From: a virus | Length of the DNA: 64,000 nt | Virus record (IMG/VR): IMGVR_UViG_3300035698_017294 | Location: 32,001 to 96,000 of that record | Strand: one strand, 5' to 3' | In this document: positions 1 to 64,000 of the stretch, in pieces | Numbering within the stretch: position 1 is the stretch's first letter | Layout of the letters: the number at the start of each line of letters is the position of its first letter | The notes under the pieces: generated by a model | Told to the model about the DNA's origin: nothing | The model's input: the letters and a program-made list of their open reading frames with translations, nothing else | Database searches by the model: none | Program-made: the position numbers and the translations under genes

Positions 1-31
1 CGAGTTTTGATTCGGCATTATTTTTCACCAT
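1..31 (-). mobile_element. Probable 5' end of a group I intron in polA
   Basis: After ..AKGINFG the expected motif-B YG is missing. Exon end TTCGGT^AT pairs with ATGCCGAA (11-18) as a P1 helix with a U.G pair at the junction, phase 0. Confidence 0.6.
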
Positions 32-1363
32 ACCGAAATTGATGCCTTTGGCTTGTTGTCTTAGATCTGCATATTCCTCTTTAATCTCATGGTTCACAGT
101 TAATTCGGTGTATTCCATTTCGAATAGCAGGGAGGCAACATAGCTATGAATGTCATAGCCGTTCTCTAATGCGTAAATCCACGAATCCTCGCCAGATAGC
201 TCGGCAATTATTCGTAGCTCACAGCCAGCGTAATCTGAGGCCATGATAAGCCAATCGCCGAACTGTGCGGTAAACGCAGCTCTGTATACATTGGCTCGTG
301 GTATGTTTTGCAGGTTTGGATTTCGACTCGAAGAGCGGCCCGTATCTGCTTCAATTTGCTTAAAATCGGAATGTATTCTACCTGTATCGTCGCGAACATG
401 TTCGTCGTACAAAACCATTCCGTAGGTAGTTATCAGCTTGGACGCTTTGCGCCAGGCCAGTAGGTTTGCTACAACTGGTCTATCGCTGTATATCTCAATT
501 ACATCATTACCTGTTCCGGCAAGTGGTTTTCCTACAGCTGATTCTAAAATCGGCTTTACCTGCGCAGGTGATCCGTAGTTCAATAAATACGCAAACTCAT
601 CACCGAAGTCCAGCGCGCCTTGCCCAGTATCGGGCAGGTGCGGCTTTACAGCGTGATCCAATCGTATCTTAGCTAGATCGCGCGCCTTAATGGCAGAATC
701 TTCAAGCTTCTGCCAGCGCTCCTTATTTAGGAATATTCCATTTAATTCCATGTCACCCATAGCTGAAACTGTGCCACATTCTATGTTTAGCAGTTCTAGC
801 ATTTTTTTGTCGTTCATGGATTTTGCGTTAGCCAGCTGTTCCCCTATTATTGGTAGCATAACTTCTGCATCATACGCGGAATATTCTAGTTGGGCTTTTG
901 TAAAAGAATCGCCGTAAGTCATTTCTGCAAAAGAGTTCCGCTCCTCCTTATCCATTGGTTTATATCTTGGCAGGTAGCGTTCAACAAGATGGGCCAAACT
1001 AAACCCCTTCTTACGCTTACCCTTATTAAGCACTTGCTCAATTATGAACGTGTCCATAATATTAACAAGCTCAACTCCGAAGTTTGTTTTTATCATTTTA
1101 TAATCAAACTTCAGATTGTGTCCTACCCATTTAGTCTTTTGATTTCCTAAGAAATCTCCTAGACGGTCGTATTCAAGGGCACTTAGCTGCGCTACATCAA
1201 ATACGTACTGAAATTCATCTGTACCTAGCTGCACCAATAAAACTTGGCACGATAGCGGATCCAGTCCAGTTGTTTCAGTATCAAGACCTAACGCCGGGTA
1301 GTGCGAAAGCACGCCCAACGCCTTGTCTAAATCTTTGCCTGATGTAATTACTTTATAGCTCAT
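1..1363 (-). CDS. polA: DNA polymerase family A, exon 1 (3'-5' exonuclease plus polymerase up to motif B); continues off the window
   Basis: Absent from the ORF track. Manual translation from ATG 1363: MSYKVITSG..LGLDTETTGLDP (ExoI), GHNLKFD (ExoII), YSAYDA (ExoIII), TGRSSSRNPNLQNIP, DYAGCELRIIA (motif A), DIHS, RQQAKGINFG (motif B). Confidence 0.95.
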   Translation of the reverse strand, partial: MSYKVITSGKDLDKALGVLSHYPALGLDTETTGLDPLSCQVLLVQLGTDEFQYVFDVAQLSALEYDRLGDFLGNQKTKWVGHNLKFDYKMIKTNFGVELVNIMDTFIIEQVLNKGKRKKGFSLAHLVERYLPRYKPMDKEERNSFAEMTYGDSFTKAQLEYSAYDAEVMLPIIGEQLANAKSMNDKKMLELLNIECGTVSAMGDMELNGIFLNKERWQKLEDSAIKARDLAKIRLDHAVKPHLPDTGQGALDFGDEFAYLLNYGSPAQVKPILESAVGKPLAGTGNDVIEIYSDRPVVANLLAWRKASKLITTYGMVLYDEHVRDDTGRIHSDFKQIEADTGRSSSRNPNLQNIPRANVYRAAFTAQFGDWLIMASDYAGCELRIIAELSGEDSWIYALENGYDIHSYVASLLFEMEYTELTVNHEIKEEYADLRQQAKGINFGMVKNNAESKL

Positions 1364-2174
1364 CGACGTAGTATCTGAGTTTGTTGGTAGCGTCCTTGGA
1401 CAGTTCTTCCAATACTGCTTTCTTGATTTGTCTCACACGTTCGCGCGTGATGCCAAATAAGTTTCCAATCTCTTCAAGAGTAAGAGGATGTATATCTGCT
1501 ATTCCGTAATACAATCTTAAAATATCTTTTTCGCGTGGTCCGAGGTTTCGTATCACGACCTCGATATGTTTTAACTTTTCATCCTGATGTAAAAAGTAAT
1601 CCGGTTCTGGGTCATCTGCTTGGATGGTATCTTTTATTTCTATACCTTCAGCATTAGTGTCATATAAACTTACTGGGGTAAGGCTACCATGCAGCATTTC
1701 GAAGGTATCGACTTTACTGCCAAGTGCGTCTTGAATCTCAATAAGGGTTGGCATGCGTCCAAGTTTTTTTGCTAGGGTATCTAGCTGTCCCTTATATCTA
1801 CTAATATCAATATTCTTGTTAGCGGGCAGTCGTATCAGCCGACCTTGGTCAGCTATGTATTTTAAAATCGCTTGCCGGATCCACCATGTAGCATAAGTGA
1901 TAAGCCTGAACCCGCGTTCTGGGTCGAATCTCTCGACTGCGGTTATAAGGCCCTCGTTACCTGATTGTATTAGATCGTCGAGCGATAGCTTGTCGTTTTC
2001 ATATTTCTTTGCGATGGTTATGACATATCGCAGATTACAAACTATAAGCCTATCCCTGGCTTCCATGTCGTCTCTATTTCTGAAGTATCGAAACGATAGC
2101 TCTTTTTCTTCCTGTGGCTTTAGAAGGGGATAACATGATATCTGTCGCAGATATATTTTGATGTTATTATCCAT
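1353..2174 (-). CDS. RNA polymerase sigma-70 family factor (short RpoD/RpoS-like)
   Basis: YLRQI..LL, NLRYVITIAKKY, DLIQSGNEGLITAVERFDPERGFRLITYATWWIRQAI (region 2), TLEEIGNLFGITRERVRQI (region 4). Confidence 0.95.
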   Translation of the reverse strand: MDNNIKIYLRQISCYPLLKPQEEKELSFRYFRNRDDMEARDRLIVCNLRYVITIAKKYENDKLSLDDLIQSGNEGLITAVERFDPERGFRLITYATWWIRQAILKYIADQGRLIRLPANKNIDISRYKGQLDTLAKKLGRMPTLIEIQDALGSKVDTFEMLHGSLTPVSLYDTNAEGIEIKDTIQADDPEPDYFLHQDEKLKHIEVVIRNLGPREKDILRLYYGIADIHPLTLEEIGNLFGITRERVRQIKKAVLEELSKDATNKLRYYVDEL

Positions 2175-2679
2175 TAATGCTTCCCATTAGTAATGAGTTG
2201 AAAGATACTGGGGCTTCGCCCCACAGCGAGCAGTCTATATTTACTACAGACTTGTCCAGTAGATATGAGTAGTGAGCACCCCTCATATGCTGTCCAGGGC
2301 GTTTGCGACTCCATTCAGCAGATGCGTCACTCACTATTTCTGGTATCTTAGATGAAGTTAGGTTCTTAGCTAAAGTGCTTACGACAAACACGGCATTCCT
2401 CTTTGGGTTATTTCGCAAAGTGAATGTTCCATCACTGTATAGAAATAGGTTTTTGAACTTAACCCCTTTATTGCCTTCGACATTGTACTCGGAACCTGTT
2501 ACGAATACAATTAGGCCGTTTAGCGCTAGCTGATAATAATCAGCTTTGCCGTCAGAAAAATTTCCGACGTGTATTACCATATCTTCGGCACGGACGGTTT
2601 TATTCCAGTTGTTTATACGTAGTGCATTCTGTTCCGGGGTATCCCCAGAGAAGCCTACATTGCCGATAAGGTATAGCAT
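2167..2679 (-). CDS. Degenerate calcineurin-like phosphoesterase-family protein
   Basis: INNWNKTV..ED.VIHVGNFS resembles the phage metallophosphoesterase at 30915-31430, but metal ligands are substituted. Confidence 0.5.
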   Translation of the reverse strand: MLYLIGNVGFSGDTPEQNALRINNWNKTVRAEDMVIHVGNFSDGKADYYQLALNGLIVFVTGSEYNVEGNKGVKFKNLFLYSDGTFTLRNNPKRNAVFVVSTLAKNLTSSKIPEIVSDASAEWSRKRPGQHMRGAHYSYLLDKSVVNIDCSLWGEAPVSFNSLLMGSING

Positions 2680-2681
2680 GG

Positions 2682-2972
2682 TTAGTTTATTTCCTTGTCG
2701 TCTTCGGTGAAGTCAGGTAGATCGGTATCCAACTCATCTCCAAATTTATCTATGAATGATTCACTGAGCGTAAATAGCGCAGTTCGTAAGACGCTTAAGG
2801 TGTTTTCCATGCCCTTTTTCTCTGGCAGTTTATCACCATTTTCATCTTGTACTACGCCGGTTTCTATAATAAGAGACTTGTCCGCAGATAGATAGATTTG
2901 CAATATAAGTGCATCGTCATCAGTGATATTGTACTCTTCAGTAAAATCCGCAGTATATTCTTTTTTTGGCAT
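2682..2972 (-). CDS. Hypothetical acidic protein
   Basis: ORF packed in the operon. Confidence 0.7.
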   Translation of the reverse strand: MPKKEYTADFTEEYNITDDDALILQIYLSADKSLIIETGVVQDENGDKLPEKKGMENTLSVLRTALFTLSESFIDKFGDELDTDLPDFTEDDKEIN

Positions 2973-2980
2973 TCAATTTC

Positions 2981-3685
2981 CTAGTGTTTTATAAATACTA
3001 CATCCTTCGGCGTTACTTTATCAAAGCATAGCCGACATGTTTCGCATGCCCCTTTGAGATCCATTTTTCCGGATGTTGCCGGACAAGCAAATGAATTCTT
3101 TGGTAGTTCTTTAGTTTTAGCCCATGGGCCAAACGCTAGTTTAATCTTATACTTTTTCGCGAATTTCTTTGCCGCTTTTGCGTTATAGTCATCACTAGAA
3201 GCTAGCAGATAAAAGTTCTTTAGCTTCACTATCTTTTTGAAGTCTAAATCAAATGACCTCGTATAGGCCCAGAACACCGTGCCTGGCTTTGACTTTATAA
3301 CTTTGGTCCATGCATCTATTGCAAACTGGCTGTGGAAATCGCCAGATTCGTGTATTCGAAAAATATCGGCAGTTCGTGGTATCATTTTCTTAAGTGCATT
3401 AGCACATAATATAATACCGTTTGGATCGGATTCCAAGTGTTTTATTAGTGCCCAATTTTGGGCAAATGCTGATTGAACAGCAACAAAAATATGTCTGCCT
3501 TTCATTGCGTAGCACCCTTTACACGCCTCGGTTTCGCCCGGACATGAATACTCTTTGGATGCTGGTAAAGAAAATGCTCTTTTTGACTTCGTTGAGATCT
3601 TAGCTGGGGAAGATGCTTTAAACCCCTCCGGTATTATCGTATTTAATACGACACCTTCCATCTTTTGTGTATATGTGTTGATCAT
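2981..3685 (-). CDS. Gp88-like phage protein (radical-SAM-like Cys cluster)
   Basis: FSLPA..SCPGETEACKGCYA, FRIHESGDF, WAYTRS, C-terminal CPA..CETCRLC. Confidence 0.75.
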   Translation of the reverse strand: MINTYTQKMEGVVLNTIIPEGFKASSPAKISTKSKRAFSLPASKEYSCPGETEACKGCYAMKGRHIFVAVQSAFAQNWALIKHLESDPNGIILCANALKKMIPRTADIFRIHESGDFHSQFAIDAWTKVIKSKPGTVFWAYTRSFDLDFKKIVKLKNFYLLASSDDYNAKAAKKFAKKYKIKLAFGPWAKTKELPKNSFACPATSGKMDLKGACETCRLCFDKVTPKDVVFIKH

Positions 3686-3712
3686 TAGTTTCCTGTGTAG
3701 TTTAAGTATTGA

Positions 3713-4102
3713 TTACTTAAAACTTACACTAGGACTGATACTTATTTTATTTATATTTTTAGTGTATATGTCGTTAAAATCACCAGTATACGTGTCACAA
3801 GTGGGCGGACTATCAAGTAGTAATGTAAAACTTTCGTCGTCATTTTCCACAACAGTACAATCGAAAAGTACCTCTATATTGGAAGTAGGTAGTTTGAATT
3901 TGACAAATAGTTCGGTATCCTCGTCACGCCAAGAAGATTCTTCAATACGTATATTTTCAAGAACTAAGGCTTTTTCAATATATTTAATTATTGAGGATCT
4001 TAATAATGGTATAGCTTGCTCCGAAACGGAGTCTAATACCAGGCCATACGGAATTTTTCCCACTGGGCACTGGTCCGCATAATCTCCATATTCGTTAGAC
4101 AT
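3713..4102 (-). CDS. Hypothetical protein
   Basis: ORF, operon packing. Confidence 0.65.
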   Translation of the reverse strand: MSNEYGDYADQCPVGKIPYGLVLDSVSEQAIPLLRSSIIKYIEKALVLENIRIEESSWRDEDTELFVKFKLPTSNIEVLFDCTVVENDDESFTLLLDSPPTCDTYTGDFNDIYTKNINKISISPSVSFK

Positions 4103-4436
4103 CTTTAGGTGCCCCCTGCGCTTCCATTATATTAGAGGGTATTGTACATATTTTACATATCTCCAACTTATTGCCTGGAATATGCGCTACCAGTCCTCCC
4201 CTAGCCTGTAGGTCCCTAATGCCATATACAACAGGATGAAATCTTATGTCCGTTAAATGGACACCTTCAAGTAAATCATTAAAAACGTTTACGGCTATAT
4301 TATGCCTTAACCGTTTAAGTTCCTGTTTGTACGGTTCTGGAAGAGTGGCCTCTAAGCGTTGAGTAGCGTCAATACATGTAACACCAATTTTTTTATCATT
4401 GGCAACATCATATCTTGTGCTTTTTGTACAACTCAT
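4095..4436 (-). CDS. Hypothetical protein
   Basis: ORF with overlapping start/stop. Confidence 0.65.
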   Translation of the reverse strand: MSCTKSTRYDVANDKKIGVTCIDATQRLEATLPEPYKQELKRLRHNIAVNVFNDLLEGVHLTDIRFHPVVYGIRDLQARGGLVAHIPGNKLEICKICTIPSNIMEAQGAPKDV

Positions 4437-4629
4437 TACTCCTACAATCTAGTACAGCAGTACCATCGTTTCTCATTAGGCAGAAATCCCAATTGTTCTT
4501 TTGTAGCACGCCTTTGCTGTATTTTGCCTGGAATGCGGTTTTACTGGTTTGTGACACAATAGAATACTGGACACCCAGATTACACGATGTCGCCGCCAGC
4601 TTAAAAAGAAACTCGATTACATCTTTCAT
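4408..4629 (-). CDS. Hypothetical protein
   Basis: ORF with ATGA overlap to the upstream gene. Confidence 0.55.
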   Translation of the reverse strand: MKDVIEFLFKLAATSCNLGVQYSIVSQTSKTAFQAKYSKGVLQKNNWDFCLMRNDGTAVLDCRSNELYKKHKI

Positions 4630-5207
4630 TTCTTAGCCCTCATGAACAGGTAGTAGTATCGTAAACTAACGCCGTCCATAAGTCGGCAGCAGAATATCCA
4701 GCTGCCTTCCTGTAGCTCTTCTACTAGCTCTTCAACGGTCTGTGTGAGACATTCAGATGCCCTATACTCTACGCCATTGACAAAGAAGTCAATGACCTCC
4801 CCGGTGCGTGCTTCGATCAATGTCTCAATCTGCTTACGCAGTTCTCTGGGCTTAATCTCATGTTCAGCTGCAATCTTACGAATTAGGCGCTGCGACTTGC
4901 CCTCATTCATAGACTCTTTTGGCTCTTCTATTAACTCCCCAGTTCCTTCCCCCACTGCGGCACAGTCGTGATCTTTACTCTTTTCTGCCTTAGCCGATTT
5001 AGCCTTTGGCTTACGTTTTGCCTTTTCAGGCTTTGCTGCAGTATCGGCTTTCGTCTTCTTATTCGCAGTGGCTTTCTTAGGTGCCACGCCAGTATTCTGC
5101 TTAGGCTGTCCAGATTCATCGCTTGCCTCCCTTCTTGCTTTAACTTCCTCTAGCGATAGCCCTAAAGCTATTTCTTCCTTCGTTCTTCTTATGCGTGATG
5201 CCATCAA
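4626..5207 (-). CDS. Hypothetical protein with Lys/Ala-rich (histone H1-like) linker
   Basis: APKKATANKKTKADTAAKPEKAKRKPKAK low-complexity basic tract. Confidence 0.7.
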   Translation of the reverse strand: MMASRIRRTKEEIALGLSLEEVKARREASDESGQPKQNTGVAPKKATANKKTKADTAAKPEKAKRKPKAKSAKAEKSKDHDCAAVGEGTGELIEEPKESMNEGKSQRLIRKIAAEHEIKPRELRKQIETLIEARTGEVIDFFVNGVEYRASECLTQTVEELVEELQEGSWIFCCRLMDGVSLRYYYLFMRAKK

Positions 5208-5224
5208 CGTCCTTTCGTATATGT

Positions 5225-5252
5225 AAAAGAAGTGGACACAATAGTGCCCACT
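5225..5252 (-). terminator. Intrinsic terminator
   Basis: AGTGGGCAC-tatt-GTGTCCACT hairpin followed by TCTTTT on the minus strand. Confidence 0.55.
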
Positions 5253-5264
5253 CCTCTAAATAGT

Positions 5265-5741
5265 CTATTTTTGCCGCATCAGTTGAGAAAGGTACCATGC
5301 CTTCAATGCGCGGTAGGTTGTTTTGTGGGGTATGGTTTTCCCCGCCCGCATGTTATGGATCGTAGTGCTTGTCACACCTAAGGTCAACGCAGCGGCTCTT
5401 TGGTTGTTGTTATGTGCTTCGATTAGCTTTACTACCATTTTTTCAGTTTCTGCTTTTGCCTTTGATGTTGAATGTGGAGGCCACTGAGTTCCTCCAGTCA
5501 GTGCGAAAATCCTAACTAAATCGTTCTCGTACTCCGGTACCAGTTTCATCATTTTGGCTATTTCGTACAGTTTAGCCATGTGCTTCTGTTGGGGGCGTGT
5601 GCCATTAATCCACCTGGCTATTTGTCGAGTATGTACGCCGACTTTGTTAGCAAGAATATCGGCCTCTATGCCCTGAATGATACCCTCTACTAACTCACTA
5701 ACGGTTACTGGATTGTTAACTGAATGGTCAAATGTTTGCAT
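5265..5741 (-). CDS. Tandem XRE/Cro-type HTH protein
   Basis: Two HTH-like units: LANKVGVHTRQIARWINGTRP and QRAAALTLGVTSTTIHNMRAGKTIP. Confidence 0.7.
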   Translation of the reverse strand: MQTFDHSVNNPVTVSELVEGIIQGIEADILANKVGVHTRQIARWINGTRPQQKHMAKLYEIAKMMKLVPEYENDLVRIFALTGGTQWPPHSTSKAKAETEKMVVKLIEAHNNNQRAAALTLGVTSTTIHNMRAGKTIPHKTTYRALKAWYLSQLMRQK

Positions 5742-5751
5742 CTAATGCTCC

Positions 5752-6363
5752 TTACTTAAAACTGTGTATGTACTTAATAGGATAGGCGTCTTCGCGAATC
5801 ATATGCAGGAATACCTGACTACCGATGGTAGCTATGATCTTATTGCCCTGCTGAATTATGTTCTGATCTAGCTCATACTTCATCTGGCAACTTGTGTCTT
5901 CGCGTCCGGTTTTTACCGTATCAAGTAAATCTTCAACTTTCGCCTTGGGATGAGATGTGAACAATGCTACGGTTGCACCTTCAGATCTCATATCAATGAA
6001 CTTAAACTTGGTTGTGTCCCACAGTTCAAACATATGCCTGCGGAAACTGGTCCCATCAACACAACTGATAACGAAATCGTATCCATCGTCCAAGTATTCT
6101 TGTAGGTCTGTTACCCGTCCGATTATTCCTTTATGAACCTGTAGGTCTTTTTTCCATCTTGTCTTAAGCGCCTTTACCTTGAATTCGCCAATATCGTCTT
6201 TGGTAAAATTCTGATACTTGATTACCTTTTCTGTAACCATATCATCATCTATCATCGTGAACAGGTAATTATTAGGTATCTGGTCGGCGATCATCAGTTC
6301 GTGCATTTCATACATGAAGCGGCTACCAATGCCGCCTACGCCAACTACTAAAACTTTTATCAT
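5752..6363 (-). CDS. ThiF/MoeB/E1-family ubiquitin-like activating enzyme
   Basis: VVGVGGIGS (GxGxxG), IDDDMV..YQ, GEFKV.AL, VISCVDG..FR, FIDMRSEG, candidate catalytic Cys in DTSCQ; no Zn CxxC pairs. Confidence 0.9.
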   Translation of the reverse strand: MIKVLVVGVGGIGSRFMYEMHELMIADQIPNNYLFTMIDDDMVTEKVIKYQNFTKDDIGEFKVKALKTRWKKDLQVHKGIIGRVTDLQEYLDDGYDFVISCVDGTSFRRHMFELWDTTKFKFIDMRSEGATVALFTSHPKAKVEDLLDTVKTGREDTSCQMKYELDQNIIQQGNKIIATIGSQVFLHMIREDAYPIKYIHSFK

Positions 6364-6836
6364 TCGTGTATCTCCAACTTTACTGATGTATACCCATCAT
6401 TTTCATAATTCCACTTCCATCCGCGAAGTATTTTATCGCCACCGCCCCAGATTAGGTATGGCACGTTGTGTCCGTTACCTCTCCGGTATTCTCCAGAATC
6501 AATAACTGATGGTATGCCAACGCTATGGGGATGATTATGTACCGACACGGCTTGTGTTTTGCTTTTTAGATCCATGACAGATGTATTTTTCAATACATTC
6601 ATCATTTGCTGCGGATCCATGCGATAGTCAGCAACGTCTTGCTGATGTTCGGATAGTAGGTTTGTGACCCAATGGAAATTCTCTACATGAAGAATAACAT
6701 CCTGCTTTCCAAAATATACGCCGGTAAAAAATCCACAGAATTCACGCTTGTACGCCATATCTAATGTAAACAGATGCTTTAGTAGGTGGCGCGGTACATG
6801 AATTAATTCAACACTTAGTGTCTTATGCTTATTCAA
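6360..6836 (-). CDS. JAB/MPN+ (JAMM) metalloprotease
   Basis: REFCGFF (catalytic Glu) and HNHPHSVGIPSVID (HxH-x7-S-x2-D). Confidence 0.9.
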   Translation of the reverse strand: MNKHKTLSVELIHVPRHLLKHLFTLDMAYKREFCGFFTGVYFGKQDVILHVENFHWVTNLLSEHQQDVADYRMDPQQMMNVLKNTSVMDLKSKTQAVSVHNHPHSVGIPSVIDSGEYRRGNGHNVPYLIWGGGDKILRGWKWNYENDGYTSVKLEIHE

Positions 6837-6864
6837 AACTTAAACTCCTGTGACTTAAATTTAT

Positions 6865-6892
6865 AAAGAAAGAGCGGGACTAGCCCGCTCTC
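6865..6892 (-). terminator. Intrinsic terminator between the Ubl and JAB genes
   Basis: GAGCGGG-ctagt-CCCGCTC followed by TTTCTTT on the minus strand. Confidence 0.7.
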
Positions 6893-6904
6893 ATTGTTGC
6901 CAAA

Positions 6905-7621
6905 TTAAATACGCAGTGCGTTGCGGAGATCAGCGTCATTTTGCTGAATAGTTCCTTCTAGTTGTTTCTTGATTGCACCAACGATATGATTTCTAGCGTT
7001 AAGGATGTCGTAGCGATTTTCATTATCAACCGTTACTTTTACCTTTTTATTTGCAGGATTCAATCCGACTAGCATATGGGCGTGGGGCTTAATTGACCCA
7101 GCGAACTTAGCTTCCATACGGCGCTTATCTACGCACGCAGCTACCAAGCTCATCTTACCTGTATTTAGGTCAGACATCACTTCGTTATACTCATCCTGGG
7201 TTAGCTGTACAAGTCCTGCTTCAATATACTTATACAATTCATTACGCCAAGCGAAGATCTCTGGAAGGCGATCTTTGTTAAGCTGAACTTCAATAACGTC
7301 AGGCTCGGTTTTAAAAGTGATAGCCACACAGGTGTCACCAATGTAGGGGAAGTTCTCATCTACATTAAGCACAATTGCATAGTTCTCAGCTCCACCAACT
7401 AAGGCTGCCGACAAAACAATGTTCTCTTCACCAATCAGGTCATCAGTGGTAATAGTGTTAACGTCCTGCATGCGGCCGTCAACAAACAACCATTTATCTT
7501 CGTCTTTTGCGATCTCTTGAATCTTTTTAACAGCCTCATTTGGAATCAGGCTATAAGGTGTATCACCCTCAGTACTCATCACTGCGAAATCTATCTTTTG
7601 GATATTATCTTCCATCTTCAT
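6905..7621 (-). CDS. Ubiquitin-like domain (aa 1-77, ends ALVGG) fused to a duplicated alpha/beta domain
   Basis: WLFVDG..DL..E.IVLSAALVGG is ThiS/MoaD/SAMP-like. GG lies at aa 76-77 (nt 7391-7396). Adjacent to JAB and E1. Confidence 0.75.
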   Translation of the reverse strand: MKMEDNIQKIDFAVMSTEGDTPYSLIPNEAVKKIQEIAKDEDKWLFVDGRMQDVNTITTDDLIGEENIVLSAALVGGAENYAIVLNVDENFPYIGDTCVAITFKTEPDVIEVQLNKDRLPEIFAWRNELYKYIEAGLVQLTQDEYNEVMSDLNTGKMSLVAACVDKRRMEAKFAGSIKPHAHMLVGLNPANKKVKVTVDNENRYDILNARNHIVGAIKKQLEGTIQQNDADLRNALRI

Positions 7622-7633
7622 TCCTTATGTATT

Positions 7634-9829
7634 CTAAAGTGTAGTTATTTTGTCTGCAACCATTGAATCGTTTGCTACGGCCAGCATTCTAGCAACCAGC
7701 ATATCTCTACCGGCGACTCTGTGGCCTTTACCAACGATGCAAAGGTAACTGAAATTCTCATCATAAACCTGATGATCATTTCCTACTTCAACGTAGTATG
7801 TTTGTTTTTTTCCCTCTACCTTGTAGGCCTGCATGGTGCCGTATTGATTACGTGTCGGTATGTCTACCAGCTCGGCATTGAGGGATTTTACAGTTTTTGC
7901 CAGCAGGACCTCCGACTTGCGGATCACTTCGTTATATTCCGCTAATCCGGCTTTAAGAAGGTTAGTAACTGCTGACTGCGGTATGGTGATCAGCGCTGGG
8001 TCACCAAACAATGCAAACATATCCTCTAGGGATCTGCATCTTGTTATTTTTGTTTTGAATTGCTTTATATTTCTAACGTGATGCAAAGTCTTATTTTCAT
8101 CATTACCCTTTAGATAATTTTTACCGCGCTTCCTGGTAAGATGAAATACATAGTGCACTGGAATGTTTAAGAAGTTGTCACGATAGGATGCACCGAGTCC
8201 CGTGGCTATGGTGTCATGCAGCTCCATTGAGCAATTGGTAATTGACTTTAGGAACGCATCATACTCTTCATCTGTGTTGTAACACAAAGCTGTAGCAATA
8301 ATTTGCGAAGCCTCTCCCAGGTTTACGCGTACACCATTTATAGTTAGCTTGCTCTGCCGTGTTCCAACAGCTGTCAGCTTAGTAGTACGTAACCCATTCA
8401 CGTTAACTGTTCCAATTTTTGCTTTGAATGACGCCCCTTCGGTACCGGCTCGTATCCCCTGCTCAAGATTTGCACAAAACGCTGTCACAATGTCATCGAA
8501 CTGTACGTTTGCTATACCGCTGTTCCATGTGTATTGTTCTTTATCTCGCAGATATACGCCAATAGCTGATTTGTAGCGGTCATCTAGTACATCATTTATC
8601 TTGTATTCTATGAGTTCAATTCGCTGCGTATCATAGGTTACAGTACCATTTTCGTAGGTTACACCATTGAATTTCAATATCTCGTCTTTTGCAAGTTTGG
8701 ATTGTAGGGCTTTTCGCAGACCTTCCTTGAGCTCTTTTTCGTCATCCGCTTTTCGCATAGCAACTAGCATAGGCAATGAAGTCTCATAGAATTTATCTAT
8801 ATCAAGAGCCAATGAATTTTTCTCACCTACTTCATCTTTGTATGACCGCCAAGCATCGACCCACTCAACCTCCTCCAAAATATTGTTAAGCACTTCGGCT
8901 GAAAACGTGCTACCGTCAATAAAACAAGTAGGAGCGGCCTCGCGGGGGTCTTTAAATAAAAGCATTCCTGCGTCACAATATGGGTATATTTCACTGTCGT
9001 CCGAAACGGTCATTGATTTAGCCAGCATATGTTCATTAACATCAGCAGCATTATCAACGTCTTCTGCATTTTGAAGGTATTGGTTTTCGGCAGACCGGTA
9101 TACTACTGTTCTAACACCATCTTTTTCAGCTACCATTGTGATTTTACATATGCACCACCTATAGGGCAGTTTGTGTATAAGAGATGTCATGTCCTTATGC
9201 TCTTGCAGAGTGGTAAACGCTTCGGTGATTTTATACCCATCTTCTCTGAATTGCTCTACTGCCGCTGGAGTGTCTAGGCGGATTTTTCTGTTCTTATTAG
9301 CCACCTCATAAAGGCTATCAAAATCTGCACAATGCATTTCGATATCTTCAGCTAGAAAATTGATTTTGGAAAAATAGCTCAGCTTTCCAAGCTGTTCTAG
9401 CTTAGGCAGCTCATCTGATCTCCACGAGCAGAGTTTATTACCAGATCCGTATCTGGACACTGATGGCATGGTGAATCTAATAAGATACTTAGATGCTATT
9501 GCACCGTGATCAGCCAGTTCGGATCGTGCGTGTGACTCTAGAATCACTCTAAGTAGTGGGAGTGGGTCGCGGGTGGTATTAAATGTGGCTTCGCACCTTA
9601 GCCACCGTGCTGGAGCGGCATGAATACTACGATCGAAATGTACTGAAAACGGAAAAAAATGACCTACGTTAGGTTTTAAATCCCCTTCAACCCATTCGTC
9701 TATTTCTTTTGATAATTCATCAACTTTAGTAAAGAATTCATCAACTGCGCCTTCTTCGCTGAAGTTGTATATGGCCGCCATGCCCTCTATTTGCTCTCTA
9801 GATCTTCCTTCATACTTAATTTTAGTCAT
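7634..9829 (-). CDS. Large hypothetical protein; C-terminal domain with YLCIV..D..VARMLAVAND; co-transcribed with the Ubl gene
   Basis: 731-aa ORF 12 nt upstream of the Ubl gene; no family recognised. Confidence 0.8.
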   Translation of the reverse strand: MTKIKYEGRSREQIEGMAAIYNFSEEGAVDEFFTKVDELSKEIDEWVEGDLKPNVGHFFPFSVHFDRSIHAAPARWLRCEATFNTTRDPLPLLRVILESHARSELADHGAIASKYLIRFTMPSVSRYGSGNKLCSWRSDELPKLEQLGKLSYFSKINFLAEDIEMHCADFDSLYEVANKNRKIRLDTPAAVEQFREDGYKITEAFTTLQEHKDMTSLIHKLPYRWCICKITMVAEKDGVRTVVYRSAENQYLQNAEDVDNAADVNEHMLAKSMTVSDDSEIYPYCDAGMLLFKDPREAAPTCFIDGSTFSAEVLNNILEEVEWVDAWRSYKDEVGEKNSLALDIDKFYETSLPMLVAMRKADDEKELKEGLRKALQSKLAKDEILKFNGVTYENGTVTYDTQRIELIEYKINDVLDDRYKSAIGVYLRDKEQYTWNSGIANVQFDDIVTAFCANLEQGIRAGTEGASFKAKIGTVNVNGLRTTKLTAVGTRQSKLTINGVRVNLGEASQIIATALCYNTDEEYDAFLKSITNCSMELHDTIATGLGASYRDNFLNIPVHYVFHLTRKRGKNYLKGNDENKTLHHVRNIKQFKTKITRCRSLEDMFALFGDPALITIPQSAVTNLLKAGLAEYNEVIRKSEVLLAKTVKSLNAELVDIPTRNQYGTMQAYKVEGKKQTYYVEVGNDHQVYDENFSYLCIVGKGHRVAGRDMLVARMLAVANDSMVADKITTL

Positions 9830-9848
9830 TTATTTTTAATTTCCTTAC

Positions 9849-10238
9849 TTACTCTTCGTCTTTGAATTTCTCGTGCTCACAAGCTATGATAGCCTTGTAC
9901 CCATTTTCCTTGGGCCATGTGGACATTTCTTTTCCAATTAATTCCGCGGGCGTGACTACACCCAGATACTTCATTACTTGTACAAGCACGCTTCTCGCGT
10001 CTAGTTTGCCTGCTGGATCGGTTGATATCCACATCCCTTTGTGTGTAGGATCGCCTGCCCTATCGAGGATCCAAGCTTCATCAATTTGGTAATCGATTCC
10101 GTTTGGGTCACTGCATATAAGGACAGCTTTGGTAGCGACCTTATCAGGTGCCGTGTTAACTTCTCTCGATTCTACGTTCGTTATTTTCAAGTCTTTTCGT
10201 GAAGATCCTATCTTCATATTCAGGATGTTGGTTTCCAT
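9849..10238 (-). CDS. Hypothetical protein
   Basis: ORF, operon packing. Confidence 0.65.
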   Translation of the reverse strand: METNILNMKIGSSRKDLKITNVESREVNTAPDKVATKAVLICSDPNGIDYQIDEAWILDRAGDPTHKGMWISTDPAGKLDARSVLVQVMKYLGVVTPAELIGKEMSTWPKENGYKAIIACEHEKFKDEE

Positions 10239-10241
10239 GTA

Positions 10242-10703
10242 TTACTTTTCCTCTGCGCTGTCTGAGCTTCCAAAACCTTTTTCGCCGCGCTCTGTATCAT
10301 CAAGATTGTCTGCCCACTCGAAAGTAGCATCTATTCTATGATGTAAAACAAATTGAGCTATTTTGTCGCCCAGCTCTATATTTATTGGCTCTGGACCGTG
10401 ATTGGCCAGTACCACTTTAACTTCTCCTCGATAACCAGGATCAACGACGCCACCTTTGATAAAAACACTTTCCCTGGATGCAAACCCACTACGTTCGTCG
10501 ATTTTGATGTAGTAGTCTTCTGGAATGGCTACTGCTATACCTAGTGGCAGCACAGCTTTGGACCAGCCTGTAATACGCGTATACCCTACTGCTATTACAT
10601 CGAAGCCTACGTCGGTCCGGTTTATCTTAACTGGCAGCTTGGCATTTTTATGTAATTTCTTAATCTTGATCGTTAAGTTTTCGAATTTCTGAGATTGACC
10701 CAC
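10242..10703 (-). CDS. dut: Trimeric dUTPase
   Basis: GFDV, ERSGFA, GGVVDPGYRGEVKV, GDKIAQ, TERGEKGFGSS motifs. Confidence 0.95.
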   Translation of the reverse strand: MGQSQKFENLTIKIKKLHKNAKLPVKINRTDVGFDVIAVGYTRITGWSKAVLPLGIAVAIPEDYYIKIDERSGFASRESVFIKGGVVDPGYRGEVKVVLANHGPEPINIELGDKIAQFVLHHRIDATFEWADNLDDTERGEKGFGSSDSAEEK

Positions 10704-10995
10704 TATATTTTTCCATTTCCTTTTGCGTTAGTAATTTTCCTACTGTCATTATACTCGATTCCCTTATTCGCATCTCGCCTGGCACTGGCACGGCCCGCTC
10801 AAGAAATGGGGATGCGAGTTCCATCTTTTTTTTAGGTAAAGGTAGAAGAATGATTGTTTCGCCGTTGGGCGTAGAATCACCCATTAGTCCTATATAACTT
10901 ATACCACAGTTTAAGTGAATTAGTACGGGCGTGTCCTTTTCGAACATTGTCATCATGTTAACAACTCCATGTAATCTGTGAGTGGAACCAGCCAC
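10660..10995 (-). CDS. Hypothetical protein (start probably ~10956)
   Basis: ORF between recU and dut. Confidence 0.55.
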   Translation of the reverse strand: MAGSTHRLHGVVNMMTMFEKDTPVLIHLNCGISYIGLMGDSTPNGETIILLPLPKKKMELASPFLERAVPVPGEMRIRESSIMTVGKLLTQKEMEKYSGSISEIRKLNDQD

Positions 10996-11429
10996 TCGTC
11001 TTTGAATTCATCTGTCGGAATACTCTTACGCCCATCATCGTCGTATGCACTATTCCAGAACTTGCATATGAGCTCCATAGGGACCTTGTGAGCGTGCGTT
11101 TCGTTTAAACTGTAAAAGTGTACCAAGAAGAATGCCGCGCCTCCTAGGGCGTCCCATAGGCGCAGAAATTCAACCTGATGCTGCTTAAGAAGAGCGAGAG
11201 GCAAAGAAGTTTTGTTCTGGGTCTCTTTAGCATCAAATGCTATCCCTTTACCGCCCTTCAACACGCCGATAAAATCGACTGTACTTAGCTGCGGAATTAG
11301 ACCCTGACTGGTTGGAACAATGGGCGTCTCAATCTTTTGTATGTTGGCAAGCTTCTTTTTACGGTAAGTTCGGTTACATCTTTGAACTGCTTTTTCCAGT
11401 GCCTTGCCGCGTGGTATCTTTTTAGTCAT
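10953..11429 (-). CDS. recU: Holliday junction resolvase RecU family
   Basis: RGKALE, IQKIETP, STVDFIG, AFDAKET, HQVEFL. Confidence 0.9.
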   Translation of the reverse strand: MTKKIPRGKALEKAVQRCNRTYRKKKLANIQKIETPIVPTSQGLIPQLSTVDFIGVLKGGKGIAFDAKETQNKTSLPLALLKQHQVEFLRLWDALGGAAFFLVHFYSLNETHAHKVPMELICKFWNSAYDDDGRKSIPTDEFKDEWLVPLTDYMELLT

Positions 11430-11430
11430 T

Positions 11431-12051
11431 TTATCTTCTACCTATAATTCTAAGATACGGACATAGCCCGTCCTTGTGTGTATTCCTAGTTAGCTCTATC
11501 ACTTCAAGACCCAGTTTGTCGAAAATTGCTCGAAGCTTTCCCCCTGTGTATGCATTTCTGTGGAACTGTCCTTTACCATTCTGGTGTCCGAATAGAGTAG
11601 CAGTTAGGTAACCCCACCTACTGGTGAAGTCCTTTTTGTATTGCCCGAACCAATGCGCGTCATCACGAAATCCCACTTCATAAAAGTCTTGGAAATTCTC
11701 GTCAGCTTCTAACCATATCTTAATCTGTGCCTCGAAATCCGGAACAAAAATATTGACCGTACCACCCGGTGCTAGCAGTCTGCGGATTTCTAGGAATAAT
11801 TTCTTTTCTTCATCAAAAGATAAATGCTCTGCGACGGATTCGCACAATATTTCTGATGCGCAGGCATCTTTAAACGGTAGAGCAAATATGTCGTAATTGA
11901 AAACTGGGATTGATGGGTAAGATGTAGGATCCAATCCGTTCTGGGGAAGAATATCACTCTTCGAATCCATATCAATATTAATCCAATCGTCACCCAGTAT
12001 GTTTTTGCCACAACCTAAATGTAATTTCATCATGTTTTTAGCCGTTATCAC
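11431..12051 (-). CDS. Class I SAM methyltransferase (glycan-cluster type)
   Basis: KLHLGCG..WINID, LPF, EH, RLLAPGG..VPD. Confidence 0.85.
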   Translation of the reverse strand: MITAKNMMKLHLGCGKNILGDDWINIDMDSKSDILPQNGLDPTSYPSIPVFNYDIFALPFKDACASEILCESVAEHLSFDEEKKLFLEIRRLLAPGGTVNIFVPDFEAQIKIWLEADENFQDFYEVGFRDDAHWFGQYKKDFTSRWGYLTATLFGHQNGKGQFHRNAYTGGKLRAIFDKLGLEVIELTRNTHKDGLCPYLRIIGRR

Positions 12052-12691
12052 CCTTTACAAACATTTTGTAATTTCTTTCCATCATTTGTCCATAACTAAC
12101 TTCGTGCTTTTCAATATCACTTATACCTGTTGCTTGGATTGCGGCAATTGGGTACATAGCGTATACATCAAATTTACGGGCTTGTGTGACATACCAATCG
12201 GTATATCGATCGATGGGCTGTTTAAAATTTTTTAAACCTTTAATCAAAAAATCGTACAGGGTAGACTTTATAGCATAAGCATGTAGTGCTTTTGCTGCTC
12301 TTGGAATTATTAAATTTGGGCTTGCCAAATTAGAATAATCGATAAGGTTACAACCGAAATATAGCATGTCCCAATCTTCTGGTAATTGTTCCATTGCTTT
12401 TGGTATTGTATCTTCCCACTCATTTGCTAGTTCGAAATCATCTTCGAATATTAAAACATTTTCGTAATTGTTTTCTTTTGCGTACTCATATATTTTACAG
12501 TGACTGTCCTTACAACCAACGGTTGGCTGTGTAGGATTGTCAATGCCTTCGAACTTTATTACTCTGTCTGCGATTCCCAATTTTTCAAATTCTTTACTTA
12601 CAGCTTCCCATCGTTCGGTCCGCCGCTTTAAGTTAATGCAAAAAATTTGACCAAATAGGTCTAATGCGTTTTTCATAATATTTTTATCCAA
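12038..12691 (-). CDS. Glycosyltransferase family 25
   Basis: CINLKRRTERW, GCKDSH, LIFEDD, WDMLYFG, HAYAI. Confidence 0.9.
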   Translation of the reverse strand: MDKNIMKNALDLFGQIFCINLKRRTERWEAVSKEFEKLGIADRVIKFEGIDNPTQPTVGCKDSHCKIYEYAKENNYENVLIFEDDFELANEWEDTIPKAMEQLPEDWDMLYFGCNLIDYSNLASPNLIIPRAAKALHAYAIKSTLYDFLIKGLKNFKQPIDRYTDWYVTQARKFDVYAMYPIAAIQATGISDIEKHEVSYGQMMERNYKMFVKGDNG

Positions 12692-13644
12692 TACTGAATC
12701 ATTTCGTCTAACATTGTCTCAAAGGTATAGACAGGCTTCCAACCTAATGTCGTTTTGGCCTTGCGCGAATCGCCCTTTAGTCGAGCAAGTTCTTCAGGGC
12801 GCAGGTACTTACTGTCGGTTTTTACATAGGTGCGATAGTCTAGCCCAAGCTTATCGAATACGTATTTGCATAGGTCTTGTACCGTGTGTGATACACCTGT
12901 AGCGCATACGAAGTCATTGGGCTGTTCTTGCTGAAGCATCATCCACATTGCTTTTACATAGTCTGAGGCGTGTCCCCAATCTCGAGCAGCGTCTAAATTT
13001 CCCAATGTGAGATGATCTAGGTGCCCCAGTTTGATTTCAACGGCACCTTTTACTACTTTGTTAGTAACAAAGTTTATTCCCCTTCTTGGAGATTCGTGAT
13101 TGAATAGTATACCATTGGATATGAACATGCCGTAAGCATTACGATAGTTTTTAGTTAAATGATAAGCATATAACTTAGCACAGCCATAAGGACTCACAGG
13201 TGACATTGGAGTAGTTTCTCGTTGGAATCCATCTGAGTCTATATTGTTCCCGAACATTTCTGAGGAACTAGCTTGATATATTTTTGCATGACGTACAGCA
13301 TGTCTAGAGGTTTCCAACAAGTTTAACGTACCAATAGCATTTACCTGGGAGGTGTAAATTGGCTCATCAAAACTTATTCGTACGTGTGATTGGGCACCAA
13401 GATTGTAAACTTCATCTGGCGAGTATTTACTAAATATACGCTCCAATGAAGAAGTGTCAAGCAGGTCCCCATACTCAAGGGTTATCTGATTCTGTAGGTG
13501 GTCAATCCGGATTGATTGGCTTTCCGGAACGCTGTTTCGGCGTATCATTCCGACTACTCGATATCCTTTAGATATAAGAAACTCGGCTAAGTATGAGCCA
13601 TCTTGACCGTTAATACCTGTTATTAGCGCAGTTTTTTTATCCAT
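12673..13644 (-). CDS. gmd: GDP-mannose 4,6-dehydratase
   Basis: ALITGINGQDGSYLAE, AQSHVRISF, YQASSSEMFG, SPYGCAK, NGILFNHESPRRG, RDWGHA. Confidence 0.97.
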   Translation of the reverse strand: MDKKTALITGINGQDGSYLAEFLISKGYRVVGMIRRNSVPESQSIRIDHLQNQITLEYGDLLDTSSLERIFSKYSPDEVYNLGAQSHVRISFDEPIYTSQVNAIGTLNLLETSRHAVRHAKIYQASSSEMFGNNIDSDGFQRETTPMSPVSPYGCAKLYAYHLTKNYRNAYGMFISNGILFNHESPRRGINFVTNKVVKGAVEIKLGHLDHLTLGNLDAARDWGHASDYVKAMWMMLQQEQPNDFVCATGVSHTVQDLCKYVFDKLGLDYRTYVKTDSKYLRPEELARLKGDSRKAKTTLGWKPVYTFETMLDEMIQYWIKIL

Positions 13645-14797
13645 TTATCACCTTATTAATAACTGAGCAGACTGTCCTAATGTTAGCTTCTGACATGCCT
13701 GGATGATTTGGTATGTAAAGTCCTTTATTGTGAACCAAGTCATTGGCTACAGGACATGTATCACGTGAACTATAGGCTCGTTGATATGCTGGCTGCATTT
13801 CCATACTTCCGCATATAAGTGGCCTTGTTTCTATATCATTTTCGATTAGAGCTTTAGCGATTTCATCCCGCTTCGGATGTATTACAGGATAAGCAAAACT
13901 GGAGACGGTTCCACATGGAACCCTTGGTTTCCAGAAATCATTCATCAAAGTTTCCTGATACAGTTCGAAACCATTATGCCTTGCTCTTACAATTCTATCT
14001 AGCTTATCAAGTTGTCGAAGACCTATACGTGCTTGTAAATCAGTAGATCTTAAATTCATGCCAGAGAAATAGAATGTAAAGGATTGGTGGAAATCAGAGA
14101 TACCATGACTGTTCTGAAGCGTATCACTAGTTTTTTCCGACAGATCTCTTGCCCACCCATGGCTTCTGATACTTAGCATAACTTCATACAACTCTTTATC
14201 ATTGGTGCAAACCATTCCACCTTCAATAGTGGAAATGTGGTGACCGAAATATGTAGAGAAGCTGGACATCTTTCCATATGATCCTAGTTTAGTGCCGTAG
14301 TAAGTTGAGCCTAGGGACTCGCATGCATCTTCGAGTAGGATCATATGACGATCCTCACAAATCCTTTTTATTGCTTCCATCTGCGGTTGCATGCCTAATA
14401 CCGATACTAGTAAAAGTGCTTTAACTTTTGGGTCTGCGGTTAATTCGCCAAAGTGTTTAAAATCTACCGATAATGTCTCTTTGTTGCAATCACAAAGTAC
14501 CGGAACTAACCCAAGTTGCATTACGGGAAACAGGTCTGTTGCCCACGATACTGCGGGTACAATAACCTTGTCGCCTTTGACAAGTTGGCCTAATTCGAGA
14601 AGAGCTTGTATCATTATCAGATTGGCAGAGGATCCAGAGTTTACAAACACTGCATGTTCGCGTCCTATATACTGTGCCCATTTCTTTTCGAATTCTTTTG
14701 TAACTGGGCCCTGAGTTAGTCTGGGGTAGGTTTTTAACCATCGAACGAGATCATCTAAATCTAGTCCATCTATAGTATCATTTATTAGTTTTATCAT
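13637..14797 (-). CDS. PLP-dependent ColD/E1-type GDP-4-keto-6-deoxymannose 3-dehydratase (DegT/DnrJ fold)
   Basis: FVNSGSSANL, EDACESLG, STYFGHHISTIEGG with His in place of the Schiff-base Lys, RSHGWAR. Confidence 0.8.
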   Translation of the reverse strand: MIKLINDTIDGLDLDDLVRWLKTYPRLTQGPVTKEFEKKWAQYIGREHAVFVNSGSSANLIMIQALLELGQLVKGDKVIVPAVSWATDLFPVMQLGLVPVLCDCNKETLSVDFKHFGELTADPKVKALLLVSVLGMQPQMEAIKRICEDRHMILLEDACESLGSTYYGTKLGSYGKMSSFSTYFGHHISTIEGGMVCTNDKELYEVMLSIRSHGWARDLSEKTSDTLQNSHGISDFHQSFTFYFSGMNLRSTDLQARIGLRQLDKLDRIVRARHNGFELYQETLMNDFWKPRVPCGTVSSFAYPVIHPKRDEIAKALIENDIETRPLICGSMEMQPAYQRAYSSRDTCPVANDLVHNKGLYIPNHPGMSEANIRTVCSVINKVING

Positions 14798-15707
14798 TGT
14801 CCCACTTTTCTTTCATTTGATCGTAAGTGTGTTTAATCCCACTCTCAAGACTTGTTAAGAATATAGGGAAAGGAGTATTACAAAAAGTATGTAGTTTACT
14901 ATTGCTTATATCTTTACGATGTTGCCCACCGAGCATGCCATTAAACTTTATTTTCAGGTGAGGTTTTCCGCAAGCACGAATTGCTATATTGGCAATTTTC
15001 TTAATACTATAATTCTCTGATGAGCCTACGTTCATATTTTCATTTACGTCCTTAAGTATTACATACTTGATTACTTTCGCTAAATCTCCAGCATACATGA
15101 ATTGACGTAGTGGAGTACCATCTCCCCACAGTTCTATTTCGTCCTCAGCCTCATATATTTTACGAAGGAGGGATGCTACAAAGTGGCTGTTATGGGGTTC
15201 ATACTTATCGTATATACCATACAAGTTTGATGGTATCAAGTAGCTATATTTTTTATTGTATTGCTGACGGTAAGCATCTATTTGTGCCGCCATAGCTCTT
15301 TTGGCCATTGCATACGCAAAGTTACTTTGGGGGGCTGGTCCCTGATACAGCATGTCTTCAGTCATTGGGTACTGTTTCACCTGTTCAGGATAAATACAAC
15401 TGCTCAACATGCCAATGAATCGATCTACTCCATAAGCATGTGCATGCTTAAGTATGAGAGTGTTCATTAAGATGTTATCTTCCAGGTACTTTGTCGGATT
15501 AGATGTGTTATCCTGTATGCCCCCCACTTTGGCCGCTAAGTGTATTACAATTTTCGGTTGGTATAGATAGAACATTTCTTCAACATCCGGTTCAGAAGTC
15601 AAATCATATTCTGCTGAGGATAAATAATTAAAATCTGGCATCACTTCTTGGAGGTATTGACCTACTAAGCCATATCCTCCGGTTATTAAGGTTTTAGTCA
15701 TTAGCAT
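14778..15707 (-). CDS. GDP-L-fucose synthase / ColC-like epimerase-reductase
   Basis: TGGYGLVG, HLAAKVGGI, LSSCIYP, YAMAK, PSNLYG.YD, WGDGTPLRQF. Confidence 0.9.
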   Translation of the reverse strand: MLMTKTLITGGYGLVGQYLQEVMPDFNYLSSAEYDLTSEPDVEEMFYLYQPKIVIHLAAKVGGIQDNTSNPTKYLEDNILMNTLILKHAHAYGVDRFIGMLSSCIYPEQVKQYPMTEDMLYQGPAPQSNFAYAMAKRAMAAQIDAYRQQYNKKYSYLIPSNLYGIYDKYEPHNSHFVASLLRKIYEAEDEIELWGDGTPLRQFMYAGDLAKVIKYVILKDVNENMNVGSSENYSIKKIANIAIRACGKPHLKIKFNGMLGGQHRKDISNSKLHTFCNTPFPIFLTSLESGIKHTYDQMKEKWDNDKTNK

Positions 15708-16756
15708 ATTCTTTCTGTAGGCTGTTGTTTAGCAAACTCCAACGTCTTCGCCGATTCATGCTCTAATAAAATATAAAATATTTTACTAATATCAGCAGTC
15801 TTACCACTTAAAACTAAATCGACTAGGCTAATAGATTCAACGGAACTATAATATTTTTTCCTATCATCACATATAGATACCCCTATGACATGTTTCAAGT
15901 TCATTTTAATTGACATAGCCCATTCTGTACTTAGCAGGAATACGTCGTTAAGGGAGCATGCGTTTAACATGAAAGCACCATTTTCACCATTAAGTAATAA
16001 TCCATCACTTAAATAGAAAAGTGCTAAGACTTCATCCTGCGTTAAGGTATCATTTATTTCGTGATAATTGGTGTGCGCAGGAGATATGGTTTGTGGCGGA
16101 AACCCTATATTTACGATATTCATACCCGAATCTAAAATTTTAGTTATTATATTCGGTAAGTTTGGTATTATGTTAAGAGTATTCGTGTTAGGTTGCTTTT
16201 TTGAGAAGTTCCGTGTTATAATTATGTATGTTTTGTTGTCAAAGTATTTGTTATATTTTTCTTTAATCTTGAGAAAGGTTGGATAATAGGGTTTTAAGCT
16301 ATTACCATCTTGAATATAATCTGAGATAAATCTAAAATCTCTACGATAGCAGGATGCGAGATCTTTGTCTCGCACAGAATACCATTCTCGAAATAAAATG
16401 TAATCTCTTATGTTTCGCATAAGAAATTCATTATAAAAGATTACGTTTTCTGGATTTATGCTGCTATAGTTAGTGTTAACATGTGTGATGAATTTTTCCT
16501 TAGTATCAGTTACATTGCGATCCCCAAGGTAATCTAAAATATCTGGAAGGGCTCCCTTTTGACTTTTCATATAATCTGTCGAAAATACTAAAAGCTTATC
16601 GGCTTCGGGAATTACACCTATTACATTCTCTGGTATTGCTACAATTACTTGTATAGGATCGGTGTAGGTTTGTCGCAGTTTATAGATAAAAACATTTAGT
16701 CTAAAAAAAGCATTAAACTCAAATATTGGGGCGTATATTATAAAAGTTTCCACCAC
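15701..16756 (-). CDS. Hypothetical protein, possibly a glycosyltransferase
   Basis: AT-rich 351-aa ORF inside the glycan cluster. Confidence 0.6.
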   Translation of the reverse strand: MVETFIIYAPIFEFNAFFRLNVFIYKLRQTYTDPIQVIVAIPENVIGVIPEADKLLVFSTDYMKSQKGALPDILDYLGDRNVTDTKEKFITHVNTNYSSINPENVIFYNEFLMRNIRDYILFREWYSVRDKDLASCYRRDFRFISDYIQDGNSLKPYYPTFLKIKEKYNKYFDNKTYIIITRNFSKKQPNTNTLNIIPNLPNIITKILDSGMNIVNIGFPPQTISPAHTNYHEINDTLTQDEVLALFYLSDGLLLNGENGAFMLNACSLNDVFLLSTEWAMSIKMNLKHVIGVSICDDRKKYYSSVESISLVDLVLSGKTADISKIFYILLEHESAKTLEFAKQQPTERIC

Positions 16757-17049
16757 ACCTCCAAGTCTTCAATAGTAAATGCTTTGTCGTCTATAAACAA
16801 ATCGAATGCAGGTTTTCCAAATTTAAGCTCGTGATACTTTACTTTCCAACGCTTGAGTTGGGCTTTAGTAATTTTTGACCAATCTTTTTTAGATTGCGTT
16901 CCACGAGCTGTCCAGTATATAATACGATGGCCTTGATCAAATAACTTATTTATCATTTTTATTTTATCTGCACGAGGCATCGCAAGCGAGTAATCCATGT
17001 GCGGCGATTCCGTACATATTGTGTTATCTATATCGACATAAATTATCAT
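16738..17049 (-). CDS. Small HAD-family phosphatase (capsule-cluster type)
   Basis: VDIDNTIC, WTARG, KFGKP..DLFIDDK. Confidence 0.85.
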   Translation of the reverse strand: MIIYVDIDNTICTESPHMDYSLAMPRADKIKMINKLFDQGHRIIYWTARGTQSKKDWSKITKAQLKRWKVKYHELKFGKPAFDLFIDDKAFTIEDLEVWWKLL

Positions 17050-17897
17050 TATTTTCTTAATCTTTTTCTAGTTTTGATTTCGGCTTCGGTTACCTGTTTA
17101 TCAGGACTCCCCAACATCTTTTCTATATCAGCACATCTTTTATATAGCATATCCATAGCTAATATTTCAAGACTAGCATGTTGATCGGTGCCCCAAAGTT
17201 TTTTAGATAGTGTAATATGCCTTTCAATTACTTTGGCGCCAAGTGATACCGCAAGAACGGTAGGTTCTAAATCTTCTTCGTGCCCTGAGTACCCTATTGT
17301 ACAACCATATCGTTGCCTTAGGGTATCTATCACACGCAAATTAATTTGATCGACAGGGGTCGGATATGCTGAATTACAATGCATAATCACTGGGTTATGC
17401 GTTTTGGAAATAATTAAATTAACAGCTGAATCTATCTCTTCTAATGTTGACATTCCCGTCGAGATTAGAAGTGGTATATTAGTAGAGCACAAACGACGAA
17501 TTAATTCTAAATCAGTAACTAGTGCTGAAGGTATTTTAATGAAAGGTGGGTTAAATTGTGTAATGAACTCTAAACTTGGAATATCCCATACTGATGCTGT
17601 CCAGTCAATTGGTTTTTGTTTGCAATAGGAATTTATGTCAGAATAATTTTTTGCAGTTAGTTCAACTTTATATCTATAGTCTAAATACGATATTCGCCCC
17701 CAAGGAGTATCACGCATTATATTTTTTTGATGTTCTGGAACACATGTAGCTGGGTCACGTTTTTGAAATTTGGCACAATCCCAGTTACACGCAAAAACTG
17801 CATCTAGCAATTTCTTAACAATGCTCATATCCCCGTTATGGTTAATTCCTATTTCGCCAACAAAGTAAGGTTTTTCTAGGGCGTTAAAATCTACCAT
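17049..17897 (-). CDS. NeuB/SpsE/PseI-family nonulosonic acid synthase
   Basis: GEIGINHNGD, AKFQKR, KIPS, STGMST, MHCNSAYP, GYSGHE, IERHITL. Confidence 0.92.
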   Translation of the reverse strand: MVDFNALEKPYFVGEIGINHNGDMSIVKKLLDAVFACNWDCAKFQKRDPATCVPEHQKNIMRDTPWGRISYLDYRYKVELTAKNYSDINSYCKQKPIDWTASVWDIPSLEFITQFNPPFIKIPSALVTDLELIRRLCSTNIPLLISTGMSTLEEIDSAVNLIISKTHNPVIMHCNSAYPTPVDQINLRVIDTLRQRYGCTIGYSGHEEDLEPTVLAVSLGAKVIERHITLSKKLWGTDQHASLEILAMDMLYKRCADIEKMLGSPDKQVTEAEIKTRKRLRK

Positions 17898-18571
17898 GCT
17901 GTCCATCCCCCATCTACTACTATATTTGATCCAGTCATATAGGAACAGTTTTTTGAGCACATGTAGTTTAAAAGTTCATTTAATTCGTTATTTGCCATCA
18001 TTCGCTTTAAAGGAGTATGTTCAGCATATTTATCTTTAAAATCCTTGCTTTGCTCAAATAGTACGCCCCCCGGGCTTACACAATTAACTAGGAATTGTGG
18101 AGAGAGGTGTGTAGCGAGATGTTTTGTAAGTTGTATAACTCCTGCCTTAGAAACACTATACCCGATATGTTTTTCGCCTGCTTCATATAGATCAGGCCTA
18201 GGTGAGACTAAACCATATGTAGAAGATACATTAACTATATGCCCAATTTTATTGTTAGCGGCGAAAGCTCTACAAACAGAAAATAGTGCTACTAGATTTA
18301 TGTCAAGGTAATCTTTAAAAGAGCTAAGAGAGATATCGAACAGAGTTTGGCATTTTCCGGAGTTATCGACGTGATCATTCAAAGCGAACATGTTTATTAA
18401 ATAGTTAGCTTTATTATGAGTGAAGAAATGATTAACTTCTTTTTCGTTTGTTAGGTCGTTACCCAGTTTAGTGTCACATCTAATAACTTGTGTTTCTTTT
18501 TGCTCCTCAAGAAATGCACTTATGCTTGATCCAATTAATCCTTCTGAGCCGGTAACTATTATAGTTCTCAT
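17891..18571 (-). CDS. Short-chain dehydrogenase/reductase
   Basis: TGSEGLIG, SSTYG, YSVSK, VNCVSPGG, TGSNIVVDGG. Confidence 0.9.
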   Translation of the reverse strand: MRTIIVTGSEGLIGSSISAFLEEQKETQVIRCDTKLGNDLTNEKEVNHFFTHNKANYLINMFALNDHVDNSGKCQTLFDISLSSFKDYLDINLVALFSVCRAFAANNKIGHIVNVSSTYGLVSPRPDLYEAGEKHIGYSVSKAGVIQLTKHLATHLSPQFLVNCVSPGGVLFEQSKDFKDKYAEHTPLKRMMANNELNELLNYMCSKNCSYMTGSNIVVDGGWTAW

Positions 18572-19761
18572 TTGAAAAGTTCTCTTATTGCTTTTTCCAA
18601 TATTTCAGCCTGCTTATCGGCTTCTGACTTATTATAGTTTGTTTGGAAAACCATTAGATTTTTTTGGAGTGACTCTGCAATTGGGCATAGCCCAGGTTTG
18701 TATGAAATATTACCGTATATCTCAGGTAATCTTTTTCTAAACTCTCCTGTTTGCATTAATGGCTCCAGGTAAGGCACGCTCCAAGCACTGTAAAATGCTT
18801 CTCCACCCAGTTCTACAACTTTAGTTTGAAACTCTTTCCAACTTACTCCGTGTGTACTGCCGTTAAATCGGGCAGCAACTGACCAGTAGGAATGGATTGC
18901 ATTAGAAGAAATAGTTTGTAATCCAAATATACCTTGCCCAGTGTTAAGTGCACGGGAAATAATTTCGCCAGCGTAATACCTTTTTTGGACTAAATCTTCT
19001 AATTGCTCTAGTTGCCCCAGGGCCACAGCTGAACATAACTCTGATAATCTGTAATTCCAGCCTAGTGAATCATGTCTTTTGTATAAAGGATCCTTAAAAA
19101 CTATTGGGTCAAGCTTGACTTTTCCTTCATCTGCTTTTAAAGCTTTAAAACCGTGGCCTCCTAATTTTCGCGCTTTAACTGCTAAGTCTGCATTATCGGT
19201 GATTAATATTCCCCCTTCCCCGCAGGACAGATGCTTTGAAGTTTCGAAACTGAAACTTGACATATCGCCGTGTTCCCCAACTATTTTATTATTATAAACT
19301 CCTAAAAAGCATTCTGCATTATCCTCGATTACGGGAATACCATGCCGTTTTGATATTTCCATAATGGCTTTCATGTCGCAAGGTACTCCGTAGACACTTA
19401 CAGTCATAATGGCTTTAGTTTTTTTGGTTATTTTATTTTTTATACTTTCAGGATCTATAGTAAAAGTATAGGGAGACACATCAGCGTAGACTGGAATAGC
19501 GTTAGCGTGTAAAGTGGCTGCTGTATTCATTATCACAGTAAGTGCTGGGGAGATAACCTCATCTCCCGCTCGAACACCCACAGCTTCTAAAGCTGCGTGT
19601 AGGGTTGATGTGCCAGAATTAAAGGCTATTCCGTATTTTTTGTTGAACTTATTAGCGAAAGCTTTTTCAAGCGTAGTAGTGAAATCACCTTGTGTAGCAC
19701 TATGTTTATCCTCAAACAAAACCTGCGCAAGGTATTTTAGTTCGTTTCCATCATATTTCAT
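18568..19761 (-). CDS. DegT/DnrJ sugar aminotransferase
   Basis: FNSGTSTLH, IEDNAE, SFETSKHLSCGEGG (Lys retained), GWNYRLSE. Confidence 0.92.
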   Translation of the reverse strand: MKYDGNELKYLAQVLFEDKHSATQGDFTTTLEKAFANKFNKKYGIAFNSGTSTLHAALEAVGVRAGDEVISPALTVIMNTAATLHANAIPVYADVSPYTFTIDPESIKNKITKKTKAIMTVSVYGVPCDMKAIMEISKRHGIPVIEDNAECFLGVYNNKIVGEHGDMSSFSFETSKHLSCGEGGILITDNADLAVKARKLGGHGFKALKADEGKVKLDPIVFKDPLYKRHDSLGWNYRLSELCSAVALGQLEQLEDLVQKRYYAGEIISRALNTGQGIFGLQTISSNAIHSYWSVAARFNGSTHGVSWKEFQTKVVELGGEAFYSAWSVPYLEPLMQTGEFRKRLPEIYGNISYKPGLCPIAESLQKNLMVFQTNYNKSEADKQAEILEKAIRELFK

Positions 19762-20521
19762 GTTTTATCTTAAAGTTTGTTGTTTTTAATTGGTTTTGCC
19801 GCCACTCAGCATGTCTAAACATATTGGTGTTTTTCAAGTGCTTATTAGCATTTATGTACTCCAATATTTCTTTTAACGTGCATTCCTTTTGTAGTACAAA
19901 ACTGTGGCCTAGCCCTGTTATGAGATGTTTGAAAAAGTCTAAATCCTCTTTGTAATCTAAAGTTAATCGAATTGTGTTATCCTTATACCCATCAGGTACG
20001 GATTTTAATTGGCTTATATCGATATTTGGTATTTTGGTAAAATAAGGTTCTATCATTTCAGTATCATCTGTATCTTTTATATCACAAACGTGTTGTAACG
20101 CTTTGCGGCTTATCCCATAAGTAAACCCACCGCATACGATACTGGGGCTATAAATAAAATCGTTACCTAAATGCTCGTGTTGGGAAAATGCTAAATCTGC
20201 CAGATGTGGATCACACAATAAATCGTCTCCGTCAGCCGTTACGAAAAAGTTTATATTAAAAGCTTTGCATGCGCTATTCCAGCGAATAAGTTTATCAGTT
20301 TTACTTCCTCTAAAATATTGTATATCGTGCTTAATTGCTAATTCGCATAGTTTGTCGTCTTCGGAATTTTCTGTTGTACACAATATTATTTTGCCAGCCA
20401 AAAGACTATGCTTCATTCTCAGTATCACGTAGACGATTGTGGGAATTCCACATATAGTTAAAAGTGCCTTATTTGGTAATCGCTTTGAGCCTGTTCTGAC
20501 TGTAATAAAAATTGCATTCAT
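19751..20521 (-). CDS. Cytidylyltransferase (SpsF/NeuA/KdsB-like)
   Basis: VRTGSKRLPNKAL, FRGS..DKL, ADGDD, RLTLDY.ED. Confidence 0.88.
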   Translation of the reverse strand: MNAIFITVRTGSKRLPNKALLTICGIPTIVYVILRMKHSLLAGKIILCTTENSEDDKLCELAIKHDIQYFRGSKTDKLIRWNSACKAFNINFFVTADGDDLLCDPHLADLAFSQHEHLGNDFIYSPSIVCGGFTYGISRKALQHVCDIKDTDDTEMIEPYFTKIPNIDISQLKSVPDGYKDNTIRLTLDYKEDLDFFKHLITGLGHSFVLQKECTLKEILEYINANKHLKNTNMFRHAEWRQNQLKTTNFKIKHEI

Positions 20522-21939
20522 ACTTGCCTAAATCCTCTAAAATCGCTATTATGTTCTAAATATAAAAGTCTCGATTGTTCCCTACTAATGTTCAATTTTT
20601 TAGAGTAGTAGTTATTAATTAAGATCTGATTTGCTTCGAATAGGGCTTTATGAAATCCATCGTCAGTTAAATTGGTAAAATTTATAGTTAGCAAATCTGA
20701 ATTTAAATGTTTAGTTTCGTAGAAATCTTGTACTGGATTATCTTTAGATAATAATCCTTGGTCTACGGCGTAGTTAAATAAGGGAGTACCAGGATAAGGT
20801 GTGACAGGCCTAATAGTACGCAATTCGGCACAATTATCGTACTTTAATAGGAAGTCGACTCCCTTTCTCAAGGTATCACAGGTTTCTCCAAGATTCCCCC
20901 ATATTATATTAAACCCGATGTGGATATTTTCTTTTTGTGTAGCTTCGATACCTTTTATTATGGTTGAAACTGTTAGTGATTTATTCATTAATTCTAATGC
21001 ATTATCATCCATAGATTCTATGCCGTAATTAATGTATATGCATCCTGCTTTTTTCATCAACGCTAAGATTTTACTATTCGCATAATTTAGTCTTCCGTTG
21101 CATTCCCAAGTAAACTTTCTATACTTTTCTTGGTATCTTATAAAACTCTCGCAAAGTGAAGTTATTCGTTTTTCCCCCAACATTAACAGTTCATCTGAAA
21201 ATACAAAATAGTTGATATCATGTAAGTTTTGTAAGTAACTTATTTCGTGTATAATGCTTTCTGCACTTCTACTTCTATGCCCTTTATCCATTCTATAGCA
21301 AAAGTTACAACGAAATGGGCATCCTCGTCCAGATAGTATTGGCATAGAGAAGTCAGTAGCTTTAATCCAAGGCGTGCGTATTAATTTGTAATGGTTTATG
21401 GGGAATGAATCGTAGGCAGGCATTGGTAATTTATCAATATTTTTAATCTGGTCTCTTGCTGAATTTATTCTTATCTCGTTATTTTCTTGATAAGCTATGC
21501 CAGGAATATTGGTAAAATTTGTATTACTTTTAAAGGCTTGCACTACTTCTTTAATCGTTTCTTCTCCCTCCCCCATAACAACAAGGTCGGCATTAGTTTT
21601 ATTTAAGAAATATTTGGGATCAGGTGAGGGCCCGTGTCCGCCCAATAGGAATAAAGCTGGTCTGTTTTTTGAGTGGTTAATAGCATTCGAGAGCCCGATT
21701 AATTTTTTAAATTGCCAATAACCTGCTATAACCCCTATTCCTATTAAATCGAAAGGTTCTTCTGTATCCAGATAATTGGTTAAGGCACTATCGGGGCTAT
21801 GATTTATATCTTGATGATAAAATGATAAATCACAGTCTTGTCGTAACACACTTGCTAGTGCTGCGATTCCTTGCGGAAACCAACTTATATGTGATTCATT
21901 GTCGTAAATAACAAAAAGAAAACGTGGGTTATTTTTCAT
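20518..21939 (-). CDS. B12-binding radical SAM protein
   Basis: LGGHGPS, VMGEGEET, SGRGCPFRCNFC, YGIES, TPYPGTPL. Confidence 0.92.
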   Translation of the reverse strand: MKNNPRFLFVIYDNESHISWFPQGIAALASVLRQDCDLSFYHQDINHSPDSALTNYLDTEEPFDLIGIGVIAGYWQFKKLIGLSNAINHSKNRPALFLLGGHGPSPDPKYFLNKTNADLVVMGEGEETIKEVVQAFKSNTNFTNIPGIAYQENNEIRINSARDQIKNIDKLPMPAYDSFPINHYKLIRTPWIKATDFSMPILSGRGCPFRCNFCYRMDKGHRSRSAESIIHEISYLQNLHDINYFVFSDELLMLGEKRITSLCESFIRYQEKYRKFTWECNGRLNYANSKILALMKKAGCIYINYGIESMDDNALELMNKSLTVSTIIKGIEATQKENIHIGFNIIWGNLGETCDTLRKGVDFLLKYDNCAELRTIRPVTPYPGTPLFNYAVDQGLLSKDNPVQDFYETKHLNSDLLTINFTNLTDDGFHKALFEANQILINNYYSKKLNISREQSRLLYLEHNSDFRGFRQV

Positions 21940-22726
21940 GTAAGCTACCTAACTCAAAACTACTATACCATGGGTCCTTTGTGGTATTTATTATTTGAAT
22001 ATTTAAGTTTTGTGCTGATCCTTGCAAAATGTCAAAGTCCTTTTTAACTCGCGGTCTGGCGTTATCCAATCCTCCTACGTCAGGTGATCCTTGTTTATTA
22101 GTAATAATAGTTCCCGGTTTTAAAGCTTTTGCGTATAGGTCTCCACCTCGTGTGTAACTCATATCCATGCCTAAAAGGTAAATTGGATTACATCCCATAA
22201 TAATAGCTGCCGCTATCATATGTAGTGAAACTGAGTCACCGCTACTATAATGTTCTGGGTAATTTGATAATTTTTGGACTTGCTCTTGTATACATAATTG
22301 GTTCTTGTCAATTCGACTACAACAGGATATTCCATTTTTATAGATTTGTCTAGAGCCGTGCGCTGGGCAAGGTTGAGTATTGAAATGTCTTTGATCATAT
22401 CCTAGAAAATCACAAGATAGGTTAGCGTCTATAAAGGAATAGGGAGTTAAATCTATATTGCGAGCATATAAGACGGTAGCGCCTACCTCATTCATTTTTC
22501 TGTGATGCACGGTTATCGACTCCGAACCGCTAGCTAATACCCAATAGTTTGGCTTTGTTTCTATATGCGTGAACCAATCGTTACATGAAAATTGAAGTGA
22601 CGCAGGGTTTTCTTCCATGTAGGTATAAGCTTTCTCTAACTCGTTATTTAAACTGGGACCGTGGCCCATAATCAGAGCTGTTATATTTTTGTGCTTATCT
22701 ACTATATCGTTTAAGTGTAATTTCAT
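21929..22726 (-). CDS. MAF/DUF115-like protein (possible nonulosonic-acid transferase)
   Basis: ALIMGHGPSL, SV..HMIAAAIIMGCNPIYLLGMD, IINTT. Confidence 0.7.
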   Translation of the reverse strand: MKLHLNDIVDKHKNITALIMGHGPSLNNELEKAYTYMEENPASLQFSCNDWFTHIETKPNYWVLASGSESITVHHRKMNEVGATVLYARNIDLTPYSFIDANLSCDFLGYDQRHFNTQPCPAHGSRQIYKNGISCCSRIDKNQLCIQEQVQKLSNYPEHYSSGDSVSLHMIAAAIIMGCNPIYLLGMDMSYTRGGDLYAKALKPGTIITNKQGSPDVGGLDNARPRVKKDFDILQGSAQNLNIQIINTTKDPWYSSFELGSLHEK

Positions 22727-23556
22727 AGCACGCCTTTTAGTATGTTTTCATACATCCAATCCTCTGTAATTGCGTATTGCTGAAAGCTTTGAAAATTGGA
22801 TTTTACAGCTTTGGCTCTTCTATCATAATCTTCATCTGCCAAAGAGGTCAATATTGATTCTAATTCTTTTAAATTAGTAAAATGTAATATACCTTCGGGG
22901 TCAAAGAAGTCTTTTATATTGGGGCATCCCCAATATATAGGTATGGTACCGACAGCAAAGCAATCTAGTAATTTTTCTGTAAAGTAATTTTCAGCTTTGC
23001 AGTTTTCTGTGACCACGGAGAATCGGTATTTTTTTAAACCTTCTTCTTTCCGGCTTAGTCGCACTCCGGTTCCTGTTCCATACAAATCTATAAGGTGTTT
23101 AAAGCGCAAAGCCGCAGCATGGCGAAATTGGTGTCCTAGAGTAGATTTTTTAGTGGAGTAAATCATAGAAACGCTTTTGGTTTTTTGATGAATTTGGTAC
23201 TGTGTTTCCGGTATCCAGCAACCTCCGAATGGAATAAATTTGGTTTTATTGGGGAATTGTGCTAGTAGCTTACTATCGTGAGTCATTGTAAAATCTAATA
23301 GATCTTTGTAGTTTTCAAAGCTTTCATAGCGCGCAGTAGCGTCCATTAATGTATTTTGTCGATTCTCAAGTAACCAGCCTATTTTTATTTTGGAGTTTAC
23401 AGCCTTTATTAAATCTTGGCGAAGATTACGATCGGTAAAAATAGTAATACCATTCCAGTTAAGCTGATCCCGAATATATTCTATTTTGTTAGAATCTTTA
23501 TCGTGTACTGATATTTTAAGATGTCGGAATTCATCATCGAATAAGTTTAATTTCAC
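22723..23556 (-). CDS. GT10-like fucosyltransferase
   Basis: YRFSVVTEN..NYFTEKLLDCF..GTIPIYWG. Confidence 0.85.
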   Translation of the reverse strand: MKLNLFDDEFRHLKISVHDKDSNKIEYIRDQLNWNGITIFTDRNLRQDLIKAVNSKIKIGWLLENRQNTLMDATARYESFENYKDLLDFTMTHDSKLLAQFPNKTKFIPFGGCWIPETQYQIHQKTKSVSMIYSTKKSTLGHQFRHAAALRFKHLIDLYGTGTGVRLSRKEEGLKKYRFSVVTENCKAENYFTEKLLDCFAVGTIPIYWGCPNIKDFFDPEGILHFTNLKELESILTSLADEDYDRRAKAVKSNFQSFQQYAITEDWMYENILKGVL

Positions 23557-24299
23557 ATTTTAATCCAATCTAACGGTAGCAAATCTGATAAATCATAGTT
23601 ACACTTTTTAATACCAAGCCACAACTTAGGTGCTACTACCTGTTTATTTGGGTTCACTCCAAGCCATGCACTCCACCAACTAAAACTACTATTGGCAATT
23701 ATGTGATTATCGCATAATGACTGCACGGCCATATCCACATATTGATTATTACCTTCGATAAATATGGAACGACTGTCTGCTAAATTTTCTTTACACCAAT
23801 TTATATCGTCTGATGTTATTATAAAATTACTATCTGGGAATTTATCTTTTGCTTGAGTATAATACTCTGTGCTACAAATTGGAAAACTTTCTGGTTTTGT
23901 TAAGTAGTCGCCTCTACGTACATGAAGGCTTGTATTGATACCAGCGGGTAAAAGTTTTTTTGCTTTATTTAAGATAAATGGTCTAAAAGTAAAATCTTTT
24001 CGTATTACATCTTCTATAGCTTTAAAGTATTTCTCTGATTGGAAATAGCCATATAGATCGCAGTTATCTGGGCAGTTAAAGAGATCGGACCAGTAATGAA
24101 AATGAAGTTCTTGTACAATAGAAGCATCTGGCACTATCCCAGCTATAGCATCTAATAGAAAACATTTAAACAAATGGTGTCCGCTAAGCGGTAAGCACAT
24201 TTCATAATTATTCTTTAGTGCAACAGCTTTAAGTGCTGCGTACTGGAACATTTGGTTTCCTAAATGTCCGTACGAGCCTAATTTAGAAAAGGTAATCAT
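23553..24299 (-). CDS. GT11 alpha-1,2-fucosyl/colitosyltransferase
   Basis: GHLGNQMFQYA, GYFQSEKYF, HVRRGDY, SDDINWC, IIANSSFSWW. Confidence 0.92.
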   Translation of the reverse strand: MITFSKLGSYGHLGNQMFQYAALKAVALKNNYEMCLPLSGHHLFKCFLLDAIAGIVPDASIVQELHFHYWSDLFNCPDNCDLYGYFQSEKYFKAIEDVIRKDFTFRPFILNKAKKLLPAGINTSLHVRRGDYLTKPESFPICSTEYYTQAKDKFPDSNFIITSDDINWCKENLADSRSIFIEGNNQYVDMAVQSLCDNHIIANSSFSWWSAWLGVNPNKQVVAPKLWLGIKKCNYDLSDLLPLDWIKM

Positions 24300-24973
24300 T
24301 TAAAAATCTCCATTGCGCTTACTTCTTCCCCGATAAAGTTAACCGCTTTATCGTGGTATTGTGCTATAGCTTTGGCTCCAACATGCCCAATATGCTCTAC
24401 TATAGAGGGTAAGGTACAAATTAAATTACCTCCATATTTTTTAACATCTGTAGTTAAAGCCCAATCCCACTCTTCTCCTATTTTAAAAGGATGCTTCTCA
24501 AAATAGTCCATAGCGATTAATAAATTAGCTCCGCCTATTGATGTTTTAGTACAATAATGTCCATGATCGTCTATTAAATCATGCTGGTTAGTTCGTGTAT
24601 CAAAACCAGTAATAACTGGCTGTTGGGTTTCCTGGTATAATTTAACAAGAGCCGTTATCCAATCTTTTGAATACAGCATATCTGCGTCGGTAACTAAAAA
24701 GTATGGAACCTTTTCTACAAGCTTGCGTATTCTAATGTCTTGCGCTATGCGCATTACCTTGCACAATGGAATTCCTATATGCCTATGTACTTGATAGGTC
24801 CATTTATACTCTAAAGCTACACTTCGTAATTGCGCTTGTAAATTTTCGTTAGACCCGTCATCCATAATAATGACTTCGATATCTTCCGGGGTACTAGAAT
24901 TAAAGAGGCTAGTTAAACTACGCAATGTAATGTCATCACGGTTATAAGTGCTTATATATAATGGTATTTTCAT
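24296..24973 (-). CDS. Glycosyltransferase family 2
   Basis: STYNR, IIMDDGS, TDADM, PSIVEHIG. Confidence 0.85.
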   Translation of the reverse strand: MKIPLYISTYNRDDITLRSLTSLFNSSTPEDIEVIIMDDGSNENLQAQLRSVALEYKWTYQVHRHIGIPLCKVMRIAQDIRIRKLVEKVPYFLVTDADMLYSKDWITALVKLYQETQQPVITGFDTRTNQHDLIDDHGHYCTKTSIGGANLLIAMDYFEKHPFKIGEEWDWALTTDVKKYGGNLICTLPSIVEHIGHVGAKAIAQYHDKAVNFIGEEVSAMEIFK

Positions 24974-25623
24974 TTATTAAAGGGCCTTTCGTATTTTTCA
25001 TGCCCGGGCATTCCTCCCCACTTTCTAATGTAATACGTTTGACTACGTTGAAAATAAACTTGCAGTTCAGGCGTTTTTTCTAATGTTTGGGAAACTAACT
25101 TAACTTCGGGTGATAACTCATCTACCAATAAGCACCATTTATCTGGAGCTCCAAGATTACATCGATACATAATATCATTGTCTTCATACCAAGCTGGCCA
25201 AATGATTTCGTCTGCATATTTTCCAGGTGCATATTCTAAGAATTCTGCTCCTTTTCGATTTAGCGCCCATGCAGCAAATCCGCTCGTAGCTCGCATAAAC
25301 CAGTACGGAGTGGTCTTTAGATAATTTTTAATTATCTCTATTTGGCCCTGCCCATATCTTATGTCATCATTTAGTATTAGTAAAAAGTCTATTTCTTTTT
25401 CTTTGAAGCTTCGGTTAATTGCACGATTCCAGCTTTTTGCGACCCCTAGATTTTTTGGTTGCGTGTCAATGAATACTTTTGGGTGATCTACGTGTATACT
25501 TTGATTTCCGTTATCCACTATATGTATATACTCAAAATGCTCAGACTGTGGTAATAGCGTATCCAAGGATTGTTCTAGTAAATCTTTCCTGTTCAGAGTA
25601 GGTATTGTAATTGCTAATTTCAC
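24970..25623 (-). CDS. Glycosyltransferase family 2
   Basis: IPTLNR, IVDNG, NLGVAKSWN, LNDD, YEDND, RKWGG. Confidence 0.85.
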   Translation of the reverse strand: MKLAITIPTLNRKDLLEQSLDTLLPQSEHFEYIHIVDNGNQSIHVDHPKVFIDTQPKNLGVAKSWNRAINRSFKEKEIDFLLILNDDIRYGQGQIEIIKNYLKTTPYWFMRATSGFAAWALNRKGAEFLEYAPGKYADEIIWPAWYEDNDIMYRCNLGAPDKWCLLVDELSPEVKLVSQTLEKTPELQVYFQRSQTYYIRKWGGMPGHEKYERPFNK

Positions 25624-26627
25624 GTATCTTCCTCTATAACAGCCTCAGATAGCGCTCCAGCTGCTACGGCGTGTAGCGGGTCCGCGACTAACTCGATACT
25701 TTTAATGTTAATTGGGAAGTCCAGTTCATCGTAAATTCTTTTGAACACGTCAATAAATCCGTCTGCCATCGAAGTTCCACCACCACATACAATCTTTACA
25801 GGTGTCTTAAAATGTGGCATACCTTCGCTTGTATTGAACAGGTGTGCTATATGAGTTAGGATATTTTTGATCGCATGGGTATAGTAGCTGCGTATAGCCA
25901 GTTGCTCTCTGCCAGCGTCCGATAAATTCTTAGTTAAAGAAAAGTCGGGGTCTTCCTTTATAGAAGTAATCTGTGGTATTGGGGTAGCTGTATCACGCGC
26001 TGCTTGTTGATCAATCCAGTCGCCTGATTTTGTAACACTAAAGTCTAGGGCAGCGACACCACGATACATCACAGTAACGTTAGCCATGCCGGCTCCCCAA
26101 GATATGGCTATCCCAGTGTAATCTTCGTCAGCCAAGGAACCATAGGCTAGGGCATGAGCTTCTTTAACTGTCTTTGGTGTATAGCCCAGGGATGCTAAAA
26201 TAGCGTCAATTACATCTGTGTGATAATTTGTATGCGCGTCAGAATCAATAGGTTTGGAGGGTGTTACATAGATACAGGTTTCGTCCTCAATCTCAGGATC
26301 GCCGAGAATGGCAGCTATTACAGCTTTAATAATTGGAAGAGCGTCTTTTTCAGACGGATTAAGTAACCCCAAAGCCATTGGACGCCGTAGCTCAATGTTG
26401 CCAAAAATATTAGCATAATCGTAAGCACCATTGCCAATAACGTATACATTGTCCCCAATGCGTACATAATTTATCCTCATTCGAACTAGTTCGTTTTTTC
26501 GTTGTTCCCACTTCCCCAAATAAACGAAAGCATTTCGTTCTGATGAAAACGTAGTTGTGTTCTTTTTACCTTTGGTTCGTCTAGCACCGACTATATTGCC
26601 GGTGCCAACATCAATTCCTACTGGCAT
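25620..26627 (-). CDS. Actin-fold ATPase (MreB/FtsA/ParM-like)
   Basis: GIDVGTGNI (phosphate 1), RRPM..G, EAHA, SWGAGM (phosphate 2), SGDWID, CGGGTS (adenosine), DPLHAVAAGA. Confidence 0.85.
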   Translation of the reverse strand: MPVGIDVGTGNIVGARRTKGKKNTTTFSSERNAFVYLGKWEQRKNELVRMRINYVRIGDNVYVIGNGAYDYANIFGNIELRRPMALGLLNPSEKDALPIIKAVIAAILGDPEIEDETCIYVTPSKPIDSDAHTNYHTDVIDAILASLGYTPKTVKEAHALAYGSLADEDYTGIAISWGAGMANVTVMYRGVAALDFSVTKSGDWIDQQAARDTATPIPQITSIKEDPDFSLTKNLSDAGREQLAIRSYYTHAIKNILTHIAHLFNTSEGMPHFKTPVKIVCGGGTSMADGFIDVFKRIYDELDFPINIKSIELVADPLHAVAAGALSEAVIEEDT

Positions 26628-26900
26628 TTATTTCTCCTCCGTATCAACACTGATGCGGCTTTCTACTGTTTCTATATCTGGCACACCGTAGCCGCCGACC
26701 AGGTCTCTTGAATCAATTGTTCGTACACCGTGTTTATCGCCCGGCTTCGTTGCCTTGTTGCTAACGTAACTGTTTTTGCGTGTACTAATTTCAATTAATC
26801 CCGATAGTAGATTCTGCAGCATTCTTTCATTATTCCGCATCGTCCCCAATACCTGCCAAGCACAGTACGCTATAGCTATGAGAAGGATTTCAGTAATCAT
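26628..26900 (-). CDS. Small protein with N-terminal transmembrane segment
   Basis: Hydrophobic N-terminus; abuts the actin-like gene. Confidence 0.6.
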   Translation of the reverse strand: MITEILLIAIAYCAWQVLGTMRNNERMLQNLLSGLIEISTRKNSYVSNKATKPGDKHGVRTIDSRDLVGGYGVPDIETVESRISVDTEEK

Positions 26901-27714
26901 TGATTACATCCTTTATTTTGTCCCACTTATTGTCGAAGTTATCGAAGCATGCGTGGAATGTGTTTTCTTTGTTTTGGCCCCAAGACCACTGATCAGAAAT
27001 ACCTGTATCAAACCCATGCCGCTTTTCAGTTTCTGCGTCGTATAGCAGAATTTGCGGCTTGTCCATATGCCAAGCAAGTGCATTGATAGCGCTATGTGAG
27101 CACACTACACCGCAAGCCCCTTCTATGAGAGATGCTGTTTCTGGCACCGTAAGCTTATCTATTAGATTGTGCACTCGAGGGTATTGGCAAAACTCTTGCT
27201 CTATGCGCTCGGCTTTATGCCCATCAATGCTTGTATAGTTTTTACCAACTATAACACAGTGATAATCTGTGGTGTCTAGTATGTGGTCAATTATTTTGGT
27301 GGTTATTGAAATAGGAATGTGTCGTTTTGTATCAGTGCCTGTAGTTGAAAAGACGACATACTTCTTGTTACCAAGAAATCCGAAATCCGTTGGGCCTGGC
27401 ACATACCAAATAATAGGTCTGCGGAGGCTAGCGGGTAGATAGGAGAGCCGCTTCCACGGAATTCCTGCCTTGTCCCAAGCTGCTGCAATATCTTCTTGTT
27501 TTTGAAAGCCGACATTGACTACGGTAAGCTGGTCTCTTTTAGGATGCCATTCAAATATTTCTTTTGCCGATGGGTTGTGGCACATGAGGGCGACATAGAC
27601 GTGCACATTAGGTTCTAAGTGGGCGAGGTTGCAGTATTGGGTACCACTATACATGTTATTGATCATGTCGCCTAGGCCGCCGCCCCAGGCTATCATATGT
27701 TCTCTCTTTTCCAT
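26890..27714 (-). CDS. GT9 (heptosyltransferase)-like glycosyltransferase
   Basis: GGGLGDM, NLIDKLTV.ET..LI..A.GVV.SHSA..LA. Confidence 0.75.
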   Translation of the reverse strand: MEKREHMIAWGGGLGDMINNMYSGTQYCNLAHLEPNVHVYVALMCHNPSAKEIFEWHPKRDQLTVVNVGFQKQEDIAAAWDKAGIPWKRLSYLPASLRRPIIWYVPGPTDFGFLGNKKYVVFSTTGTDTKRHIPISITTKIIDHILDTTDYHCVIVGKNYTSIDGHKAERIEQEFCQYPRVHNLIDKLTVPETASLIEGACGVVCSHSAINALAWHMDKPQILLYDAETEKRHGFDTGISDQWSWGQNKENTFHACFDNFDNKWDKIKDVINDY

Positions 27715-27731
27715 AAACTTAGTATAGCGAA

Positions 27732-27929
27732 TTACTCAACTTTGTCAAGTACTTTAACCTCGACAAGTTCAAAACTCGCTTCTCCTATCATTATGTTTTT
27801 TGGTAAGATAGACCTTAACCTCTTAGGGTTGGGATTCTCGCAAGTGTAGATATATTTATCCAACCAAGTTCGGGGATCGTTGTGGTCGAATTCAGGACTA
27901 ATGTTTCTGTATATTACTTCACACTTCAT
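27732..27929 (-). CDS. Hypothetical protein
   Basis: Short ORF overlapping the thyX stop. Confidence 0.5.
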   Translation of the reverse strand: MKCEVIYRNISPEFDHNDPRTWLDKYIYTCENPNPKRLRSILPKNIMIGEASFELVEVKVLDKVE

Positions 27930-28549
27930 TGGTCACTCCTCGTGAATAAACATTGTAGATCTTCTGGTATCACGTCATACATCATGTTAGCAAGGAGATA
28001 AAAAGGGGTAAATACAGTAGGGACAAGTCGCAGATCAAAGAGATGTTGCAAGCTAACCATGTTGAACTGATATAGGCCCGTAGTGAGCCAGCTTTCGGGG
28101 AGCGCATGTTTTAATTCCTCAATTTTTTCTTTTTTACTTAACTTATCCATGAGTACTATACGTCTTACTTTACTAGCAAATTCGCTAGCTAGATCGTCAA
28201 TAAATACTGATGGATAGAGATTTTGTTTCACGATATCTCGTACTTCAAAGAAAGGCCTCTTACCCTCTTCCAATAATCTACCAAATGTATATCTGGTGGA
28301 CTTAACTGAAGGTGACACAGCAATTCTATGTCGCGATATCTCTTGTAATACATTTCGCGGAAAGTCGATTAACCTAAAAGTCAGATGCCACTTTTCTCCT
28401 ACACTAGTATGATGATACTGGTGTACTACTTTTTTAATATACTCAATATCTACATTATCTGGATCTATTTTATATTCTAAATTGTAACACGTACGCGCTG
28501 ACTCCTCTACCAGAGCCAGCCCAGAGTGTTCTCGTAATACAACTTTCAT
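27926..28549 (-). CDS. thyX: FAD-dependent thymidylate synthase
   Basis: ARTCY, HTSVGE, R..LQEISRHR..S.SVKSTRY (ThyX motif), LPES. Confidence 0.9.
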   Translation of the reverse strand: MKVVLREHSGLALVEESARTCYNLEYKIDPDNVDIEYIKKVVHQYHHTSVGEKWHLTFRLIDFPRNVLQEISRHRIAVSPSVKSTRYTFGRLLEEGKRPFFEVRDIVKQNLYPSVFIDDLASEFASKVRRIVLMDKLSKKEKIEELKHALPESWLTTGLYQFNMVSLQHLFDLRLVPTVFTPFYLLANMMYDVIPEDLQCLFTRSDQ

Positions 28550-28770
28550 TTAGCTTTTCCAACGTTTATGTTTCTAGGCTGAGGGCGATTTAGGTCACGC
28601 TGTAGCACAAGTTTTAATCGTTGCCCTGTCTCACGAAAGGCGCGGAACTTATAAGGCTCCTGACCAGATTGAGTTTCGTTGTGACTACGCATACCGGCAA
28701 TCAACTCATCAGTTTTCTTTAAGAAGGTTACAGCCAATGCACGCATGGCGTTGATTTTACTTAGCTCCAT
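28546..28770 (-). CDS. Hypothetical protein
   Basis: ORF, operon packing. Confidence 0.55.
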   Translation of the reverse strand: MELSKINAMRALAVTFLKKTDELIAGMRSHNETQSGQEPYKFRAFRETGQRLKLVLQRDLNRPQPRNINVGKAK

Positions 28771-29083
28771 TTACATCTCCGGTACCGTTAGGATTAGGAT
28801 TGAACTGTATCACGTTGCCAGTACTGTTGGGATCAACATCTTGCGGGGCCAAGGTCTTAATAGTATCGTCCTCTGGTGGGGCATCCATCTTTTCTTTTAC
28901 TTGTTCCATGAATTCAGCAAAACCCTCTTCCATCTTGGCCTTGACTTCTTTTTGCTTTTCTTCATCCCATTTGAACTCATCGGTAAGTACGGACATCATA
29001 ACGCCGACTTGGATTTGCAGCATACGAATATCCATTGTTAGATTGGACACCATAGCGGTAAGCTGCATGTTGTTAAACATCAT
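28757..29083 (-). CDS. Hypothetical protein
   Basis: ORF with RBS (AAAGGA). Confidence 0.65.
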   Translation of the reverse strand: MMFNNMQLTAMVSNLTMDIRMLQIQVGVMMSVLTDEFKWDEEKQKEVKAKMEEGFAEFMEQVKEKMDAPPEDDTIKTLAPQDVDPNSTGNVIQFNPNPNGTGDVNGAK

Positions 29084-29129
29084 ATTTTCTTTTCCTTTAT
29101 CTATAATTTGGGTGTATAATAAGCTAAAA

Positions 29130-29204
29130 AGCAGCGGGAGGGATTCGAACCCATCGTCCCCGGCTTTGCAGGCCGGTGCATGAACCAGACTCTACCACCG
29201 CTGC
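29130..29204 (-). tRNA. tRNA-Cys(GCA)
   Basis: Cloverleaf; CCGGC-ctGCAaa-GCCGG; GGTTCGAATCC. Confidence 0.92.
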
Positions 29205-29398
29205 ACTGTGGGTTAATCGTTTTTCTTTTCTTCTTTACTCGAATGCTTGTCGCACAAAGTAACATGGATTACGTCGGAATACTCTCCATAGCCGTCACTT
29301 ACTTTCACTTTACAACCACACTTAGCATCTCGACCATTTACAAATGTAAGTTTTTCCATGTGAACGAATACCTTTCTGTTCCCTATTTCATTTATATA

Positions 29399-29661
29399 TC
29401 AATCTGGGTCAGGCCCAATATCTATTATGGGTATTTCAAATATTTGTGAATACTCTTGATCTGCATGTCTCCAGGATTTTTGGTTACCATCTTTATCACA
29501 TGGTACCTTGCAGGCTCGACTAATACAAAAATTGTGCTTGTCGGCAGTAATAAATTCGCCAAAGTGTCCAGAAACTCCTACCGGTAAATCGTCTGGAATA
29601 CTCTCTAATAGCTTTTTTAAATCTCTTACGGTAAAATATTTTGGATAGGTTTTTTTGGCAT
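29399..29661 (-). pseudogene. Small hypothetical ORF frameshifted in an A7 run near its start
   Basis: GGAGAG RBS + ATGCC(A7). One extra A gives MPKKTYPKYFTVRDLKKLLESIPDDLPV... Confidence 0.45.
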
Positions 29662-29680
29662 AATCTCTCCTTTAATTAAG

Positions 29681-29755
29681 GGCCCCCGACCGGATTTGAA
29701 CCGGCAAAAATCCTGGGCCACGGCCAGGCGCTTTAACCTATTAAGCTTCGAGGGC
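29681..29755 (-). tRNA. tRNA-His(GUG)
   Basis: CCTGG-ccGTGgc-CCAGG; C73; atypical C33. Confidence 0.8.
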
Positions 29756-29757
29756 AG

Positions 29758-29828
29758 TGGGAAATAAGGGTAACGATCCCCTGTTTAATGGATGTAAGCC
29801 ATTTGTTCTACCTTTGAACTAATTTCCC
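29758..29828 (-). tRNA. tRNA-Val(UAC), divergent T-loop
   Basis: AATGG-ctTACat-CCATT; acceptor GGGAAAT/ATTTCCC. Confidence 0.75.
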
Positions 29829-30436
29829 TGGTAATAATTTTTCATATGAAAGTATCTAATCGAGTTGTGATTTAAAGACCCATAGTTTTCTGTGAGTGAG
29901 TGGCAGTTTGGGCAAATGTATTCTAAGTTTTCTTCCTTATTATTTAGGCAATTACCATCAATGTGGTTTATGTGTAAGGGGATCTTATGGGTTTTAGGGT
30001 TTATTTTAGACCAACCGCATTTTTCACATTTTCCATTACTACGTTTTCGCAGATAGGCGCGTATATGTTCTGAAATCCCAAACTTGCCTTTGATTCCAGT
30101 TACTGTACCTGCTTTCCATTTTTTGATATAAGTTTTGTACCTATATTCGAGATCACATGTTTGGCAACAATATTTTCGTTGGTTCCCAGTTAGTAGTTTA
30201 TTGCAATTTAAACACTGGTGTAGCTTTACTGCTCGACATTCTGTGCATCTTGTTTTATGGTTGGCTCTTATATTAGCCTCGAATGTTTTGTTACAGGTTG
30301 GGCAGGTACTCGTCTTTGTGCGAATATCATTTTTCGGATTGAATTTGCGGCGAGAATTGTTATATTTAGCTGCGCATGCACTACAGCAAAACTTTTTATT
30401 ATATGTTGAACGTCCACAGCGTTTACATTTATTCAT
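29819..30436 (-). CDS. Free-standing HNH homing endonuclease with Zn-finger repeats
   Basis: CxxC..FCC repeats; CEKCGW..LHINHIDGN..NN..ENL..ICPNCHS; lies inside the tRNA array. Confidence 0.88.
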   Translation of the reverse strand: MNKCKRCGRSTYNKKFCCSACAAKYNNSRRKFNPKNDIRTKTSTCPTCNKTFEANIRANHKTRCTECRAVKLHQCLNCNKLLTGNQRKYCCQTCDLEYRYKTYIKKWKAGTVTGIKGKFGISEHIRAYLRKRSNGKCEKCGWSKINPKTHKIPLHINHIDGNCLNNKEENLEYICPNCHSLTENYGSLNHNSIRYFHMKNYYQGN

Positions 30437-30513
30437 TTCGAACCTTATTAACTTTATTATAAATATACGAAATATCCAAGTAAAGTCAATAGGTTCGAAA
30501 TGAAATAATAAAG

Positions 30514-30589
30514 CATGACCCAAGGGCATTGAACCCTCCACATGACAGGTTTCACGCCTGCCATCGCCGACCCAGGAACATGGGGCCAT
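30514..30589 (-). tRNA. Atypical tRNA-like gene (anticodon loop CGTGAAA; identity uncertain)
   Basis: Acceptor ATGGCCC/GGGTCAT, 7-bp anticodon stem, T-arm GAGGG-TTCAATG-CCCTT. Confidence 0.5.
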
Positions 30590-30666
30590 ATGAAAAACCG
30601 TAGAGCCGTTATACGTACAATGAGGGCAGACCCGTAGGCCCACCCGTGGGGTTTGCGCCCACTACT

Positions 30667-30918
30667 CTACGGTTTAATTCGATATTGTGTGTCACGGTAC
30701 CTCTTCCAGTTGCGGAACGGTACGCGTACTCTTGAAAAGTTGCATCCCCACACAGAGCGGGTTTTAGAATCATAGTGAGATACATCTTTACAAACAATGT
30801 CGCAAGCTTCTTGAAAACTATCTGCCAGCGCACAGCCTTCGTAGTGGGCACATGCCTCATTACCAGTTGCAATGTAACCTTCTGACCAAACTGCATAGTG
30901 TCTTTTTTCGTCACTCAT
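30667..30918 (-). CDS. Hypothetical phage protein
   Basis: VWSEGY.ATG..A..SFQEAC..WGC pattern. Confidence 0.55.
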   Translation of the reverse strand: MSDEKRHYAVWSEGYIATGNEACAHYEGCALADSFQEACDIVCKDVSHYDSKTRSVWGCNFSRVRVPFRNWKRYRDTQYRIKP

Positions 30919-31430
30919 AATTTATCTCCGTTGTTGGGCCTTTCGGACATTATAACTGTTAACTCTTCAAGACTTATAGGACTGTAGTCGTTATTATCGA
31001 CTCCGACGTCCCACGATTTTCCAATCGGCGGTAAACTAGAATGGCTATGTCCGTAGATGTGCCACGAATTCCTATGTGATTGATTCCATACGCGCATGGC
31101 ATAGTGACACATCGTAAGTCTCACTCGGCTATCAAGTTGAATTTCAACCAGTGGTGATACAAATTTAAACAGGTGTTTAACGTTTAGTGCAGGTTTATCA
31201 TGGTTCCCTGAAATAAGAACTATGTCACCGTTCAATTGGTGAATAAATGGGGCAGCCGGACTAAAAGAAAAGTCACCGAGGTGGTATACTAAATCCCCAT
31301 GCTTAACTTTCTTATTCCAGTTTTCGACTAGAGATTTGTTCATGTGGTGTGCGTTATCAAAGGGTCGCTGGCAAAATTTAATAATATTGGCATGACCGAA
31401 GTGTGTATCGGCTGTGAAAAATAGATTCAT
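30915..31430 (-). CDS. Calcineurin-like metallophosphoesterase
   Basis: TADTHFGH, YHLGDF, GNHD, HYAM, YGHSH, DVGVD. Confidence 0.92.
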   Translation of the reverse strand: MNLFFTADTHFGHANIIKFCQRPFDNAHHMNKSLVENWNKKVKHGDLVYHLGDFSFSPAAPFIHQLNGDIVLISGNHDKPALNVKHLFKFVSPLVEIQLDSRVRLTMCHYAMRVWNQSHRNSWHIYGHSHSSLPPIGKSWDVGVDNNDYSPISLEELTVIMSERPNNGDKL

Positions 31431-31810
31431 TTTGCTATTACACATTTCTGCCAAGCGAATGGGAAGTCGGTTACTCTGGCCGCACCGAGGTTATCAGCTA
31501 GAATTTCTAACATCCATTGCCGTCCTTTTGGGTTTATGCTATGTAGGACCACAACACCGGGGAATATAATTGGGCCTAACTCTTCTGCTATATACCTAGC
31601 TACATCACTACCAGTTCCTGCGGCTCCCGCTTCTAGCATTTCTTGCCCGCCCAGATCGTGATCTAAAAAGACGACATCAAATTTTGGGTTTAGTTTTAAT
31701 AGTTCAATTGCTCTATCTGCTGTACGTACGAAGTGGATATTCTCTGGAAAGTAATTATCTACGAATTGAGCTATTCTTTCTGCGTTGTCTTCTAAAATTA
31801 ATATTCTCAT
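31427..31810 (-). CDS. Cyclic-phosphate-processing receiver-domain protein
   Basis: LILEDN..R, FLDHDLG, TG.DVA, VLHS.NP.G..M. Confidence 0.8.
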   Translation of the reverse strand: MRILILEDNAERIAQFVDNYFPENIHFVRTADRAIELLKLNPKFDVVFLDHDLGGQEMLEAGAAGTGSDVARYIAEELGPIIFPGVVVLHSINPKGRQWMLEILADNLGAARVTDFPFAWQKCVIAK

Positions 31811-31837
31811 TTTTCCCCTTTTAACTTAAATAAAAAA

Positions 31838-31909
31838 AGCACCCGGAGAGACTCGAACTCTCGTCACCTGGGTGGAAGCCAGGGTCCTTAACCGCTAGGA
31901 TACGGGTGC
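31838..31909 (-). tRNA. tRNA-Gly(UCC)
   Basis: CCTGG-ctTCCac-CCAGG; U73. Confidence 0.92.
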
Positions 31910-31918
31910 ATTAGCTGT

Positions 31919-32530
31919 TTAATAATCAGTTACTATCCAGTAAGTGCCGTCGCTAAAATCAAATGTAGCTTCGTGACACTCATCGAGATTCATATTGTCT
32001 GTAAGTATCTCCAGCGAGTCACGCTTTATCAGGCGGAATCTAGAGGTATGTTGGTCGCTTTTAATTTTATCTCGTGCTCGCATTAGGGCTAAGCCTAATC
32101 TGTTTTGTCCGCGCCATTTAGACTCGTCAAGGCGTCGGCCATCGCCAATACCTAATCCAATTCCCCACCGCTTATCTGATGGACTGCACTCTACTAGGAC
32201 ACTATCCCCAGTACGCATCAGTTCGCTGCATGCGTTTGGGTTGCCGCGGAATTTGGATAGCACTGAGTAATACATTATATCATCGGCTATCTTATCCCAA
32301 GCGGTGTCGGAATAACTTGCTATTGTGCGTCCAAAGGCTTTCGCTTCCGCAGGTGTTTTGGCTTTTAAAATGGCTTCGGCTGTAGCCGTGTCCCAAAAAG
32401 ACAGGGCCTTGTACCACATAAAACAATGCTCACTCGTTAGAAACATTGTATTGGTGTGAAAGAACGGTGCGCGGTGAAAGTTACTGAAAGGTGATATAGA
32501 ATTATAAAAAAACGTGTACTTTGGTTCCAT
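31919..32530 (-). CDS. NADAR (YbiA) family N-glycosidase
   Basis: PFSNFH, TSEH.FM..KA, P.EAK.FGR, LVECSPSDKRWGIG, WRGQNRLG.ALM..R. Confidence 0.92.
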   Translation of the reverse strand: MEPKYTFFYNSISPFSNFHRAPFFHTNTMFLTSEHCFMWYKALSFWDTATAEAILKAKTPAEAKAFGRTIASYSDTAWDKIADDIMYYSVLSKFRGNPNACSELMRTGDSVLVECSPSDKRWGIGLGIGDGRRLDESKWRGQNRLGLALMRARDKIKSDQHTSRFRLIKRDSLEILTDNMNLDECHEATFDFSDGTYWIVTDY

Positions 32531-32562
32531 GGCATGACTCCTTAAGATTAGCAAATACGTAA

Positions 32563-32636
32563 CGGGACTGGCGGGATTCGAACCCGCGATCACCAACGTG
32601 ACAGGCTGGCGTCCTAGACCGCTAGACTACAGCCCC
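32563..32636 (-). tRNA. tRNA-Asp(GUC)
   Basis: CCAGC-ctGTCac-GTTGG. Confidence 0.93.
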
Positions 32637-32639
32637 AAG

Positions 32640-32713
32640 TGGGGCAAGGAGGACTTGAACCTCCGACCTTTCGGTTATCAGCCGAATGCTCTAACCTACT
32701 GAGCTACTGCTCC
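32640..32713 (-). tRNA. tRNA-Ile(GAU)
   Basis: TTCGG-ctGATaa-CCGAA. Confidence 0.93.
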
Positions 32714-33337
32714 TTTTTTTGCTTTTTTAATCTTATCGTGTTCTTTGTGAATGAGTTTAAGAATGAACTTCACATCCGCTAGCATACGCCTAATGATTGG
32801 CATAGCACCAATTACGGCATCTAAATTAATCTTTAGGGTTGTAGAACAGTCCGCTATAAATATCATGTTTCTGTTATGATCGTAAACAATCGTACCAGAG
32901 CCATCCCGGTGGTCTATATTCAAGAAAGACGAAAATGATTTTCCAGCGATTACATGTTCAAAGGCCTTTTGTATTCTATCCATTTTGTGATACGTACGAG
33001 CTAGTCTATCGCCATCGTCAGGCTTATTTGTTGTAAAGAAAGGTACATCAAGACTAATACTTTCCTTTTCGCCAATTGCAAATCCGCCCTTTGGCGCGTC
33101 GATATTGAACATATAAAAGTTCAATGCACCATCGCCTTTGAGCCACGGGTTTTTAGTCCACCTACTCTCACCGGTATCTGTATAACCGTGTGTATGGGTG
33201 TGGCTCGTAAGCGTTATTTCTGATTCCATCATTAAGATCATGGTTTGTGGACCTGTTGTTTGGTCCTTGGATGTAACCATACCATGTGCCCTGCGCACTC
33301 TATACGTTTTTCTTTTTTTATCAGGATCCTTCATCAT
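32696..33337 (-). CDS. Hypothetical protein (start uncertain)
   Basis: ORF whose 3' end overlaps the tRNA-Ile 5' end. Confidence 0.55.
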   Translation of the reverse strand: MMKDPDKKRKTYRVRRAHGMVTSKDQTTGPQTMILMMESEITLTSHTHTHGYTDTGESRWTKNPWLKGDGALNFYMFNIDAPKGGFAIGEKESISLDVPFFTTNKPDDGDRLARTYHKMDRIQKAFEHVIAGKSFSSFLNIDHRDGSGTIVYDHNRNMIFIADCSTTLKINLDAVIGAMPIIRRMLADVKFILKLIHKEHDKIKKAKKGAVAQ

Positions 33338-33779
33338 CGTCCTTTAGTAATATCGCCCTTGCAATTTCGTACTTAGTTCTTAATCGTTTCTGCATACTCG
33401 GTGGCAGTTTTTTCATTCTGTATTCTGATGTATTATCCACTATATCTGCATATAGTTTCACATCAAATGCTATGAAGTTTGATTTTACCCTATGCATATA
33501 ATTAGCATACGGTTCGTCTTTACGCTTTGTTATAGCTACAACGCTGTCTATAATAAATTTTGGCATGCCTATATTCATAAGATCTGCTGCGGTAGCATCT
33601 GTTTCCTCTAGAACATCATGTAGTACCCCTACTACCATGTGATCAAGTCCGTAGTCAACCATCATGGCCATTACGCGCATTACGTGTGATACGTAAAGAA
33701 AGCCGGACTTATCTGGAGTGGTGCCGTGCTTCTCAAATGCAAAGTTAATAGCTGTAATTAGTAAAGAAATGTCGACCAT
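33321..33779 (-). CDS. Small HD hydrolase (SpoT/Mesh1-like alarmone-hydrolase family)
   Basis: A.EKH...DKSG..Y..H..RV, VLHDVLEET, V.AITK, VKLYADIVDN. Confidence 0.8.
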   Translation of the reverse strand: MVDISLLITAINFAFEKHGTTPDKSGFLYVSHVMRVMAMMVDYGLDHMVVGVLHDVLEETDATAADLMNIGMPKFIIDSVVAITKRKDEPYANYMHRVKSNFIAFDVKLYADIVDNTSEYRMKKLPPSMQKRLRTKYEIARAILLKDDDEGS

Positions 33780-33863
33780 ATTAACCTCCTTAGTGCGTTA
33801 AACAAAAGATTATAACGCCATGTATAATCTACTTATCTTATACCATAGAATATGAAAAAAGAA

Positions 33864-33935
33864 AGCCAGCGACAGGAATCGAACCCGCAGAAGAGCCTTA
33901 CAAGGGCTCGGCTTTACCTACTGAGCTACACTGGC
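33864..33935 (-). tRNA. tRNA-Thr(UGU)
   Basis: GAGCC-ctTGTaa-GGCTC. Confidence 0.88.
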
Positions 33936-33940
33936 GTGTG

Positions 33941-34234
33941 TCACAAGGTCATTAAGAACTCGTGCGATCGTTCTATTTGTGATTCAACGCAGCCTTTTAT
34001 GTATTCAGGATCTAGTACGAAATCCCTGCCAGGCCCACCGTAATACGTTACGTTCATGGTAAAATTTCTAGTCTGGGCAGAAAAGTTATGCATTAGCACT
34101 CGTTTCAGCTTTATCTTTCTATGCCTAACCACATCTGTAATTTCAGCGACCTGATAAATGTTGGCGGCATTTCCAGCAGTCGTAAAATCTCCTACTTCTA
34201 TAGTTTTCTGTATCCAACCCTTTTGCATATTCAC
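33941..34234 (-). CDS. Hypothetical protein
   Basis: ORF between tRNAs. Confidence 0.55.
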   Translation of the reverse strand: MNMQKGWIQKTIEVGDFTTAGNAANIYQVAEITDVVRHRKIKLKRVLMHNFSAQTRNFTMNVTYYGGPGRDFVLDPEYIKGCVESQIERSHEFLMTL

Positions 34235-34274
34235 TCTTTATCCTTTTTATCGTTATCGGCCCAGTCTGTCTTAA

Positions 34275-34346
34275 TACCCCCACAGGGATTCGAACCCCAG
34301 TTTCTCGGTTCGTAGCCACGCGTCCTATCCGTTAGACGATGAGGGC
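34275..34346 (-). tRNA. tRNA-Arg(ACG)
   Basis: Loop ctACGaa; D and T arms canonical; anticodon stem partly mismatched. Confidence 0.82.
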
Positions 34347-34366
34347 GGGAAGGCATTTGCATGCCT

Positions 34367-35518
34367 TTAGTCTTTATTCTCTGCCTTTTCTTTTTTATCC
34401 CACCACATTAAGTATTTTGATGACTTCGCTTTAAATCCTACGGACTGGTCTAACTCGGATCTCCATACAAATCCCTCGCGCATAACGTTTGGGTTAAGGT
34501 AAGACATGGTATTACTTTCAACGTTTTTACCATCTGCCTCATCGAGGACTTCTTCTACGGTATCGTATAGCTTGCAGCCGGTATGAAACAATGGAACCAT
34601 TTCGAATCCATTTTCAATGCAGTACCAGTCGAGGTCTTCGTAGTTTAGGTACGCGCCGGTAGTTAAATTTTTAACCGAGTAAACATATAACTTTATAGCG
34701 GGCAGTTCGTAGATGTTCTTTTGGATTCCTGGGCCTACTAATTCGCCCTGTACTGCTATTGCTGGGTATTTTTTTGAATTGGCTTTTAACTTTTCCTCAA
34801 TACGATTCTCTAAAGCATATCTCCACCACGTAGAACCGTCAGGTTTTGGACGTTGGAAGTTGTGCGAGTATACACGGAACTTCGGCCTTTTACCTTTTGC
34901 GCGGTACTCATAAGTAGCTGCTTGTCCCTCAAGTTTTTCTGTCTTGTAGAATCGGTGATCGGGGTAACACTTCTGAATGTGAGCAAATGCTGCCTGAACA
35001 TTAGTCTCGTCTGATTTGCTAATGTCTTCGGGATACAGGTTCTTCCTATTAGGATTACCCTTCATCCAGAAGTATAGTTTACGAAACCACTCTTTCTTAA
35101 GCATGTACTTTAACCATGCTGGCCGTTTTTGCGGCTTTAGCATTTCAGCCAAATATTCGGGATCGTACTTGCGTACTTCTAGTGTGTCAGTTACATCCAC
35201 ACCTTCTTTTACTTTTACCTTTTTAGGTAAAATAGGGGTTGAGAATACAATGCCCTGACTGAACACTCCTGCCATTTTCATGTTACGGATACGGAATCCG
35301 TTCCATTTTGGGGAGAAGCAGTTGCTACGTAAAAATTCAAATTCTTGTTTGATTGGTAGCAGTGTATCATATTCACAGTAGACTGCAAGATCGCCTACTT
35401 GAAATTCCCCTTTTCCGACAATTACCTTCCACCCAAGGATAGATGCTAGCTCTATTCTATCCTTATTGGCGATTGGTTCCAATGCCGTTATCTTCTGTAT
35501 CGTAGCTAATTTTCGCAT
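34367..35518 (-). CDS. ATP-dependent RNA ligase, DRB0094 family (N-terminal OB fold + Rnl2-like)
   Basis: MRKLATIQKI..I..KDRIE, SQG, KSDE, TEKLEG (motif I), QGELVGPGIQKN, REGFV, FKAKS..YL. Confidence 0.9.
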   Translation of the reverse strand: MRKLATIQKITALEPIANKDRIELASILGWKVIVGKGEFQVGDLAVYCEYDTLLPIKQEFEFLRSNCFSPKWNGFRIRNMKMAGVFSQGIVFSTPILPKKVKVKEGVDVTDTLEVRKYDPEYLAEMLKPQKRPAWLKYMLKKEWFRKLYFWMKGNPNRKNLYPEDISKSDETNVQAAFAHIQKCYPDHRFYKTEKLEGQAATYEYRAKGKRPKFRVYSHNFQRPKPDGSTWWRYALENRIEEKLKANSKKYPAIAVQGELVGPGIQKNIYELPAIKLYVYSVKNLTTGAYLNYEDLDWYCIENGFEMVPLFHTGCKLYDTVEEVLDEADGKNVESNTMSYLNPNVMREGFVWRSELDQSVGFKAKSSKYLMWWDKKEKAENKD

Positions 35519-36210
35519 TAGTCTGTTTTCGTCTCTTTCCCTGATTCGTATGGTACTCGTTTGTGATACGAGGAATCTAGCTCTTGCTTTAATACCCTAC
35601 GTATTACGCGAAGCTGTCCAACTCTAAGCTGATCAAGCTGCTCATCGTCGGTTAGTTGTTTTAGCTTATCCTCAATAAGTGCTTCTCGTTCAGCGGGCTT
35701 ATTGAATTTACCAGATAAAAATAAACTACGAGCCGTAGCATCTATAGAATCTGCGATCATTAAGATGCATGCTTCCACGGAGGCTGGCTTGCCGGTTTTA
35801 TATCTAAACCCTTCCGGGTTCTTTTTATCTGATTTTTCAAAGAATGCTGTGAGCATAGTGTCGCCGTGATGCTGTATCGCAATTTGGATTATCTCCAGTG
35901 GAAATCCATTCTGCACAAGCACTAATGCGGTATCGCTAACATGCCTCGTAATTAAATGATATGATTGAGCTGGCGATAGATCATCGTGTATATTGTGCTC
36001 ATCTTGATTTTCCCCGAAGTTTAGCGGGTGTAGCTTTTTACCAGCATCATGATACAATGACGCTATTTCTACTACCACTACCCTGTCTTCAGGTAATATT
36101 TCTTTAGCAATTGCTACTGCTATATCAGCCACTTGCACACTATGCTTAGCCGTTCCTGGCGCCGCTAGTTTGATTTCCTCAAACAGCGGGTGGTCTAAAT
36201 ATTGCTTCAT
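35518..36210 (-). CDS. Stand-alone HDIG phosphohydrolase resembling the PgpH (7TM-HD) catalytic domain
   Basis: APGT..HS..VA, YHDAGK..P..FGENQ..N.HD.LSP..S...I..HV, QHHG.T, FRY..GKP...EA.ILMIADS. Confidence 0.85.
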   Translation of the reverse strand: MKQYLDHPLFEEIKLAAPGTAKHSVQVADIAVAIAKEILPEDRVVVVEIASLYHDAGKKLHPLNFGENQDEHNIHDDLSPAQSYHLITRHVSDTALVLVQNGFPLEIIQIAIQHHGDTMLTAFFEKSDKKNPEGFRYKTGKPASVEACILMIADSIDATARSLFLSGKFNKPAEREALIEDKLKQLTDDEQLDQLRVGQLRVIRRVLKQELDSSYHKRVPYESGKETKTD

Positions 36211-36236
36211 TGGTCTCCTTGATACATGATTTGTTT

Positions 36237-36431
36237 ACATTCCTACTTGTGGTTCGATTGGTCGTCCGAGATAAGACCCCCGGGGTTTGCCCGCATGCGT
36301 TTGTGTAACTTTTTCATGGAAAATTTTCACACTGGAGGGTGGGTAAGTCCCGGGGGTCTTGACGGTCTTTTGTTATCTATAAAAGTCTGGGCAAGGCGAT
36401 GCGTCTTGCATTGTTTGAATTCTAGGAATGT
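36237..36431 (-). ncRNA. Structured ncRNA candidate, family I copy 2
   Basis: Closing stem ACATTCCTA/TAGGAATGT; inner stem AAGACCCCCGGG/CCCGGGGGTCTT; motifs shared with 36444-36678. Confidence 0.65.
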
Positions 36432-36443
36432 GGTTTGATGTTA

Positions 36444-36678
36444 ATAATTCTACTTGTGTGGCGCGGTGATCGCGCAACTCAGGGTAACCCCGACAGCCTC
36501 TCGCGCAGCGATAGGAAGCCCTAACACGTTTTACCTGGCTCTTAGAGACTTACCTGCGTCTGCCGATAAAGAGCTAAGGGGTGGGTATAACGTGTTAGGG
36601 CTGGGGTCCCGAATCTGCAAAGTTCCCTTTACTGTATATGGCGTATCACCATATTATAAAACTGAATGCTAGAATTAT
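36444..36678 (-). ncRNA. Structured ncRNA candidate, family I copy 1
   Basis: Closing stem ATAATTCTA/TAGAATTAT; inner stem AGCCCTAACACGTT/AACGTGTTAGGGCT; shared GNATTCA, TACCCACCC, CACAAG. Confidence 0.65.
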
Positions 36679-36760
36679 ATATACTTCTCTATTGGATACC
36701 CATCACTGCGAACGTGGCTAGCATTGCAAGCAGTGTCTACATAACGGCAAGAAAAATAAA

Positions 36761-36834
36761 TGACCCAGGCGGGACTTGAACCCGCAACCTTCGACGTGAA
36801 AGGCCGATGTCTTAACCAATTCGACGACTGGGCC
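36761..36834 (-). tRNA. tRNA-Glu(UUC)
   Basis: TCGGC-ctTTCac-GTCGA. Confidence 0.93.
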
Positions 36835-36844
36835 ACGGAATGGA

Positions 36845-37189
36845 CTATTCCGTAGGTTTTGGATCACAAGCTGGATCGCCTTCAGGACCATTGGGGCCGT
36901 TGGCTTCCTCTTCGGTGACTTCTTCTGGAACCACAGGCTCCTTTACCGTTTCGGGGACATGTATAGCATGGCGTTCCATGATCAGGCGCAGCTGGCTAGC
37001 CATGTGCTCGGATTCAGCGATAGCCGCTTCGTTGTTTTCTTTGATTGTTTCTTGCGCATGAATTTTGGTATTAGCGGTTTTTATGTTACCGCGACAATCC
37101 ATACTGGCGTTCCCGAGTTTCTGTACCATTGTGGCAAATATGCCTTTTTGTGCTGCAATGACCTTGATAGGATTTGAGCCTAAGCTCAT
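36845..37189 (-). CDS. Hypothetical protein
   Basis: AAGGAG RBS before MSLGSNP. Confidence 0.6.
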   Translation of the reverse strand: MSLGSNPIKVIAAQKGIFATMVQKLGNASMDCRGNIKTANTKIHAQETIKENNEAAIAESEHMASQLRLIMERHAIHVPETVKEPVVPEEVTEEEANGPNGPEGDPACDPKPTE

Positions 37190-37283
37190 GATTACTCCTT
37201 TACTTAAACGTTTTGGTATATCTAATTTAATTAATACGAGTGGAGGGAATCGAACCCACACGGGATTTCTCCCACTAGATCCT

Positions 37284-38085
37284 CTTACCACACTTGCTTT
37301 CACAAGCCAGCTATTAAGCTGTTGTAGTCTGGACTATATCATCATCTTCAGCATTACCTGCTAAGAGCCCGGCGTATAGTCTCTGAGGGGTCATTACAGA
37401 CTTCCCTGCGGATTGCCAATTGTTTCATTCTACACATTGTTACTTGACAAATCAGTCCAAATTTGGTAGACTTGTAGTAGTGCAGACTTTACGGGTTTCC
37501 CGCATATAGCCAGGTTCCATCTAATTATTTCTAACCAGAGGCTCAGATTCATGAAAAATATATCAAAAGATGTTTTGTCAGAAATGTATTTAACGCAGAA
37601 ACTTAATCCATACGAAATAAGTAATATACTAGACTGCGATCATAAAACAGTTCGTAGATACCTAAAATTACATAAGATACAACTACGTACTGCGTCTGAG
37701 TATAATTACTTACCTCGAGTTTCGCATACTAATCCCACTAAAATAGAGTATATGCAGCCTAAATCAATAGCGGCGCATATTGCCTATTTATGCGAAGGTT
37801 GGCACACTAATAAAACTAATGGGCTTTATTTCTGTAATACAGATCCAAATTTAAATGATCTCATGTTGTGGTGCCTCAAAGAGATATACAATGCTAAAAC
37901 TATTAGATTGCGCATAATGGCAAAGTCTTTAGAGTCGGCAAAGCATTTATTAACATTCTATCCTAATACACCAGTAAGTGTAGAGTTAGATAGAAAGACA
38001 CCAATACTTAGAATTGTCTCGGGCGGGAAAACATTTGCTCGGGACTTCATTAAAAACGCTTATGATATAATTGATTCACTTGGTT
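37284..38085 (-). mobile_element. Group I intron (IC-like) between anticodon positions 34 and 35
   Basis: U before the 5' splice site, terminal G; IGS-like TGAGCC; P TATATGCGGGAAA, Q AATCCGCAGG, R CTCAGAGACTATA, S ATGATATAGTCC. Confidence 0.92.
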
Positions 38086-38087
38086 AA
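37551..38087 (+). CDS. HTH plus LAGLIDADG-like putative homing endonuclease, antisense within the intron P1 loop
   Basis: N-terminal HTH (EISNILDCDHKTVRRYL), AHIAYLCEG..LYFCNTDP motif; the only convincing plus-strand CDS. Confidence 0.7.
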   Translation: MKNISKDVLSEMYLTQKLNPYEISNILDCDHKTVRRYLKLHKIQLRTASEYNYLPRVSHTNPTKIEYMQPKSIAAHIAYLCEGWHTNKTNGLYFCNTDPNLNDLMLWCLKEIYNAKTIRLRIMAKSLESAKHLLTFYPNTPVSVELDRKTPILRIVSGGKTFARDFIKNAYDIIDSLG

Positions 38088-38129
38088 GTCTAGCGCGTAT
38101 ACCTAGTTTCGCCACACTCGCTAAAAGCG

Positions 38130-38210
38130 TACAGTTAGAGGGACTCGAACCCCCAAGGTATCACAGTACCACAACTCTCACTGCGCGTCTACCATTTTCG
38201 CCATAACTGT
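38130..38210 (-). tRNA. tRNA-Leu(GAG)-like with a shortened anticodon arm
   Basis: Leu-type D-arm GGCGAAAATGGTAGACGC, variable arm and T-arm, but loop TGAGAG is 6 nt. Confidence 0.55.
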
Positions 38211-38224
38211 ACTTTAATTTCGTA

Positions 38225-38294
38225 AGGTAGACCAAAGAGGTTTCGAACCTCAAATTGTCCGGACACTGCGCTCACCCAATGCGCTGGTCTACCT
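38225..38294 (-). ncRNA. Miniature tRNA-like RNA lacking an anticodon loop
   Basis: 10-bp AGGTAGACCA/TGGTCTACCT, D-like GCGC hairpin, TGTC-cg-GACA stub, GAGG-TTCGAAA-CCTC T-arm. Confidence 0.55.
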
Positions 38295-39011
38295 CTGCAG
38301 TTTAATTCTTTTAACTTCGTTATACAATGTAATTATTTGTGAACCATCTTCCTGGCTTTCAAACTCTTGATAACGGTGGAAGTGCCCTGTATACCATCTT
38401 TTAAATTTTACTCTATCTGAAATTTCTGTTAAGTATTTACTAACTGGGTCATCAATTTTATTAGAGTATCTAAAAATATCAATCAAGCCGGTAGGTAATG
38501 TATGTGTAATAATAACATCAACTTGGTTATCATGCTTTTCCAGGTTTGACAACCCATATTCCATTTCAGCTGCAGATGGTATTTCTTGCGGCCACCAGGA
38601 TACTCCTTCGGTTCTATAGACCTTATCAATCGATACTGCACCCCCAAATGTAAAGAACTTAAGTTCCCCAATGTTATAGATTTCTCCTCTACGGAGATGG
38701 AACACTGAATCATTAACTTTTCCTACTACACTGTCAAACATTTTGACTTGCTCTAGCTGGTAAAGCAGTTCGTGGTTCTCATGGTTGCCATCTATAAATA
38801 GAGTAGTCCAGGGTTTTTCGTGGAGCCAATTTAGCCAATAGGCGGTACGTTTATTTGGTATAGCATTCCACACAAATCCAAAATCACCTGCAATGATAAC
38901 ATAGTCACTCTTGGTCAACTCTTTTCCTTCAGGAAACGATATTGAACTAAAACGACTCATTTCCCCAGTTGCGTCCCCGTGCGTATCGCCTGTTACAAAT
39001 ATTCTACTCAT
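38289..39011 (-). CDS. Calcineurin-like metallophosphoesterase
   Basis: TGDTHG, AGDFG, DGNHEN, GGAVSID, ITHT.P, TGHFH. Confidence 0.92.
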   Translation of the reverse strand: MSRIFVTGDTHGDATGEMSRFSSISFPEGKELTKSDYVIIAGDFGFVWNAIPNKRTAYWLNWLHEKPWTTLFIDGNHENHELLYQLEQVKMFDSVVGKVNDSVFHLRRGEIYNIGELKFFTFGGAVSIDKVYRTEGVSWWPQEIPSAAEMEYGLSNLEKHDNQVDVIITHTLPTGLIDIFRYSNKIDDPVSKYLTEISDRVKFKRWYTGHFHRYQEFESQEDGSQIITLYNEVKRIKLQR

Positions 39012-39731
39012 GTGTTCTTTTTCTTCTCCTAGGTTTCTTGGTTCCAGGTGCCATACGGAAACTAGTCTTGTAATCAAAGCCTTTCCCCGTGATTAAATGC
39101 TTATCCGAAATCTGTAATGTCTCTGGTGGTGGGTTTTGTAACACGTTGTCCATGAACATACCTAGTTCCTGATATATAGTAAATGGGTCCATTTGCTTTA
39201 TGAACTCATATTCGTATAACGGTGGATTGATTTCCATAGCTGGGTTTTCATCCCGATGATAGTGTCTCCACTCATACCATTTTTTATTAGTTATGTTCAT
39301 ATGGATAACTATGATTGGGCTATTGTATTCTGCGAATATATTTCGATCTATTTCTTTGCCCGAATTAGAAAAGAATATATCCAATTTTTTTCCCAGTTCT
39401 TAGCATTCTTTTTATATTTCCCATGATTTTTTGCTAGAAATCTCATAGTCGAATCAGCGTTATAGAAGTAGTAGTAGATAGTTTTATGGTGTGTATTAAC
39501 AAGGTAGTACACCACTGGATAGATTTTACCAGCTACTAAAATAAAATGTCTGCCGCCCTGTTCTGCTATATCCTCTGGTAACCAAGATTCATTTAGATGA
39601 GAAAATATGGGAAACAAATGCTTTGGGAATTTTTCCATTTGTTGGCGTTTACGAAAAAGCACTAACTCGTCATCAAAATGTGACGAAGCTAGCGAATCAT
39701 AGTAATCTTTGTAATCAGATATAATCTTCAT
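39004..39731 (-). pseudogene. Phage protein split by a -1 frameshift at an A7 run (~39385)
   Basis: MKIISDYKDYYDS.. (39348-39731) and ..NPPL..QELGM..KGFD.KTSFR (39004-39384) read as two halves of one protein; overlap GAA AAA AAT. Confidence 0.6.
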
Positions 39732-39931
39732 CTATACTCCTCGTACTTTATCAATTCTACTTTTCACCACGATGCCGAGATGCTAAACTGGCGTTACCAC
39801 TTAAATTCTAAGATATTTATTTTTTCTTAATATTTTAGAATTTAAGTATAAACGCAGTTTGGTCTATATGTGCAATATACATATAACATAAGTGGCGAAT
39901 CACCACTTAAATATTTGAATCTAGAATTGAG

Positions 39932-40013
39932 TGGGGCTACCCGGACTCGAACTGGGACGGGGTTAACCCAGCGAATTTTAAGTTCGCCGTGTCTGCCATT
40001 CCACCATAGCCCC
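39932..40013 (-). tRNA. tRNA-Leu(UAA)
   Basis: GCGAA-ctTAAaa-TTCGC; variable arm. Confidence 0.93.
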
Positions 40014-40233
40014 TGGTGATTAGTATCGTTTCTTTTTAGCGAATAACGCTTTTTCTTCAGCGGCCATTTGTGTGTAAAGTGGGGCACTGTGTGCTGCCCA
40101 AAACGCAGAACTACTTTCGTGCCCACCCATAGCGTTACGGCCCCCGGTTACATGTTTCTGAATTAAATGCTTACGCTGTAATACAGATCGTCTACTCATG
40201 ATGTTCCCCCTTTCATGTTAATATAAATGCAAG

Positions 40234-40324
40234 GGGAGGGCCAGGGACTCGAACCCTGAAGGCCAGTTACTCACCAACCGTACTGGTTTTCAAGACCAGC
40301 TCCTCATCCAGCCGGATGCCCTCC
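40234..40324 (-). tRNA. tRNA-Ser(UGA)
   Basis: CTGGT-ctTGAaa-ACCAG; long variable arm. Confidence 0.88.
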
Positions 40325-40326
40325 GT

Positions 40327-40725
40327 TTAACAAATCTGTCCGAATAGTTTATACTTTGCCAGGTGATTGTTTAGCTCTTCTTCGGTCGGTAGAATTTTAA
40401 ATGATTTCAATCCTTTGTGTATTTCTTCTACTATCTTTTCTGAGTCTTCTTTAGTATGCGGTTCGCCCCATGCACTCCAATCGCCATCATCAACACAACC
40501 TATATGCACAACTGCATGCCAAGTATTGGTATCATAATGCCAGCTCACTCTAATTGATAGTGAAAGGAATCCACGAGCATAGTCGTATATACCTTCAAAG
40601 TCACCAGTTGCTACTATTCCTAGATACTCGTGTTCTTTTATTTTTCTTACACCAAGTGAATTATGCAAATCGCTGATAGCCTTAAATGGATTTTTTAAAT
40701 CATATTCTACTGTTACTTTCATCAT
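40327..40725 (-). CDS. Hypothetical protein
   Basis: GGGAGG RBS, 132 aa. Confidence 0.65.
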   Translation of the reverse strand: MMKVTVEYDLKNPFKAISDLHNSLGVRKIKEHEYLGIVATGDFEGIYDYARGFLSLSIRVSWHYDTNTWHAVVHIGCVDDGDWSAWGEPHTKEDSEKIVEEIHKGLKSFKILPTEEELNNHLAKYKLFGQIC

Positions 40726-40740
40726 CCCTCCCTAAATTAA

Positions 40741-40812
40741 CAGGCACGGAGGGATTCGAACCCCCGTTGCCGAGATCAAAACCCGGTGTCCTAACCGTTG
40801 AACGACGCGCCT
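40741..40812 (-). tRNA. tRNA-Gln(UUG)
   Basis: CCGGG-ttTTGat-CTCGG. Confidence 0.9.
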
Positions 40813-40821
40813 AAAACTAAA

Positions 40822-40870
40822 TACTCCCGCCAGGGTTCGAACCTGAAACCGGCGGCTTAGAAGGCGCGCA
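40822..40870 (-). pseudogene. 3' fragment of tRNA-Arg(UCU)
   Basis: ctTCTaa loop, T-arm and 3' acceptor strand present; 5' acceptor and D-arm absent. Confidence 0.55.
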
Positions 40871-40880
40871 TGCGCCTTAT

Positions 40881-41522
40881 TTATTTATCTTCTTTAAGAT
40901 CAGCATTCATATCTATTGCACCGCCACCACGATAACTGGCAACGGCATTCGATGCGGTCATATATAAGTCACCTACACTAGAGCCCTTCGTTGCTCCTCG
41001 TGCGGTTTCGGCGCTAAAGTTCATAGCTCCAAGGTGCGCCATATTATAGTGAGCGAAGTTTTCTGCAGATACTCCCATATAAATGAATTCCCAATTATAC
41101 TTTTCTTTTTGATGGGCAATCATTTGTGTTAGCCGCTCGGCTGTAATTTCTTTGCTGACATTCTCCTCGCCATCCGTAGTAATCATAACGAGTACTTTTC
41201 CAGGTCGCTTGCTTTTCGGCAATCCAGATAGGCGTGCTCCTACAGTATTTATAGCCCGGCCAACCGCATCTCTAAGGGCAGTACAGCCTCTTGGGTAATA
41301 TATGTCTGCAGTAAGCTGTGGCACGTCATTAATGTTCACACCATTGTGTATCACATTATATTCGCTATCGAATATCACTAGGGTTAAATTTGCTTCACCC
41401 GGTTCACTGCGCTGCCGTTTCACAAATTCGTTAAAACCTGTAAGTGATTCGGCAATAGGTGTTCCACTCATTGATGCACTGCGGTCTAAAACGCATACAA
41501 TCTCTGTTAAATTCTGATTCAC
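40881..41522 (-). CDS. von Willebrand factor A domain protein
   Basis: VLDRSASM (MIDAS), TAL.DAVG, ITTDGEENVS, WEFIYMG. Confidence 0.92.
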   Translation of the reverse strand: MNQNLTEIVCVLDRSASMSGTPIAESLTGFNEFVKRQRSEPGEANLTLVIFDSEYNVIHNGVNINDVPQLTADIYYPRGCTALRDAVGRAINTVGARLSGLPKSKRPGKVLVMITTDGEENVSKEITAERLTQMIAHQKEKYNWEFIYMGVSAENFAHYNMAHLGAMNFSAETARGATKGSSVGDLYMTASNAVASYRGGGAIDMNADLKEDK

Positions 41523-41618
41523 TCTATATCGTCCTTCTCTTCTTGTGGAATAGTTCCACTATCTACTTTGATTAAATTATTTGGCGTGAGCCATGACTTC
41601 TTTATCACATTTTTCCTT

Positions 41619-41641
41619 AAAAAGGGGCGGCTACCCGCCCC
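41619..41641 (-). terminator. Intrinsic terminator
   Basis: GGGGCGG-gtag-CCGCCCC-TTTTT on the minus strand. Confidence 0.7.
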
Positions 41642-41649
41642 ATGAAATC

Positions 41650-43929
41650 TTACTTCGGAACCAATTCGTGGAGATTGGACAGGCTGTAAACCTTGGTACC
41701 ATCGGGAAGGCCCCCAGGAACATCGATTCCAACATATACGTATGGCCCGTACGTGTCTTTTAACTTATCCATATTAGGGGTAGCCCAAGACACGGTATTG
41801 GCACTCTTGCGCCTCATCAAACGAGTCATTACTCCCACTGTAATGTAAGAGCGCTTTGCAACAGCACGAAGGAGCATTGAGGTACTTGCCTTGTTGCCCT
41901 CGATCGTATTATAGTTGGCGTGACCCTTCAGGAAGAAATGCATCCACTTAGCGTACCACTTATCGCCAGTGCCCTTCATGAACATCACTGGCGACGAGAT
42001 TTCACCTACGCCCCTCATGTCAGAGCGATAGCGTACGGTACTGGGCTCGAATGGCTTCCCTTTCCCGAATTCAGTGCGCATCATAAATCCGAACATCGAT
42101 TCCTTGGCGTCTGCAAAGCTTTCACCTGAGTAGAGATTTACTTGTGGCACGATGTAGCGGCACTCAGGTGGCACGTTATCCAGCTTGATGTCGATAAACT
42201 CAGTAGCGCCGTTTGGAGCCCTTACTAAATCACCGCTGTAATAAGCGAAGCCACCTTGCCGGAGGCTGGTCCAGGAGACGTGGCAGAGCATTTTAAAGTT
42301 CTCGTCCAACATGATAGCGCCGAGATCGTAATCCGTGCGCTGGTGGTTCTGATGCCAGTGAGTGAAGAAGCGAAGTATGTTAAGCTCCGGATCTTCGGAA
42401 AGTTCAGTTACAGATCCAACCGGCATAATGTTGAAACCAGTGCCCTTGCCCTTCTCGGTGAGCGGGAGTGCTAGCCCTTCAACATGCCTGTCAACAATCA
42501 GCGTCCCAATATTTGGTAACCGCGTCACAATCTCATCGGCAATCAAATTAGAGCACTTGTCCACATCATCAGAGCGTAACCATGGGCGAGTTTCCCACGT
42601 GATCCAAGTTTTACCCTTGGTGTTTGTAAACATGCGGTTGTTGGCTTGTGATTGTGGCATACCGTCGTCCACACGATTGATAAGGTGCTCGCCTAGCGAC
42701 AACATAACACGGGCCGATACCTTTGGAAGGACTGCCTCTATGTTGTGCAACACAAGCTTTTGATTGAGCGGGTGCTGATCCGATTTAACCAAAAGATTGT
42801 CTACGCTGCGCATGAAGTTACCAGGGTTCATTTTTAAGAGACGTGTCGCCTTTGCAACATCCGGTGGAGATGCATTCAAGGCTTCCTGTATCTCACCCGC
42901 AGTGGTTTTTACTGCCATAGCACCATAAGCCACGGCAAAGACGTCCTGTGCGCCGGACCACGCAGTGTAGGACATATCAAATGGATGAATTCTTTCACCA
43001 AGTCGTTTCCACTCCTCTCTGAATCGCATCACGTCGTGAAGTTTACCTGGATGAAGCTGGACTACCCTGTCGAGGGCCATCATGAGCAGACGGCGTACAC
43101 GGCGAGAAAGTGATACAAACTTAGTTGGCGTTGCAAGTGTTACATCACCATCAGAAAGTGCACAAGCCAGTCGTAATACATCAGTAACGGTATCCACTAG
43201 TATACCCATACTGGGGGCTATTGGTATGAGTTTCTCAATGTGTGCTACACGCACGGCATTTACCAATGCCTTATTTTCCCTTATTGGGAAGTCTGGTTGT
43301 ATAATATCGTTAATGCACACCTCTGCTAGCCCTACCAGCATGTCTCGGCCTTCATCACTCAGCGGAACTGTACTGTCGCCAAGCTCCGTGTACAACTTCC
43401 ATGATTCGCGTTGCAGCGTCTCACCAAGATGTAATACAGTGATTCGGCCCTTTGCGTGGGAAAGGAGGTCTTCGTGAGCATTCAGCATATCCTCATAGGT
43501 ATGCTGGTACCTCCCGTACTTTGGAAGATCTAAAAGATTGATGGTCTGGTGGTTAACCAGAACACTAATCGGATCCACCGCGCCAGTACAGAATGCATCT
43601 ACGAGGCAATCATGCCAGTGCTCTTCTGTTGTAGGAATATTGTGTGGGAAATCAATGAAGTAGGGATTGTGCTTAACGTTGTCACCGATAAGCTCCTTGA
43701 CAGCCGGTATGAGACTCTCACATATTGTCTGTACTTCGGATACGGGACATGAGGTAAGTGCCCTAATTAGGTCTGCTGAAAGCTTGAATCCGGACTTCAT
43801 TAAAGCCTCATCAAGATTTAGAACAAGCATGTTCACCCTGCACCCCTCTGTGCCAGCATGATCAACTGGTACACGCAAGGTATGCGTTATAATAGTATGC
43901 ATCAGATTCATATAACTGTCTCCTTTCAT
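41650..43929 (-). CDS. Helical-repeat (TROVE/Ro-like) protein fused to a C-terminal TerD-like domain
   Basis: TDVLRLACALSDGDVTL, PG.F.RSVD.L helical region; LRFFTHW..TDYDL..YSGD...AP.GATEFID TerD-like C-terminus. The TROVE-like call is inference. Confidence 0.7.
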   Translation of the reverse strand: MKGDSYMNLMHTIITHTLRVPVDHAGTEGCRVNMLVLNLDEALMKSGFKLSADLIRALTSCPVSEVQTICESLIPAVKELIGDNVKHNPYFIDFPHNIPTTEEHWHDCLVDAFCTGAVDPISVLVNHQTINLLDLPKYGRYQHTYEDMLNAHEDLLSHAKGRITVLHLGETLQRESWKLYTELGDSTVPLSDEGRDMLVGLAEVCINDIIQPDFPIRENKALVNAVRVAHIEKLIPIAPSMGILVDTVTDVLRLACALSDGDVTLATPTKFVSLSRRVRRLLMMALDRVVQLHPGKLHDVMRFREEWKRLGERIHPFDMSYTAWSGAQDVFAVAYGAMAVKTTAGEIQEALNASPPDVAKATRLLKMNPGNFMRSVDNLLVKSDQHPLNQKLVLHNIEAVLPKVSARVMLSLGEHLINRVDDGMPQSQANNRMFTNTKGKTWITWETRPWLRSDDVDKCSNLIADEIVTRLPNIGTLIVDRHVEGLALPLTEKGKGTGFNIMPVGSVTELSEDPELNILRFFTHWHQNHQRTDYDLGAIMLDENFKMLCHVSWTSLRQGGFAYYSGDLVRAPNGATEFIDIKLDNVPPECRYIVPQVNLYSGESFADAKESMFGFMMRTEFGKGKPFEPSTVRYRSDMRGVGEISSPVMFMKGTGDKWYAKWMHFFLKGHANYNTIEGNKASTSMLLRAVAKRSYITVGVMTRLMRRKSANTVSWATPNMDKLKDTYGPYVYVGIDVPGGLPDGTKVYSLSNLHELVPK

Positions 43930-43963
43930 AGAGGGTAGCTTTATCTTTCTTTATATCTAACGG

Positions 43964-44049
43964 GGGGGGGCGAGGGATTCGAACCCCCACAGACGTTTAA
44001 GCCCGCCTCCTTAGCAGGGAGGTGCAATAACCAATTATGCGAGCCCTCC
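43964..44049 (-). tRNA. tRNA-Ser(GCU)
   Basis: CCTCC-ctGCTaa-GGAGG; variable arm. Confidence 0.88.
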
Positions 44050-44063
44050 CTCGTTATTTTTAA

Positions 44064-44139
44064 TAGGCCCACCAGGATTCGAACCTGGGACCCTCGCCTT
44101 AAAAGGGCGATGCTCTAAAACCAGCTGGGCTATAGGCTC
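44064..44139 (-). tRNA. tRNA-Lys(UUU)
   Basis: TCGCC-ctTTTaa-GGCGA. Confidence 0.88.
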
Positions 44140-44144
44140 GGTAT

Positions 44145-44384
44145 TTATAAACCGTTATATTCGTCTATCCATTTTATTTTTTTATTTTCCATCTCAGCAA
44201 CACACTTAGCTATTGAAGCTATTGAATCGCCTAGAAACTCTTGCCACTTTGTATTCGGGTTTATTATACATGAGTTACAACTGCTATCTAGCTCAATTGT
44301 ATCACCAGAATAATCTACCCCAAAACAATCTAAGAGCTCTTTAGCGCGTACTAGTTCCTCGTCTGTCATTCTTCTTAATAGCAT
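44145..44384 (-). CDS. Hypothetical protein
   Basis: GAGGA RBS, ORF. Confidence 0.55.
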   Translation of the reverse strand: MLLRRMTDEELVRAKELLDCFGVDYSGDTIELDSSCNSCIINPNTKWQEFLGDSIASIAKCVAEMENKKIKWIDEYNGL

Positions 44385-44489
44385 ATTTCCTCTAATCTGC
44401 AGTGGGCGGAGGGGGACTCGAACCTAATATGTATGTTGCTTAGCAGTAGATACATACCCTAACTAAACTAAAGCTTAAAGCTACGTATC

Positions 44490-44879
44490 TTATTCCACAA
44501 TTTTTTGTTTTAATTCATCAAATGTTTGATGATGATAGCTCCGTTTGTGTGTGGATGGATCCACATGTACGAACACTATTTTATCAATTGAACAGATGAC
44601 AGTGTGATCTGTTTTATTGCGTACTTCGCAACAAACAGTATATGAAGTCTCGCCTACGTCGATAAGGTCGATACCAATCTCAATAAGGTCACCCTTACGT
44701 GCGGGTTTCTGAAAGTTCACTTCGGATATGAGTTTTGTGACAATGCTTTTCTTGCCTGTCTTATACATAACCCATGCAGCCGCTTCTTCATCCACCCATG
44801 CTAGTAATTGTCCACCGAATAAAGTATCATGGCTGTTTAAGTCTTGATACCTAATCAAATGGCTTGTAGTAAATTCCAT
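44490..44879 (-). CDS. Hotdog-fold acyl-CoA thioesterase
   Basis: DLNSHDTLFGGQLLAWVDEEAA, VT..ISEVNF..P..GD.I, VGETS. Confidence 0.9.
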   Translation of the reverse strand: MEFTTSHLIRYQDLNSHDTLFGGQLLAWVDEEAAAWVMYKTGKKSIVTKLISEVNFQKPARKGDLIEIGIDLIDVGETSYTVCCEVRNKTDHTVICSIDKIVFVHVDPSTHKRSYHHQTFDELKQKIVE

Positions 44880-46174
44880 TACATCCCCCTCGTTTTGCCG
44901 TGCACATGTTTTACTGTTGGAAAGCGTAACGAATATTGCTTCGTTTTCTGGTCTCGAGTTTCTTCAAAATACTGGACTGTAATTAGGTTGCCAATTATAG
45001 CACCGGGGTTGTAGTGGTATTCTTGCCTCTGTTCCAAAGACCATCCAGACCCCACGCCAACCTCATTGTCGCGATACATTATAATTGCTTTAGTCATTGT
45101 AGTTATTGTGTCTTCTAGTCCGGTTATTTTATTAATGATGCGGAACGGCCCAGACTTGATTCTGGTTACTGTAAACTCTGCATCGTGGAACTTTTTAAGC
45201 TTTAACAGGTTTTGCGTACGCTTACCTTCGTACGGCACATCTTTGCGAAGCATTGCACCTTCCCAGCCCTTTTTATTAGCGGCCGCAAAGAAGTCTTCAA
45301 GGTCTTCAACGCTGTGAACTATACGCTGGTTTAATGGTTTTAGGATCGTATTTTTGCGACCAATTGCTTCATATCGTAAGATGCGCTTTGTTAAGTCGGG
45401 GGATTTCTTTTTACCCTCAAACTCGTCAAGTGTTAGCATATCAAAAATCATGTATCTGGGATTTTGTATCACATGCTTTTTCTTGCGTATCTGCTTCATT
45501 ACGCTAGCAAAGTCTTCATTGCCGTGATCATCTATGATACATATTTCGCCATCAAAAACAGTATTACGTAGATCTAGTTTTTTAATTTCTTCAATAACCA
45601 GCCCGAGTGTTTCTATGGGCTTGCCTGTTCTAGTCCACGCTTTAATATTTCCATCAGCCCCAACTATGATAATGCAGCGCACACCATCAAGCTTCCGTGA
45701 TATATACCAGCTAGTTTCATATTTGCCGAACGTTACTCTGTGTATAAACTCTTTGTACTTCTCGGCTAGCGCAACCTTAAACTCCTTTATAGAGCCGGGC
45801 CAGACTTGGTTAATTTGTTTCACACCCAATCGGACCTTTAGGTTTTTATCCAACATCATGTGGACGATGTCTGCATATACTGGATACTCAGCTATAAAAT
45901 GGTTAATATAGTTATGTGCCTCGTGCCCTGTTATTTTGCGGGAAGCTAAATCATCAAGCAGTGAGAATATATCCAAATGTATTTCACAGTCATCTTCCAT
46001 ATACGCTGCCTTCGTTAATGCTGCAGATGTTATCCCGTATGTCATATCAGGATCGTGTGCGTATATAAAATACTTTTTCAAATCTTCGTAACTTGCCAAG
46101 ATGATTTTCTTAGCTGTCATCGAATTAGTTGTGTTTAGTTCATCTAAACATTCTTGTAATCTCTTTAAACTCAT
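44879..46174 (-). CDS. lig: ATP-dependent DNA ligase
   Basis: SRKLDGVRC, VFDGEI, IFD, WEGAMLR, LLKLK, VGSG, SLRFP. Confidence 0.95.
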   Translation of the reverse strand: MSLKRLQECLDELNTTNSMTAKKIILASYEDLKKYFIYAHDPDMTYGITSAALTKAAYMEDDCEIHLDIFSLLDDLASRKITGHEAHNYINHFIAEYPVYADIVHMMLDKNLKVRLGVKQINQVWPGSIKEFKVALAEKYKEFIHRVTFGKYETSWYISRKLDGVRCIIIVGADGNIKAWTRTGKPIETLGLVIEEIKKLDLRNTVFDGEICIIDDHGNEDFASVMKQIRKKKHVIQNPRYMIFDMLTLDEFEGKKKSPDLTKRILRYEAIGRKNTILKPLNQRIVHSVEDLEDFFAAANKKGWEGAMLRKDVPYEGKRTQNLLKLKKFHDAEFTVTRIKSGPFRIINKITGLEDTITTMTKAIIMYRDNEVGVGSGWSLEQRQEYHYNPGAIIGNLITVQYFEETRDQKTKQYSLRFPTVKHVHGKTRGM

Positions 46175-46199
46175 ATTTTCCTCTATGTAAATTGTGTAA

Positions 46200-46272
46200 C
46201 GGGCCCGGGAGGAGTCGAACCTCCGACACCGCGGTTAACAGCCGCGTGCTCTGACCACTGAGCTACAGGCCC
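46200..46272 (-). tRNA. tRNA-Asn(GUU)
   Basis: CGCGG-ctGTTaa-CCGCG; G73. Confidence 0.93.
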
Positions 46273-46288
46273 TTTATAAATTGTAAAT

Positions 46289-46346
46289 AAAAAAAAGCAC
46301 ACAGCTAATTCCGCCTACTCGTAAGAATAAGCCGAATTAGCCGTAT
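46289..46346 (-). terminator. Long hairpin plus U-tract (terminator or small RNA)
   Basis: GCTAATTC..GAATTAGC stem followed by TTTTTTTT on the minus strand. Confidence 0.5.
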
Positions 46347-46383
46347 ACAATTTTATGCTTTGTCTATGTCAAAGATCTTTCTA

Positions 46384-46457
46384 TGGCGGGGACGGGATTT
46401 GAACCCGTGACCTTAAGGGTATGAGCCTTACGAGCTGCCAGACTGCTCCACCCCGCT
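46384..46457 (-). tRNA. Initiator-like tRNA-Met(CAU)
   Basis: GCGGGGTGGAGCAG..GGCAGCTCG fMet-type body, 1:72 mismatch; anticodon stem has only two G-C pairs next to the loop. Confidence 0.88.
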
Positions 46458-46461
46458 GTGT

Positions 46462-46672
46462 ACTAGCTTTACTTCTTGCGACTGGTCGTTAGTAATATCG
46501 CATTGGCCGGTTTTCCGCCTTTGCACTAATACCTGCGCAGCTTGGAAAGCGGAGCGGGTGATCGTGGTTGGCGGAAAAAAGGCCTGGAGGCGATTATTAC
46601 CGGCGATCAATATCGCGTCTTCAATAATCGTCCGAGACGTTACGTCCCAGAATGTGATAGCCTAAAGCTAGT
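46462..46672 (-). ncRNA. Structured ncRNA candidate, family II copy A
   Basis: Closing ACTAGCTTTA/TAAAGCTAGT, GAGACGTTACGTCCC hairpin, ~140-nt irregular rod. Confidence 0.65.
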
Positions 46673-47005
46673 TAGTTTTACTTTTTGGCGGTACCCCTCT
46701 ACAACGATAGGTTGTCGATAGATTGTTCCCGAGCGAATGCGAGGGAAAATCTGGCGATAAGAGGTGGTTCGCCAACTTTGGACTTGTTGGGGATCCGGAT
46801 CCCCGATCGGGGAGCCCCGCACGCGTCGGGGCGCCTGCGGTCCGGAGAGCCGGAGACCTGGAAAGCCCATTTTGGAACAAAACGTGTTCCCGCGAGACGT
46901 TACGTCTCACAGCATTACGAATCACCGTGGGCTGCACTAGCCTGAACTCGGCTACTACAGATTACGCTGATTTTGACCGTAACACATATCTAAATCTAAA
47001 ACTAA
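46672..47005 (-). ncRNA. Structured ncRNA candidate, family II copy B
   Basis: Closing TTAGTTTTA/TAAAACTAA, GAGACGTTACGTCTC hairpin, ~90-nt rod plus GC-rich hairpins. Confidence 0.65.
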
Positions 47006-47007
47006 AG

Positions 47008-47330
47008 TGGAGGCGAAGGGAGTTGAACCCTTGTCCACACGATAACGAAACATGCTGTTTCTTACAGGCTTAGTTAGTTTTTACACTTTTATTTGTTAAT
47101 CCGGGGCGGTTCTGAAACTAACTTAGTAGTCCCCGGCGTTGGCCATTTGTTTAGCCGTGGTCTAGCGGCTTTCCGATCCGGCGCCGATTCCCTAACATCG
47201 GAGTCTTAGGGTCGACGGCTACTTAGTTAACCTAAGCGGCTAGTGGTAAATATTCGTCAATTACATTGAAAGGAGTATCATGCCTGTAGCATATATCGAT
47301 AGAATCGCATGTCGAAACCAATGCGCCCCC
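47008..47330 (-). ncRNA. ssrA: tmRNA; tag (A)DEYLPLAA* at 47232-47258
   Basis: 5' GGGGGCG..GGTTTCGAC, 3' GAC.AGGGTTCAACTCCCTTCGCCTCCA, G3.U70, tag ending LAA-stop. Confidence 0.93.
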
Positions 47331-47345
47331 ATAAAATAATACAAT

Positions 47346-47525
47346 TTACAACTGCTGTGCTGTTACGCCAAAGACGGTGGGAAAGCGCTCCCAATGCCGC
47401 GGGCTCCCACGCCTTTTTCTCGGGAGTACCATTTAAGTTACCGCTCCTCTGGTTCGTTGCAGATGCAGGCCATCGGTGTCACTCTTTAAAGGGTGGCTGC
47501 TTCTAAGCCTACCTCGCCGCTGTAA
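47346..47525 (-). ncRNA. ncRNA family III copy A: mimic of 23S rRNA H43/H44
   Basis: GAGGTAGGCTTAGAAGCAGCCACCCTTTAAAGAG (H43) and GCGTAACAGC (H44) inside a TTACAGC/GTTGTAA closing stem. Confidence 0.8.
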
Positions 47526-47559
47526 GGTGTATTCATATGTTGTTGTGTAAATTTATGTG

Positions 47560-47739
47560 ATACAACTGCTGTGCCGAGTTTAAGTCGACTAAAGACCGCT
47601 ATCCAGCTGTGATAGCTACGGACGGTTCCTCCTTCACAGGGAGGAAAAAATTATCCGCGACAATAGGTCGTTGCAAATGCAGGCTACTGCCATCAACATT
47701 AAAGGCTCGCGTAATTGCGTCAACACCTGGCCGTTGTAT
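47560..47739 (-). ncRNA. ncRNA family III copy B (paralogue with altered loops)
   Basis: Shares TACARCGGC.AGG, CTTTAA, GCCTGCATYTGCAACGA, GTCTTT and GCACAGCAGTTGTA with copy A. Confidence 0.75.
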
Positions 47740-47755
47740 AGATAAATTAAAAAGA

Positions 47756-47837
47756 AGCGGAAAGCACATGAAGTAGTTGGTACATCATAAGTGTACTGCA
47801 CATTGTGCAGTTAGAAGGAACTTCATGTATGGCCACT
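47756..47837 (-). ncRNA. ncRNA family IV copy 1 (Y-RNA-like)
   Basis: GG-CCAT-ACATGAAGT-TCCTTCTA..ACTTCATGT-GCTTT-CC. Confidence 0.75.
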
Positions 47838-47839
47838 AA

Positions 47840-47911
47840 TGCGCCGCCCCGGACTTGAACCAGGAACCGACCTCCCCACGGAGGGTGCTCTATCTATTGA
47901 GCTAACAGCGC
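47840..47911 (-). ncRNA. tRNA-like RNA with a 4-nt anticodon loop
   Basis: Canonical acceptor, D and T arms; CCTCC-gtgg-GGAGG. Confidence 0.7.
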
Positions 47912-47917
47912 GAAATA

Positions 47918-47997
47918 TACGGAAGGCGTTCGAAGTAAGGTTTTTAAGGATTCGCCCGCCGGGCGAATAAGTAGAAGGAACTTCGAACATAGCCGTA
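47918..47997 (-). ncRNA. ncRNA family IV copy 2 (Y-RNA-like)
   Basis: GG-CTAT-GTTCGAAGT-TCCTTCTA..ACTTCGAAC-GCCTT-CC. Confidence 0.75.
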
Positions 47998-48009
47998 ATA
48001 AAAACAAAA

Positions 48010-48116
48010 ACAGGAAAGCAGTTAAAGTAGGTTATATAGCGGGTCTCCAACGCCTCGATAGACGCCGAGCGCCCCGCTGGGCTTTATAAGTAGAAGGAAC
48101 TTTAACTATGGCCTGT
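48010..48116 (-). ncRNA. ncRNA family IV copy 3 (Y-RNA-like)
   Basis: GG-CCAT-AGTTAAAGT-TCCTTCTA..ACTTTAACT-GCTTT-CC. Confidence 0.75.
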
Positions 48117-48118
48117 AG

Positions 48119-48215
48119 TGGGGCACCCAGGACTCGAACCTGGAACCAACAGAGTCCGCAGCGTCATACAGCGCCGCTTACAGTCAGCTGCCCTAGCCAA
48201 TTGAGCTAGCGCCCC
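48119..48215 (-). tRNA. tRNA-Tyr(GUA)-like with a ~23-nt insertion 3' of the anticodon (48155-48177)
   Basis: GCTGA-ctGTAa-[GCGGCG ctgtatga CGCTGC gga]-c-TCTGT; short variable loop. Confidence 0.7.
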
Positions 48216-48220
48216 TAAAC

Positions 48221-48250
48221 AAAAAAAGCGACTCATAACATGGTCGCTTT
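48221..48250 (-). terminator. Terminator/attenuator upstream of the RNA array
   Basis: AAAGCGAC-loop-GTCGCTTT followed by a U-tract. Confidence 0.6.
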
Positions 48251-48281
48251 AAGATTTCAAATATTGCCATGTTTTATATAT

Positions 48282-48371
48282 CTACTTGAAACCTGCATTT
48301 CTCCCTAGGACGGATTGGTCTTCCGGGCGAATGGCTGGTTTATATGTAAATAATACATGGAGTGTTTTCAT
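48282..48371 (-). CDS. Putative leaderless 29-aa leader peptide MKTLHVLFTYKPAIRPEDQSVLGRNAGFK
   Basis: ATG 7 nt downstream of the -10 box. Confidence 0.4.
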   Translation of the reverse strand: MKTLHVLFTYKPAIRPEDQSVLGRNAGFK

Positions 48372-48377
48372 GTCATT

Positions 48378-48406
48378 AGTATACTAAATTTAGATCTGCT
48401 TGTCAA
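48378..48406 (-). promoter_or_regulatory. Sigma70 consensus promoter
   Basis: TTGACA-N17-TATACT. Confidence 0.85.
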
Positions 48407-48409
48407 GTA

Positions 48410-48790
48410 AAAAACCGGCGAGGCTGGCAAGAGTGGATAGACCACCCCTGCCGATCGGGTATCAACCGCATGCACTCGCCCCTTATAGCTTACCAAACTA
48501 TCTGTAAAACTGGACTCACAGAACCGCCGATGCAAATAAACGAACCAGTTCCGGTCCGCATTCCACCGATAAGCCCGTGCAGACTCGCGGTATTATTGTT
48601 TCACAGGTGCACGCTCTGTGAATTTTTAGTCCGCATAAAGGCCTTAATTTATAACCGATAACACCCTCGCATTTGGGGTGCCTCTCGGTACGATCCCGTA
48701 GCCCAGATTACAGTATAGTTGGCCCACAAACGCGTCGTGAAAAATGTATTAACACGACGGCAAGGGCAGGTAAACCGTATACGATAGTTT
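48410..48790 (-). ncRNA. Structured ncRNA candidate(s)
   Basis: ORF-free; AAACTATC/GATAGTTT closes ~295 nt with several hairpins; GGCGAG/CTCGCC domain followed by a U-tract. Confidence 0.5.
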
Positions 48791-48869
48791 TCTTATACCA
48801 GCTTTTTTTTTATTTTTTTTACTTTAACACCCTGGCATAGCCCTATGAATAAAGTTCTCATGTATCACC

Positions 48870-49757
48870 TTAAAAATTACCGTAGTTAACCTGTAAGCAA
48901 GTTAATCCGAGTTCCTTTCGCCACATATCTACAACTTGATCACGATCGTCCAGTACGAAGTCAACGTAATACTTGCCCTTCACATGTGCATCATATAGCT
49001 CACGCTTTACAAGGCTGTCCTTGCGATCGTCGCCAGGGTGCCGCATGAAAAGATCGGTATACTTAACTTTGTTATCAAACAACCATTCACGGGTGAGTGT
49101 CTCACATGATCCGTCGCGCCCAGATAAAAGTATCACGTGGCGAGTCGGATCTGCCATAATAAGGTCGTAAATAGGCTGACTAAGCGTGTCTAGCTTAACC
49201 TTCTGGAATTCAAATGGCCCGCGATTACCGCGATGCAGCGCAAGAGTTCCATCAAGATCACAAATAATCGCACGTGGTAGAGCAAGATCCTGTACCACCA
49301 AGTCAAGTTCAACATCTGGTTCTTTGATAAAGCTATCGTGGAAATCACGTATCACCTTTTCACCGACAGAGTTAGGGCAAACTAGGTCTCGGCGGATGCA
49401 CTCTTCTATAGGTACACTAAGGAAGTCCGTGTTGAGTTGTGCTACAACTGGATTTTTGCAACCCTCTTCCTTGTTGATCTCCTGCGCAATCTGCTGCATG
49501 CGAGTCCAGTGCTTTGGGTGTAGATTTGTATCGTCTACAATAACACTGAAGCCCCCCTTTACTATTTGCTTTACCATCCAGTCGCGTGTTTTTAACACAA
49601 GCTTTTCATTGTAAGGCGTCCACTTACCACCTAGCATCATACGCAGGTCGTCTTTGTTGACACGCTTGATCTGGCCAGGATGATCATTTACTTGTTGCTT
49701 CGCCCATGTCGACTTTCCCGACGCTGGAAGTCCCTTGACTACTATTATTTTCCTCAA
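48870..49757 (-). CDS. pseT: Polynucleotide 5'-kinase/3'-phosphatase (T4 PseT-like)
   Basis: GLPASGKSTWA, RVNKDDLR, DDTNL; CDLDGTLA, LSGRD, DDRDQVV. Confidence 0.93.
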   Translation of the reverse strand: MRKIIVVKGLPASGKSTWAKQQVNDHPGQIKRVNKDDLRMMLGGKWTPYNEKLVLKTRDWMVKQIVKGGFSVIVDDTNLHPKHWTRMQQIAQEINKEEGCKNPVVAQLNTDFLSVPIEECIRRDLVCPNSVGEKVIRDFHDSFIKEPDVELDLVVQDLALPRAIICDLDGTLALHRGNRGPFEFQKVKLDTLSQPIYDLIMADPTRHVILLSGRDGSCETLTREWLFDNKVKYTDLFMRHPGDDRKDSLVKRELYDAHVKGKYYVDFVLDDRDQVVDMWRKELGLTCLQVNYGNF

Positions 49758-50808
49758 ACTTGATCCCCCTTTTTATTATTTTCCATATATACTCACCGGC
49801 TTTATCAAATCGCCTATCCCAAATATGGAACAGTAGGGCTGGATGCCGCTCCCGCTGAAAGCACTTAGCTACATACTTGCGCTCAGTATCAGGTGAAAGT
49901 TGCATCTTTTTAAGCGTGTTTAAGCCGCTGCGGATTAGATCGTCGTGCTTTTGATAAAACTTTGCGCATGTTTCGTCAATCCAATCCCAATGCTCTTCAC
50001 CAGCGCCCTGGCGCAGGCTTTCAATCGGTTCACCTTTTATTATATAATCCAGCACAGTTTTCCCAGTCAGAGACATGCGTATACGTTGAAGCCGTTTGTA
50101 CTCCTCGAACTTGACCTTCATTCTAAAGTCTTCTTTTGGGTAATACAAAACAAAGCCTTCTTTGTTCGTAAGATTAAGCTTTTGCGCACCAGCAAAGTCA
50201 CGTGTTGCAATTGTATCAGCTGGGTATCGGTGCGGTGTGGGAAATCCTGGATTGTGATACGCTGTTTCTCCAAGCCTGTTGTCTATTGTTGCTACCAATA
50301 TAAGTTCTCTACGATCGCCGTAATTTATAACTAAACGATCTTCGGCGCGGTCGTCCGGATAGATGATTTCGAATTGATATGTCAACCCGTCTTTATACTC
50401 TAAGCCACTATACTTTTCATTGAGGATTTTATTGGCTTGTATTGCCTGCTTGGAATCGAACGATCCACGTGTCGCTATGCCGCGGTAGTCACCATAGGCA
50501 TACATAATGCCAGCATAGCCGTCCAGCTTATCGTATATTTCGAACTCGCTAATCGGTATTTCGCCGTCTTCTAGCTCATCAAAGTTAAAAAACTTGTACA
50601 GCGGGCGAGAAATAACTTTCCAGTCATCATCAACAATCAATCCTCTGCACATCCTTACCGACAAGGGCCAGTACCAATCAAACATGGCCTTCTTGGTATA
50701 GTTAAGTATCGATAATGGAATGGCTGGATCTGGATGATGCTGTAATCTTACGTACCCAGCATCCATCATATACTCAATATCTTTGCGCAGAGCGCCATCG
50801 ATAATCAT
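49684..50808 (-). CDS. RNA ligase 1 (T4 RnlA-like)
   Basis: LNYT, CRGLIVD, RPLYKFFN, DKLDG, ATRGSF.S.QA, FEII, EGFV, MKVKF..Y. Confidence 0.9.
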   Translation of the reverse strand: MIIDGALRKDIEYMMDAGYVRLQHHPDPAIPLSILNYTKKAMFDWYWPLSVRMCRGLIVDDDWKVISRPLYKFFNFDELEDGEIPISEFEIYDKLDGYAGIMYAYGDYRGIATRGSFDSKQAIQANKILNEKYSGLEYKDGLTYQFEIIYPDDRAEDRLVINYGDRRELILVATIDNRLGETAYHNPGFPTPHRYPADTIATRDFAGAQKLNLTNKEGFVLYYPKEDFRMKVKFEEYKRLQRIRMSLTGKTVLDYIIKGEPIESLRQGAGEEHWDWIDETCAKFYQKHDDLIRSGLNTLKKMQLSPDTERKYVAKCFQRERHPALLFHIWDRRFDKAGEYIWKIIKRGIKFEENNSSQGTSSVGKVDMGEATSK

Positions 50809-50927
50809 AATCTCTCCTTTGTTGTGAAAGGGAGATTGCTCTCCCTTGTTCTATTCAAGCGCTGGTAGCATTCCCGTACGGCGACGAATTTCCTCGAATG
50901 TGTGCTCTTTTACAATAGCACCTATGA

Positions 50928-51464
50928 TTACTCCCACATTAGTGGCTGGATCAGTTCTTGGTTCCATAGTCTTGCCCCCAAAATTATGTTGTTAGCATGT
51001 TCTTCAATCGTTGTAGCTATCTTAGTTTCTATATCCGGCAAGGCCAGTTCCAGTTGTTTGCGCACATCGCATTCTCTTTTATATCCAGGCTCAATTCCTA
51101 CACAAATGTACTCTTCTGCCCCCTCGAGATACATAGTAGCCACATTACGGCCTAGCTCGTACATGCAGATTGGTTGATCAGATGGGGCGTTGCAGAACCA
51201 CATGCTGAATATGTTACACATATCAAGCGCGTTAAATTCCCAAGTTATCTGCTGTTCTGCTGCATCAGGATTACCTATTGGAAAATTAGCTCGCCTTGGA
51301 TTATATACGGTTAGGGGTGTTCCACCCTCAAGATTCCTAAGCCGCCCAATAACATCTGTCTGCCATTCTGGGCAGTTGGTTATTCCACCGGCTAAGAATA
51401 CTGACACGCTGTTTTGTATTAAGTTTAAATCATCTAAGCTATCTGGAGCTGTTATTACATTCAT
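50928..51464 (-). CDS. Nucleoside 2-deoxyribosyltransferase-like protein
   Basis: VFLAGGI..CP.WQ, YNPRR, QITWE, PI.MYELG. Confidence 0.85.
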   Translation of the reverse strand: MNVITAPDSLDDLNLIQNSVSVFLAGGITNCPEWQTDVIGRLRNLEGGTPLTVYNPRRANFPIGNPDAAEQQITWEFNALDMCNIFSMWFCNAPSDQPICMYELGRNVATMYLEGAEEYICVGIEPGYKRECDVRKQLELALPDIETKIATTIEEHANNIILGARLWNQELIQPLMWE

Positions 51465-51870
51465 CTTCTTGTCCCTTTAAAAGTAAAAATACCGTCTCCG
51501 CTTTATCAACGAAGGCTTCATATTCAGGGCTGTCATCTATAATCAACCCCACTTTGAATTCTTTGCAGAGCTCGCCTTTGCTGCTCCACCACTCTTTGGC
51601 GTGTGTTTCCCAACCGCCTTTTTTATCTTTCCACAATTCTATCCCCTTGTGGCGCAGATAGTCAACTATAGAAATAACGTGCTGGTAATGAATTCCTCGC
51701 TCATACCCCAGCTTGGTAAGTTCGGCTACTACCTCTTCTCTAGACGGCCCAGACATTATAGATATCTTCATCCCTTGTGCTACAAGCATAGACGTGATTA
51801 TTTTAAAAACGTGCGGTGCCTCCGTTAGTACGCCGTGCAAATCAAACGCTATATGATCGAGGTCATCCAT
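51439..51870 (-). CDS. HAD-superfamily protein
   Basis: AFDLHGVL, MSG, K..LC, IIDDS. Confidence 0.7.
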   Translation of the reverse strand: MDDLDHIAFDLHGVLTEAPHVFKIITSMLVAQGMKISIMSGPSREEVVAELTKLGYERGIHYQHVISIVDYLRHKGIELWKDKKGGWETHAKEWWSSKGELCKEFKVGLIIDDSPEYEAFVDKAETVFLLLKGQEDECNNSSR

Positions 51871-52813
51871 GGTGATCCCTTATAAGGTTTATAACTAACT
51901 CATTTACTTCGTGATACGCTGGCTTTTCTCGCACCCTCGGACATATTGAGAGGGTCTTGATTAAGTCTTCTAACTCTGTTGCTCGCTCCATTACTTCTTC
52001 AATGGTGCGCTTGCCTTGCTTTATCTCTAGTATTTCTTCTTTGTATGGCAACGGAAATCTTAGATAACCGTATGTGAGTAATTCAAACGCTTGCTTTAGC
52101 AGCCTAATCAAATGTGATGCAAACTTTGTGTCATAGCCGTGTTTTGCTACTAATTCTTTGCGATTAGAAAACTTAGAGTACCGACGGTGCAGCATGGTGA
52201 GTGCCCTCTGAACAGTAATGTTCTTTGCCATGTTCTGGTCGCCGATCTGGTAAAACGCGCCCCGCCGGTCTAGGCCAGCTTCGGTTAAAATCTCTGTTGG
52301 TAGTTCTATCAATATTTGTTTTTTATCTTCTACTGATTCCAGCTCATCGATACCGCGTTCTAACTCTCTATAATTCCCCGAACGTATCACCATCTTATGT
52401 TTCTGTGATGATGCATATCCTATATACTTTTGAACCAGCCCTTTGTGCGGAAAGAGGTGTCTATAATTAATAAACTCCTCTATGAACCAAGGCTCTTGGT
52501 GTAGGATACTTTCTTCGGGAGCATACAGAAGTTCTAATACGTTAGGGTTATTCTGAAGAGCTAGTTTAGCAAACTTGCGGATGTCATAGTATGTAACATC
52601 AACTGCGTCTTTTGTGTTACGCCCGTCGGCAGCTTTATCTACTATACTATCATCAACTACATCTGCTCTATGCAAGCCGAACAACATTTCACTGTTGGGA
52701 ATAAAAATACCGACGCGGTCTTCGTCGGACTCTGGCGTGTCGGTGCCGTATAAATGACTACCGCTTCTTATTAGGAAACAGCAGTTGTCTTTAGCTAATT
52801 GTTGTGTGTTCAT
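51863..52813 (-). CDS. DNA pol-beta superfamily nucleotidyltransferase (RlaP-like)
   Basis: GSHLYGT..PESDED..GIF, NNPNVLELL, YDTKFASHLIRL, L.IK.G. Confidence 0.88.
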   Translation of the reverse strand: MNTQQLAKDNCCFLIRSGSHLYGTDTPESDEDRVGIFIPNSEMLFGLHRADVVDDSIVDKAADGRNTKDAVDVTYYDIRKFAKLALQNNPNVLELLYAPEESILHQEPWFIEEFINYRHLFPHKGLVQKYIGYASSQKHKMVIRSGNYRELERGIDELESVEDKKQILIELPTEILTEAGLDRRGAFYQIGDQNMAKNITVQRALTMLHRRYSKFSNRKELVAKHGYDTKFASHLIRLLKQAFELLTYGYLRFPLPYKEEILEIKQGKRTIEEVMERATELEDLIKTLSICPRVREKPAYHEVNELVINLIRDHHG

Positions 52814-53142
52814 AATCCCATTACTATCCATATCCAAATAATGTGCAACAGTTGGTCGTACATGATATATCCCATTGGGTATAACTCAGACCCCGGAGTC
52901 GCGTAGCGTTTAAAGCCGAACCGTTTTAAGAACCACCCTATCACATGGGTACGATCTAATACGAAATGTTGTATAGCGATCAATAAAAATTTCCACCACA
53001 CCATTCCTGGGACGAGCAGAAAGAATAACATGTAAATGACGATGTGAATTACGCATGCTTTTGTGTCCTTCTTTTTATTCAACGCTAAACTATCCGGCTG
53101 GAGCATCCAGTCTCCGATAAAATGTGCCATTAGCCAGTGCAT
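52810..53142 (-). CDS. DUF3307-like membrane protein
   Basis: AHFIGDWMLQ, H, HFVLD, DQLLH. Confidence 0.8.
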   Translation of the reverse strand: MHWLMAHFIGDWMLQPDSLALNKKKDTKACVIHIVIYMLFFLLVPGMVWWKFLLIAIQHFVLDRTHVIGWFLKRFGFKRYATPGSELYPMGYIMYDQLLHIIWIWIVMGL

Positions 53143-53168
53143 AGTTTGTCCTTAGTAATTTGTAAATA

Positions 53169-53196
53169 AAAAAAAGCCCACCATAGTGGCGGGCTT
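53169..53196 (-). terminator. Intrinsic terminator
   Basis: AAGCCCGCCA-cta-TGGTGGGCTT followed by a U-tract. Confidence 0.7.
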
Positions 53197-53228
53197 ATGT
53201 CATGAAGTCAGTCGAAAAGAAGAGGAAT

Positions 53229-54539
53229 CTAAGGTTTCGCGGTAAGCGATTTGGATCCAGGATCCACATTTACATCTAGCCCGTTGAGGGCCTTGATGAC
53301 ATTGATGTCCAACAGCTCTTTGATCTGAGCGTCGTATCCTGCCATTCCAGCGCTTCCGCCTTTACCCTTGGAACCGCCGCCGTAATCGATGTAATTTTGC
53401 GGAACAGCTCGTTTTGCTACGGCAGCAGCATTCGCAGCGTTCATAGCTTCCAGGGTTTTCATTTTTAACTCAAACCCACCATCGGCCATGAAGACGGAAC
53501 GACGATAGTTCGCATCGGCTTTGGCTTCCAGATCTTTGGCTTTCTTGTAGTTTGAGGCTTCTTCGACGCGAATCTTGGATACGGTAAGCTTCTTAGCGGC
53601 TTCGATATTCGCCGTAAGTGAATCCGTACGGGCTTGTTCAATCACCGGGGCTAGGGTAGTCATCATTGCATATTTTGCCGTGGTGACATTCTTTAGCCCC
53701 TCAAATTCTGCTTCGGTAGCCCTTGCCTTAGCAAGCGAAGCCTGCGCGTTGGCAGTTTGGATGCTGGCGTTGATGTCTTTCTGCCGATCCTGCTGCTTTT
53801 GCACGCGGCTATCATATTCAAATTTAACAATATTGAACAAACCGTAGTCCATCCCAATGCCAAATTTTTCCCATAGCCCACCTTCGGAATTTGCGCGCAG
53901 TGGTGTGATACCATCAGCTTCATACAGAATGCGCGCGCACTTGCGCACCGTTTGCTTATGATTGCCGGATGTACTATCAACTACGATCTTTTCCAATGTT
54001 CTGCATCGGTAATCGCCATGCAGCATCTGGTCATATACGTATTGATAAAACTTCTCGCGGCCGTTGCCCTGCCAGGTTTCCTGTGCTTCGAATATCGGGC
54101 CCGTTTTCTTTACGGCGTTAACAAATGCCGGCTGAATTAACTGTTTTGAAATTTCATCTGGGGTTCGGAAGTTGTGCTTGAATCGCAAGTCCTCACGAAG
54201 TGCATCAGTTGTAGGCATGTTGATACGGCAGGATCCCAGTAGGCCCGCAGTAGTAGCATCGTTGAACCGTGCTGTGATTGTGTCAGCCTCGGATTGCAGG
54301 AAATCGTGAGTGTAATTGAACTCAAATTTATCCGTGATGTCCATCATGTTGAAGTACGCGCCCGGGATGGATTCGACCTGCTGTTTACCAGTGTACACCT
54401 GCTGTGTAACATGGTACCAACCACCCTCTACGGTATTGTAGCTTTTGACGCCTGCAACTACCGCGATAAACGCGACTAAGGCGAGGGCCCCAAGAAAGAT
54501 CTTCTTTGATAAACCCATTGATTTCTTTTCGTTTTCCAT
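53229..54539 (-). CDS. SPFH/Band-7 family membrane protein
   Basis: N-terminal TM, V..G...V.Q...G..PG.Y, C-terminal Ala/Glu-rich coiled coil. Confidence 0.75.
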   Translation of the reverse strand: MENEKKSMGLSKKIFLGALALVAFIAVVAGVKSYNTVEGGWYHVTQQVYTGKQQVESIPGAYFNMMDITDKFEFNYTHDFLQSEADTITARFNDATTAGLLGSCRINMPTTDALREDLRFKHNFRTPDEISKQLIQPAFVNAVKKTGPIFEAQETWQGNGREKFYQYVYDQMLHGDYRCRTLEKIVVDSTSGNHKQTVRKCARILYEADGITPLRANSEGGLWEKFGIGMDYGLFNIVKFEYDSRVQKQQDRQKDINASIQTANAQASLAKARATEAEFEGLKNVTTAKYAMMTTLAPVIEQARTDSLTANIEAAKKLTVSKIRVEEASNYKKAKDLEAKADANYRRSVFMADGGFELKMKTLEAMNAANAAAVAKRAVPQNYIDYGGGSKGKGGSAGMAGYDAQIKELLDINVIKALNGLDVNVDPGSKSLTAKP

Positions 54540-54541
54540 TT

Positions 54542-54829
54542 CTACCCCTTTTCGTTGTTTTCCTCATCCTTCGACGGATGTTCGATGTTCCCGATAGCTG
54601 CGCTACTAGCTTCGATTGTTTGCTCAACCTTATCAATTTCCGTGGTCAGCCCCAGGTTCTCGGCGACGTCATTTAATACTTCTTTTTTCGCCTCCAAAAC
54701 CTTACGCTTATCTTTGACAACAGCGTTTTTCGTTTTACGCTTGCGATATTTGTCCCACTTGTCCCACGCTGCAACAGCGCCAAACACAATTATCAAAACC
54801 GCAAGAATCCGCAGTACGGTAAAAATCAA
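54542..54829 (-). CDS. Small TM plus coiled-coil protein (SPFH partner)
   Basis: Hydrophobic N-terminus; adjacent to the SPFH gene. Confidence 0.6.
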   Translation of the reverse strand: MIFTVLRILAVLIIVFGAVAAWDKWDKYRKRKTKNAVVKDKRKVLEAKKEVLNDVAENLGLTTEIDKVEQTIEASSAAIGNIEHPSKDEENNEKG

Positions 54830-55062
54830 TTCAATCTCCCATCACTGGTTAATCGTGTATTTCCCATTTCTTCAATTAATTCACCCTTCATCATAGACCC
54901 GGGATTTAGCCATTCAAAATCGCCAAATACCTTTCTCGCGGCTTCCGTTACCGCCGTGTCACGGAATACCACTTCGCCGCAGTGTGGGCAAACGTGGTTC
55001 TCCCCAACATCTGATAGCGTCATGATGCTGCAGCATTTCGGGCAGGTTTTCCTCTTTGTCAT
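54826..55062 (-). CDS. Zn-ribbon protein
   Basis: CPKC..CPHC. Confidence 0.6.
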   Translation of the reverse strand: MTKRKTCPKCCSIMTLSDVGENHVCPHCGEVVFRDTAVTEAARKVFGDFEWLNPGSMMKGELIEEMGNTRLTSDGRLN

Positions 55063-55088
55063 AGCTGGTTCTCCTGTTGTTTGTAAAA

Positions 55089-55162
55089 TGGACCCACCTG
55101 GACTCGAACCAGGGACCCGCGCTTTATGAGAGCGCCGCTCTAACCAGCTGAGCTATGAGTCC
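55089..55162 (-). tRNA. tRNA(CAU): elongator Met or Ile2
   Basis: GCGCT-ctCATaa-AGCGC. Confidence 0.9.
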
Positions 55163-55199
55163 TAAATGTAATCGTTAAACTTAGATATCTTATACCATT

Positions 55200-55418
55200 T
55201 TATTTGATATTTTCATCTTCTTTGGTGATGTAAGTAATTAATTGCTCAAACATATTTGTAAACCCGCCAACTATATTTTGGGGTACTATACCCGCAGACA
55301 CCAGTTCATTAATTTCAGCTAGCTCTTTGATATATTCAGCTGCATCCAAATGGCCTTCAATTTCTTCATGATCGTCTTCTTCCGACGGGTCGTATTCTGC
55401 ATATTTATCTTTTTCCAT
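55200..55418 (-). CDS. Acidic hypothetical protein
   Basis: ORF. Confidence 0.55.
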   Translation of the reverse strand: MEKDKYAEYDPSEEDDHEEIEGHLDAAEYIKELAEINELVSAGIVPQNIVGGFTNMFEQLITYITKEDENIK

Positions 55419-55421
55419 ACG

Positions 55422-55712
55422 TTACCCCATGTACTTTTCTATTAATATAATCGTGAGCTCGGTGCCAGTTGTATTCCAATTTACACGTGTGAGAATATTA
55501 TATTCACAAAGCAGGTTTCTAAGATTTTGTATCACGGCTAGTTCGTGGTAATCTGCTACACCATGTAACCCCTCCTCGGTGGGTAATCCGCCTACCCGGA
55601 ATACATTGTCCTTAATTTTTACTACTCGCCCTATCTCGCTAAGCTCACTCATCACTAAATCTTCAAACGAGACATACCCTTCAATATAATCCCCGTATTC
55701 GTTTATAACCAT
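55422..55712 (-). CDS. Hypothetical protein
   Basis: ORF; N-terminus (EYGDY.E.YV..ED.V) resembles that of 55703-56017. Confidence 0.6.
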   Translation of the reverse strand: MVINEYGDYIEGYVSFEDLVMSELSEIGRVVKIKDNVFRVGGLPTEEGLHGVADYHELAVIQNLRNLLCEYNILTRVNWNTTGTELTIILIEKYMG

Positions 55713-56017
55713 GGCAGTGGCTCCATATCATAAAATCCATGAATGATTAATTCGGTAGGCCTATCATATTCATACCCTGAGTAAGCAAATCCTATTTGTA
55801 TTCTGTACCCTTTGAGTAGCGTATCTTCAAATTCATCAAATATTTTCCGTTGCTTTTTTGTAAATCCAGCCTGTATCTCGGTTAAAGGTATGATAAATTC
55901 TTTATTTTTCCCTCCAGCATATCTATAATCGCCCAGTAAGCCTAAATAAAAAAGCACCACATCCTCAGGTGGGATGTAGTGCTCGGTGTAATTTCCGTAT
56001 TCGCTTTCGTGTGTCAT
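55703..56017 (-). CDS. Hypothetical protein
   Basis: ORF; possible paralogue of 55422-55712. Confidence 0.6.
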   Translation of the reverse strand: MTHESEYGNYTEHYIPPEDVVLFYLGLLGDYRYAGGKNKEFIIPLTEIQAGFTKKQRKIFDEFEDTLLKGYRIQIGFAYSGYEYDRPTELIIHGFYDMEPLPWL

Positions 56018-56211
56018 GTCATTAATCTATCCGCTATCGTTATCCAGTCCATTTCACCGGACTCTGCTAAGTGTGGAATCGTCTCTTTAATGAAATCCTC
56101 TAACTCTATTGCAAGTATCGTAGTATCTCCGTCGGCAGATATTCGCATGTCGTCCATACAGTCATAGTAGTTAGTGGTCAGCTCGTCGTATACAACCTGT
56201 TCTAAATCCAT
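56014..56211 (-). CDS. Acidic hypothetical protein
   Basis: ORF with GGAG RBS. Confidence 0.55.
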   Translation of the reverse strand: MDLEQVVYDELTTNYYDCMDDMRISADGDTTILAIELEDFIKETIPHLAESGEMDWITIADRLMT

Positions 56212-56223
56212 TATAAGGCTCCT

Positions 56224-59200
56224 TTAGCATAATGAGAGTCCACATTGTGGGCACATTGTGCAACCTTCTTGCATTATCATTTGTGATCCACAGGACTCAC
56301 ATATTTTATTGGTTTGTGTACCATTCGGGATGTAGGATTTGAGTAGTTTGTTAAGTATAAAAATAAATGAACCTAGCGGCACTTCTGCCGTGTCTACTGC
56401 ATCCGTTATTTCCGTTATCGATACGTTGTGTCGCAATAGCAGCCCCAACATCCGACATATACGTTCTATGTTCGATTGGTGGTAGCTCTTTGTTTCCAGC
56501 TCTTTAATGTAGGGTTTTAGGAACTTACGTTTATGTGCTACCTTCCTTAGCAAGTCTAGCGTCTCCTTTGTAACAACTGTTTTTTCCGTGGAGTTAGTAT
56601 GCGTGAATACAGCTATTGGCTTTTCTTTGTTAGACGTCGGAAATGCTAGTATCACGTACCATTTCTTATTTTCTGATTTAATTAAGTGACCTCGTGCATG
56701 GAATGTCTCTGGAAACTTTACATTATACAGAATCTCCAGCTCTTCGTGCTCCTTCTTGGATAAAGTTTCCATAACAGTTGTCATGGTTCCCGCTCTGTAT
56801 GTCGTAAGTCCCTTAATGCCTTTATCGTATGCTTTCATGTAGAAGTCGGAGAAATCATCAAAAGTAAAGCTAGCAGGAATGTTAACGGTTTTAGACATAC
56901 CAAGATGCAGGTATTTGTATATAACCTCCATAACCGACAAGTGCTCATCAATGCTTAGGTCTTCTGCGCCAGCATAAACTCCTTCATCGTTTAATTCCAT
57001 CATACGACCAATTTCTACATTGTCAAGAACCCATTCCCACCCATAATCACGAATCGATTCTGCTTTGGTCATCCCACGATTTTTATCTATTTCATAATTA
57101 ACGCTGCCATATCGACAGGTTAGCACCTCTTCATCACCGCGTAGTTCCAGTTTAAAATCATCTGTTTCAAACCACTCGCCTTTTTTGGCGTCGGGGAATT
57201 TTAAGTCGTCATATAGTAAGCCAGCAATATCCCCGTCGGTTACCGTGACCCATCTTGTATATTCTTTGCAGAACACAGGCTCTCCGCCTCCAGACATTAG
57301 CCGCGCTAGTATGCCAGTATTTCCAGTAGGTGCCAATGTAGTAAGGTGTGAATTCCGTAGCCCGTGCTTTTTCATACCCCCTTCTAGGGCTGCTTTAGTT
57401 GCTGCAGGTAGAGGTAATGCTTTCCAGTAGTCTGTATTTATGTATTCATCATAATCAAAGTGCTCAAATTGGCCCTTTTCCTTAGCCAATAATACTGAGG
57501 CCGCGTACGAGTGATAAGTTATCCATTCGTATATTTCTTCTAACAGTTCCAGGAATTTAGGAGAGCCGTATCGTAAGCCCGCCATGAAGCCCAAAGATCC
57601 CAGACCCATAACGCCAAGGCCTATACGTCGGAACGCCAGAGAGGCCGTTTCTAGCTCTTTCAGGGGATATGTAGTTATGTCCAGTATATTGTCTAAGAAT
57701 CGTACCATTATGGGTATATCGCGGGCCAGCTTTGCGAAATCAAAAATACTTGATTTTGAGTCCCAGTAAGCCGGTAAATTGATGGAGCCAAGATCGCATA
57801 CTCCTGTAGCCATAGGCACCTCACCACACTGTAAACTATTTATATAATGCGTGAACTTTTTTTCAACTCCTTCAACTTTACATGCAGTAAAAAAGTTATG
57901 AAAGTCATCTACGGTTCCATTATAAACATCTTCTTTGCCAACATGTGTGACTGAAACCACTCTGTGATTGAAATTAACAGCAGCTTCTTGTAAAGCCCTA
58001 TAAGTTGGGAATGGGGAAGTCTTTCCAAACCTAATTGGTACTTTATTTTCTTTGCACAGTTCTTCGAATTCCACTTTCATAGGATTTTTTTTTAATTTAA
58101 ATTTAAGGTCGGTATAAAGCTTTAGTTGCGCTTGCCTCGCATTTTGTTTATACTTTTCCTTTTCTATGCGTTGGCCACATGTAGCGGAGCAAACGCCCTG
58201 TTCGCGTCTAGTATAAGTTACATTGAAAGAACTGCCACACAATTCGCATTTTTTATTTATCCTAACTTGATTCCTTTCATCAAAATAAGCATCATACCCA
58301 GAGGCAAGCGCCTCCTTATAAGTAAGTAATGCCTTTTGACCGACTTCATCAAAAGATTCAAAACCGGCGTCAAGTGCAGCCCATTTGGCTAATCCATCTA
58401 TAGCGCCTAGATGATTTACTCGCCAATCGGAAAATTTTTGTGGCAATCCATGTTCTTTTGCATAGGCCCACCATTCGCGACTACCAAAACGACGACCTTC
58501 TTGTTTTGTGAGTATTACAGCATGTTTTTTCAAGTCCTCGTTAGTGTATCCAGAATAACGTCCATTGCCTGACCCGGAAACCGACTCAGACATATTATCA
58601 TGGTATCTTTGTTTCTCTTCGTCACTGGCATTTTTATACCAACGGTTCATTGGATTCTTTTCACCGCGCATATCTTCGCCGTGCAACTTATCATGCGCTT
58701 GTTTGGTCATCATTTCTAAATTAGCCGGCCTATTATTTTGGGCATTTCGGTCCTTATGGTGGATTACATGCGCAGCTGGAATACTCTCTAAATTATTATG
58801 AAATTGGCAGATGAACCTATGCTCTGCACAATGAGTTTTTTTATCTCCGTTCTGAAGCCAAATGTATTCTTGAGAATTAGAATTTGCTCCTGGAAAAATT
58901 CCTTTAATGGTTTTAAAAGATTTCGTTACAATACTTAAACTATCTCCAGGAATCAATTTAGCAGCTTCGCGGTAATCGCCGGAAGTCAATTTAAATTTGT
59001 GATTTTTTGTAACACGTGTTTTACTGCCATCATCTAATAGTACTTCGTAGATATCCTCATGCCCCGTAAATCTAGGATGTCGCATATATCTAATTGCAAT
59101 TCTATCTTTATCATCATAGCAGAATACTGGAACGTCTTTGCCGTCGTCTACGAGAGTTTTTATTGGTACATTTCCACGACCGTCTGCTGTATATACCAGA

Positions 59201-60144
59201 GTATCCCCAGTGATACATGGGTTAGTTTGGAAAACCTTTTCCGCGTAACTCATCGGATTCATTTTGTTTACTATATCTAAAAATAAAATGCCCGGTTCAT
59301 TGCGAGTGTATGAAGCTGTCATTAGCATATCATACAGTTCCTTGGCCTTTATAGTTTCGTATACGATAACTGGATAACCTTTAGCATGCCATAATTCTAG
59401 GTCCCCGTTCCATTCTTCCTCATACTGCTCATACGTAGTATCCGGATAAACCAGATCCCAGTCTTTATCATCTTTTACACATTGCATGAAGCCATCTGTG
59501 ACACCTACAGACATGTTGAACTTTGTTAGAAAGTCCTTTTTCAGTTTCGCATTTATAAAGTCCTTGATGTCGGGATGCCATATACTCAGCACGAACATCA
59601 TGGCACCTTTGCGTAGTTTCTTTTTAAGGTCGGTGCGCTCTGCGTCACGATCTAATTTCGCTTCGCCGCCACCACGTGTGATGACTGCGGACACCTTATC
59701 CCATATCTCTGCAAAGGCAACTGGGCCAGGAGTTGTGGATTTAATGCCCTCAATAACAGTACCAGAAGGCCGCAGATAAGACAGGTTAGTTCCGTAACCA
59801 GCTTCACTCTTTAGTATGTGGGCTGCCATCTTAATCTGATTGAAGATATTTTCCAAGCTGTCTACATCTTTTATCCCATTGTCGGCTGGATGCATTGTAG
59901 TACAGTTAATAAGTGTTGTGTTCTTGTAGGTTGTGCCGGCATTTGCAATTATGCGGCCACCGGGGATAAATGGTTTTAGTGTTGGTGATAATATATTTAA
60001 AAACGAGTTATATGCTTGTTCTTTTTGCTCAGGAAGTTCTGCTGTTGCCGCAGCGTGTGCTACACGTTCCCAAGTCTGTTCTTCTGATTCACCGTTGAAT
60101 CTATAATTAGTGTCCCACAGTTCGTGCGGCAAATTACTTGTCAT
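56224..60144 (-). CDS. nrdJ: Class II (B12-dependent) ribonucleotide reductase with intein
   Basis: PGGRI.ANAG, NC, GA.M, FNMSV, EPGILF, TNP^CGE, CDLGSINL, RRIGLG, APTG, SKTVN, KGLT.YR, terminal CxxC; no R2 gene nearby. Confidence 0.93.
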   Translation of the reverse strand: MTSNLPHELWDTNYRFNGESEEQTWERVAHAAATAELPEQKEQAYNSFLNILSPTLKPFIPGGRIIANAGTTYKNTTLINCTTMHPADNGIKDVDSLENIFNQIKMAAHILKSEAGYGTNLSYLRPSGTVIEGIKSTTPGPVAFAEIWDKVSAVITRGGGEAKLDRDAERTDLKKKLRKGAMMFVLSIWHPDIKDFINAKLKKDFLTKFNMSVGVTDGFMQCVKDDKDWDLVYPDTTYEQYEEEWNGDLELWHAKGYPVIVYETIKAKELYDMLMTASYTRNEPGILFLDIVNKMNPMSYAEKVFQTNPCITGDTLVYTADGRGNVPIKTLVDDGKDVPVFCYDDKDRIAIRYMRHPRFTGHEDIYEVLLDDGSKTRVTKNHKFKLTSGDYREAAKLIPGDSLSIVTKSFKTIKGIFPGANSNSQEYIWLQNGDKKTHCAEHRFICQFHNNLESIPAAHVIHHKDRNAQNNRPANLEMMTKQAHDKLHGEDMRGEKNPMNRWYKNASDEEKQRYHDNMSESVSGSGNGRYSGYTNEDLKKHAVILTKQEGRRFGSREWWAYAKEHGLPQKFSDWRVNHLGAIDGLAKWAALDAGFESFDEVGQKALLTYKEALASGYDAYFDERNQVRINKKCELCGSSFNVTYTRREQGVCSATCGQRIEKEKYKQNARQAQLKLYTDLKFKLKKNPMKVEFEELCKENKVPIRFGKTSPFPTYRALQEAAVNFNHRVVSVTHVGKEDVYNGTVDDFHNFFTACKVEGVEKKFTHYINSLQCGEVPMATGVCDLGSINLPAYWDSKSSIFDFAKLARDIPIMVRFLDNILDITTYPLKELETASLAFRRIGLGVMGLGSLGFMAGLRYGSPKFLELLEEIYEWITYHSYAASVLLAKEKGQFEHFDYDEYINTDYWKALPLPAATKAALEGGMKKHGLRNSHLTTLAPTGNTGILARLMSGGGEPVFCKEYTRWVTVTDGDIAGLLYDDLKFPDAKKGEWFETDDFKLELRGDEEVLTCRYGSVNYEIDKNRGMTKAESIRDYGWEWVLDNVEIGRMMELNDEGVYAGAEDLSIDEHLSVMEVIYKYLHLGMSKTVNIPASFTFDDFSDFYMKAYDKGIKGLTTYRAGTMTTVMETLSKKEHEELEILYNVKFPETFHARGHLIKSENKKWYVILAFPTSNKEKPIAVFTHTNSTEKTVVTKETLDLLRKVAHKRKFLKPYIKELETKSYHQSNIERICRMLGLLLRHNVSITEITDAVDTAEVPLGSFIFILNKLLKSYIPNGTQTNKICESCGSQMIMQEGCTMCPQCGLSLC
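57829..59217 (-). mobile_element. 463-aa intein with HNH endonuclease in nrdJ, ending in Gln
   Basis: TNP|CITGDT..VTKNHKF (block B)..EHR..IHHKD.N..NN...NL (HNH)..VYNGTVDDFHNF..YINSLQ|CGE. Confidence 0.92.
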
Positions 60145-60434
60145 CTAGTCTCCTGTTTGATTGCGGCGCGTAAGGCATTCAGTGGTGTGTCACCTTCTCC
60201 GCTAAAAGACTTTTCTTTGGAGTATGATAGTGACGGAATACACGCGAAAAAAAGCCCAGTGTCGGGCTTCTGTGTTATAGTAATTTGGTTAAGTAGTATT
60301 TGCAATTCGCCGTCGTGTAACACATCATTATCTATGTATGCCAACGGCCGATCAAATTTATATTCATCAATAAAAAAAGGGAGGCACCCGTAAGTGCCCC
60401 CGTTCTGCAATTTATTGAAAGGATGGATCTTCAA
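60141..60434 (-). CDS. Hypothetical protein
   Basis: ORF with overlapping start/stop. Confidence 0.55.
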   Translation of the reverse strand: MKIHPFNKLQNGGTYGCLPFFIDEYKFDRPLAYIDNDVLHDGELQILLNQITITQKPDTGLFFACIPSLSYSKEKSFSGEGDTPLNALRAAIKQETR

Positions 60435-60867
60435 GTGGACTCACAGGTGTTGTTGGAAAATCGATATCTATATCGAAACTAATGCCGTCCATATCTTCAA
60501 TGCCTTTGTAATCTGATACCTGGTTACGTTCCCCAGAAATCCCTACAAATACACTGAACTCTGCTCCCATCAGCGGATCAGCGATATCTTTTGCTTCCAT
60601 TCCATCTCCTAATAGATCTTTTTTATCCATGGCCTCATAAACCATAATTACTTTCCATAGGGTCTTGGGGGTAAGTACTAGGTTATCAAAAACCTTACGA
60701 CCGTGGAATGGTCCTTCATTTCCTACTTGATAGGTGATGGAGATCATTTCATTATCGTTAGTGGATGTTCTAAGTTCTGTCTTTATTACCTTCACCGCAT
60801 AACGGTCTTCGGGTAACGGTTCAAACTTACCGGTCTTCTTCTTTTCGGCTTCGAAATCATAACTCAT
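60412..60867 (-). CDS. DUF669-like ssDNA-binding protein
   Basis: FEPLP.D.Y, MI.ITY.V..G...GRKVFDNL, acidic tail; next to a Sak4-like ATPase. Confidence 0.8.
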   Translation of the reverse strand: MSYDFEAEKKKTGKFEPLPEDRYAVKVIKTELRTSTNDNEMISITYQVGNEGPFHGRKVFDNLVLTPKTLWKVIMVYEAMDKKDLLGDGMEAKDIADPLMGAEFSVFVGISGERNQVSDYKGIEDMDGISFDIDIDFPTTPVSPLEDPSFQ

Positions 60868-61820
60868 GCATCGTCCTCTTCTTTATCAGTGATCATTTGA
60901 TTTAAATCGACAATTAGCAGTTCAGCTTCGTCGTCTTTAAGATCTAATACAGAGGATACCGCATAATCTTCATTCAACTTGGAGGTCAGTAACTGGTCAT
61001 CGCCTAATAGTGTTTTTAAGTTTTGAATCTTTACAATGTTCTCGCCGGTTATTCCGGCAGTTAGCTTGTCTTTGCCATTAAGCTTAGTTACAAAGTCACG
61101 ATTCCCTGACTGCGCAAGCGCTCTTTGGCCAGCTGCGGTATCAACGTCACGATAAATAACGTCTTTACCAAAATATGTTTCCAATGCTTCGAACGAGTAA
61201 TCAAAATCGTCGGGCAGTTTATTTGTTCTGTCTTTGATCACATGTGCGGTGATACGGCCATCACGGTGCTTGGTAAGCTCTATAACTGTATCAAAGATGA
61301 ACGGCCAGTCCTTTGGACATTCTGGCTTAGTTCCAATAACTTTCATGAAATCGCCGCTACTAGTATCGGAACTGTATTCAACTTTATCGCGTGCTGTTAC
61401 AACAACATTTAAATCCACATCCAGTAGCTTGGTAGAGATACTTTTCGTGTCGGCTTTAATTGCCTTATAATCTAACGGCTGTAAGGTGTAAGTTGAATCA
61501 CCCTTTTTAACCCGCAGGCGCTTCAAATGTGTTTCCTGCAAGAAATCCCAATACATGGATGCTGAATCTAATACAATGGTTTTGAAATCTTGTGGATCAT
61601 TTACAATCTCTTCAACAGCTTTGTGCACTTTTCTAATGTCGGTTGTAACTGATGACTCGAAGTCAAATTCCTCCGTATAGTGGATGGTCCCTTTCTCCAT
61701 GTCAATTACAGCAGGCTTAGGCATTTGTAATGCAGACCTAGTTTTCCAGGTGCCGGTTCCTCCATAAATCAGGAGCTTTAATTTTCGGTTGGTTGTTGGT
61801 GGTTTAGAAAATAAACTCAT
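60864..61820 (-). CDS. AAA_24 / Sak4-like recombination ATPase
   Basis: KLLIYGGTGTWKT, IDMEKG, TIVLDS, VTAR.K, FDTV, KDRT. Confidence 0.88.
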   Translation of the reverse strand: MSLFSKPPTTNRKLKLLIYGGTGTWKTRSALQMPKPAVIDMEKGTIHYTEEFDFESSVTTDIRKVHKAVEEIVNDPQDFKTIVLDSASMYWDFLQETHLKRLRVKKGDSTYTLQPLDYKAIKADTKSISTKLLDVDLNVVVTARDKVEYSSDTSSGDFMKVIGTKPECPKDWPFIFDTVIELTKHRDGRITAHVIKDRTNKLPDDFDYSFEALETYFGKDVIYRDVDTAAGQRALAQSGNRDFVTKLNGKDKLTAGITGENIVKIQNLKTLLGDDQLLTSKLNEDYAVSSVLDLKDDEAELLIVDLNQMITDKEEDDA

Positions 61821-61839
61821 TAACCCTTAGTCCTTTATC

Positions 61840-62493
61840 TTAGCTTTTAAATGTCTCTAAGCGTTGCGCTACCTTATACGTCGTTATGACATCTTTAAGG
61901 CAATATTTGCCTATCTCATCTATTTTCCCATCTAGCCATGCATCGTATACCCCGTCTGCACGCACTTCGCCCGCCTTTGGGGATTCTAGTCCCAAAGAGA
62001 CTGCCGCTATTTCTAAAGAAGTTGCTTTTCTAAACTCCCAATCGCAGAGAAGCATTTGAACATCGTAGTGGGGATCTGTTCTATATCGCGCAGTGTTCAT
62101 AAAGCGATAGTTGGTTTGTTTGATCCGGTTTATTAGTGATCTTATTATAATGAAAGGTACATCAAACCGCAAGCCATTATATGAGATAAATTCGCCCTTA
62201 AAGCGTTCGCCATTTATGAATTTCCAAAAGTTGGTTAATATATCTGCTTCAGTACCCTTCATGAATACAATCTGCTCGTTTGTTAACGGGCGATAGCATC
62301 CTATGCACACCACTTGGCCAAACCACGGGTCCGTGGAAGCAATCCGCGTCCTTAGGCCCTCTTCTGTTTCGTTATCACGCATATTCTTCTTAAATATCTC
62401 TAATCTATCTTCCAGCTTTGCTTTATGTATGACAGACATATTTTGGTCCGGTATAGTCTCGATATCGAATGCTATAGGATCGTTAAATGCCAT
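61840..62493 (-). CDS. DEDD 3'-5' exonuclease (PolB-exo-like)
   Basis: FDIETIP, SYNG..FDVPFI, H.D, YC..DV..T. Confidence 0.9.
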   Translation of the reverse strand: MAFNDPIAFDIETIPDQNMSVIHKAKLEDRLEIFKKNMRDNETEEGLRTRIASTDPWFGQVVCIGCYRPLTNEQIVFMKGTEADILTNFWKFINGERFKGEFISYNGLRFDVPFIIIRSLINRIKQTNYRFMNTARYRTDPHYDVQMLLCDWEFRKATSLEIAAVSLGLESPKAGEVRADGVYDAWLDGKIDEIGKYCLKDVITTYKVAQRLETFKS

Positions 62494-62840
62494 TAAATCT
62501 CCTTTGATTGTTTAACTGTTGTGTTGATAAGATGTACTACCTTATCAATTTTCCTTAGGGCTTTTAAATTTTTACATTCCCTAATTTCTACTTCTTTGTT
62601 AATTCGTAACAGTACTTCAATCAACAAATCTAAGTCTTCTTTGATGTATCCGCACTCGACCAGTAAAAGCGGTATTCCGTTGTTTACAGATTCGCTATAG
62701 TCAATTAGTATCCCCATTGTTGGGACTATGTAGCTCTTGATACCTCTAGATGATTTATAATTTTGCTGCTGCACTGGAGGTACCAGTTTGCCGTTTGTAA
62801 TAGTCCAAACCTTTTTTCCATATGTTCTGTGAACTAACAC
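62493..62840 (-). CDS. Hypothetical protein
   Basis: ORF. Confidence 0.55.
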   Translation of the reverse strand: MLVHRTYGKKVWTITNGKLVPPVQQQNYKSSRGIKSYIVPTMGILIDYSESVNNGIPLLLVECGYIKEDLDLLIEVLLRINKEVEIRECKNLKALRKIDKVVHLINTTVKQSKEI

Positions 62841-62842
62841 AA

Positions 62843-63646
62843 CTACTCCAATTTTATAGGGTCTTCTAACGGCGCCACTAGTGCCCGTTCAGCAAACCCC
62901 TTACTTACTGTTTTCTCAAGTTCAGCCTTTACCAATTCTGGTGAATTGGTCCTCCGGCTGAGATGCCCTATAACGACGTTTTTCAATCCGTCCGGGCCTA
63001 TCTTGTTTATTGCTTCTGCCATCTGTGTATTGCTCAAATGGCCCACAGAGCTGCGTATACGATCTTTTAGAAGCTCGTCATAGTCTAAGTACTCGCTAAG
63101 CGACAACTCGTCGTAATCGGCCTCTATGAATAATGTGTCAACGGATTCCATTTTACTGTACATTAGGCGTGATACCATTCCAGTATCTGTTAAGTAGCCT
63201 ATCTTATGTCCCGTCGGTTCGTGTACAATTAAGAACCCAACAGAAAATGCACTATCGTGTTTTGTGCTGAAAGGTGTCACTTTGAAGTTATCTACTTCGA
63301 ATTCTACGCCCGGCTCTATGTACTCAATGTACCCCTCATAGTCTGCGTCAAGCGTTTTCTTAGGTATACGCTCAAAGTACTTCGCTCTCTTTTCCATAGA
63401 GATTTGGTGCACCCACACCTTTGATTTGTGTTTCGACCATATAGGCCCAATACCCTTAATGTGGTCACCATGCTCATGTGTAATTAGAATATGGCTAATC
63501 TTGTGGCCTTTCGGCAACTTATCCAATAGCTTCGCGTTTAAAAGCTTAACACCTATTCCAGCGTCTATTAAAATTGCTGATTTATCATCATATATTACTG
63601 TGCAGTTTGCTTCCGACGATGACAGCATTGGCCAGAGACCTAGCAT
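62843..63646 (-). CDS. Metallo-beta-lactamase-fold nuclease (YycJ/WalJ-like)
   Basis: LSSSEANC, IDAG, THEHGDH, HD, TDTG, EADYD, GHLSN, HLS..N.P. Confidence 0.92.
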   Translation of the reverse strand: MLGLWPMLSSSEANCTVIYDDKSAILIDAGIGVKLLNAKLLDKLPKGHKISHILITHEHGDHIKGIGPIWSKHKSKVWVHQISMEKRAKYFERIPKKTLDADYEGYIEYIEPGVEFEVDNFKVTPFSTKHDSAFSVGFLIVHEPTGHKIGYLTDTGMVSRLMYSKMESVDTLFIEADYDELSLSEYLDYDELLKDRIRSSVGHLSNTQMAEAINKIGPDGLKNVVIGHLSRRTNSPELVKAELEKTVSKGFAERALVAPLEDPIKLE

Positions 63647-63837
63647 ATTCTCTTAACCATTGTTTGTAATTCAGTCATGGTTATCTTCCTCTTTCTGTAT
63701 TCCCTAGAACTGATATAGGCATATTCTTCGCCCTTATAATCCTCCTCTGGGTCACACGTGATACCAATGGACTCTATGTATACATAGGTCCCGTTTACTA
63801 GTTCCAACTTAGTTGATATTTTAAGATTACTAATCAT
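63640..63837 (-). CDS. Hypothetical protein
   Basis: Short ORF. Confidence 0.5.
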   Translation of the reverse strand: MISNLKISTKLELVNGTYVYIESIGITCDPEEDYKGEEYAYISSREYRKRKITMTELQTMVKRIC

Positions 63838-64000
63838 CTAATAAGATCCTTACAACTCTAACTGACTTACCATTTAATTTTCGTGAAAACGAGTCTTTGT
63901 CTAAAACTCTTCCTTCCTGATGCAGCTCACTGAATATTGCTTTGCGGCTATGCCCGAAGGTTCGCCCGACCTTCTGCAGGTATTCACATACTGCAGAATA
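63830..64000 (-). CDS. C-terminal end of a gene entering from beyond the window (winged-helix-like)
   Basis: Open frame YSAVCEYLQKVGRTFGHSRKAIFSELHQEG..RKLNGKSVRVVRILLDD*. Confidence 0.55.
   Translation of the reverse strand, partial: YSAVCEYLQKVGRTFGHSRKAIFSELHQEGRVLDKDSFSRKLNGKSVRVVRILLDD

Follow-up and report, generated by a model that had tools for sequence, protein, structure and literature searches.

A conserved four-gene cassette of large uncultured phages predicted to encode a ubiquitin-like protein, a minimal E1, a JAB peptidase and a candidate E2-like partner

Eukaryotic viruses manipulate ubiquitin; in prokaryotes, to our knowledge, machinery of the sort considered here has so far been studied only as bacterial defence against phages. 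Archaeal SAMP/UbaA/HvJAMM1 sampylation and the Thermus TtuB/TtuC system each combine a small beta-grasp protein ending in Gly-Gly (GG) with a single MoeB-like E1 and a JAMM peptidase, have no known canonical E2, and double as sulfur carriers in cellular genomes. Archaeal UbaA activates and transfers SAMPs without an E2, and QbsD and Mec+ mature sulfur carriers.

Conjugation of ubiquitin-like proteins (Ubls) in bacteria was recently established as anti-phage defence for Bil (BilABCD: Ubl, E2, JAB deubiquitinase, and E1; Hoer et al., bioRxiv 10.1101/2023.09.04.556158; Chambers et al., PMC10557695) and for Cap2/Cap3 of CBASS (Jenson et al., PMC10097602). Iyer, Burroughs and Aravind (2006, PMC1779556) set out Ubl/E1/JAB operons comprising sulfur operons (rows 4a-e), lambda tail TAPI/TAPK (row 5), and E1/E2/JAB sets (rows 6a-e). 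Here, we compare with these systems a phage cassette for which no description was found in the literature searched. A Ubl kit that is conserved, looks complete, and sits on the phage side among the replication genes of many large uncultured phages would mean that viruses of bacteria practise protein tagging too.

The locus and how it compares with described systems

The window (the whole stretch of DNA analysed, 64,000 nucleotides) comes from an IMG/VR virus contig (106-kb record, 56% complete) of an uncultured large phage. According to the ORF list and translations, the cassette consists of four minus-strand genes, i.e., a large partner protein (BIG), a Ubl precursor (pro-Ubl), a JAB/JAMM peptidase, and a ThiF-type E1:

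7634..9829, minus strand: BIG, 731 aa, an ORF whose homologue directly adjoins the Ubl gene in all related loci
7637..7930, minus strand: BIG C-terminal domain, aa 634-731 (helix, beta-meander, Cys697, helix), a candidate E2-like (UBC/UEV/RWD-like) Ubl-binding domain
6905-7621, minus strand: pro-Ubl, 238 aa, from ORF and translation
7391..7621, minus strand: Ubl domain, aa 1-77, beta-grasp ending ALVGG (AF2, Foldseek and VIA, 56 homologues)
6908..7390, minus strand: post-GG tail domain, aa 78-238 (161 aa), two beta3-alpha2 repeats in the AF2 secondary structure
6360..6836, minus strand: JAB/JAMM metallopeptidase, 158 aa, TTG start after AGGAG, Pfam Prok-JAB
5752..6363, minus strand: minimal ThiF-type E1, 203 aa, Pfam ThiF

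Related IMG/VR loci were gathered by Ubl-seeded (16 loci) and BIG-seeded (41 loci) searches, and BIG, Ubl, and E1 were adjacent in every locus from both seeds. These three genes occurred together in 27/27 distinct IMG/VR phage cassettes and the JAB in 26/27, the single cassette without a JAB having a Ubl that already ends exactly in GG. Every related phage locus retrieved shows this order of genes, so that the arrangement is, as judged from these sequences, far beyond chance. The run of BIG, pro-Ubl, JAB, E1, and helix-turn-helix (HTH) ORFs listed in an initial annotation exists as described on the minus strand, and the large protein of unknown nature that it had counted as part of the cassette is the constant partner in related loci.

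The cassette is surrounded by genes for phage DNA polymerase, sigma factor, dUTPase, ligases, and ribonucleotide reductase, and the scanned flanking genes of relatives encode ribonucleotide reductase, phosphoesterase, sigma factor, and DNA polymerase. Its place inside this replication and nucleotide-metabolism module points to early or middle expression and to a role within the cell, not in the virion. Rhodanese, PP-loop ATPase (ATP_bind_3), and cysteine desulfurase (Aminotran_5) had no match in the 106-kb record (56% complete), and sulfur-pathway enzymes were not detected in the scanned ORFs flanking the cassette in relatives. Host enzymes could still supply sulfur steps despite none being found in the incomplete record. 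The initial annotation had seen no recognisable E2, and UQ_con and Prok-E2_B are indeed unmatched in the record, with the reservation that control genomes gave no signal for either family.

With the SAMP and TtuB/TtuC systems, the cassette has in common a GG-ended beta-grasp protein, a single E1, a JAMM peptidase whose nearest NCBIfam model is "desampylase" (2.6e-7, under its cut-off), and the lack of a canonical E2; we know of no BIG-like partner in those systems, and the NCBIfam SAMP-activating E1 model scores the phage E1 at 17.5 bits, far under its cut-off of 450. Like Bil, the phage set brings together in one co-directional cassette a beta-grasp tag of the GG type, a JAB, and an E1 of the ThiF type that has a conserved Cys, the Cys carrier being only inferred in the phage. 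Bil, however, is encoded by bacteria rather than inside a phage replication module, and the phage set differs further in its much smaller E1 (203 aa), in a Ubl family without a Pfam model, and in having, instead of a stand-alone E2, a ~700-aa protein of which the last ~100 residues are only weakly UBC/UEV-like. PADLOC returned no Bil model for any of five proteins and only weak Cap2-type "E1-E2" matches on the Rossmann part.

An E1-type adenylation domain and a JAB are likewise found in CBASS type II Cap2/Cap3 (PMC10097602), whereas the phage cassette has no CD-NTase and no fused E2 domain, and its modifier is a dedicated Ubl, not the enzyme's own C-terminus. PRTRC systems of plasmids and ICEs offer a similar mobile-element context of E1 and JAB, and the best-scoring named model of the phage E1 is NCBIfam TIGR03736 PRTRC_ThiF (E 2.9e-13), but the match stays under the cut-off (49.7 vs 144.75 bits) and covers only residues 2-118, and neither ParB nor other PRTRC components were seen. 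The logic of beta-grasp, E1, and JAB is common to the operons of Iyer et al. (2006, PMC1779556), and the phage Ubl, like TAPI, can bear a C-terminal domain after a Gly-rich junction; unlike those operons, the cassette lies outside the tail module, its JAB is without an NlpC domain, no rhodanese or E2 family of rows 4-6 accompanies it, and its BIG partner is undescribed in that paper.

Proteins of the cassette

In an AF2 model, residues 1-77 of the Ubl precursor form a beta-grasp fold (pLDDT 92.5), with SUMO, ubiquitin, NEDD8, and ISG15 as top Foldseek matches (probability 0.97-0.99). Residues 71-77 read SAALVGG, and Gly76 and Gly77 (codons at 7391-7396) are the sole invariant columns across 52 Ubl homologues and are also invariant in 25 phage cassettes; thus, the two checks that the initial annotation had proposed for this segment, on its fold and on conservation of the GG, both came out in its favour. 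The family is without a Pfam model (0/52 homologues reach Pfam ubiquitin, ThiS, MoaD, Prok_Ub, Multiubiq, or others, at E up to 1), and the 238-aa protein matches nothing in NCBIfam, PHROG, or PADLOC. The majority of the family are 68-88-aa proteins terminating exactly at GG; GG is the end of the protein in 16 of 25 distinct phage Ubls, seven others have 1-3 extra residues, and two carry a ~160-aa tail. Because stand-alone homologues end exactly at GG, the 238-aa fusion is inferred to be cut after Gly77, which is the strongest sequence argument available, though the cleavage itself has not been demonstrated. The post-GG tail domain has no clear fold match; its repeats, one or two, occur in many family members and always C-terminal of GG, the tail domains of 31 homologues are mutually related, and no related locus encodes the domain as a gene of its own.

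Invariance of catalytic residues was judged over 23-27 distinct sequences (JAMM site, E1 sites and Cys159, and BIG Cys697). The peptidase reaches Pfam PF14464 Prok-JAB barely above cut-off (25.4 vs 25 bits), and its zinc site, E32 and H100-x-H102-x7-S110-xx-D113, is present and invariant in 23 distinct relatives, in keeping with the intact JAMM protease of the initial annotation. The minimal E1 with a candidate SCQ cysteine noted there is also borne out, with reactivity of the cysteine and its placement in a crossover loop remaining inferences: Pfam PF00899 ThiF matches residues 3-190 (36.1 bits vs a cut-off of 28.1), and Cys159 is invariant, 56 residues after Asp103, a spacing that we take to resemble that between the Mg-binding Asp and the Cys of MoeB and ThiF. 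Invariants of the E1 are GxGGIG, D39, D41, K62, D103, R108, C159, and R190, among which G8, G10, G11, D39, K62, and D103 do not vary across 26 distinct sequences and align to motifs of UBA3 and other E1s (GxGxxG nucleotide binding, ribose Asp, phosphate Lys, and Mg Asp). The ATP-binding motif S-N-L-x-R-Q takes the form K-N-L-x-Y-Q here, its Arg giving way to Tyr50 (at least 90% conserved), a substitution peculiar to this family. The E1 has neither a CxxC zinc motif nor a rhodanese domain or UFD. Searched against the PDB, the phage E1 profile scores Ubl-conjugating E1s (UBA3, UBA2, and Cap2) above MoeB and ThiF, with Cap2 structures matching at E about 3e-5.

BIG is variable in its N-terminal third and conserved in its C-terminal two-thirds, and alignment gives D286, N503, E506, C516, S534, C697, V699, R714, D721, T730, and L731 as invariants and C516, C533, H538, and C697 among the conserved Cys/His. 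It has no Pfam, PHROG, or PADLOC family and no match to ThiG-, MoaE-, CysM-, or TtuA-type families. Its last ~100 residues bear a weak likeness to the E2-like UEV/RWD folds; UEV and RWD domains are non-catalytic ubiquitin-binding versions of the E2 fold. Cys697 (codon at 7739-7741) is invariant in 27 distinct sequences, and in a complex prediction run with controls, the Ubl tail lies against its segment (0.62 vs 0.26 for the best control), the predicted interface including K701, only at least 90% conserved, as well as C697. The HPN motif is absent upstream of Cys697, where the alignment reads V-Y-x-Y-P-x-G-x-Y-I-C-I-V-D-K, and some prokaryotic E2-like families are likewise without the HPN His (Iyer et al. 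2006, PMC1779556).

A proposed conjugation pathway and its alternatives

We consider it rather probable that the four genes form a phage-encoded module for activating and conjugating the Ubl, in which BIG is an E2-like carrier. The JAB would cut the 238-aa pro-Ubl after Gly77, separating a 161-aa tail domain from a 77-aa beta-grasp tag whose Gly-Gly end is then free, and the E1 would then adenylate the Gly77 carboxylate and probably load the tag onto Cys159. From there, the tag would move to Cys697 in the weakly UBC/UEV-like C-terminal domain of BIG, which may act as an E2-like carrier or perhaps a combined E2/E3 whose variable N-terminal part picks targets, and would finish on lysines of unidentified host or phage proteins, from which the JAB might also strip it. 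Support is limited to folds, motifs, invariant residues, gene co-occurrence, and the predicted Ubl-BIG interface, while cleavage, adenylation, thioesters, and conjugation are inferred. The virus-side tagging system proposed in the initial annotation is thus upheld overall, whereas the choice of conjugation over sulfur transfer remains an inference.

The broader proposal is more tentative, and we stop somewhat short of endorsing it: large uncultured phages may run their own E1-to-E2-like Ubl conjugation during infection, tagging host or phage proteins (e.g., replication and transcription factors) for host takeover, by means of a Ubl family and a ~700-aa carrier/specificity protein without described relatives. 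If true, a Ubl conjugation system used offensively by a virus would be known among prokaryotes for the first time, together with a new E2-like enzyme class. Three untouched families come with the cassette: the GG-ended Ubl, the 200-aa minimal E1 with Tyr for the Arg finger, and the large protein, whose E2-like domain is a candidate for a new one. Their size permits direct biochemistry, they are relevant to the evolution of the E1-E2 relay, and natural variants (bare GG, short extensions, the 160-aa tail, and the JAB-less lineage) are ready-made controls for the processing step.

Absence of a recognisable E2 family, UEV/RWD structural neighbours of the BIG C-terminus that are non-catalytic ubiquitin binders, K701 beside C697 in the predicted interface, and an archaeal desampylase as the nearest JAB model would also fit tagging without any E2, in which the E1 alone activates and transfers the Ubl and BIG is a dedicated substrate (e.g., at the nearly invariant Lys701) or a non-covalent Ubl receptor. 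We regard this as unlikely, as Cys697 is strictly invariant where K701 is not, and a plain substrate seldom retains an invariant Cys beside a bound Ubl tail. It is also quite doubtful, but not excluded, that the Ubl is a sulfur carrier whose thiocarboxylate gives sulfur for a thio-modified nucleotide, tRNA base, or cofactor, with BIG as the sulfur-using enzyme and the JAB only maturing the carrier. A Ubl, E1, and JAB without an E2 match the sulfur operons of Iyer et al. (2006, PMC1779556), the cassette lies within a nucleotide-metabolism and replication module, BIG has conserved Cys/His, and the E1 Cys sits where we understand those of ThiF and MoeB to lie. Against such a role stand the lack of the three sulfur-pathway families in the 56%-complete record and of such enzymes in the scanned flanks of relatives, an E1 without a rhodanese domain and with a profile favouring UBA3, UBA2, and Cap2, a BIG unlike known sulfur-using families of the types compared, and a Ubl predicted to dock on a weakly UEV-like domain.

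The initial annotation had also raised the possibility that the cassette counters host Ubl defence, for which we found no specific support. Host Ubl systems are indeed anti-phage (Hoer et al., bioRxiv 10.1101/2023.09.04.556158; Jenson et al., PMC10097602), and the weak PADLOC matches of the phage E1 are to Cap2 "E1-E2" models, so that the cassette might jam or reverse Bil or CBASS Cap2/Cap3 immunity, e.g., with the JAB stripping host conjugates or the Ubl as a decoy. We hold this very improbable: a deconjugase by itself would be enough for that task, yet conservation extends to a complete co-evolving set of Ubl family, E1, and BIG, and the only gene lost, in one cassette, is the JAB; the Ubl family is unrelated in sequence to any Pfam Ubl family, and there is no evidence for Bil or CBASS in the hosts.

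Features within and beside the conserved unit

Three further features accompany the proposed conjugation cassette:

6870..6892, minus strand: terminator-like hairpin (9-bp stem, 6 G-C pairs, weak T-tract) in the gap separating the stop codon of the Ubl gene from the start codon of the JAB gene
5265..5741, minus strand: tandem-HTH protein, 158 aa, with two HTH_3-type stretches
9849..10238, minus strand: upstream neighbour "p140", 129 aa, resembling DUF669 models

The hairpin is a consensus match only, such sites in the region being no commoner than in shuffles. The tandem-HTH gene that the initial annotation placed after the E1 is present, but it is not conserved with the cassette, no homologue adjoining it in any related locus, and on this comparison of gene neighbourhoods it is outside the conserved unit. 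The p140 gene is kept upstream of BIG in most relatives, belongs to a much wider phage family, and is replaced by an unrelated ORF in one locus (L018); it is probably a replication-module gene, not a cassette component.

Gene content and genomic setting of the cassette

The initial annotation had described four contiguous, co-directional genes followed by a tandem-HTH gene, and all five reading frames are present on the minus strand, the direction of all genes in the cassette region. The cassette comprises a large partner protein (BIG), a ubiquitin-like (Ubl) precursor (pro-Ubl), a JAMM peptidase (JAB), and a ThiF-type E1, positioned as follows.

Genes of the cassette region (window coordinates)
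7634-9829, minus strand: BIG, 731-aa ORF; no match in Pfam, PHROGs, PADLOC, or NCBIfam
6905-7621, minus strand: pro-Ubl, 238-aa ORF; no match in Pfam, PHROGs, PADLOC, or NCBIfam
6360-6836, minus strand: JAB, 158 aa, TTG start; Pfam Prok-JAB at 25.4 bits (cut-off 25)
5752-6363, minus strand: E1, 203 aa; Pfam ThiF at 36.1 bits (cut-off 28.1)
5265-5741, minus strand: tandem-HTH gene, 158 aa; two HTH_3-type stretches (Pfam)

The motifs on which that reading relied were also recovered, i.e., SAALVGG at residues 71-77 of pro-Ubl, H-N-H-P-H-S-V-G-I-P-S-V-I-D in the JAB, and D-T-S-C-Q, which holds the E1 cysteine. The window derives from a 106-kb IMG/VR virus record with a completeness estimate of 56%. 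Surrounding the cassette are genes for DNA polymerase I, a sigma factor, a phosphoesterase, a dUTPase, and a RuvC-type resolvase, as well as RNA and DNA ligases and ribonucleotide reductase, and because of these replication and nucleotide genes, the assignment of the cassette to a phage, and to its replication module, is well founded.

Several other features of this region were observed. A G+C-rich hairpin of 9 bp with a weak T-tract (6870-6892, minus strand) lies between the Ubl stop and JAB start codons, and might attenuate read-through, raising the output of Ubl and BIG above that of the enzymes. The large subunit of ribonucleotide reductase (56224-60144, minus strand; 1306 aa) is interrupted at residues ~430-500 by an HNH-endonuclease-like segment, as is that of a related locus (L018:1783-5160), which suggests an intein or inserted homing endonuclease. 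Two RNA-ligase-family genes and an ATP-dependent DNA ligase lie within 16 kb (34367-35518, 44879-46174, and 49684-50808, minus strand). A large glycan-synthesis cluster (~11.4-27.7 kb), already noted in the first readings, intervenes between the cassette and ribonucleotide reductase, whereas in relatives ribonucleotide reductase is adjacent. The gene upstream of BIG (9849-10238, minus strand) encodes a 129-aa protein with a C-terminal Cys that is nearly invariant and a model resembling DUF669 proteins; its family is large and confined to viruses, with clusters of 217 and 454 members, and the protein probably belongs to the replication module. This upstream gene (~140 aa in relatives) was considered as the missing E2 and rejected, given its far wider phage family, its DUF669-like character, and its replacement by an unrelated ORF in L018.

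The ubiquitin-like precursor and its homologues

An exhaustive phmmer search against 1.84 billion representatives returned 56 hits to the 238-aa protein (a word-index protein search with it found only itself), one of which, P0044 (925 aa, cadherin-like repeats), was discarded as spurious. Nineteen hits are proteins of only 68-86 aa, with 11 ending exactly at N-A-L-[VI]-G-G and the other short ones extending 1-14 residues past GG, while about thirty carry an extra domain after GG, as the window's protein does. The initial annotation had staked its reading on a conserved GG and a beta-grasp fold, and both held: Gly76 and Gly77 are the sole invariant columns of a 52-sequence alignment, and a Foldseek search of the PDB ranks SUMO, ubiquitin, NEDD8, and ISG15 highest (probability 0.97-0.99, E 0.02-0.1). 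The underlying AlphaFold2 model, built with the homologue alignment (pLDDT 92.5), places strand-strand-helix-strand-strand-(short helix)-strand at residues 10-72, a low-confidence linker at 71-80, and two beta3-alpha2 repeats beyond it. We read the 238-aa protein as a ubiquitin-like precursor; none of the 52 homologues reached a Pfam Ubl family.

Across the fusion forms, the tail domains are mutually related and comprise one or two repeats; no clear match of their fold to known structures was found, nor was the domain seen as a separate gene in the loci examined. Extra genes of 230-270 aa occupy the gap between Ubl and JAB in some relatives (L005:8248-9027, L013:8285-9091, L015:8370-9191, and L016:8315-9004). 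They were rejected as split-off tails, as they show no tail-family similarity and form three unrelated groups, one of which weakly matches a transcriptional-repressor PHROG. Accessory factors or targets particular to individual lineages are possible roles for them. Separately, many marine metagenome contigs, of up to 214 kb, bear tandem poly-Ubl genes distantly homologous to the phage Ubl, with 2-3 repeats that each end in V-G-G (L020-L084, e.g., L050:7986-8621). The genes around them look cellular and archaeal (an RFC-like clamp loader, TYW2, a Na/solute symporter, and a succinate dehydrogenase flavoprotein), E1, JAB, and BIG are all absent within 8 kb, and the poly-Ubl genes were not accepted as members of the phage cassette.

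Conservation of the four-gene unit and its enzymes

A word-index search with the E1 found two relatives (65-70% identical), one of them on 140-kb and 189-kb IMG/VR contigs with a five-gene order identical to the window's and an Ubl precursor whose junction again reads ...GGAE.... A 20-sequence Ubl alignment proved too divergent for a pattern scan, and sub-alignments were used instead; scanning IMG/VR with these gave 16 more loci, and with a BIG alignment 41 loci. Locus counts rest on these IMG/VR scans, and the surroundings of most of the 56 Ubl homologues are not covered by them. BIG, Ubl, and E1 are adjacent in all loci from both scans, nearly always in the order BIG-Ubl-(optional gene)-JAB-E1. 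Apparent exceptions mostly resolved on inspection: L120 has an Ubl of 78 aa ending in ...SVGG, and L121-L124 have JABs with H-T-H-P...S-x-x-D immediately upstream of E1, in the order Ubl-BIG-x-JAB-E1. Only one distinct cassette (L092/L093) is really without a JAB gene of its own, and its Ubl stops exactly at GG. Removal of duplicates left 27 BIG, 26 E1, 23 JAB, and 25 Ubl sequences; of these Ubls, 16 stop at GG, seven extend 1-3 residues beyond it, and only two, the window's and that of L003, bear a tail of ~160 aa. The relatives share as gene neighbours ribonucleotide reductase, the ~140-aa protein, the cassette, a phosphoesterase, a sigma factor, and DNA polymerase I, with no counterpart of the tandem-HTH gene in related loci. 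No match was found in GenBank phages by megablast of the cassette or tblastn of BIG, E1, pro-Ubl, and a stand-alone Ubl, and a BIG-pattern scan of 185,579 prokaryote genomes found no relative.

Invariant residues of the JAB are E32, H100, H102, S110, and D113 (23 distinct sequences), and those of the E1 are G8, G10, G11, D39, D41, K62, D103, R108, C159, and R190 (26 distinct sequences). Mg-binding Asp103 and Cys159 of the E1 are 56 residues apart, a spacing we take to be similar to that in MoeB (Asp130/Cys187) and ThiF (Asp127/Cys184). A phage-E1 profile matched many solved E1s in the PDB over the Rossmann half, with entries 9egb/9egc at the top and UBA3, Cap2, and UBA2 ranking higher than MoeB and ThiF; the best named model, PRTRC_ThiF, scored far below its cut-off. 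The profile alignment puts Tyr50, which is at least 90% conserved in the phage family, at the position that an ATP-binding Arg holds in the canonical S-N-L-N-R-Q motif, and in the window's E1 the preceding motif Asn is also changed, to Val. Sequence and alignment inspection revealed no CxxC pair, rhodanese domain, or ubiquitin-fold domain in this short E1.

BIG and the case for Ubl conjugation

BIG is poorly conserved over its N-terminal ~230 residues and well conserved over the remainder, with D286, N503, E506, C516, S534, C697, V699, R714, D721, T730, and L731 invariant in 27 distinct sequences. Its AlphaFold2 model is mediocre (pLDDT 66 overall, 70-90 in the C-terminal half); Foldseek against the PDB gave nothing above noise, an Atlas fold search only low-TM rows, and a C-terminal domain profile no match among PDB sequences. 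That domain, the last ~100 residues and weakly UEV-like, consists of a helix, a beta-meander, the invariant Y-I-C-I-V-D-K strand, and a helix, and lacks an HPN motif. Complex prediction of BIG 440-731 with Ubl 1-77 gave an ipSAE of 0.62 vs 0.26 for the best control, a value attained by 58 of 80 solved complexes and 2 of 110 mismatched pairs, with at least 77% contact agreement between runs and partner pLDDT of at least 78. The predicted interface involves only the C-terminal domain of BIG (631-650, 696-701, and 703-731) and the sheet face and tail (71-77) of the Ubl. Such modelling supports, without showing, Ubl binding by this domain, and is consistent with the Ubl tail reaching Cys697 or Lys701.

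The most economical reading, which we favour with some reserve, is an Ubl conjugation pathway. The JAB would expose, and possibly recycle, the GG end of the Ubl, the E1 would activate it, the C-terminal domain of BIG would receive, or at least bind, the activated Ubl, and the variable part of BIG may be the source of specificity. Within such a pathway, the alternatives for BIG, a true thioester carrier on the one hand and a substrate or reader on the other, are about evenly balanced. The main rival outside conjugation, that the Ubl is a sulfur carrier, draws on the observation that an Ubl/E1/JAB triad without an E2 is typical of sulfur pathways (Iyer et al. 2006, PMC1779556); however, no sulfur enzyme accompanies the cassette, either in the record (56% complete) or among the scanned flanking genes of relatives, and the complex prediction places the Ubl on the UEV-like domain, leaving this rival improbable in our judgement. 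A pure counter-defence role, in line with the initial annotation's suggestion that the genes might counter host Ubl defence, is unlikely because the JAB is the sole gene ever lost.

In its logic the conjugation cassette proposed here resembles Bil and archaeal sampylation, but it fails the membership tests for each of Bil, Cap2/Cap3, and PRTRC, and neither its Ubl family nor its BIG family has a name. Prokaryotic Ubl operons in the literature searched are cellular or defence systems only, plus the lambda tail TAPI/TAPK pair; no phage-borne E1/JAB/Ubl cassette with a BIG-like partner was found described there, and the jumbo-phage overview by Iyer et al. makes no mention of E1 or JAB. As a minor observation, Pfam DUF7737 weakly matches BIG residues ~668-706 (window 7634-7840) in 4 of 14 homologues (best E 0.0035), and the structures nearest to the Atlas's own low-confidence BIG model are DUF4132/DUF7737 bacterial proteins, so that BIG may be remotely connected to a bacterial family of uncharacterised function, which we offer as a lead only.

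Follow-up and report, generated by a model that had tools for sequence, protein, structure and literature searches.

The tRNA-Leu(UAG) gene of the large, uncultured phage studied here is split by a group I intron, and the loop of the first intron helix, P1, is filled by a gene on the opposite strand whose product combines an HTH module with a LAGLIDADG fold. The layout is a real, conserved mobile element: it recurs in eight other distinct loci, in each of which the anticodon is UAG. Our preferred reading, with a probability of roughly three in four, is that a mobile group I intron of IC3-like type has settled in a tRNA-Leu(UAG) gene of the phage and bears a homing endonuclease gene on its opposite strand. 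The exons and the group I core, the protein family and its fold, the free-standing relatives of the gene and the intron-less sites in other phages are described in turn below, together with the alternatives on which each of them bears.

A Group I Intron Splits a Phage tRNA-Leu(UAG) Gene

The window analyzed here is a 64-kb stretch of IMGVR_UViG_3300035698_017294, an IMG/VR virus contig of 106 kb that is ~56% complete. Every tRNA gene in the window is encoded on the minus strand. The split gene as a whole occupies 37235-38121 (minus strand) and has the following parts:

38121..38086, minus strand: 5′ exon of tRNA-Leu(UAG), from the sequence and from ARAGORN on the spliced form
38085..37284, minus strand: group I intron of 802 nt, from Rfam RF00028 and exon-defined boundaries, with the same boundaries in eight loci
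37283..37235, minus strand: 3′ exon of tRNA-Leu(UAG), from ARAGORN on the spliced form

The 5′ half starts at 38121, ends with ...GCUAGACUU at 38086 and supplies the acceptor strand, the D arm, the 5′ strand of the anticodon stem and the loop bases C32, U33, and U34. The 3′ half opens with AGGAUCUAG at 37283 and runs to 37235; it contributes A35 and G36 onward, a long variable arm, the T arm, the acceptor strand and the discriminator A, and CCA is not encoded. Joining the exons in silico yields an 85-nt type II tRNA with a normal cloverleaf, which ARAGORN calls tRNA-Leu(tag). This canonical product bears out the original prediction that an intron lies between U34 and A35, and the predicted intron length of 802 nt is likewise confirmed. 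The ARAGORN default scan of the window misses the split gene. An uninterrupted tRNA-Leu(UAA), which had also been predicted nearby, was found in the same window at 39931-40013; in the 106-kb record (~56% complete), tRNA-Leu(UAG) and the ORF each occur once.

The DNA polymerase of the phage has at most 32% identity to any phage polymerase in the phage collection searched, and neither megablast nor tblastn against 50,697 phage records gave a match for the region or for the ORF protein. The same phage has a conventional group I intron, with a sense HNH gene, inside its DNA polymerase gene.

The Layout Is Conserved in Nine Loci

DNA around relatives of the ORF protein was taken from viral, genome, and metagenome collections. 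The same layout was found in eight other distinct loci (L004, L005, L006, L007, L013, L016, L018, and L019; L007 was also recovered as L008 and L017 and is counted once), five of which lie on phage contigs of 130-260 kb. At every locus the ORF is on one strand and a group I core is on the other, directly upstream of the ATG, with RF00028 scores of 56-79 bits in the eight loci. In silico splicing gives tRNA-Leu(UAG) in seven of them by ARAGORN and in L018 by hand, so that with the window the anticodon is UAG in all nine intronic loci. Distant blastn matches in Lak phages were set aside: they cover only P9 and the 3′ exon, and the Lak-B1 locus is without a group I match.

In the window the RF00028 match spans 37311-37565 on the minus strand (63.3 bits, gathering score 50; E 1e-13). 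The first intron base is A, following U34, and the last is G, preceding A35; the introns of all nine loci end in G and are preceded by an exonic U. The guide and the core helices are placed as follows, all on the minus strand:

37541..37547: internal guide sequence U-CU-GAG-C, from pairing with the exons in nine loci
37540..37284: ribozyme core, from alignment A2, RNAalifold and pair counts with controls
37538-37521: P2, with a GAAA loop
37514-37509 with 37373-37368: P3
37503-37499 with 37412-37408: P4
37494-37416: P5/P5a with an extension
37407-37386: P6
37385-37374: R/P7
37366-37345: P8
37342-37329: S/P7′
37328-37284: P9.0/P9, with a GAAA loop

The guide element CUGAGC (37546-37541) begins at intron nucleotide 540 and takes the form (C/U)CU-GAG across the loci. 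Its GAG pairs with C32-U33-U34 to form P1, with a U34-G wobble at the splice site, and the U that precedes GAG pairs with intron position +1; P10 can be formed by its (C/U)CU and the 3′-exon bases A35-G36-G37. P1 comprises 4 bp in 9/9 loci and P10 comprises 3 bp in 8/9. In L018 and L019 the exon ends in UUU rather than CUU and the guide reads GAA rather than GAG, a compensatory change from C-G to U-A within P1. The original prediction had placed a “TGAGCC” guide ~540 nt from the splice site; the displacement is upheld, whereas the motif needs correction, the working guide being CCU-GAG.

Covariation was assessed on alignment A2, which comprises the nine cores (72% mean column identity), using a hand-corrected structure that includes P7. 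Of 494 cells in the core helices 96.8% are paired, compared with 32-46% when the 3′ partners are slid. Changes on both sides occur in 31 of 55 core pairs, and 0 of 500 shuffles reach the observed values; P7 is invariant and hence uninformative for this purpose. Together with its recurrence in eight other loci, this pairing argues that the layout is not a product of chance, and the RF00028 score and the conserved, covarying helices substantiate the full group I core that had been predicted. A pairing of the guide with the S element proposed by RNAalifold was discarded as an artifact, as the program cannot draw the P3/P7 pseudoknot.

Both P2 and P9 end in GAAA loops, and a P5abc-type domain is absent. 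GAAA loops on P2 and P9 without such a domain fit the IC3 introns of bacterial tRNA genes, and on these features the intron may belong to subgroup IC3.

These data also bear on whether the intron could be a decayed relic, in which case the split tRNA would be a pseudogene and the ORF a selfish gene that landed in it. The unusually large P1 loop would be in keeping with decay, as would the presence of tRNA-Leu(UAA) in the same phage. A dead intron, however, would lack covariation and would not conserve P1, P10, and the tRNA fold, whereas the nine diverged loci keep all core helices by compensatory changes, P1 and P10 with the exons are retained, and the exons fold into a canonical tRNA-Leu. We therefore regard decay as highly improbable.

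An Antisense ORF Fills the P1 Loop

From the 5′ splice site to the guide the intron runs for 535 nt, all of it taken up by an ORF on the opposite strand. The elements in and around this loop are:

37551-38087, plus strand: antisense ORF of 178 aa, from the ORF list, 45 homologues, the AF2 model and fold matches
38075..38079, minus strand: candidate P1 extension, 5′ strand (intron +7..+11), from fixed-register pairing and RNAduplex
37551..37555, minus strand: candidate P1 extension, 3′ strand, including the antisense of the ORF ATG, from fixed-register pairing and RNAduplex
37444..37472, plus strand: candidate ORF promoter, TTGACA-17-TAGACT with TG, from its match to the sigma70 consensus

The ATG lies 4 nt from the CUGAGC element. 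At the other end the TAA stop codon (38085-38087) is the antisense of U33, U34, and intron position +1 and thus straddles the 5′ splice site. Both the 178-aa opposite-strand ORF in the P1 loop and its stop codon across the splice junction had been anticipated by the original prediction, and the coordinates agree. Target mimicry of the Loizos type by the ORF flank was also considered, and the similarity of the guide region to the 3′ exon is not above that of shuffled sequences.

With its strands separated by the ORF, P1 may be assisted by an additional stem, a candidate extension joining intron positions of about +7..+12 to the 5-10 nt before the guide. In a fixed register 39 of 54 cells are paired across the loci (24-34 when slid), and the RNAduplex energy is matched by at most 3 of 200 shuffles in six of the nine loci. 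This moderate support, drawn from pairing in the sequences, makes it likely that the extension closes the loop that bears the ORF.

The candidate promoter is opposite the P5 extension of the ribozyme, and 78 nt separate the end of its −10 element (37467-37472) from the ATG. Sigma70-like sites that score 9-11 of 12 occur 78-99 nt upstream of the ATG in 5/9 loci; the remaining four have only weak sigma70-type matches.

The ORF Product Has an HTH Module and a LAGLIDADG Fold

A protein search returned 45 homologues with 34-66% identity, nearly all of 175-190 aa. Residues H76, C81, E82, G83, F94, N96, R148, G158, and G159 are invariant in the 45-sequence alignment; K160, a candidate second catalytic residue, is not. 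The AlphaFold2 model built on this alignment (pLDDT 94.7) has three short N-terminal helices, a helix spanning residues 70-82 and then a beta-beta-alpha-beta-beta-alpha arrangement, from which we would place an HTH at about residues 1-55 and a single LAGLIDADG-fold domain at about 60-178. An invariant motif, (Y/F)LCEGWH, places E82-G83 at the close of helix 70-82; judged by its position, this pair would correspond to the catalytic Asp/Glu-Gly of LAGLIDADG proteins, the equivalent of D20-G21 in I-CreI.

An exhaustive VIA-align comparison matches residues 57/65-178 to more than 12 LAGLIDADG structures with Z from 8.9 to 4.3, values of 5-9 being in the middling range by the tool's own scale. The best match is the TliVMA intein endonuclease domain (Z 8.9; 90 residues; rmsd 2.7), ahead of I-DmoI (7.0), WhiA (6.8 and 6.1), E-DreI (6.5), and I-CreI (5.5); PI-PkoII, I-Vdi141I, I-MsoI, I-Tsp061I, PI-PfuI, I-CeuI, and I-CvuI were matched as well. 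In the ESM Atlas a structure search gives TM scores of 0.76-0.80 to clusters of which 67-94% are PF14528 LAGLIDADG_3. The fold is assigned on these two comparisons. Foldseek against the PDB gave nothing at E ≤0.001, its best LAGLIDADG row having E 0.17 and a probability of 0.94.

Pfam does not detect the protein, and none of its LAGLIDADG families matches even at E up to 10; a sequence-profile search of the PDB finds the HTH and no LAGLIDADG family. PHROG matches are confined to residues 4-51, the HTH, which is common to families annotated as HNH endonuclease and as regulator. A profile search of 1.8 billion protein representatives retrieved about 20 full-length clusters and was otherwise dominated by the HTH module, including thousands of proteins with 4-14 tandem copies of it; it contained no sequence bridge to the named LAGLIDADG families. 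Structure comparison brought out the LAGLIDADG fold of the C-terminal 120 residues, in agreement with the earlier description of the ORF as endonuclease-like. The protein belongs to an unnamed family of probable HTH-LAGLIDADG nucleases that standard profiles miss. With only one LAGLIDADG domain in each chain, it would be expected to act as a homodimer; such an enzyme would be suited to the anticodon arm, an inverted repeat that has the insertion site near its center.

The same fold could instead belong to a DNA- or RNA-binding derivative of LAGLIDADG proteins that is not a nuclease, for instance a regulator resembling WhiA or a maturase aiding the folding of the intron. WhiA is among the best fold matches and it, too, combines LAGLIDADG with HTH, and no nuclease model of Pfam matches the ORF protein. 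WhiA is non-catalytic, however, and has lost the acidic residue of the LAGLIDADG helix, whereas in the present family this residue, at E82-G83, is invariant in all 45 sequences. For a maturase, one might argue that a P1 whose strands are 535 nt apart needs help in forming; against this, the RNA itself appears to provide a loop-closing stem, and the free-standing homologues described below adjoin intron-less tRNA-Leu genes and have no intron to mature. We find a non-nuclease role rather unlikely on these grounds and retain the reading as a homing endonuclease.

Free-Standing Relatives and Empty Sites

Homologues also occur outside introns. At two loci, L011 and L003 (the latter recovered also as L009 and L010), a homologous gene of 189 aa stands free and convergent with an uninterrupted tRNA-Leu(UAG) gene, overlapping its 3′ half and ending with a stop codon on the antisense of U33-U34-A35; an Rfam group I scan detected no ribozyme near either gene. 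Three further homologues, P0021, P0029, and P0042, have C-terminal peptides that are antisense translations of the T arm and are probably free-standing beside a tRNA gene as well, judging from those peptides.

In a maximum-likelihood tree the five free-standing members fall in at least four places, which weakly suggests repeated switching between the free-standing and the intronic state, on a count that includes three of the five members assigned from their C-terminal peptides only. It is conceivable, and we offer it tentatively, that the nuclease lineage has moved repeatedly into the intron and out of it again, to free-standing sites next to an intact tRNA-Leu(UAG), keeping in both situations its antisense orientation and its end on the anticodon loop.

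The exact 18-nt ligated-exon sequence of the window is present in at least 112 viral contigs. In 75 of the 80 instances examined it is part of an uninterrupted tRNA-Leu(tag), and the ORF has no homologue in the vicinity; potential recipient sites are therefore abundant. Compared with the 18-nt site, the tRNAs of L003 and L011 have changes at C32 and on the 3′ side of the anticodon stem, and that of L003 also at G37; we speculate that these differences could protect them from cleavage. A search with the 3′ junction for tRNA-Leu(UAG) introns free of the ORF returned only the contigs of L004, L005, and L007 and four chance matches. No near-identical pair of phages differing only by the intron was found either, and recent mobility is therefore only presumed.

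The abundance of intron-less sites identical to the ligated exons in other phages also raises the question of what the enzyme is for. An active nuclease might serve mainly as a weapon against the tRNA-Leu(UAG) region of co-infecting phages rather than in purely selfish homing. There are precedents: the review PMC12908238 reports, from Birkholz 2024, that an intron-encoded endonuclease gives PhiPA3 an advantage over PhiKZ, and SegB of T4 acts on a tRNA gene region (PMC2988022). The free-standing genes of L003 and L011 would be in line with “intronless homing” or with marker exclusion. On the other hand, a phage tRNA that is not essential makes a weak point of attack, and the sequence holds nothing that separates a weapon from ordinary homing; we judge it very unlikely that attack on competitors is the main role, and continue with homing as the preferred reading.

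Introns in Other Phage tRNA Genes

A scan with the S/P9.0 motif matched at least 117 viral contigs, and in silico splicing of these matches uncovered many split phage tRNA genes. Leu(UAA) is the commonest, followed by Arg(UCU), tRNAs with a UCA anticodon, and Lys(UUU). The long introns in phage tRNA-Leu(UAA) and tRNA-Arg(UCU) carry HNH genes (PF13392) on the sense strand; every tRNA-Leu(UAG) intron found carries the antisense gene described above. Two phages have introns of both kinds, that of L016 and that of contig 3300005965_000002 (L005 with L046). The original prediction had called the combination of a UAG isoacceptor, a phage location and an antisense ORF unusual; all three features are verified here, although the phage setting taken alone is less unusual than was thought, given the many phage tRNA introns in metagenomic data.

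Discussion

The preferred reading, a mobile intron with an antisense homing endonuclease, would operate as follows. A pre-tRNA would be transcribed from the minus strand, and the ribozyme would use its guide CCU-GAG to pair with C32-U33-U34 and A35-G36-G37, cutting after U34 and after the terminal G. Excision would yield a normal tRNA-Leu(UAG), the sole one in the record. Expression of the ORF would probably start at a separate promoter located opposite the P5 extension, and the HTH-LAGLIDADG product would act as a homodimer that cuts, in the anticodon arm, those tRNA-Leu(UAG) genes that lack the intron in phages infecting the same cell. Once the break is repaired on the template of the intron-bearing copy, intron and gene would have spread together.

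Mobile group I introns with homing endonucleases are an element of a known kind, and the closest comparison for the ribozyme is the classical intron of cyanobacterial and plastid tRNA-Leu(UAA), Leu.3Ug. A survey of bacterial genomes lists 5,292 tRNA introns in 21 classes, with phages outside its scope (Williams 2020, bioRxiv 10.1101/2020.01.27.920355). The intron described here and the classical one share the insertion point after U34 and before A35, the U(-1)-G wobble, the terminal G, the GAAA loops on P2 and P9, and a short P1 that uses bases of the anticodon loop only; the S/P9.0 motif used in the scan above is also present in the phage tRNA-Leu(UAA) introns found in this study. They differ in anticodon, here UAG, and in the phage genome that hosts the intron. 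They also differ in length: the classical intron has ~200-300 nt whereas this one has 802 nt, because a protein gene on the opposite strand fills its P1 loop.

Group I introns with homing endonuclease genes in the sense orientation are known from phages and bacteria, including T4 td/I-TevI, SPO1 I-HmuI, and Pf-WMP3 I-PfoP3I (PMC2988022, PMC3428280). With these our intron shares, as judged here from its sequence, a nuclease gene in a peripheral loop and a highly conserved target; it differs in its tRNA host gene, in the orientation of its gene and in the divergent LAGLIDADG type of the product. According to a 2014 review, all phage group I introns then known were in protein-coding genes, despite the many tRNA genes of phages (PMC3984707).

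Antisense homing endonuclease genes have been described in group I introns of nuclear rDNA, for example S956-2 of Didymium iridis (PMC3679873). There, as here, the opposite-strand gene occupies a peripheral element, P1 being among the known sites. The Didymium iridis type is eukaryotic, resides in nuclear rDNA and encodes a His-Cys box enzyme with a promoter of its own; the present intron resides in a phage tRNA gene, its product has a LAGLIDADG fold, its promoter is only a candidate, and the stop codon of its ORF is built from the anticodon loop of the tRNA. Introns in the T loop of tmRNA also carry LAGLIDADG genes, whose orientation is not stated (PMC11915505). They resemble the present case in placing a group I intron with a LAGLIDADG-type gene in the gene of a tRNA-like RNA, but insertion there is in the P7.1 loop or after P9 (PMC11915505) rather than in P1, and their endonuclease genes are detected by Pfam whereas the family described here is not.

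Intronic and free-standing homologues at one site, as in “collaborative homing”, are known for F-CphI at psbA and for T3 gene 5.3 with I-TslI (PMC3984707). The present family has homologues that are intronic (nine loci) and homologues that stand free beside an intron-less target (L003 and L011, with three inferred). In contrast to the known pairs, both forms here run opposite to the target gene and terminate in its anticodon loop, an arrangement for which we found no description. Nor did we find a description of the combination as a whole: a phage tRNA-Leu(UAG) host, an unnamed HTH-LAGLIDADG family, an antisense gene that fills the P1 loop, a stop codon in the anticodon loop, and free-standing forms.

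With the ORF antisense, its candidate promoter within the ribozyme and the two transcripts converging over the 5′ exon, expression of the nuclease could be coupled to maturation of the tRNA. The dozens of related introns show that tRNA introns are plentiful in large phages; the failure of the ARAGORN default scan to detect the split gene means that the tRNA repertoires of large phages are undercounted, a point of direct relevance to annotation. Given the coexistence of intronic and free-standing forms and the abundance of empty sites, the family lends itself in practice to tests of the assembly of mobile introns, and it could also be used to test whether intron nucleases serve phages in competition. 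If repeated switching between the two forms is true, these phages would display, in forms alive today, the successive steps that fuse a ribozyme and a nuclease of the same site into a mobile intron.

A second group I intron in the same phage, and related introns in other viral contigs

A second group I intron interrupts the family A DNA polymerase gene of the window's phage, scoring 41.9 bits in the genome-wide search and 52.6 bits in a local search. Its position is as follows.

L002:649-3004 (a stretch of this phage; about 31000-33400 of the 106-kb record, G000:C1): DNA polymerase group I intron, with a core that extends into window 1-72

The HNH endonuclease ORF of this intron lies on the sense strand and is fused in frame with exon 1; the intron is a conventional counterpart of the tRNA-Leu(UAG) intron in the same genome, whose nuclease ORF is antisense.

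Related group I introns interrupt many phage tRNA genes among the viral contigs matched with the S/P9.0 motif (L021-L100), including about 30 tRNA-Leu(UAA), several tRNA-Arg(UCU) and also tRNA-Lys(UUU). Short introns (190-350 nt) have no ORF, and long ones (620-790 nt) carry sense HNH genes with reading frames that continue across the ribozyme core; the ...DIVQTTT ends of these frames are the S element in translation.

Variation in the antisense ORF and its putative nuclease

At L018 (L018:2501-3097), one of eight other loci with a similar intron and antisense ORF, the first intron base is G rather than A. Because of this substitution the TAA at the junction is lost and the nuclease frame extends by 20 codons to 198 aa, the added codons spanning the antisense of the entire 5' exon. 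The N-terminal helix-turn-helix module of the nuclease (∼45 residues) also turns up, repeated 4 to 14 times in tandem, in long proteins that number in the thousands (Pfam HTH_23 and relatives; among them P0049-P0195, from a profile search of 1.8 billion representatives).

Unusual tRNA genes

Immediately upstream of the split tRNA-Leu is a pair of tRNA-shaped genes whose anticodon arms are abnormal, and a third unusual tRNA lies elsewhere in the window.

38129-38210 and 38228-38290, minus strand: the pair upstream of the split tRNA-Leu
48119-48215, minus strand: 97-nt tRNA (Rfam, 46.5 bits)

One of the pair has a 12-nt loop, read by ARAGORN as a 4-base anticodon or as His with a 5-nt insert. 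In its neighbor (63 nt; Rfam tRNA, 20 bits), a stub replaces the anticodon arm. The 97-nt tRNA received no call in the default ARAGORN run and, with introns allowed, is assigned a 23-nt anticodon-loop insert, which is too short to be a group I intron.

Six phage contigs (L022, L039, L061, L067, L073 and L075) have a tRNA with the anticodon UCA and a long variable arm, labeled “SeC” by ARAGORN, that is interrupted by a group I intron of 341-346 nt. The UGA-reading anticodon of this tRNA is present only after splicing.

Follow-up and report, generated by a model that had tools for sequence, protein, structure and literature searches.

Clusters of tRNA genes in phages are usually taken to help with codon usage or to supply spares against anticodon nucleases. 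The locus described here, in a 64-kb stretch of viral DNA (the window), raises the question of what such a cluster encodes when most of it is not tRNA, and whether it is expressed as one unit. A preliminary description had read it as a ~2.2-kb RNA-only operon of twelve RNA modules under a consensus sigma-70 promoter. The RNA island spans positions 46200 to ~48800 on the minus strand (~2.7 kb), and ~1.9 of these 2.7 kb are non-tRNA RNA. It is flanked by RNA-repair genes (an Rnl1-like ligase and Pnk) on one side and by an ATP-dependent DNA ligase gene on the other. Gene annotation confirmed that the array adjoins rnl1 and pnk, which lie 0.7 to 2.6 kb upstream of the Tyr-like tRNA gene. The source contig has a length of 106 kb and is estimated to be 56% complete.

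All twelve modules were found on the minus strand in the order first described. Folding supported their tight packing, each with its own closing stem, and by sequence reading they abut one another along the array. The number of features was nevertheless set too low, since a micro-ORF, terminators and an upstream promoter with its RNA had been overlooked (Table 1). The open reading frames of the island gave no matches in Pfam and PHROGs, and its sequence similarity to cultured phages did not extend beyond the tRNAs. As the best explanation, we consider it probable that the island is a gene set for stable RNAs in a large, tailed, uncultured phage, expressed from at least two transcription units, whose products would be released by processing and may in part act as decoys.

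Table 1. Features of the RNA island in order of transcription (positions in the window).
Feature	Position	Strand	Evidence or remark
Extended -10 type promoter motif TGGTATAAGA after A-tract	48783..48800	-	directly after pnk
Upstream structured RNA, ~370 nt	48409..48782	-	MFE z -6.0
Consensus sigma-70 promoter TTGACA-17-TATACT	48378..48406	-	11/12 consensus positions
Leaderless 29-codon micro-ORF	48285..48371	-	ATG 7 nt after -10; counterpart in L224 has 29 codons
Intrinsic terminator, hairpin + U7	48221..48250	-	between micro-ORF and first tRNA-like gene; folds in MFE
tRNA-Tyr(GUA)-like gene, 24-nt hairpin insert after position 37, short variable loop	48119..48215	-	Rfam tRNA
Family IV copy 1 (IV-1)	48003..48118	-	87 bits against model R1
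Family IV copy 2 (IV-2)	47915..48000	-	z -5.0; 95 bits against R1
Closed-anticodon-loop tRNA-like element	47840..47911	-	Rfam tRNA 36.7 bits; fold
Family IV copy 3 (IV-3)	47745..47838	-	z -3.7; 94.5 bits against R1
Family III copy 1 (III-1)	~47555..47745	-	aligned with III-2
Family III copy 2 (III-2), GTPase-associated-centre mimic	47332..47538	-	model R2; 23S match
tmRNA, tag DEYLPLAA	47005..47330	-	ARAGORN; RF00023 88.3 bits, threshold 47
II-1, 335-nt RNA	46672..47005	-	five-way junction, z -7.8; ortholog in L224
II-2, 210-nt RNA, 10-bp closing stem	46460..46671	-	z -5.9
tRNA-Met(CAU)	46384..46457	-	ARAGORN; Rfam 61 bits
Terminator-like 9-bp hairpin + U8	46289..46342	-	between tRNA-Met and tRNA-Asn; sequence reading
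tRNA-Asn(GUU)	46200..46272	-	ARAGORN; Rfam 70 bits

A syntenic relative of 189 kb (L224), whose flanking proteins are 53% identical, keeps both promoters, the micro-ORF, the first terminator, two tRNA-like elements, the tmRNA, an ortholog of II-1, tRNA-Met and tRNA-Asn in its interval between pnk and the ligase gene.

The consensus promoter proved to be real, of host type and strong. Two sites of this grade occur in the 64 kb against 0.11 expected, and the relative carries TTGACA-17-TATAAT at the equivalent place. No other good promoter was found by a scan from 48221 to 46384. Together with the abutting modules, these observations favour the original reading, in which a single RNA-only operon is transcribed early from this promoter into one ~2.2-kb precursor that yields twelve RNAs. 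However, the first product of the promoter is a conserved micro-ORF, which contradicts an RNA-only content. Global alignment of the micro-ORF with its counterpart in the relative scored 37, compared to 10.7 ± 4.7 for shuffled sequences, none of which reached 37 in 2000 trials; in a comparison by frame, the pair of ORF frames scored 41 and the other pairs 18 at most. BLASTP alone gave no match for the micro-ORF. Furthermore, an intrinsic terminator stands directly before the first tRNA-like gene. Its hairpin remained folded at all simulated ribosome positions in both the window and the relative, where its position is kept while the stem bases have changed. A second, terminator-like hairpin sets tRNA-Asn apart from the rest. 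Before this hairpin stands a weak promoter-like TTGACA site (46371-46366), at the place of which the relative has TTGATA; the 3' part of the hairpin element recurs at 53150-53181 (repeat family D13).

In addition, the island runs on upstream of the consensus promoter with a promoter and a terminator of its own. The TGGTATAAGA motif has three exact copies in the window (33845, 48800 and 55197), and all ten matches with at most one mismatch lie on the minus strand. It also follows pnk in the relative (2017-2030). The RNA behind it ends in a compound hairpin with a U6 terminator (~48481-48409). With a micro-ORF and a terminator before the first tRNA, the stretch cannot be called RNA-only, and it is not plainly one operon: judged by sequence, it has more than one promoter and is interrupted by internal terminators, which polymerase may read through. 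The single operon is therefore unlikely, and host-type transcription units are predicted to number at least two and probably three. From the micro-ORF and terminator, two classes of transcript and a possible point of control are predicted. A leader-peptide attenuator was also considered for the micro-ORF and rejected, because the terminator hairpin persisted at each masked position in both genomes; folding simulations showed no antiterminator structure.

The products of the island include ordinary translation helpers, with tRNA-Asn, tRNA-Met and the tmRNA all of canonical type. tRNA-Met has an A1/C72 mismatch and reads as initiator-like, and the tmRNA possesses both tRNA-like ends and a tag reading frame. 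Two further tRNA-type genes have anticodon arms that are unable to decode. The Tyr-like gene is a cloverleaf by its Rfam alignment (46.5 bits against the RF00005 gathering score of 29, with 24 nt inserted in the anticodon loop) and was not called by ARAGORN. It presents CUGUA twice, in an internal loop and in an apical 8-nt loop, and lacks the 7-nt anticodon loop on a 5-bp stem of a functional decoder. The second element is its paralog. The anticodon arm CCUCC-GUGG-GGAGG of this element leaves a 4-nt loop with GUG inside and no U33, which is likewise incompatible with decoding. The unit of tRNA-like element and family IV RNA is duplicated, with 78% identity over 60 nt (repeat family D8).

Could the insert of the Tyr-like gene be a true intron? 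An endonuclease would cut at the canonical 37/38 site, and Pnk and Rnl1 would heal and seal the halves to a working tRNA-Tyr, a eukaryote-like route in a phage. The insert begins exactly after position 37, and once 23 nt are removed, a 5-bp stem carries a normal CUGUAAC loop. The gene is also the sole Tyr tRNA in the 106-kb contig, and the two repair genes are close by. Fungi and plants are known to splice tRNAs by the heal-and-seal route with enzymes homologous to Pnk and Rnl1 (PMC10946435, PMC4090602). Archaeal and eukaryotic protein-spliced introns share the position of the insert, but the island, in a bacterial virus, differs from them in two respects: the splicing endonuclease (PF01974) is absent from the contig, 56% complete as it is, and a bulge-helix-bulge motif cannot be drawn in the fold. 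The spliced anticodon stem would moreover hold a U-U mismatch, and the short variable loop contrasts with the long variable arm that bacterial TyrRS expects. Since the contig is incomplete, a normal tRNA-Tyr may sit elsewhere in the genome. In the relative, the equivalent places hold two non-canonical tRNA-like elements of 42 and 47.6 bits, both missed by ARAGORN. They are not Tyr, and their non-canonical anticodon arms differ from those in the window, which favours non-decoding look-alikes. Combined, these points make the intron improbable. Non-decoding tRNA bodies persist at the divergence of this relative, in which only about half of the residues of the flanking proteins are identical.

The clearest look-alike is III-2. 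It was compared with a family model (R2) built from 25 other phages with the window sequences excluded, and matched over its full length with 95.9 bits (E 6e-27). In addition, 45 nt of III-2 match E. coli 23S rRNA at 1036-1080. Compared with the GTPase-associated centre of bacterial 23S rRNA (H42-H44, E. coli 1051-1108), III-2 keeps the H43 stem-loop with its A1067 loop, the UUUAAAGAG junction, the GCGUAACAGC loop of H44 and a closing helix that replaces H42. In contrast to the rRNA, it stands free as an element of ~190 nt, in which an insert of ~100 nt splits the 5' strand of H44. All features that define the R2 family are present, namely the invariant H43 loop motif, the UUUAAAGAGU junction, the insert stem, UUUGGCGUAAYAGCACA and the covarying closing helix. 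That III-2 is a fragment of a 23S rRNA gene was rejected, because no more than the 45 nt align with E. coli 23S and the similarity does not reach beyond the 60-nt centre. Folded alone, III-2 was no better than its shuffles (z +0.14).

Across the R2 family, covariation supports all 8 pairs of the P1 stem and all 5 of the insert stem, and 88% of cells are paired compared to 28-52% with partners slid. Matches to the H43 motif in IMG/VR lie outside rRNA genes in 79 of 80 cases, and 42 of 69 distinct elements are situated within 300 nt of a tRNA. Dozens of phage lineages show clear purifying selection on the family. It was not found in Rfam 15 or in the searchable literature, and is unannotated in the cultured phages pf16, GAP32, CBB, XaC1 and others. 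On the evidence of sequence, III-2 belongs to this widespread phage family, which recreates the site of 23S rRNA to which uL11 and the GTPase factors bind; among the RNAs of the preliminary description, this one does imitate a ribosomal site. One RNA of the island hence represents a large family of phage RNAs that public records leave unannotated. With its loops and the family-invariant G-C pairs of H44 retained, III-2 is a candidate uL11-binding RNA. It sits beside a paralog, III-1, which keeps the scaffold of III-2 with both rRNA-like loops replaced, and which gave no match to R2 even with filters off.

The remaining RNAs are more restricted in distribution. The three family IV RNAs are the only copies in the 106-kb contig. 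They share a 10-nt invariant strand and 15 base pairs, 8 of which show compensatory changes, and this indicates selection on the fold. II-1 has the closing helix UAGUUUUA/UAAAACUA and contains the hairpin GAGACG-UAA-CGUCUC. Its ortholog in the relative (3203-3500) has the same five-branch layout and closing helix, and the hairpin is compensated to AGGACG-UAG-CGUCCU. II-2 has no counterpart there. The preliminary description grouped II-1 and II-2 in one family; both RNAs are present, but an 18-nt hairpin is all that they have in common. The upstream RNA is poorly conserved in the relative (z -1.0) and therefore weakly supported as a gene. Several of these RNAs had been proposed to be undescribed, and they indeed lack a match in Rfam 15. 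GOLLD, ROOL, OLE and Y RNA gave no match, and for II-1, II-2 and the upstream RNA nothing in 46000-49000 (HEARO and raiA included) reached the gathering score or E up to 10. Families IV, II-2 and the upstream RNA had no homolog outside the contig among ~1.7 Mb of phage loci that are related or rich in tRNAs and no match in IMG/VR pattern scans, so that their conservation rests on paralogs within one genome. These searches mark families IV and II, together with the upstream RNA, as lineage-restricted.

This narrow distribution is compatible with a reading in which the non-tRNA segments lack any trans-acting function and are either spacers selected for processing, exonuclease protection or termination, or decaying duplicates of the tRNAs, tmRNA and rRNA mimic. 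IV-1 and IV-3 end in terminator-like U-runs by sequence reading, II-1 repeats a tmRNA-like 19-mer at its 3' end, and the loss of both rRNA-like loops from III-1 would fit decay. However, the compensated pairs and invariant strand of family IV, the layout and compensated hairpin of II-1 in a relative this divergent, and the purifying selection on the family of III-2 all argue against passive sequence, and we regard this reading as distinctly unlikely. It is very improbable that the family IV RNAs are phage Y RNAs working with a nearby Ro60-like protein (a 759-aa gene at 41650-43929 with a vWA neighbour). Their layout of terminal stem, internal loop, second stem and pyrimidine-rich strand beside a tRNA-like domain does recall the Y RNAs with tRNA-like domains known in bacteria and phages (PMC4201824). 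However, no match to Rfam Y_RNA or YrlA was obtained at E up to 10, the RNAs lack the conserved sequence of the Ro-binding helix, no Ro60 gene was found, and the 759-aa protein has no TROVE domain, TerD as its sole Pfam hint and TerD/MXAN_6230-type structural neighbours instead of Ro60.

Returning to the explanation preferred here, a stable-RNA gene set, expression might proceed as follows. From the extended -10 promoter, a first unit would yield the ~370-nt structured RNA up to its terminator, while the consensus promoter would drive the micro-ORF up to the intrinsic terminator. Polymerase assumed to read through this terminator would transcribe the array, consisting of the Tyr-like gene with its insert, IV-1, IV-2, the closed-loop element, IV-3, III-1, III-2, tmRNA, II-1, II-2 and tRNA-Met, followed by the terminator-like hairpin and tRNA-Asn. 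By analogy with the tRNA cluster of phage T4, the tRNA, tRNA-like and tmRNA folds may serve as sites for RNase P and 3'-end processing that free their packed neighbours. As the family IV RNAs start 1-3 nt past the 3' end of a tRNA-like element and II-2 stops 3 nt before tRNA-Met, tRNA-processing enzymes would define their ends. A similar adjacency to tRNA-type ends is seen in tRNA-like processing signals and spacers (mascRNA/MALAT1, the E. coli 3'ETS-leuZ sponge, mitochondrial tRNA punctuation), but these have no homology to the island, where such processing is a proposal.

The T4 tRNA cluster contains tRNAs and two extra stable RNAs (species 1 and 2, rnaC/rnaD), is transcribed by host polymerase and is released by host tRNA processing; T4 also encodes Pnk and Rnl1. 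The island resembles it in its packed tRNAs interspersed with small stable RNAs and in the presence of both repair enzymes. In contrast to T4, it is far richer in non-tRNA RNA, arranged in paralogous families, and adds a tmRNA, look-alikes with disabled anticodons, an rRNA-site mimic and a leading micro-ORF with terminator. Phage tRNA clusters can thus carry more structured non-tRNA RNA than tRNA.

From their resemblance to translation components, the look-alikes may work off the ribosome, as decoys or sponges that would engage the proteins binding the copied sites or attacking them; candidate targets are uL11, stalk proteins, GTPase-centre toxins and G-U-N anticodon nucleases. Adjacent Pnk and Rnl1 could reseal anticodon-nuclease cuts. 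A more elaborate version is a coordinated phage 'decoy kit', comprising a GTPase-centre copy, a paralog whose loops are re-targeted, tRNA bodies in which the G-U-N arms are disabled and the companion families IV and II. Expressed from a host promoter through the micro-ORF/terminator gate, it would titrate ribosome- or tRNA-directed defence toxins or stress sensors and leave the remaining cuts to Pnk/Rnl1. This version is tentative and, on balance, doubtful. If the RNAs are decoys, they would constitute a new class of RNA tools directed at translation, for use in anti-defence or host takeover. Because members of the R2 family are found in phages of Pseudomonas, Cronobacter, Pectobacterium and Xanthomonas that can be cultivated, the decoy idea is directly testable.

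Phages are known to counter anticodon nucleases and related defences with tRNAs and repair: T5 tRNA-Tyr acts against retron PtuAB, T5 tRNA-Lys against PARIS and T4 Pnk/Rnl1 against PrrC. Known G-U-N-specific anticodon nucleases attack the anticodons GUA, GUG and GUU. Similar to these systems, the tRNA-type genes of the island adjoin RNA-repair enzymes and display GUA, GUG and GUU. Two of them, with a closed loop and a 24-nt insert, are non-decoding, unlike the T5 tRNAs, and any protection by them would be that of a decoy and not of a replacement. A canonical tRNA-His was called by ARAGORN outside the island, at 29680-29755.

The gene content of the island of stable-RNA genes on the minus strand (~46200-48800) and its synteny with RNA-repair genes are evident from the annotation (see the table). 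The window belongs to a 106-kb IMG/VR viral contig, 56% complete according to CheckV, and all genes around the island lie on the minus strand, including a thioesterase gene that stands downstream beside the ATP-dependent DNA ligase. Between 48870 and 46200, the longest open reading frame (ORF) has at most 89 codons, the seven longest ORFs have no Pfam or PHROGs matches, and the G+C content is ~50% compared with ~42% in the flanks. The preliminary description of one RNA-only operon of twelve modules was largely right in what it observed, with the island being richer than it stated; a single RNA-only operon, as put forward there, is not supported. The tRNA-Asn, tRNA-Met and tmRNA that it listed are all present.

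Features of the island, of its surroundings and of the relative L224, the latter in gene order
Locus	Feature	Position	Strand	Remarks
Window	Rnl1-type RNA ligase	49684-50808	-	upstream of island
Window	T4-type polynucleotide kinase/phosphatase (Pnk)	48870-49757	-	upstream of island
Window	Upstream RNA	48409-48800	-	span includes promoter motif; RNA of ~370 nt, z -6.0, terminator at end
Window	Consensus promoter	48406-48378	-	TTGACA-17-TATACT
Window	Micro-ORF	48285-48371	-	29 codons
Window	tRNA with insert	48215-48119	-	Rfam alone, 46.5 bits
Window	tRNA look-alike	47911-47840	-	Rfam, short search, 36.7 bits
Window	tmRNA	47330-47005	-	ARAGORN and Rfam agree, 88 bits
Window	II-1	47005-46672	-	z -7.8, folded with true ends
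Window	tRNA-Met	46457-46384	-	ARAGORN and Rfam agree
Window	tRNA-Asn	46272-46200	-	ARAGORN and Rfam agree
Window	ATP-dependent DNA ligase	44879-46174	-	downstream of island
Window	759-aa protein	41650-43929	-	weak TerD match
Window	tRNA, four-base anticodon (gttg)	38129-38210	-	ARAGORN, 8-nt loop
Window	Group I intron	37311-37565	-	Rfam, 63 bits
L224	1. rnl1 and pnk			
L224	2. TGGTATAAGAAA motif			
L224	3. RNA			~260 nt
L224	4. Promoter-type site			TTGACA-17-TATAAT
L224	5. ORF	2338-2424		29 codons
L224	6. Terminator			
L224	7. tRNA-like	2502-2573		loop AAGAGCU, 42 bits, missed by ARAGORN
L224	8. RNA			~165 nt
L224	9. Second tRNA-like	2741-2829		47.6 bits, 25 nt in anticodon arm
L224	10. tmRNA			
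L224	11. RNA			300 nt
L224	12. tRNA-Met			
L224	13. tRNA-Asn, then ligase			further on
L224	GTPase-centre mimic	8192-8398		elsewhere, 97.9 bits

A search with the DNA ligase returned a single further lineage, L223/L224, whose contig has 189 kb and whose ligase is 53% identical. For Pnk, the closest two homologs stand at 52% identity, and the Pnk-based relatives in IMG/VR and metagenomes (<=48% identity) carry tRNA arrays after pnk, with the new RNAs absent.

The proposed consensus promoter does exist, matching at 11/12 positions, and such sites occur 2 times in 64 kb compared with 0.11 expected. An ATG located 7 nt past its -10 element opens the 29-codon frame. The alignment of this micro-ORF with its L224 counterpart scored 37, while shuffles gave 10.7 +/- 4.7; only the ORF frame pair produced the high score, and several conserved residues show differences at synonymous positions only. 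BLASTP alone saw nothing of this conservation, and the micro-ORF is therefore regarded as probable, not proven. These comparisons suggest that a leaderless micro-ORF is probably conserved in both phages and that the first product of the island is probably a small protein. A hairpin and U-run follow the micro-ORF in the window (48250-48221) and in L224. A leader-peptide attenuator was rejected, since the terminator hairpin stays the best fold whichever part of the leader is masked. The array downstream of this terminator would be reached by read-through or from a promoter of an unrecognised type.

Downstream of pnk, TGGTATAAGA lies behind an A-tract (48791-48800, minus strand) and precedes the upstream RNA, for which no recognisable conservation was found in L224. 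With at most one mismatch, TGGTATAAGA occurs 10 times, 10/10 on the minus strand, and these motifs are probably the extended -10 promoters of the phage. Such sites (33836-33845, 44488-44497, 48791-48800, 55188-55197 and six more) stand before genes or tRNAs. The gap between tRNA-Met and tRNA-Asn holds a weak TTGACA site and a hairpin of 9 bp followed by U8. Given these promoters, the micro-ORF and the terminators after it and before tRNA-Asn, the island, judged by sequence, consists of two or three transcription units rather than one. A U-run followed by ATTTACAA...TAAAGG is repeated at 88% (46271-46302 and 53150-53181), and this repeat may be a pair of terminator and start signal.

Two tRNA-type folds precede the tmRNA. 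In the Rfam alignment, the one at 48215-48119 carries 24 extra nt right after position 37 of its CUGUAA loop; this insert is a 6-bp hairpin whose 8-nt loop repeats CUGUA, and the variable loop of the tRNA is short. It is possible that the insert of this Tyr-like tRNA is a true intron removed by splicing, but a tRNA splicing endonuclease is absent from the 106-kb contig, which is 56% complete. A literature search on short phage tRNA introns found nothing relevant. The anticodon arm of the second fold (47911-47840) has a 5-bp stem closed by four nt and hence cannot decode; a canonical tRNA-His is situated elsewhere in the window. Both tRNA-likes of L224 have non-canonical anticodon arms, and the 25-nt insert of the second one carries a palindromic hairpin. 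Non-decoding tRNA-likes ahead of tmRNA are conserved in the window and L224, although the details differ.

Covariation backs the folds of family IV, of the III-2 family and of the II-1 hairpin. The two RNAs previously grouped as family II proved to share only CUGNGACGUAACGUCUCG, and II-2 is a different RNA of ~210 nt with a 10-bp closing stem (z -5.9). II-1 forms a five-way junction with the closing helix UAGUUUUA/UAAAACUA. Since the 300-nt RNA of L224 has the same closing helix and five branches, and its hairpin AGGACG-UAG-CGUCCU has two pairs compensated relative to the window, II-1 is a conserved gene. Beyond the window, a pattern scan with the two family II motifs met only the one known relative lineage. 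A 19-nt tmRNA stretch (AAAGUGUAAAAACUAACUAAGC, 47080-47100) recurs near-exactly in the 3' strand that closes II-1 (46668-46686, minus strand), and L224 likewise repeats a tmRNA stretch at the 3' closing strand of its II-1 counterpart.

III-2 resembles positions 1036-1080 of E. coli 23S rRNA over 45 nt at 84%. When the island modules were compared with the E. coli rrn operon by BLAST, this GTPase-centre match was the sole significant one. The H43 motif was found in 83 stretches of IMG/VR. Of 80 that were inspected, 79 match rRNA over just 30-48 nt and are therefore not rRNA genes. One architecture is common to all: it combines a variable closing helix with the H43 stem-loop, UUUAAAGAGU, a stem-borne variable insert (46 to >300 nt) and UUUGGCGUAAYAGCACA. 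Among 25 members, covariation was observed for 8/8 pairs of the closing helix and 5/5 of the insert stem, and 88% of cells are paired compared with 28-52% when the partners are slid. With 95.9 bits against the model built from 25 sequences of other phages (R2), III-2 belongs to this family. III-1 and III-2 have their ends and a 17-nt core in common, while both rRNA-like loops are replaced in III-1, which yields no match to R2 even without filters; by sequence, III-1 is a paralog of the III-2 scaffold outside the mimic family. A pattern scan with the core 17-mer gave 19 matches, which is chance level.

A tRNA or tmRNA lies within 300 nt of 42 of the 69 distinct mimic elements, and no Rfam annotation was present at the mimic sites of 16 loci. 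The mimic also occurs unannotated in cultured phages, for example Pseudomonas phage pf16, Cronobacter phage GAP32, Pectobacterium phage CBB and Xanthomonas phage XaC1. In pf16 (KU873925.1, ~29400-29650) it occupies an unannotated gap between tRNA-Asn and tRNA-Pro, and in GAP32 (JN882285.1, ~289500-289800) an unannotated gap; both phages would be convenient experimental systems. Literature searches on mimicry of the GTPase-associated centre by phages found no description of the family. The upstream RNA contains a GAGA hairpin of sarcin-ricin type, which was rejected as an rRNA mimic since, read by eye, it is without the bulged-G motif.

The three family IV copies align around the invariant strand GUUCCUUCUA. 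Each has a terminal stem of 5 bp and a second stem of 10 bp with an internal loop between them, and 8/15 pairs are kept by changes on both sides. Searching the whole contig with their covariance model (R1) returned these three copies only, all in the window; none was found in ~1.7 Mb of other phage loci, L224 included, and the 3 matches of a pattern scan gave 0 confirmed by the model. IV RNAs behind a tRNA-like gene start 1-3 nt past its discriminator base, and the repeat search indicated duplication of the 'tRNA-like plus IV' unit (48091-48150 vs 47812-47871, 78%). The invariant strand is complementary to the A1067 loop over 6 nt, too short a stretch to carry weight. A role as antisense to phage ribosome-binding sites was dismissed, as the complement occurs once in 64 kb, off start codons. 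Family IV as Y RNA with Ro60 was likewise discarded: Rfam returned no match for it, and the 759-aa protein nearby is TerD-like and not a Ro60, with structural neighbours of the TerD/MXAN_6230 type, a family common in Actinomycetota and phages. For stable RNAs within phage tRNA clusters, the literature search gave no relevant result.

The anticodons on display are GUA, GUG and GUU, which are substrates of colicin-E5-type nucleases. Cuts of this type would be exactly what Pnk and Rnl1 repair. The tRNA-type folds would mark the points at which RNase P and 3'-end processing act on the precursor, and it is plausible, from resemblance, that the GTPase-centre and tRNA look-alikes act as decoys for proteins recognising those sites.

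Repeats that resemble a T-arm occur at 44401 and 40818 and are not tRNAs. Elsewhere in the window, the group I intron is followed by a T-arm/acceptor-like stretch (37231-37256).
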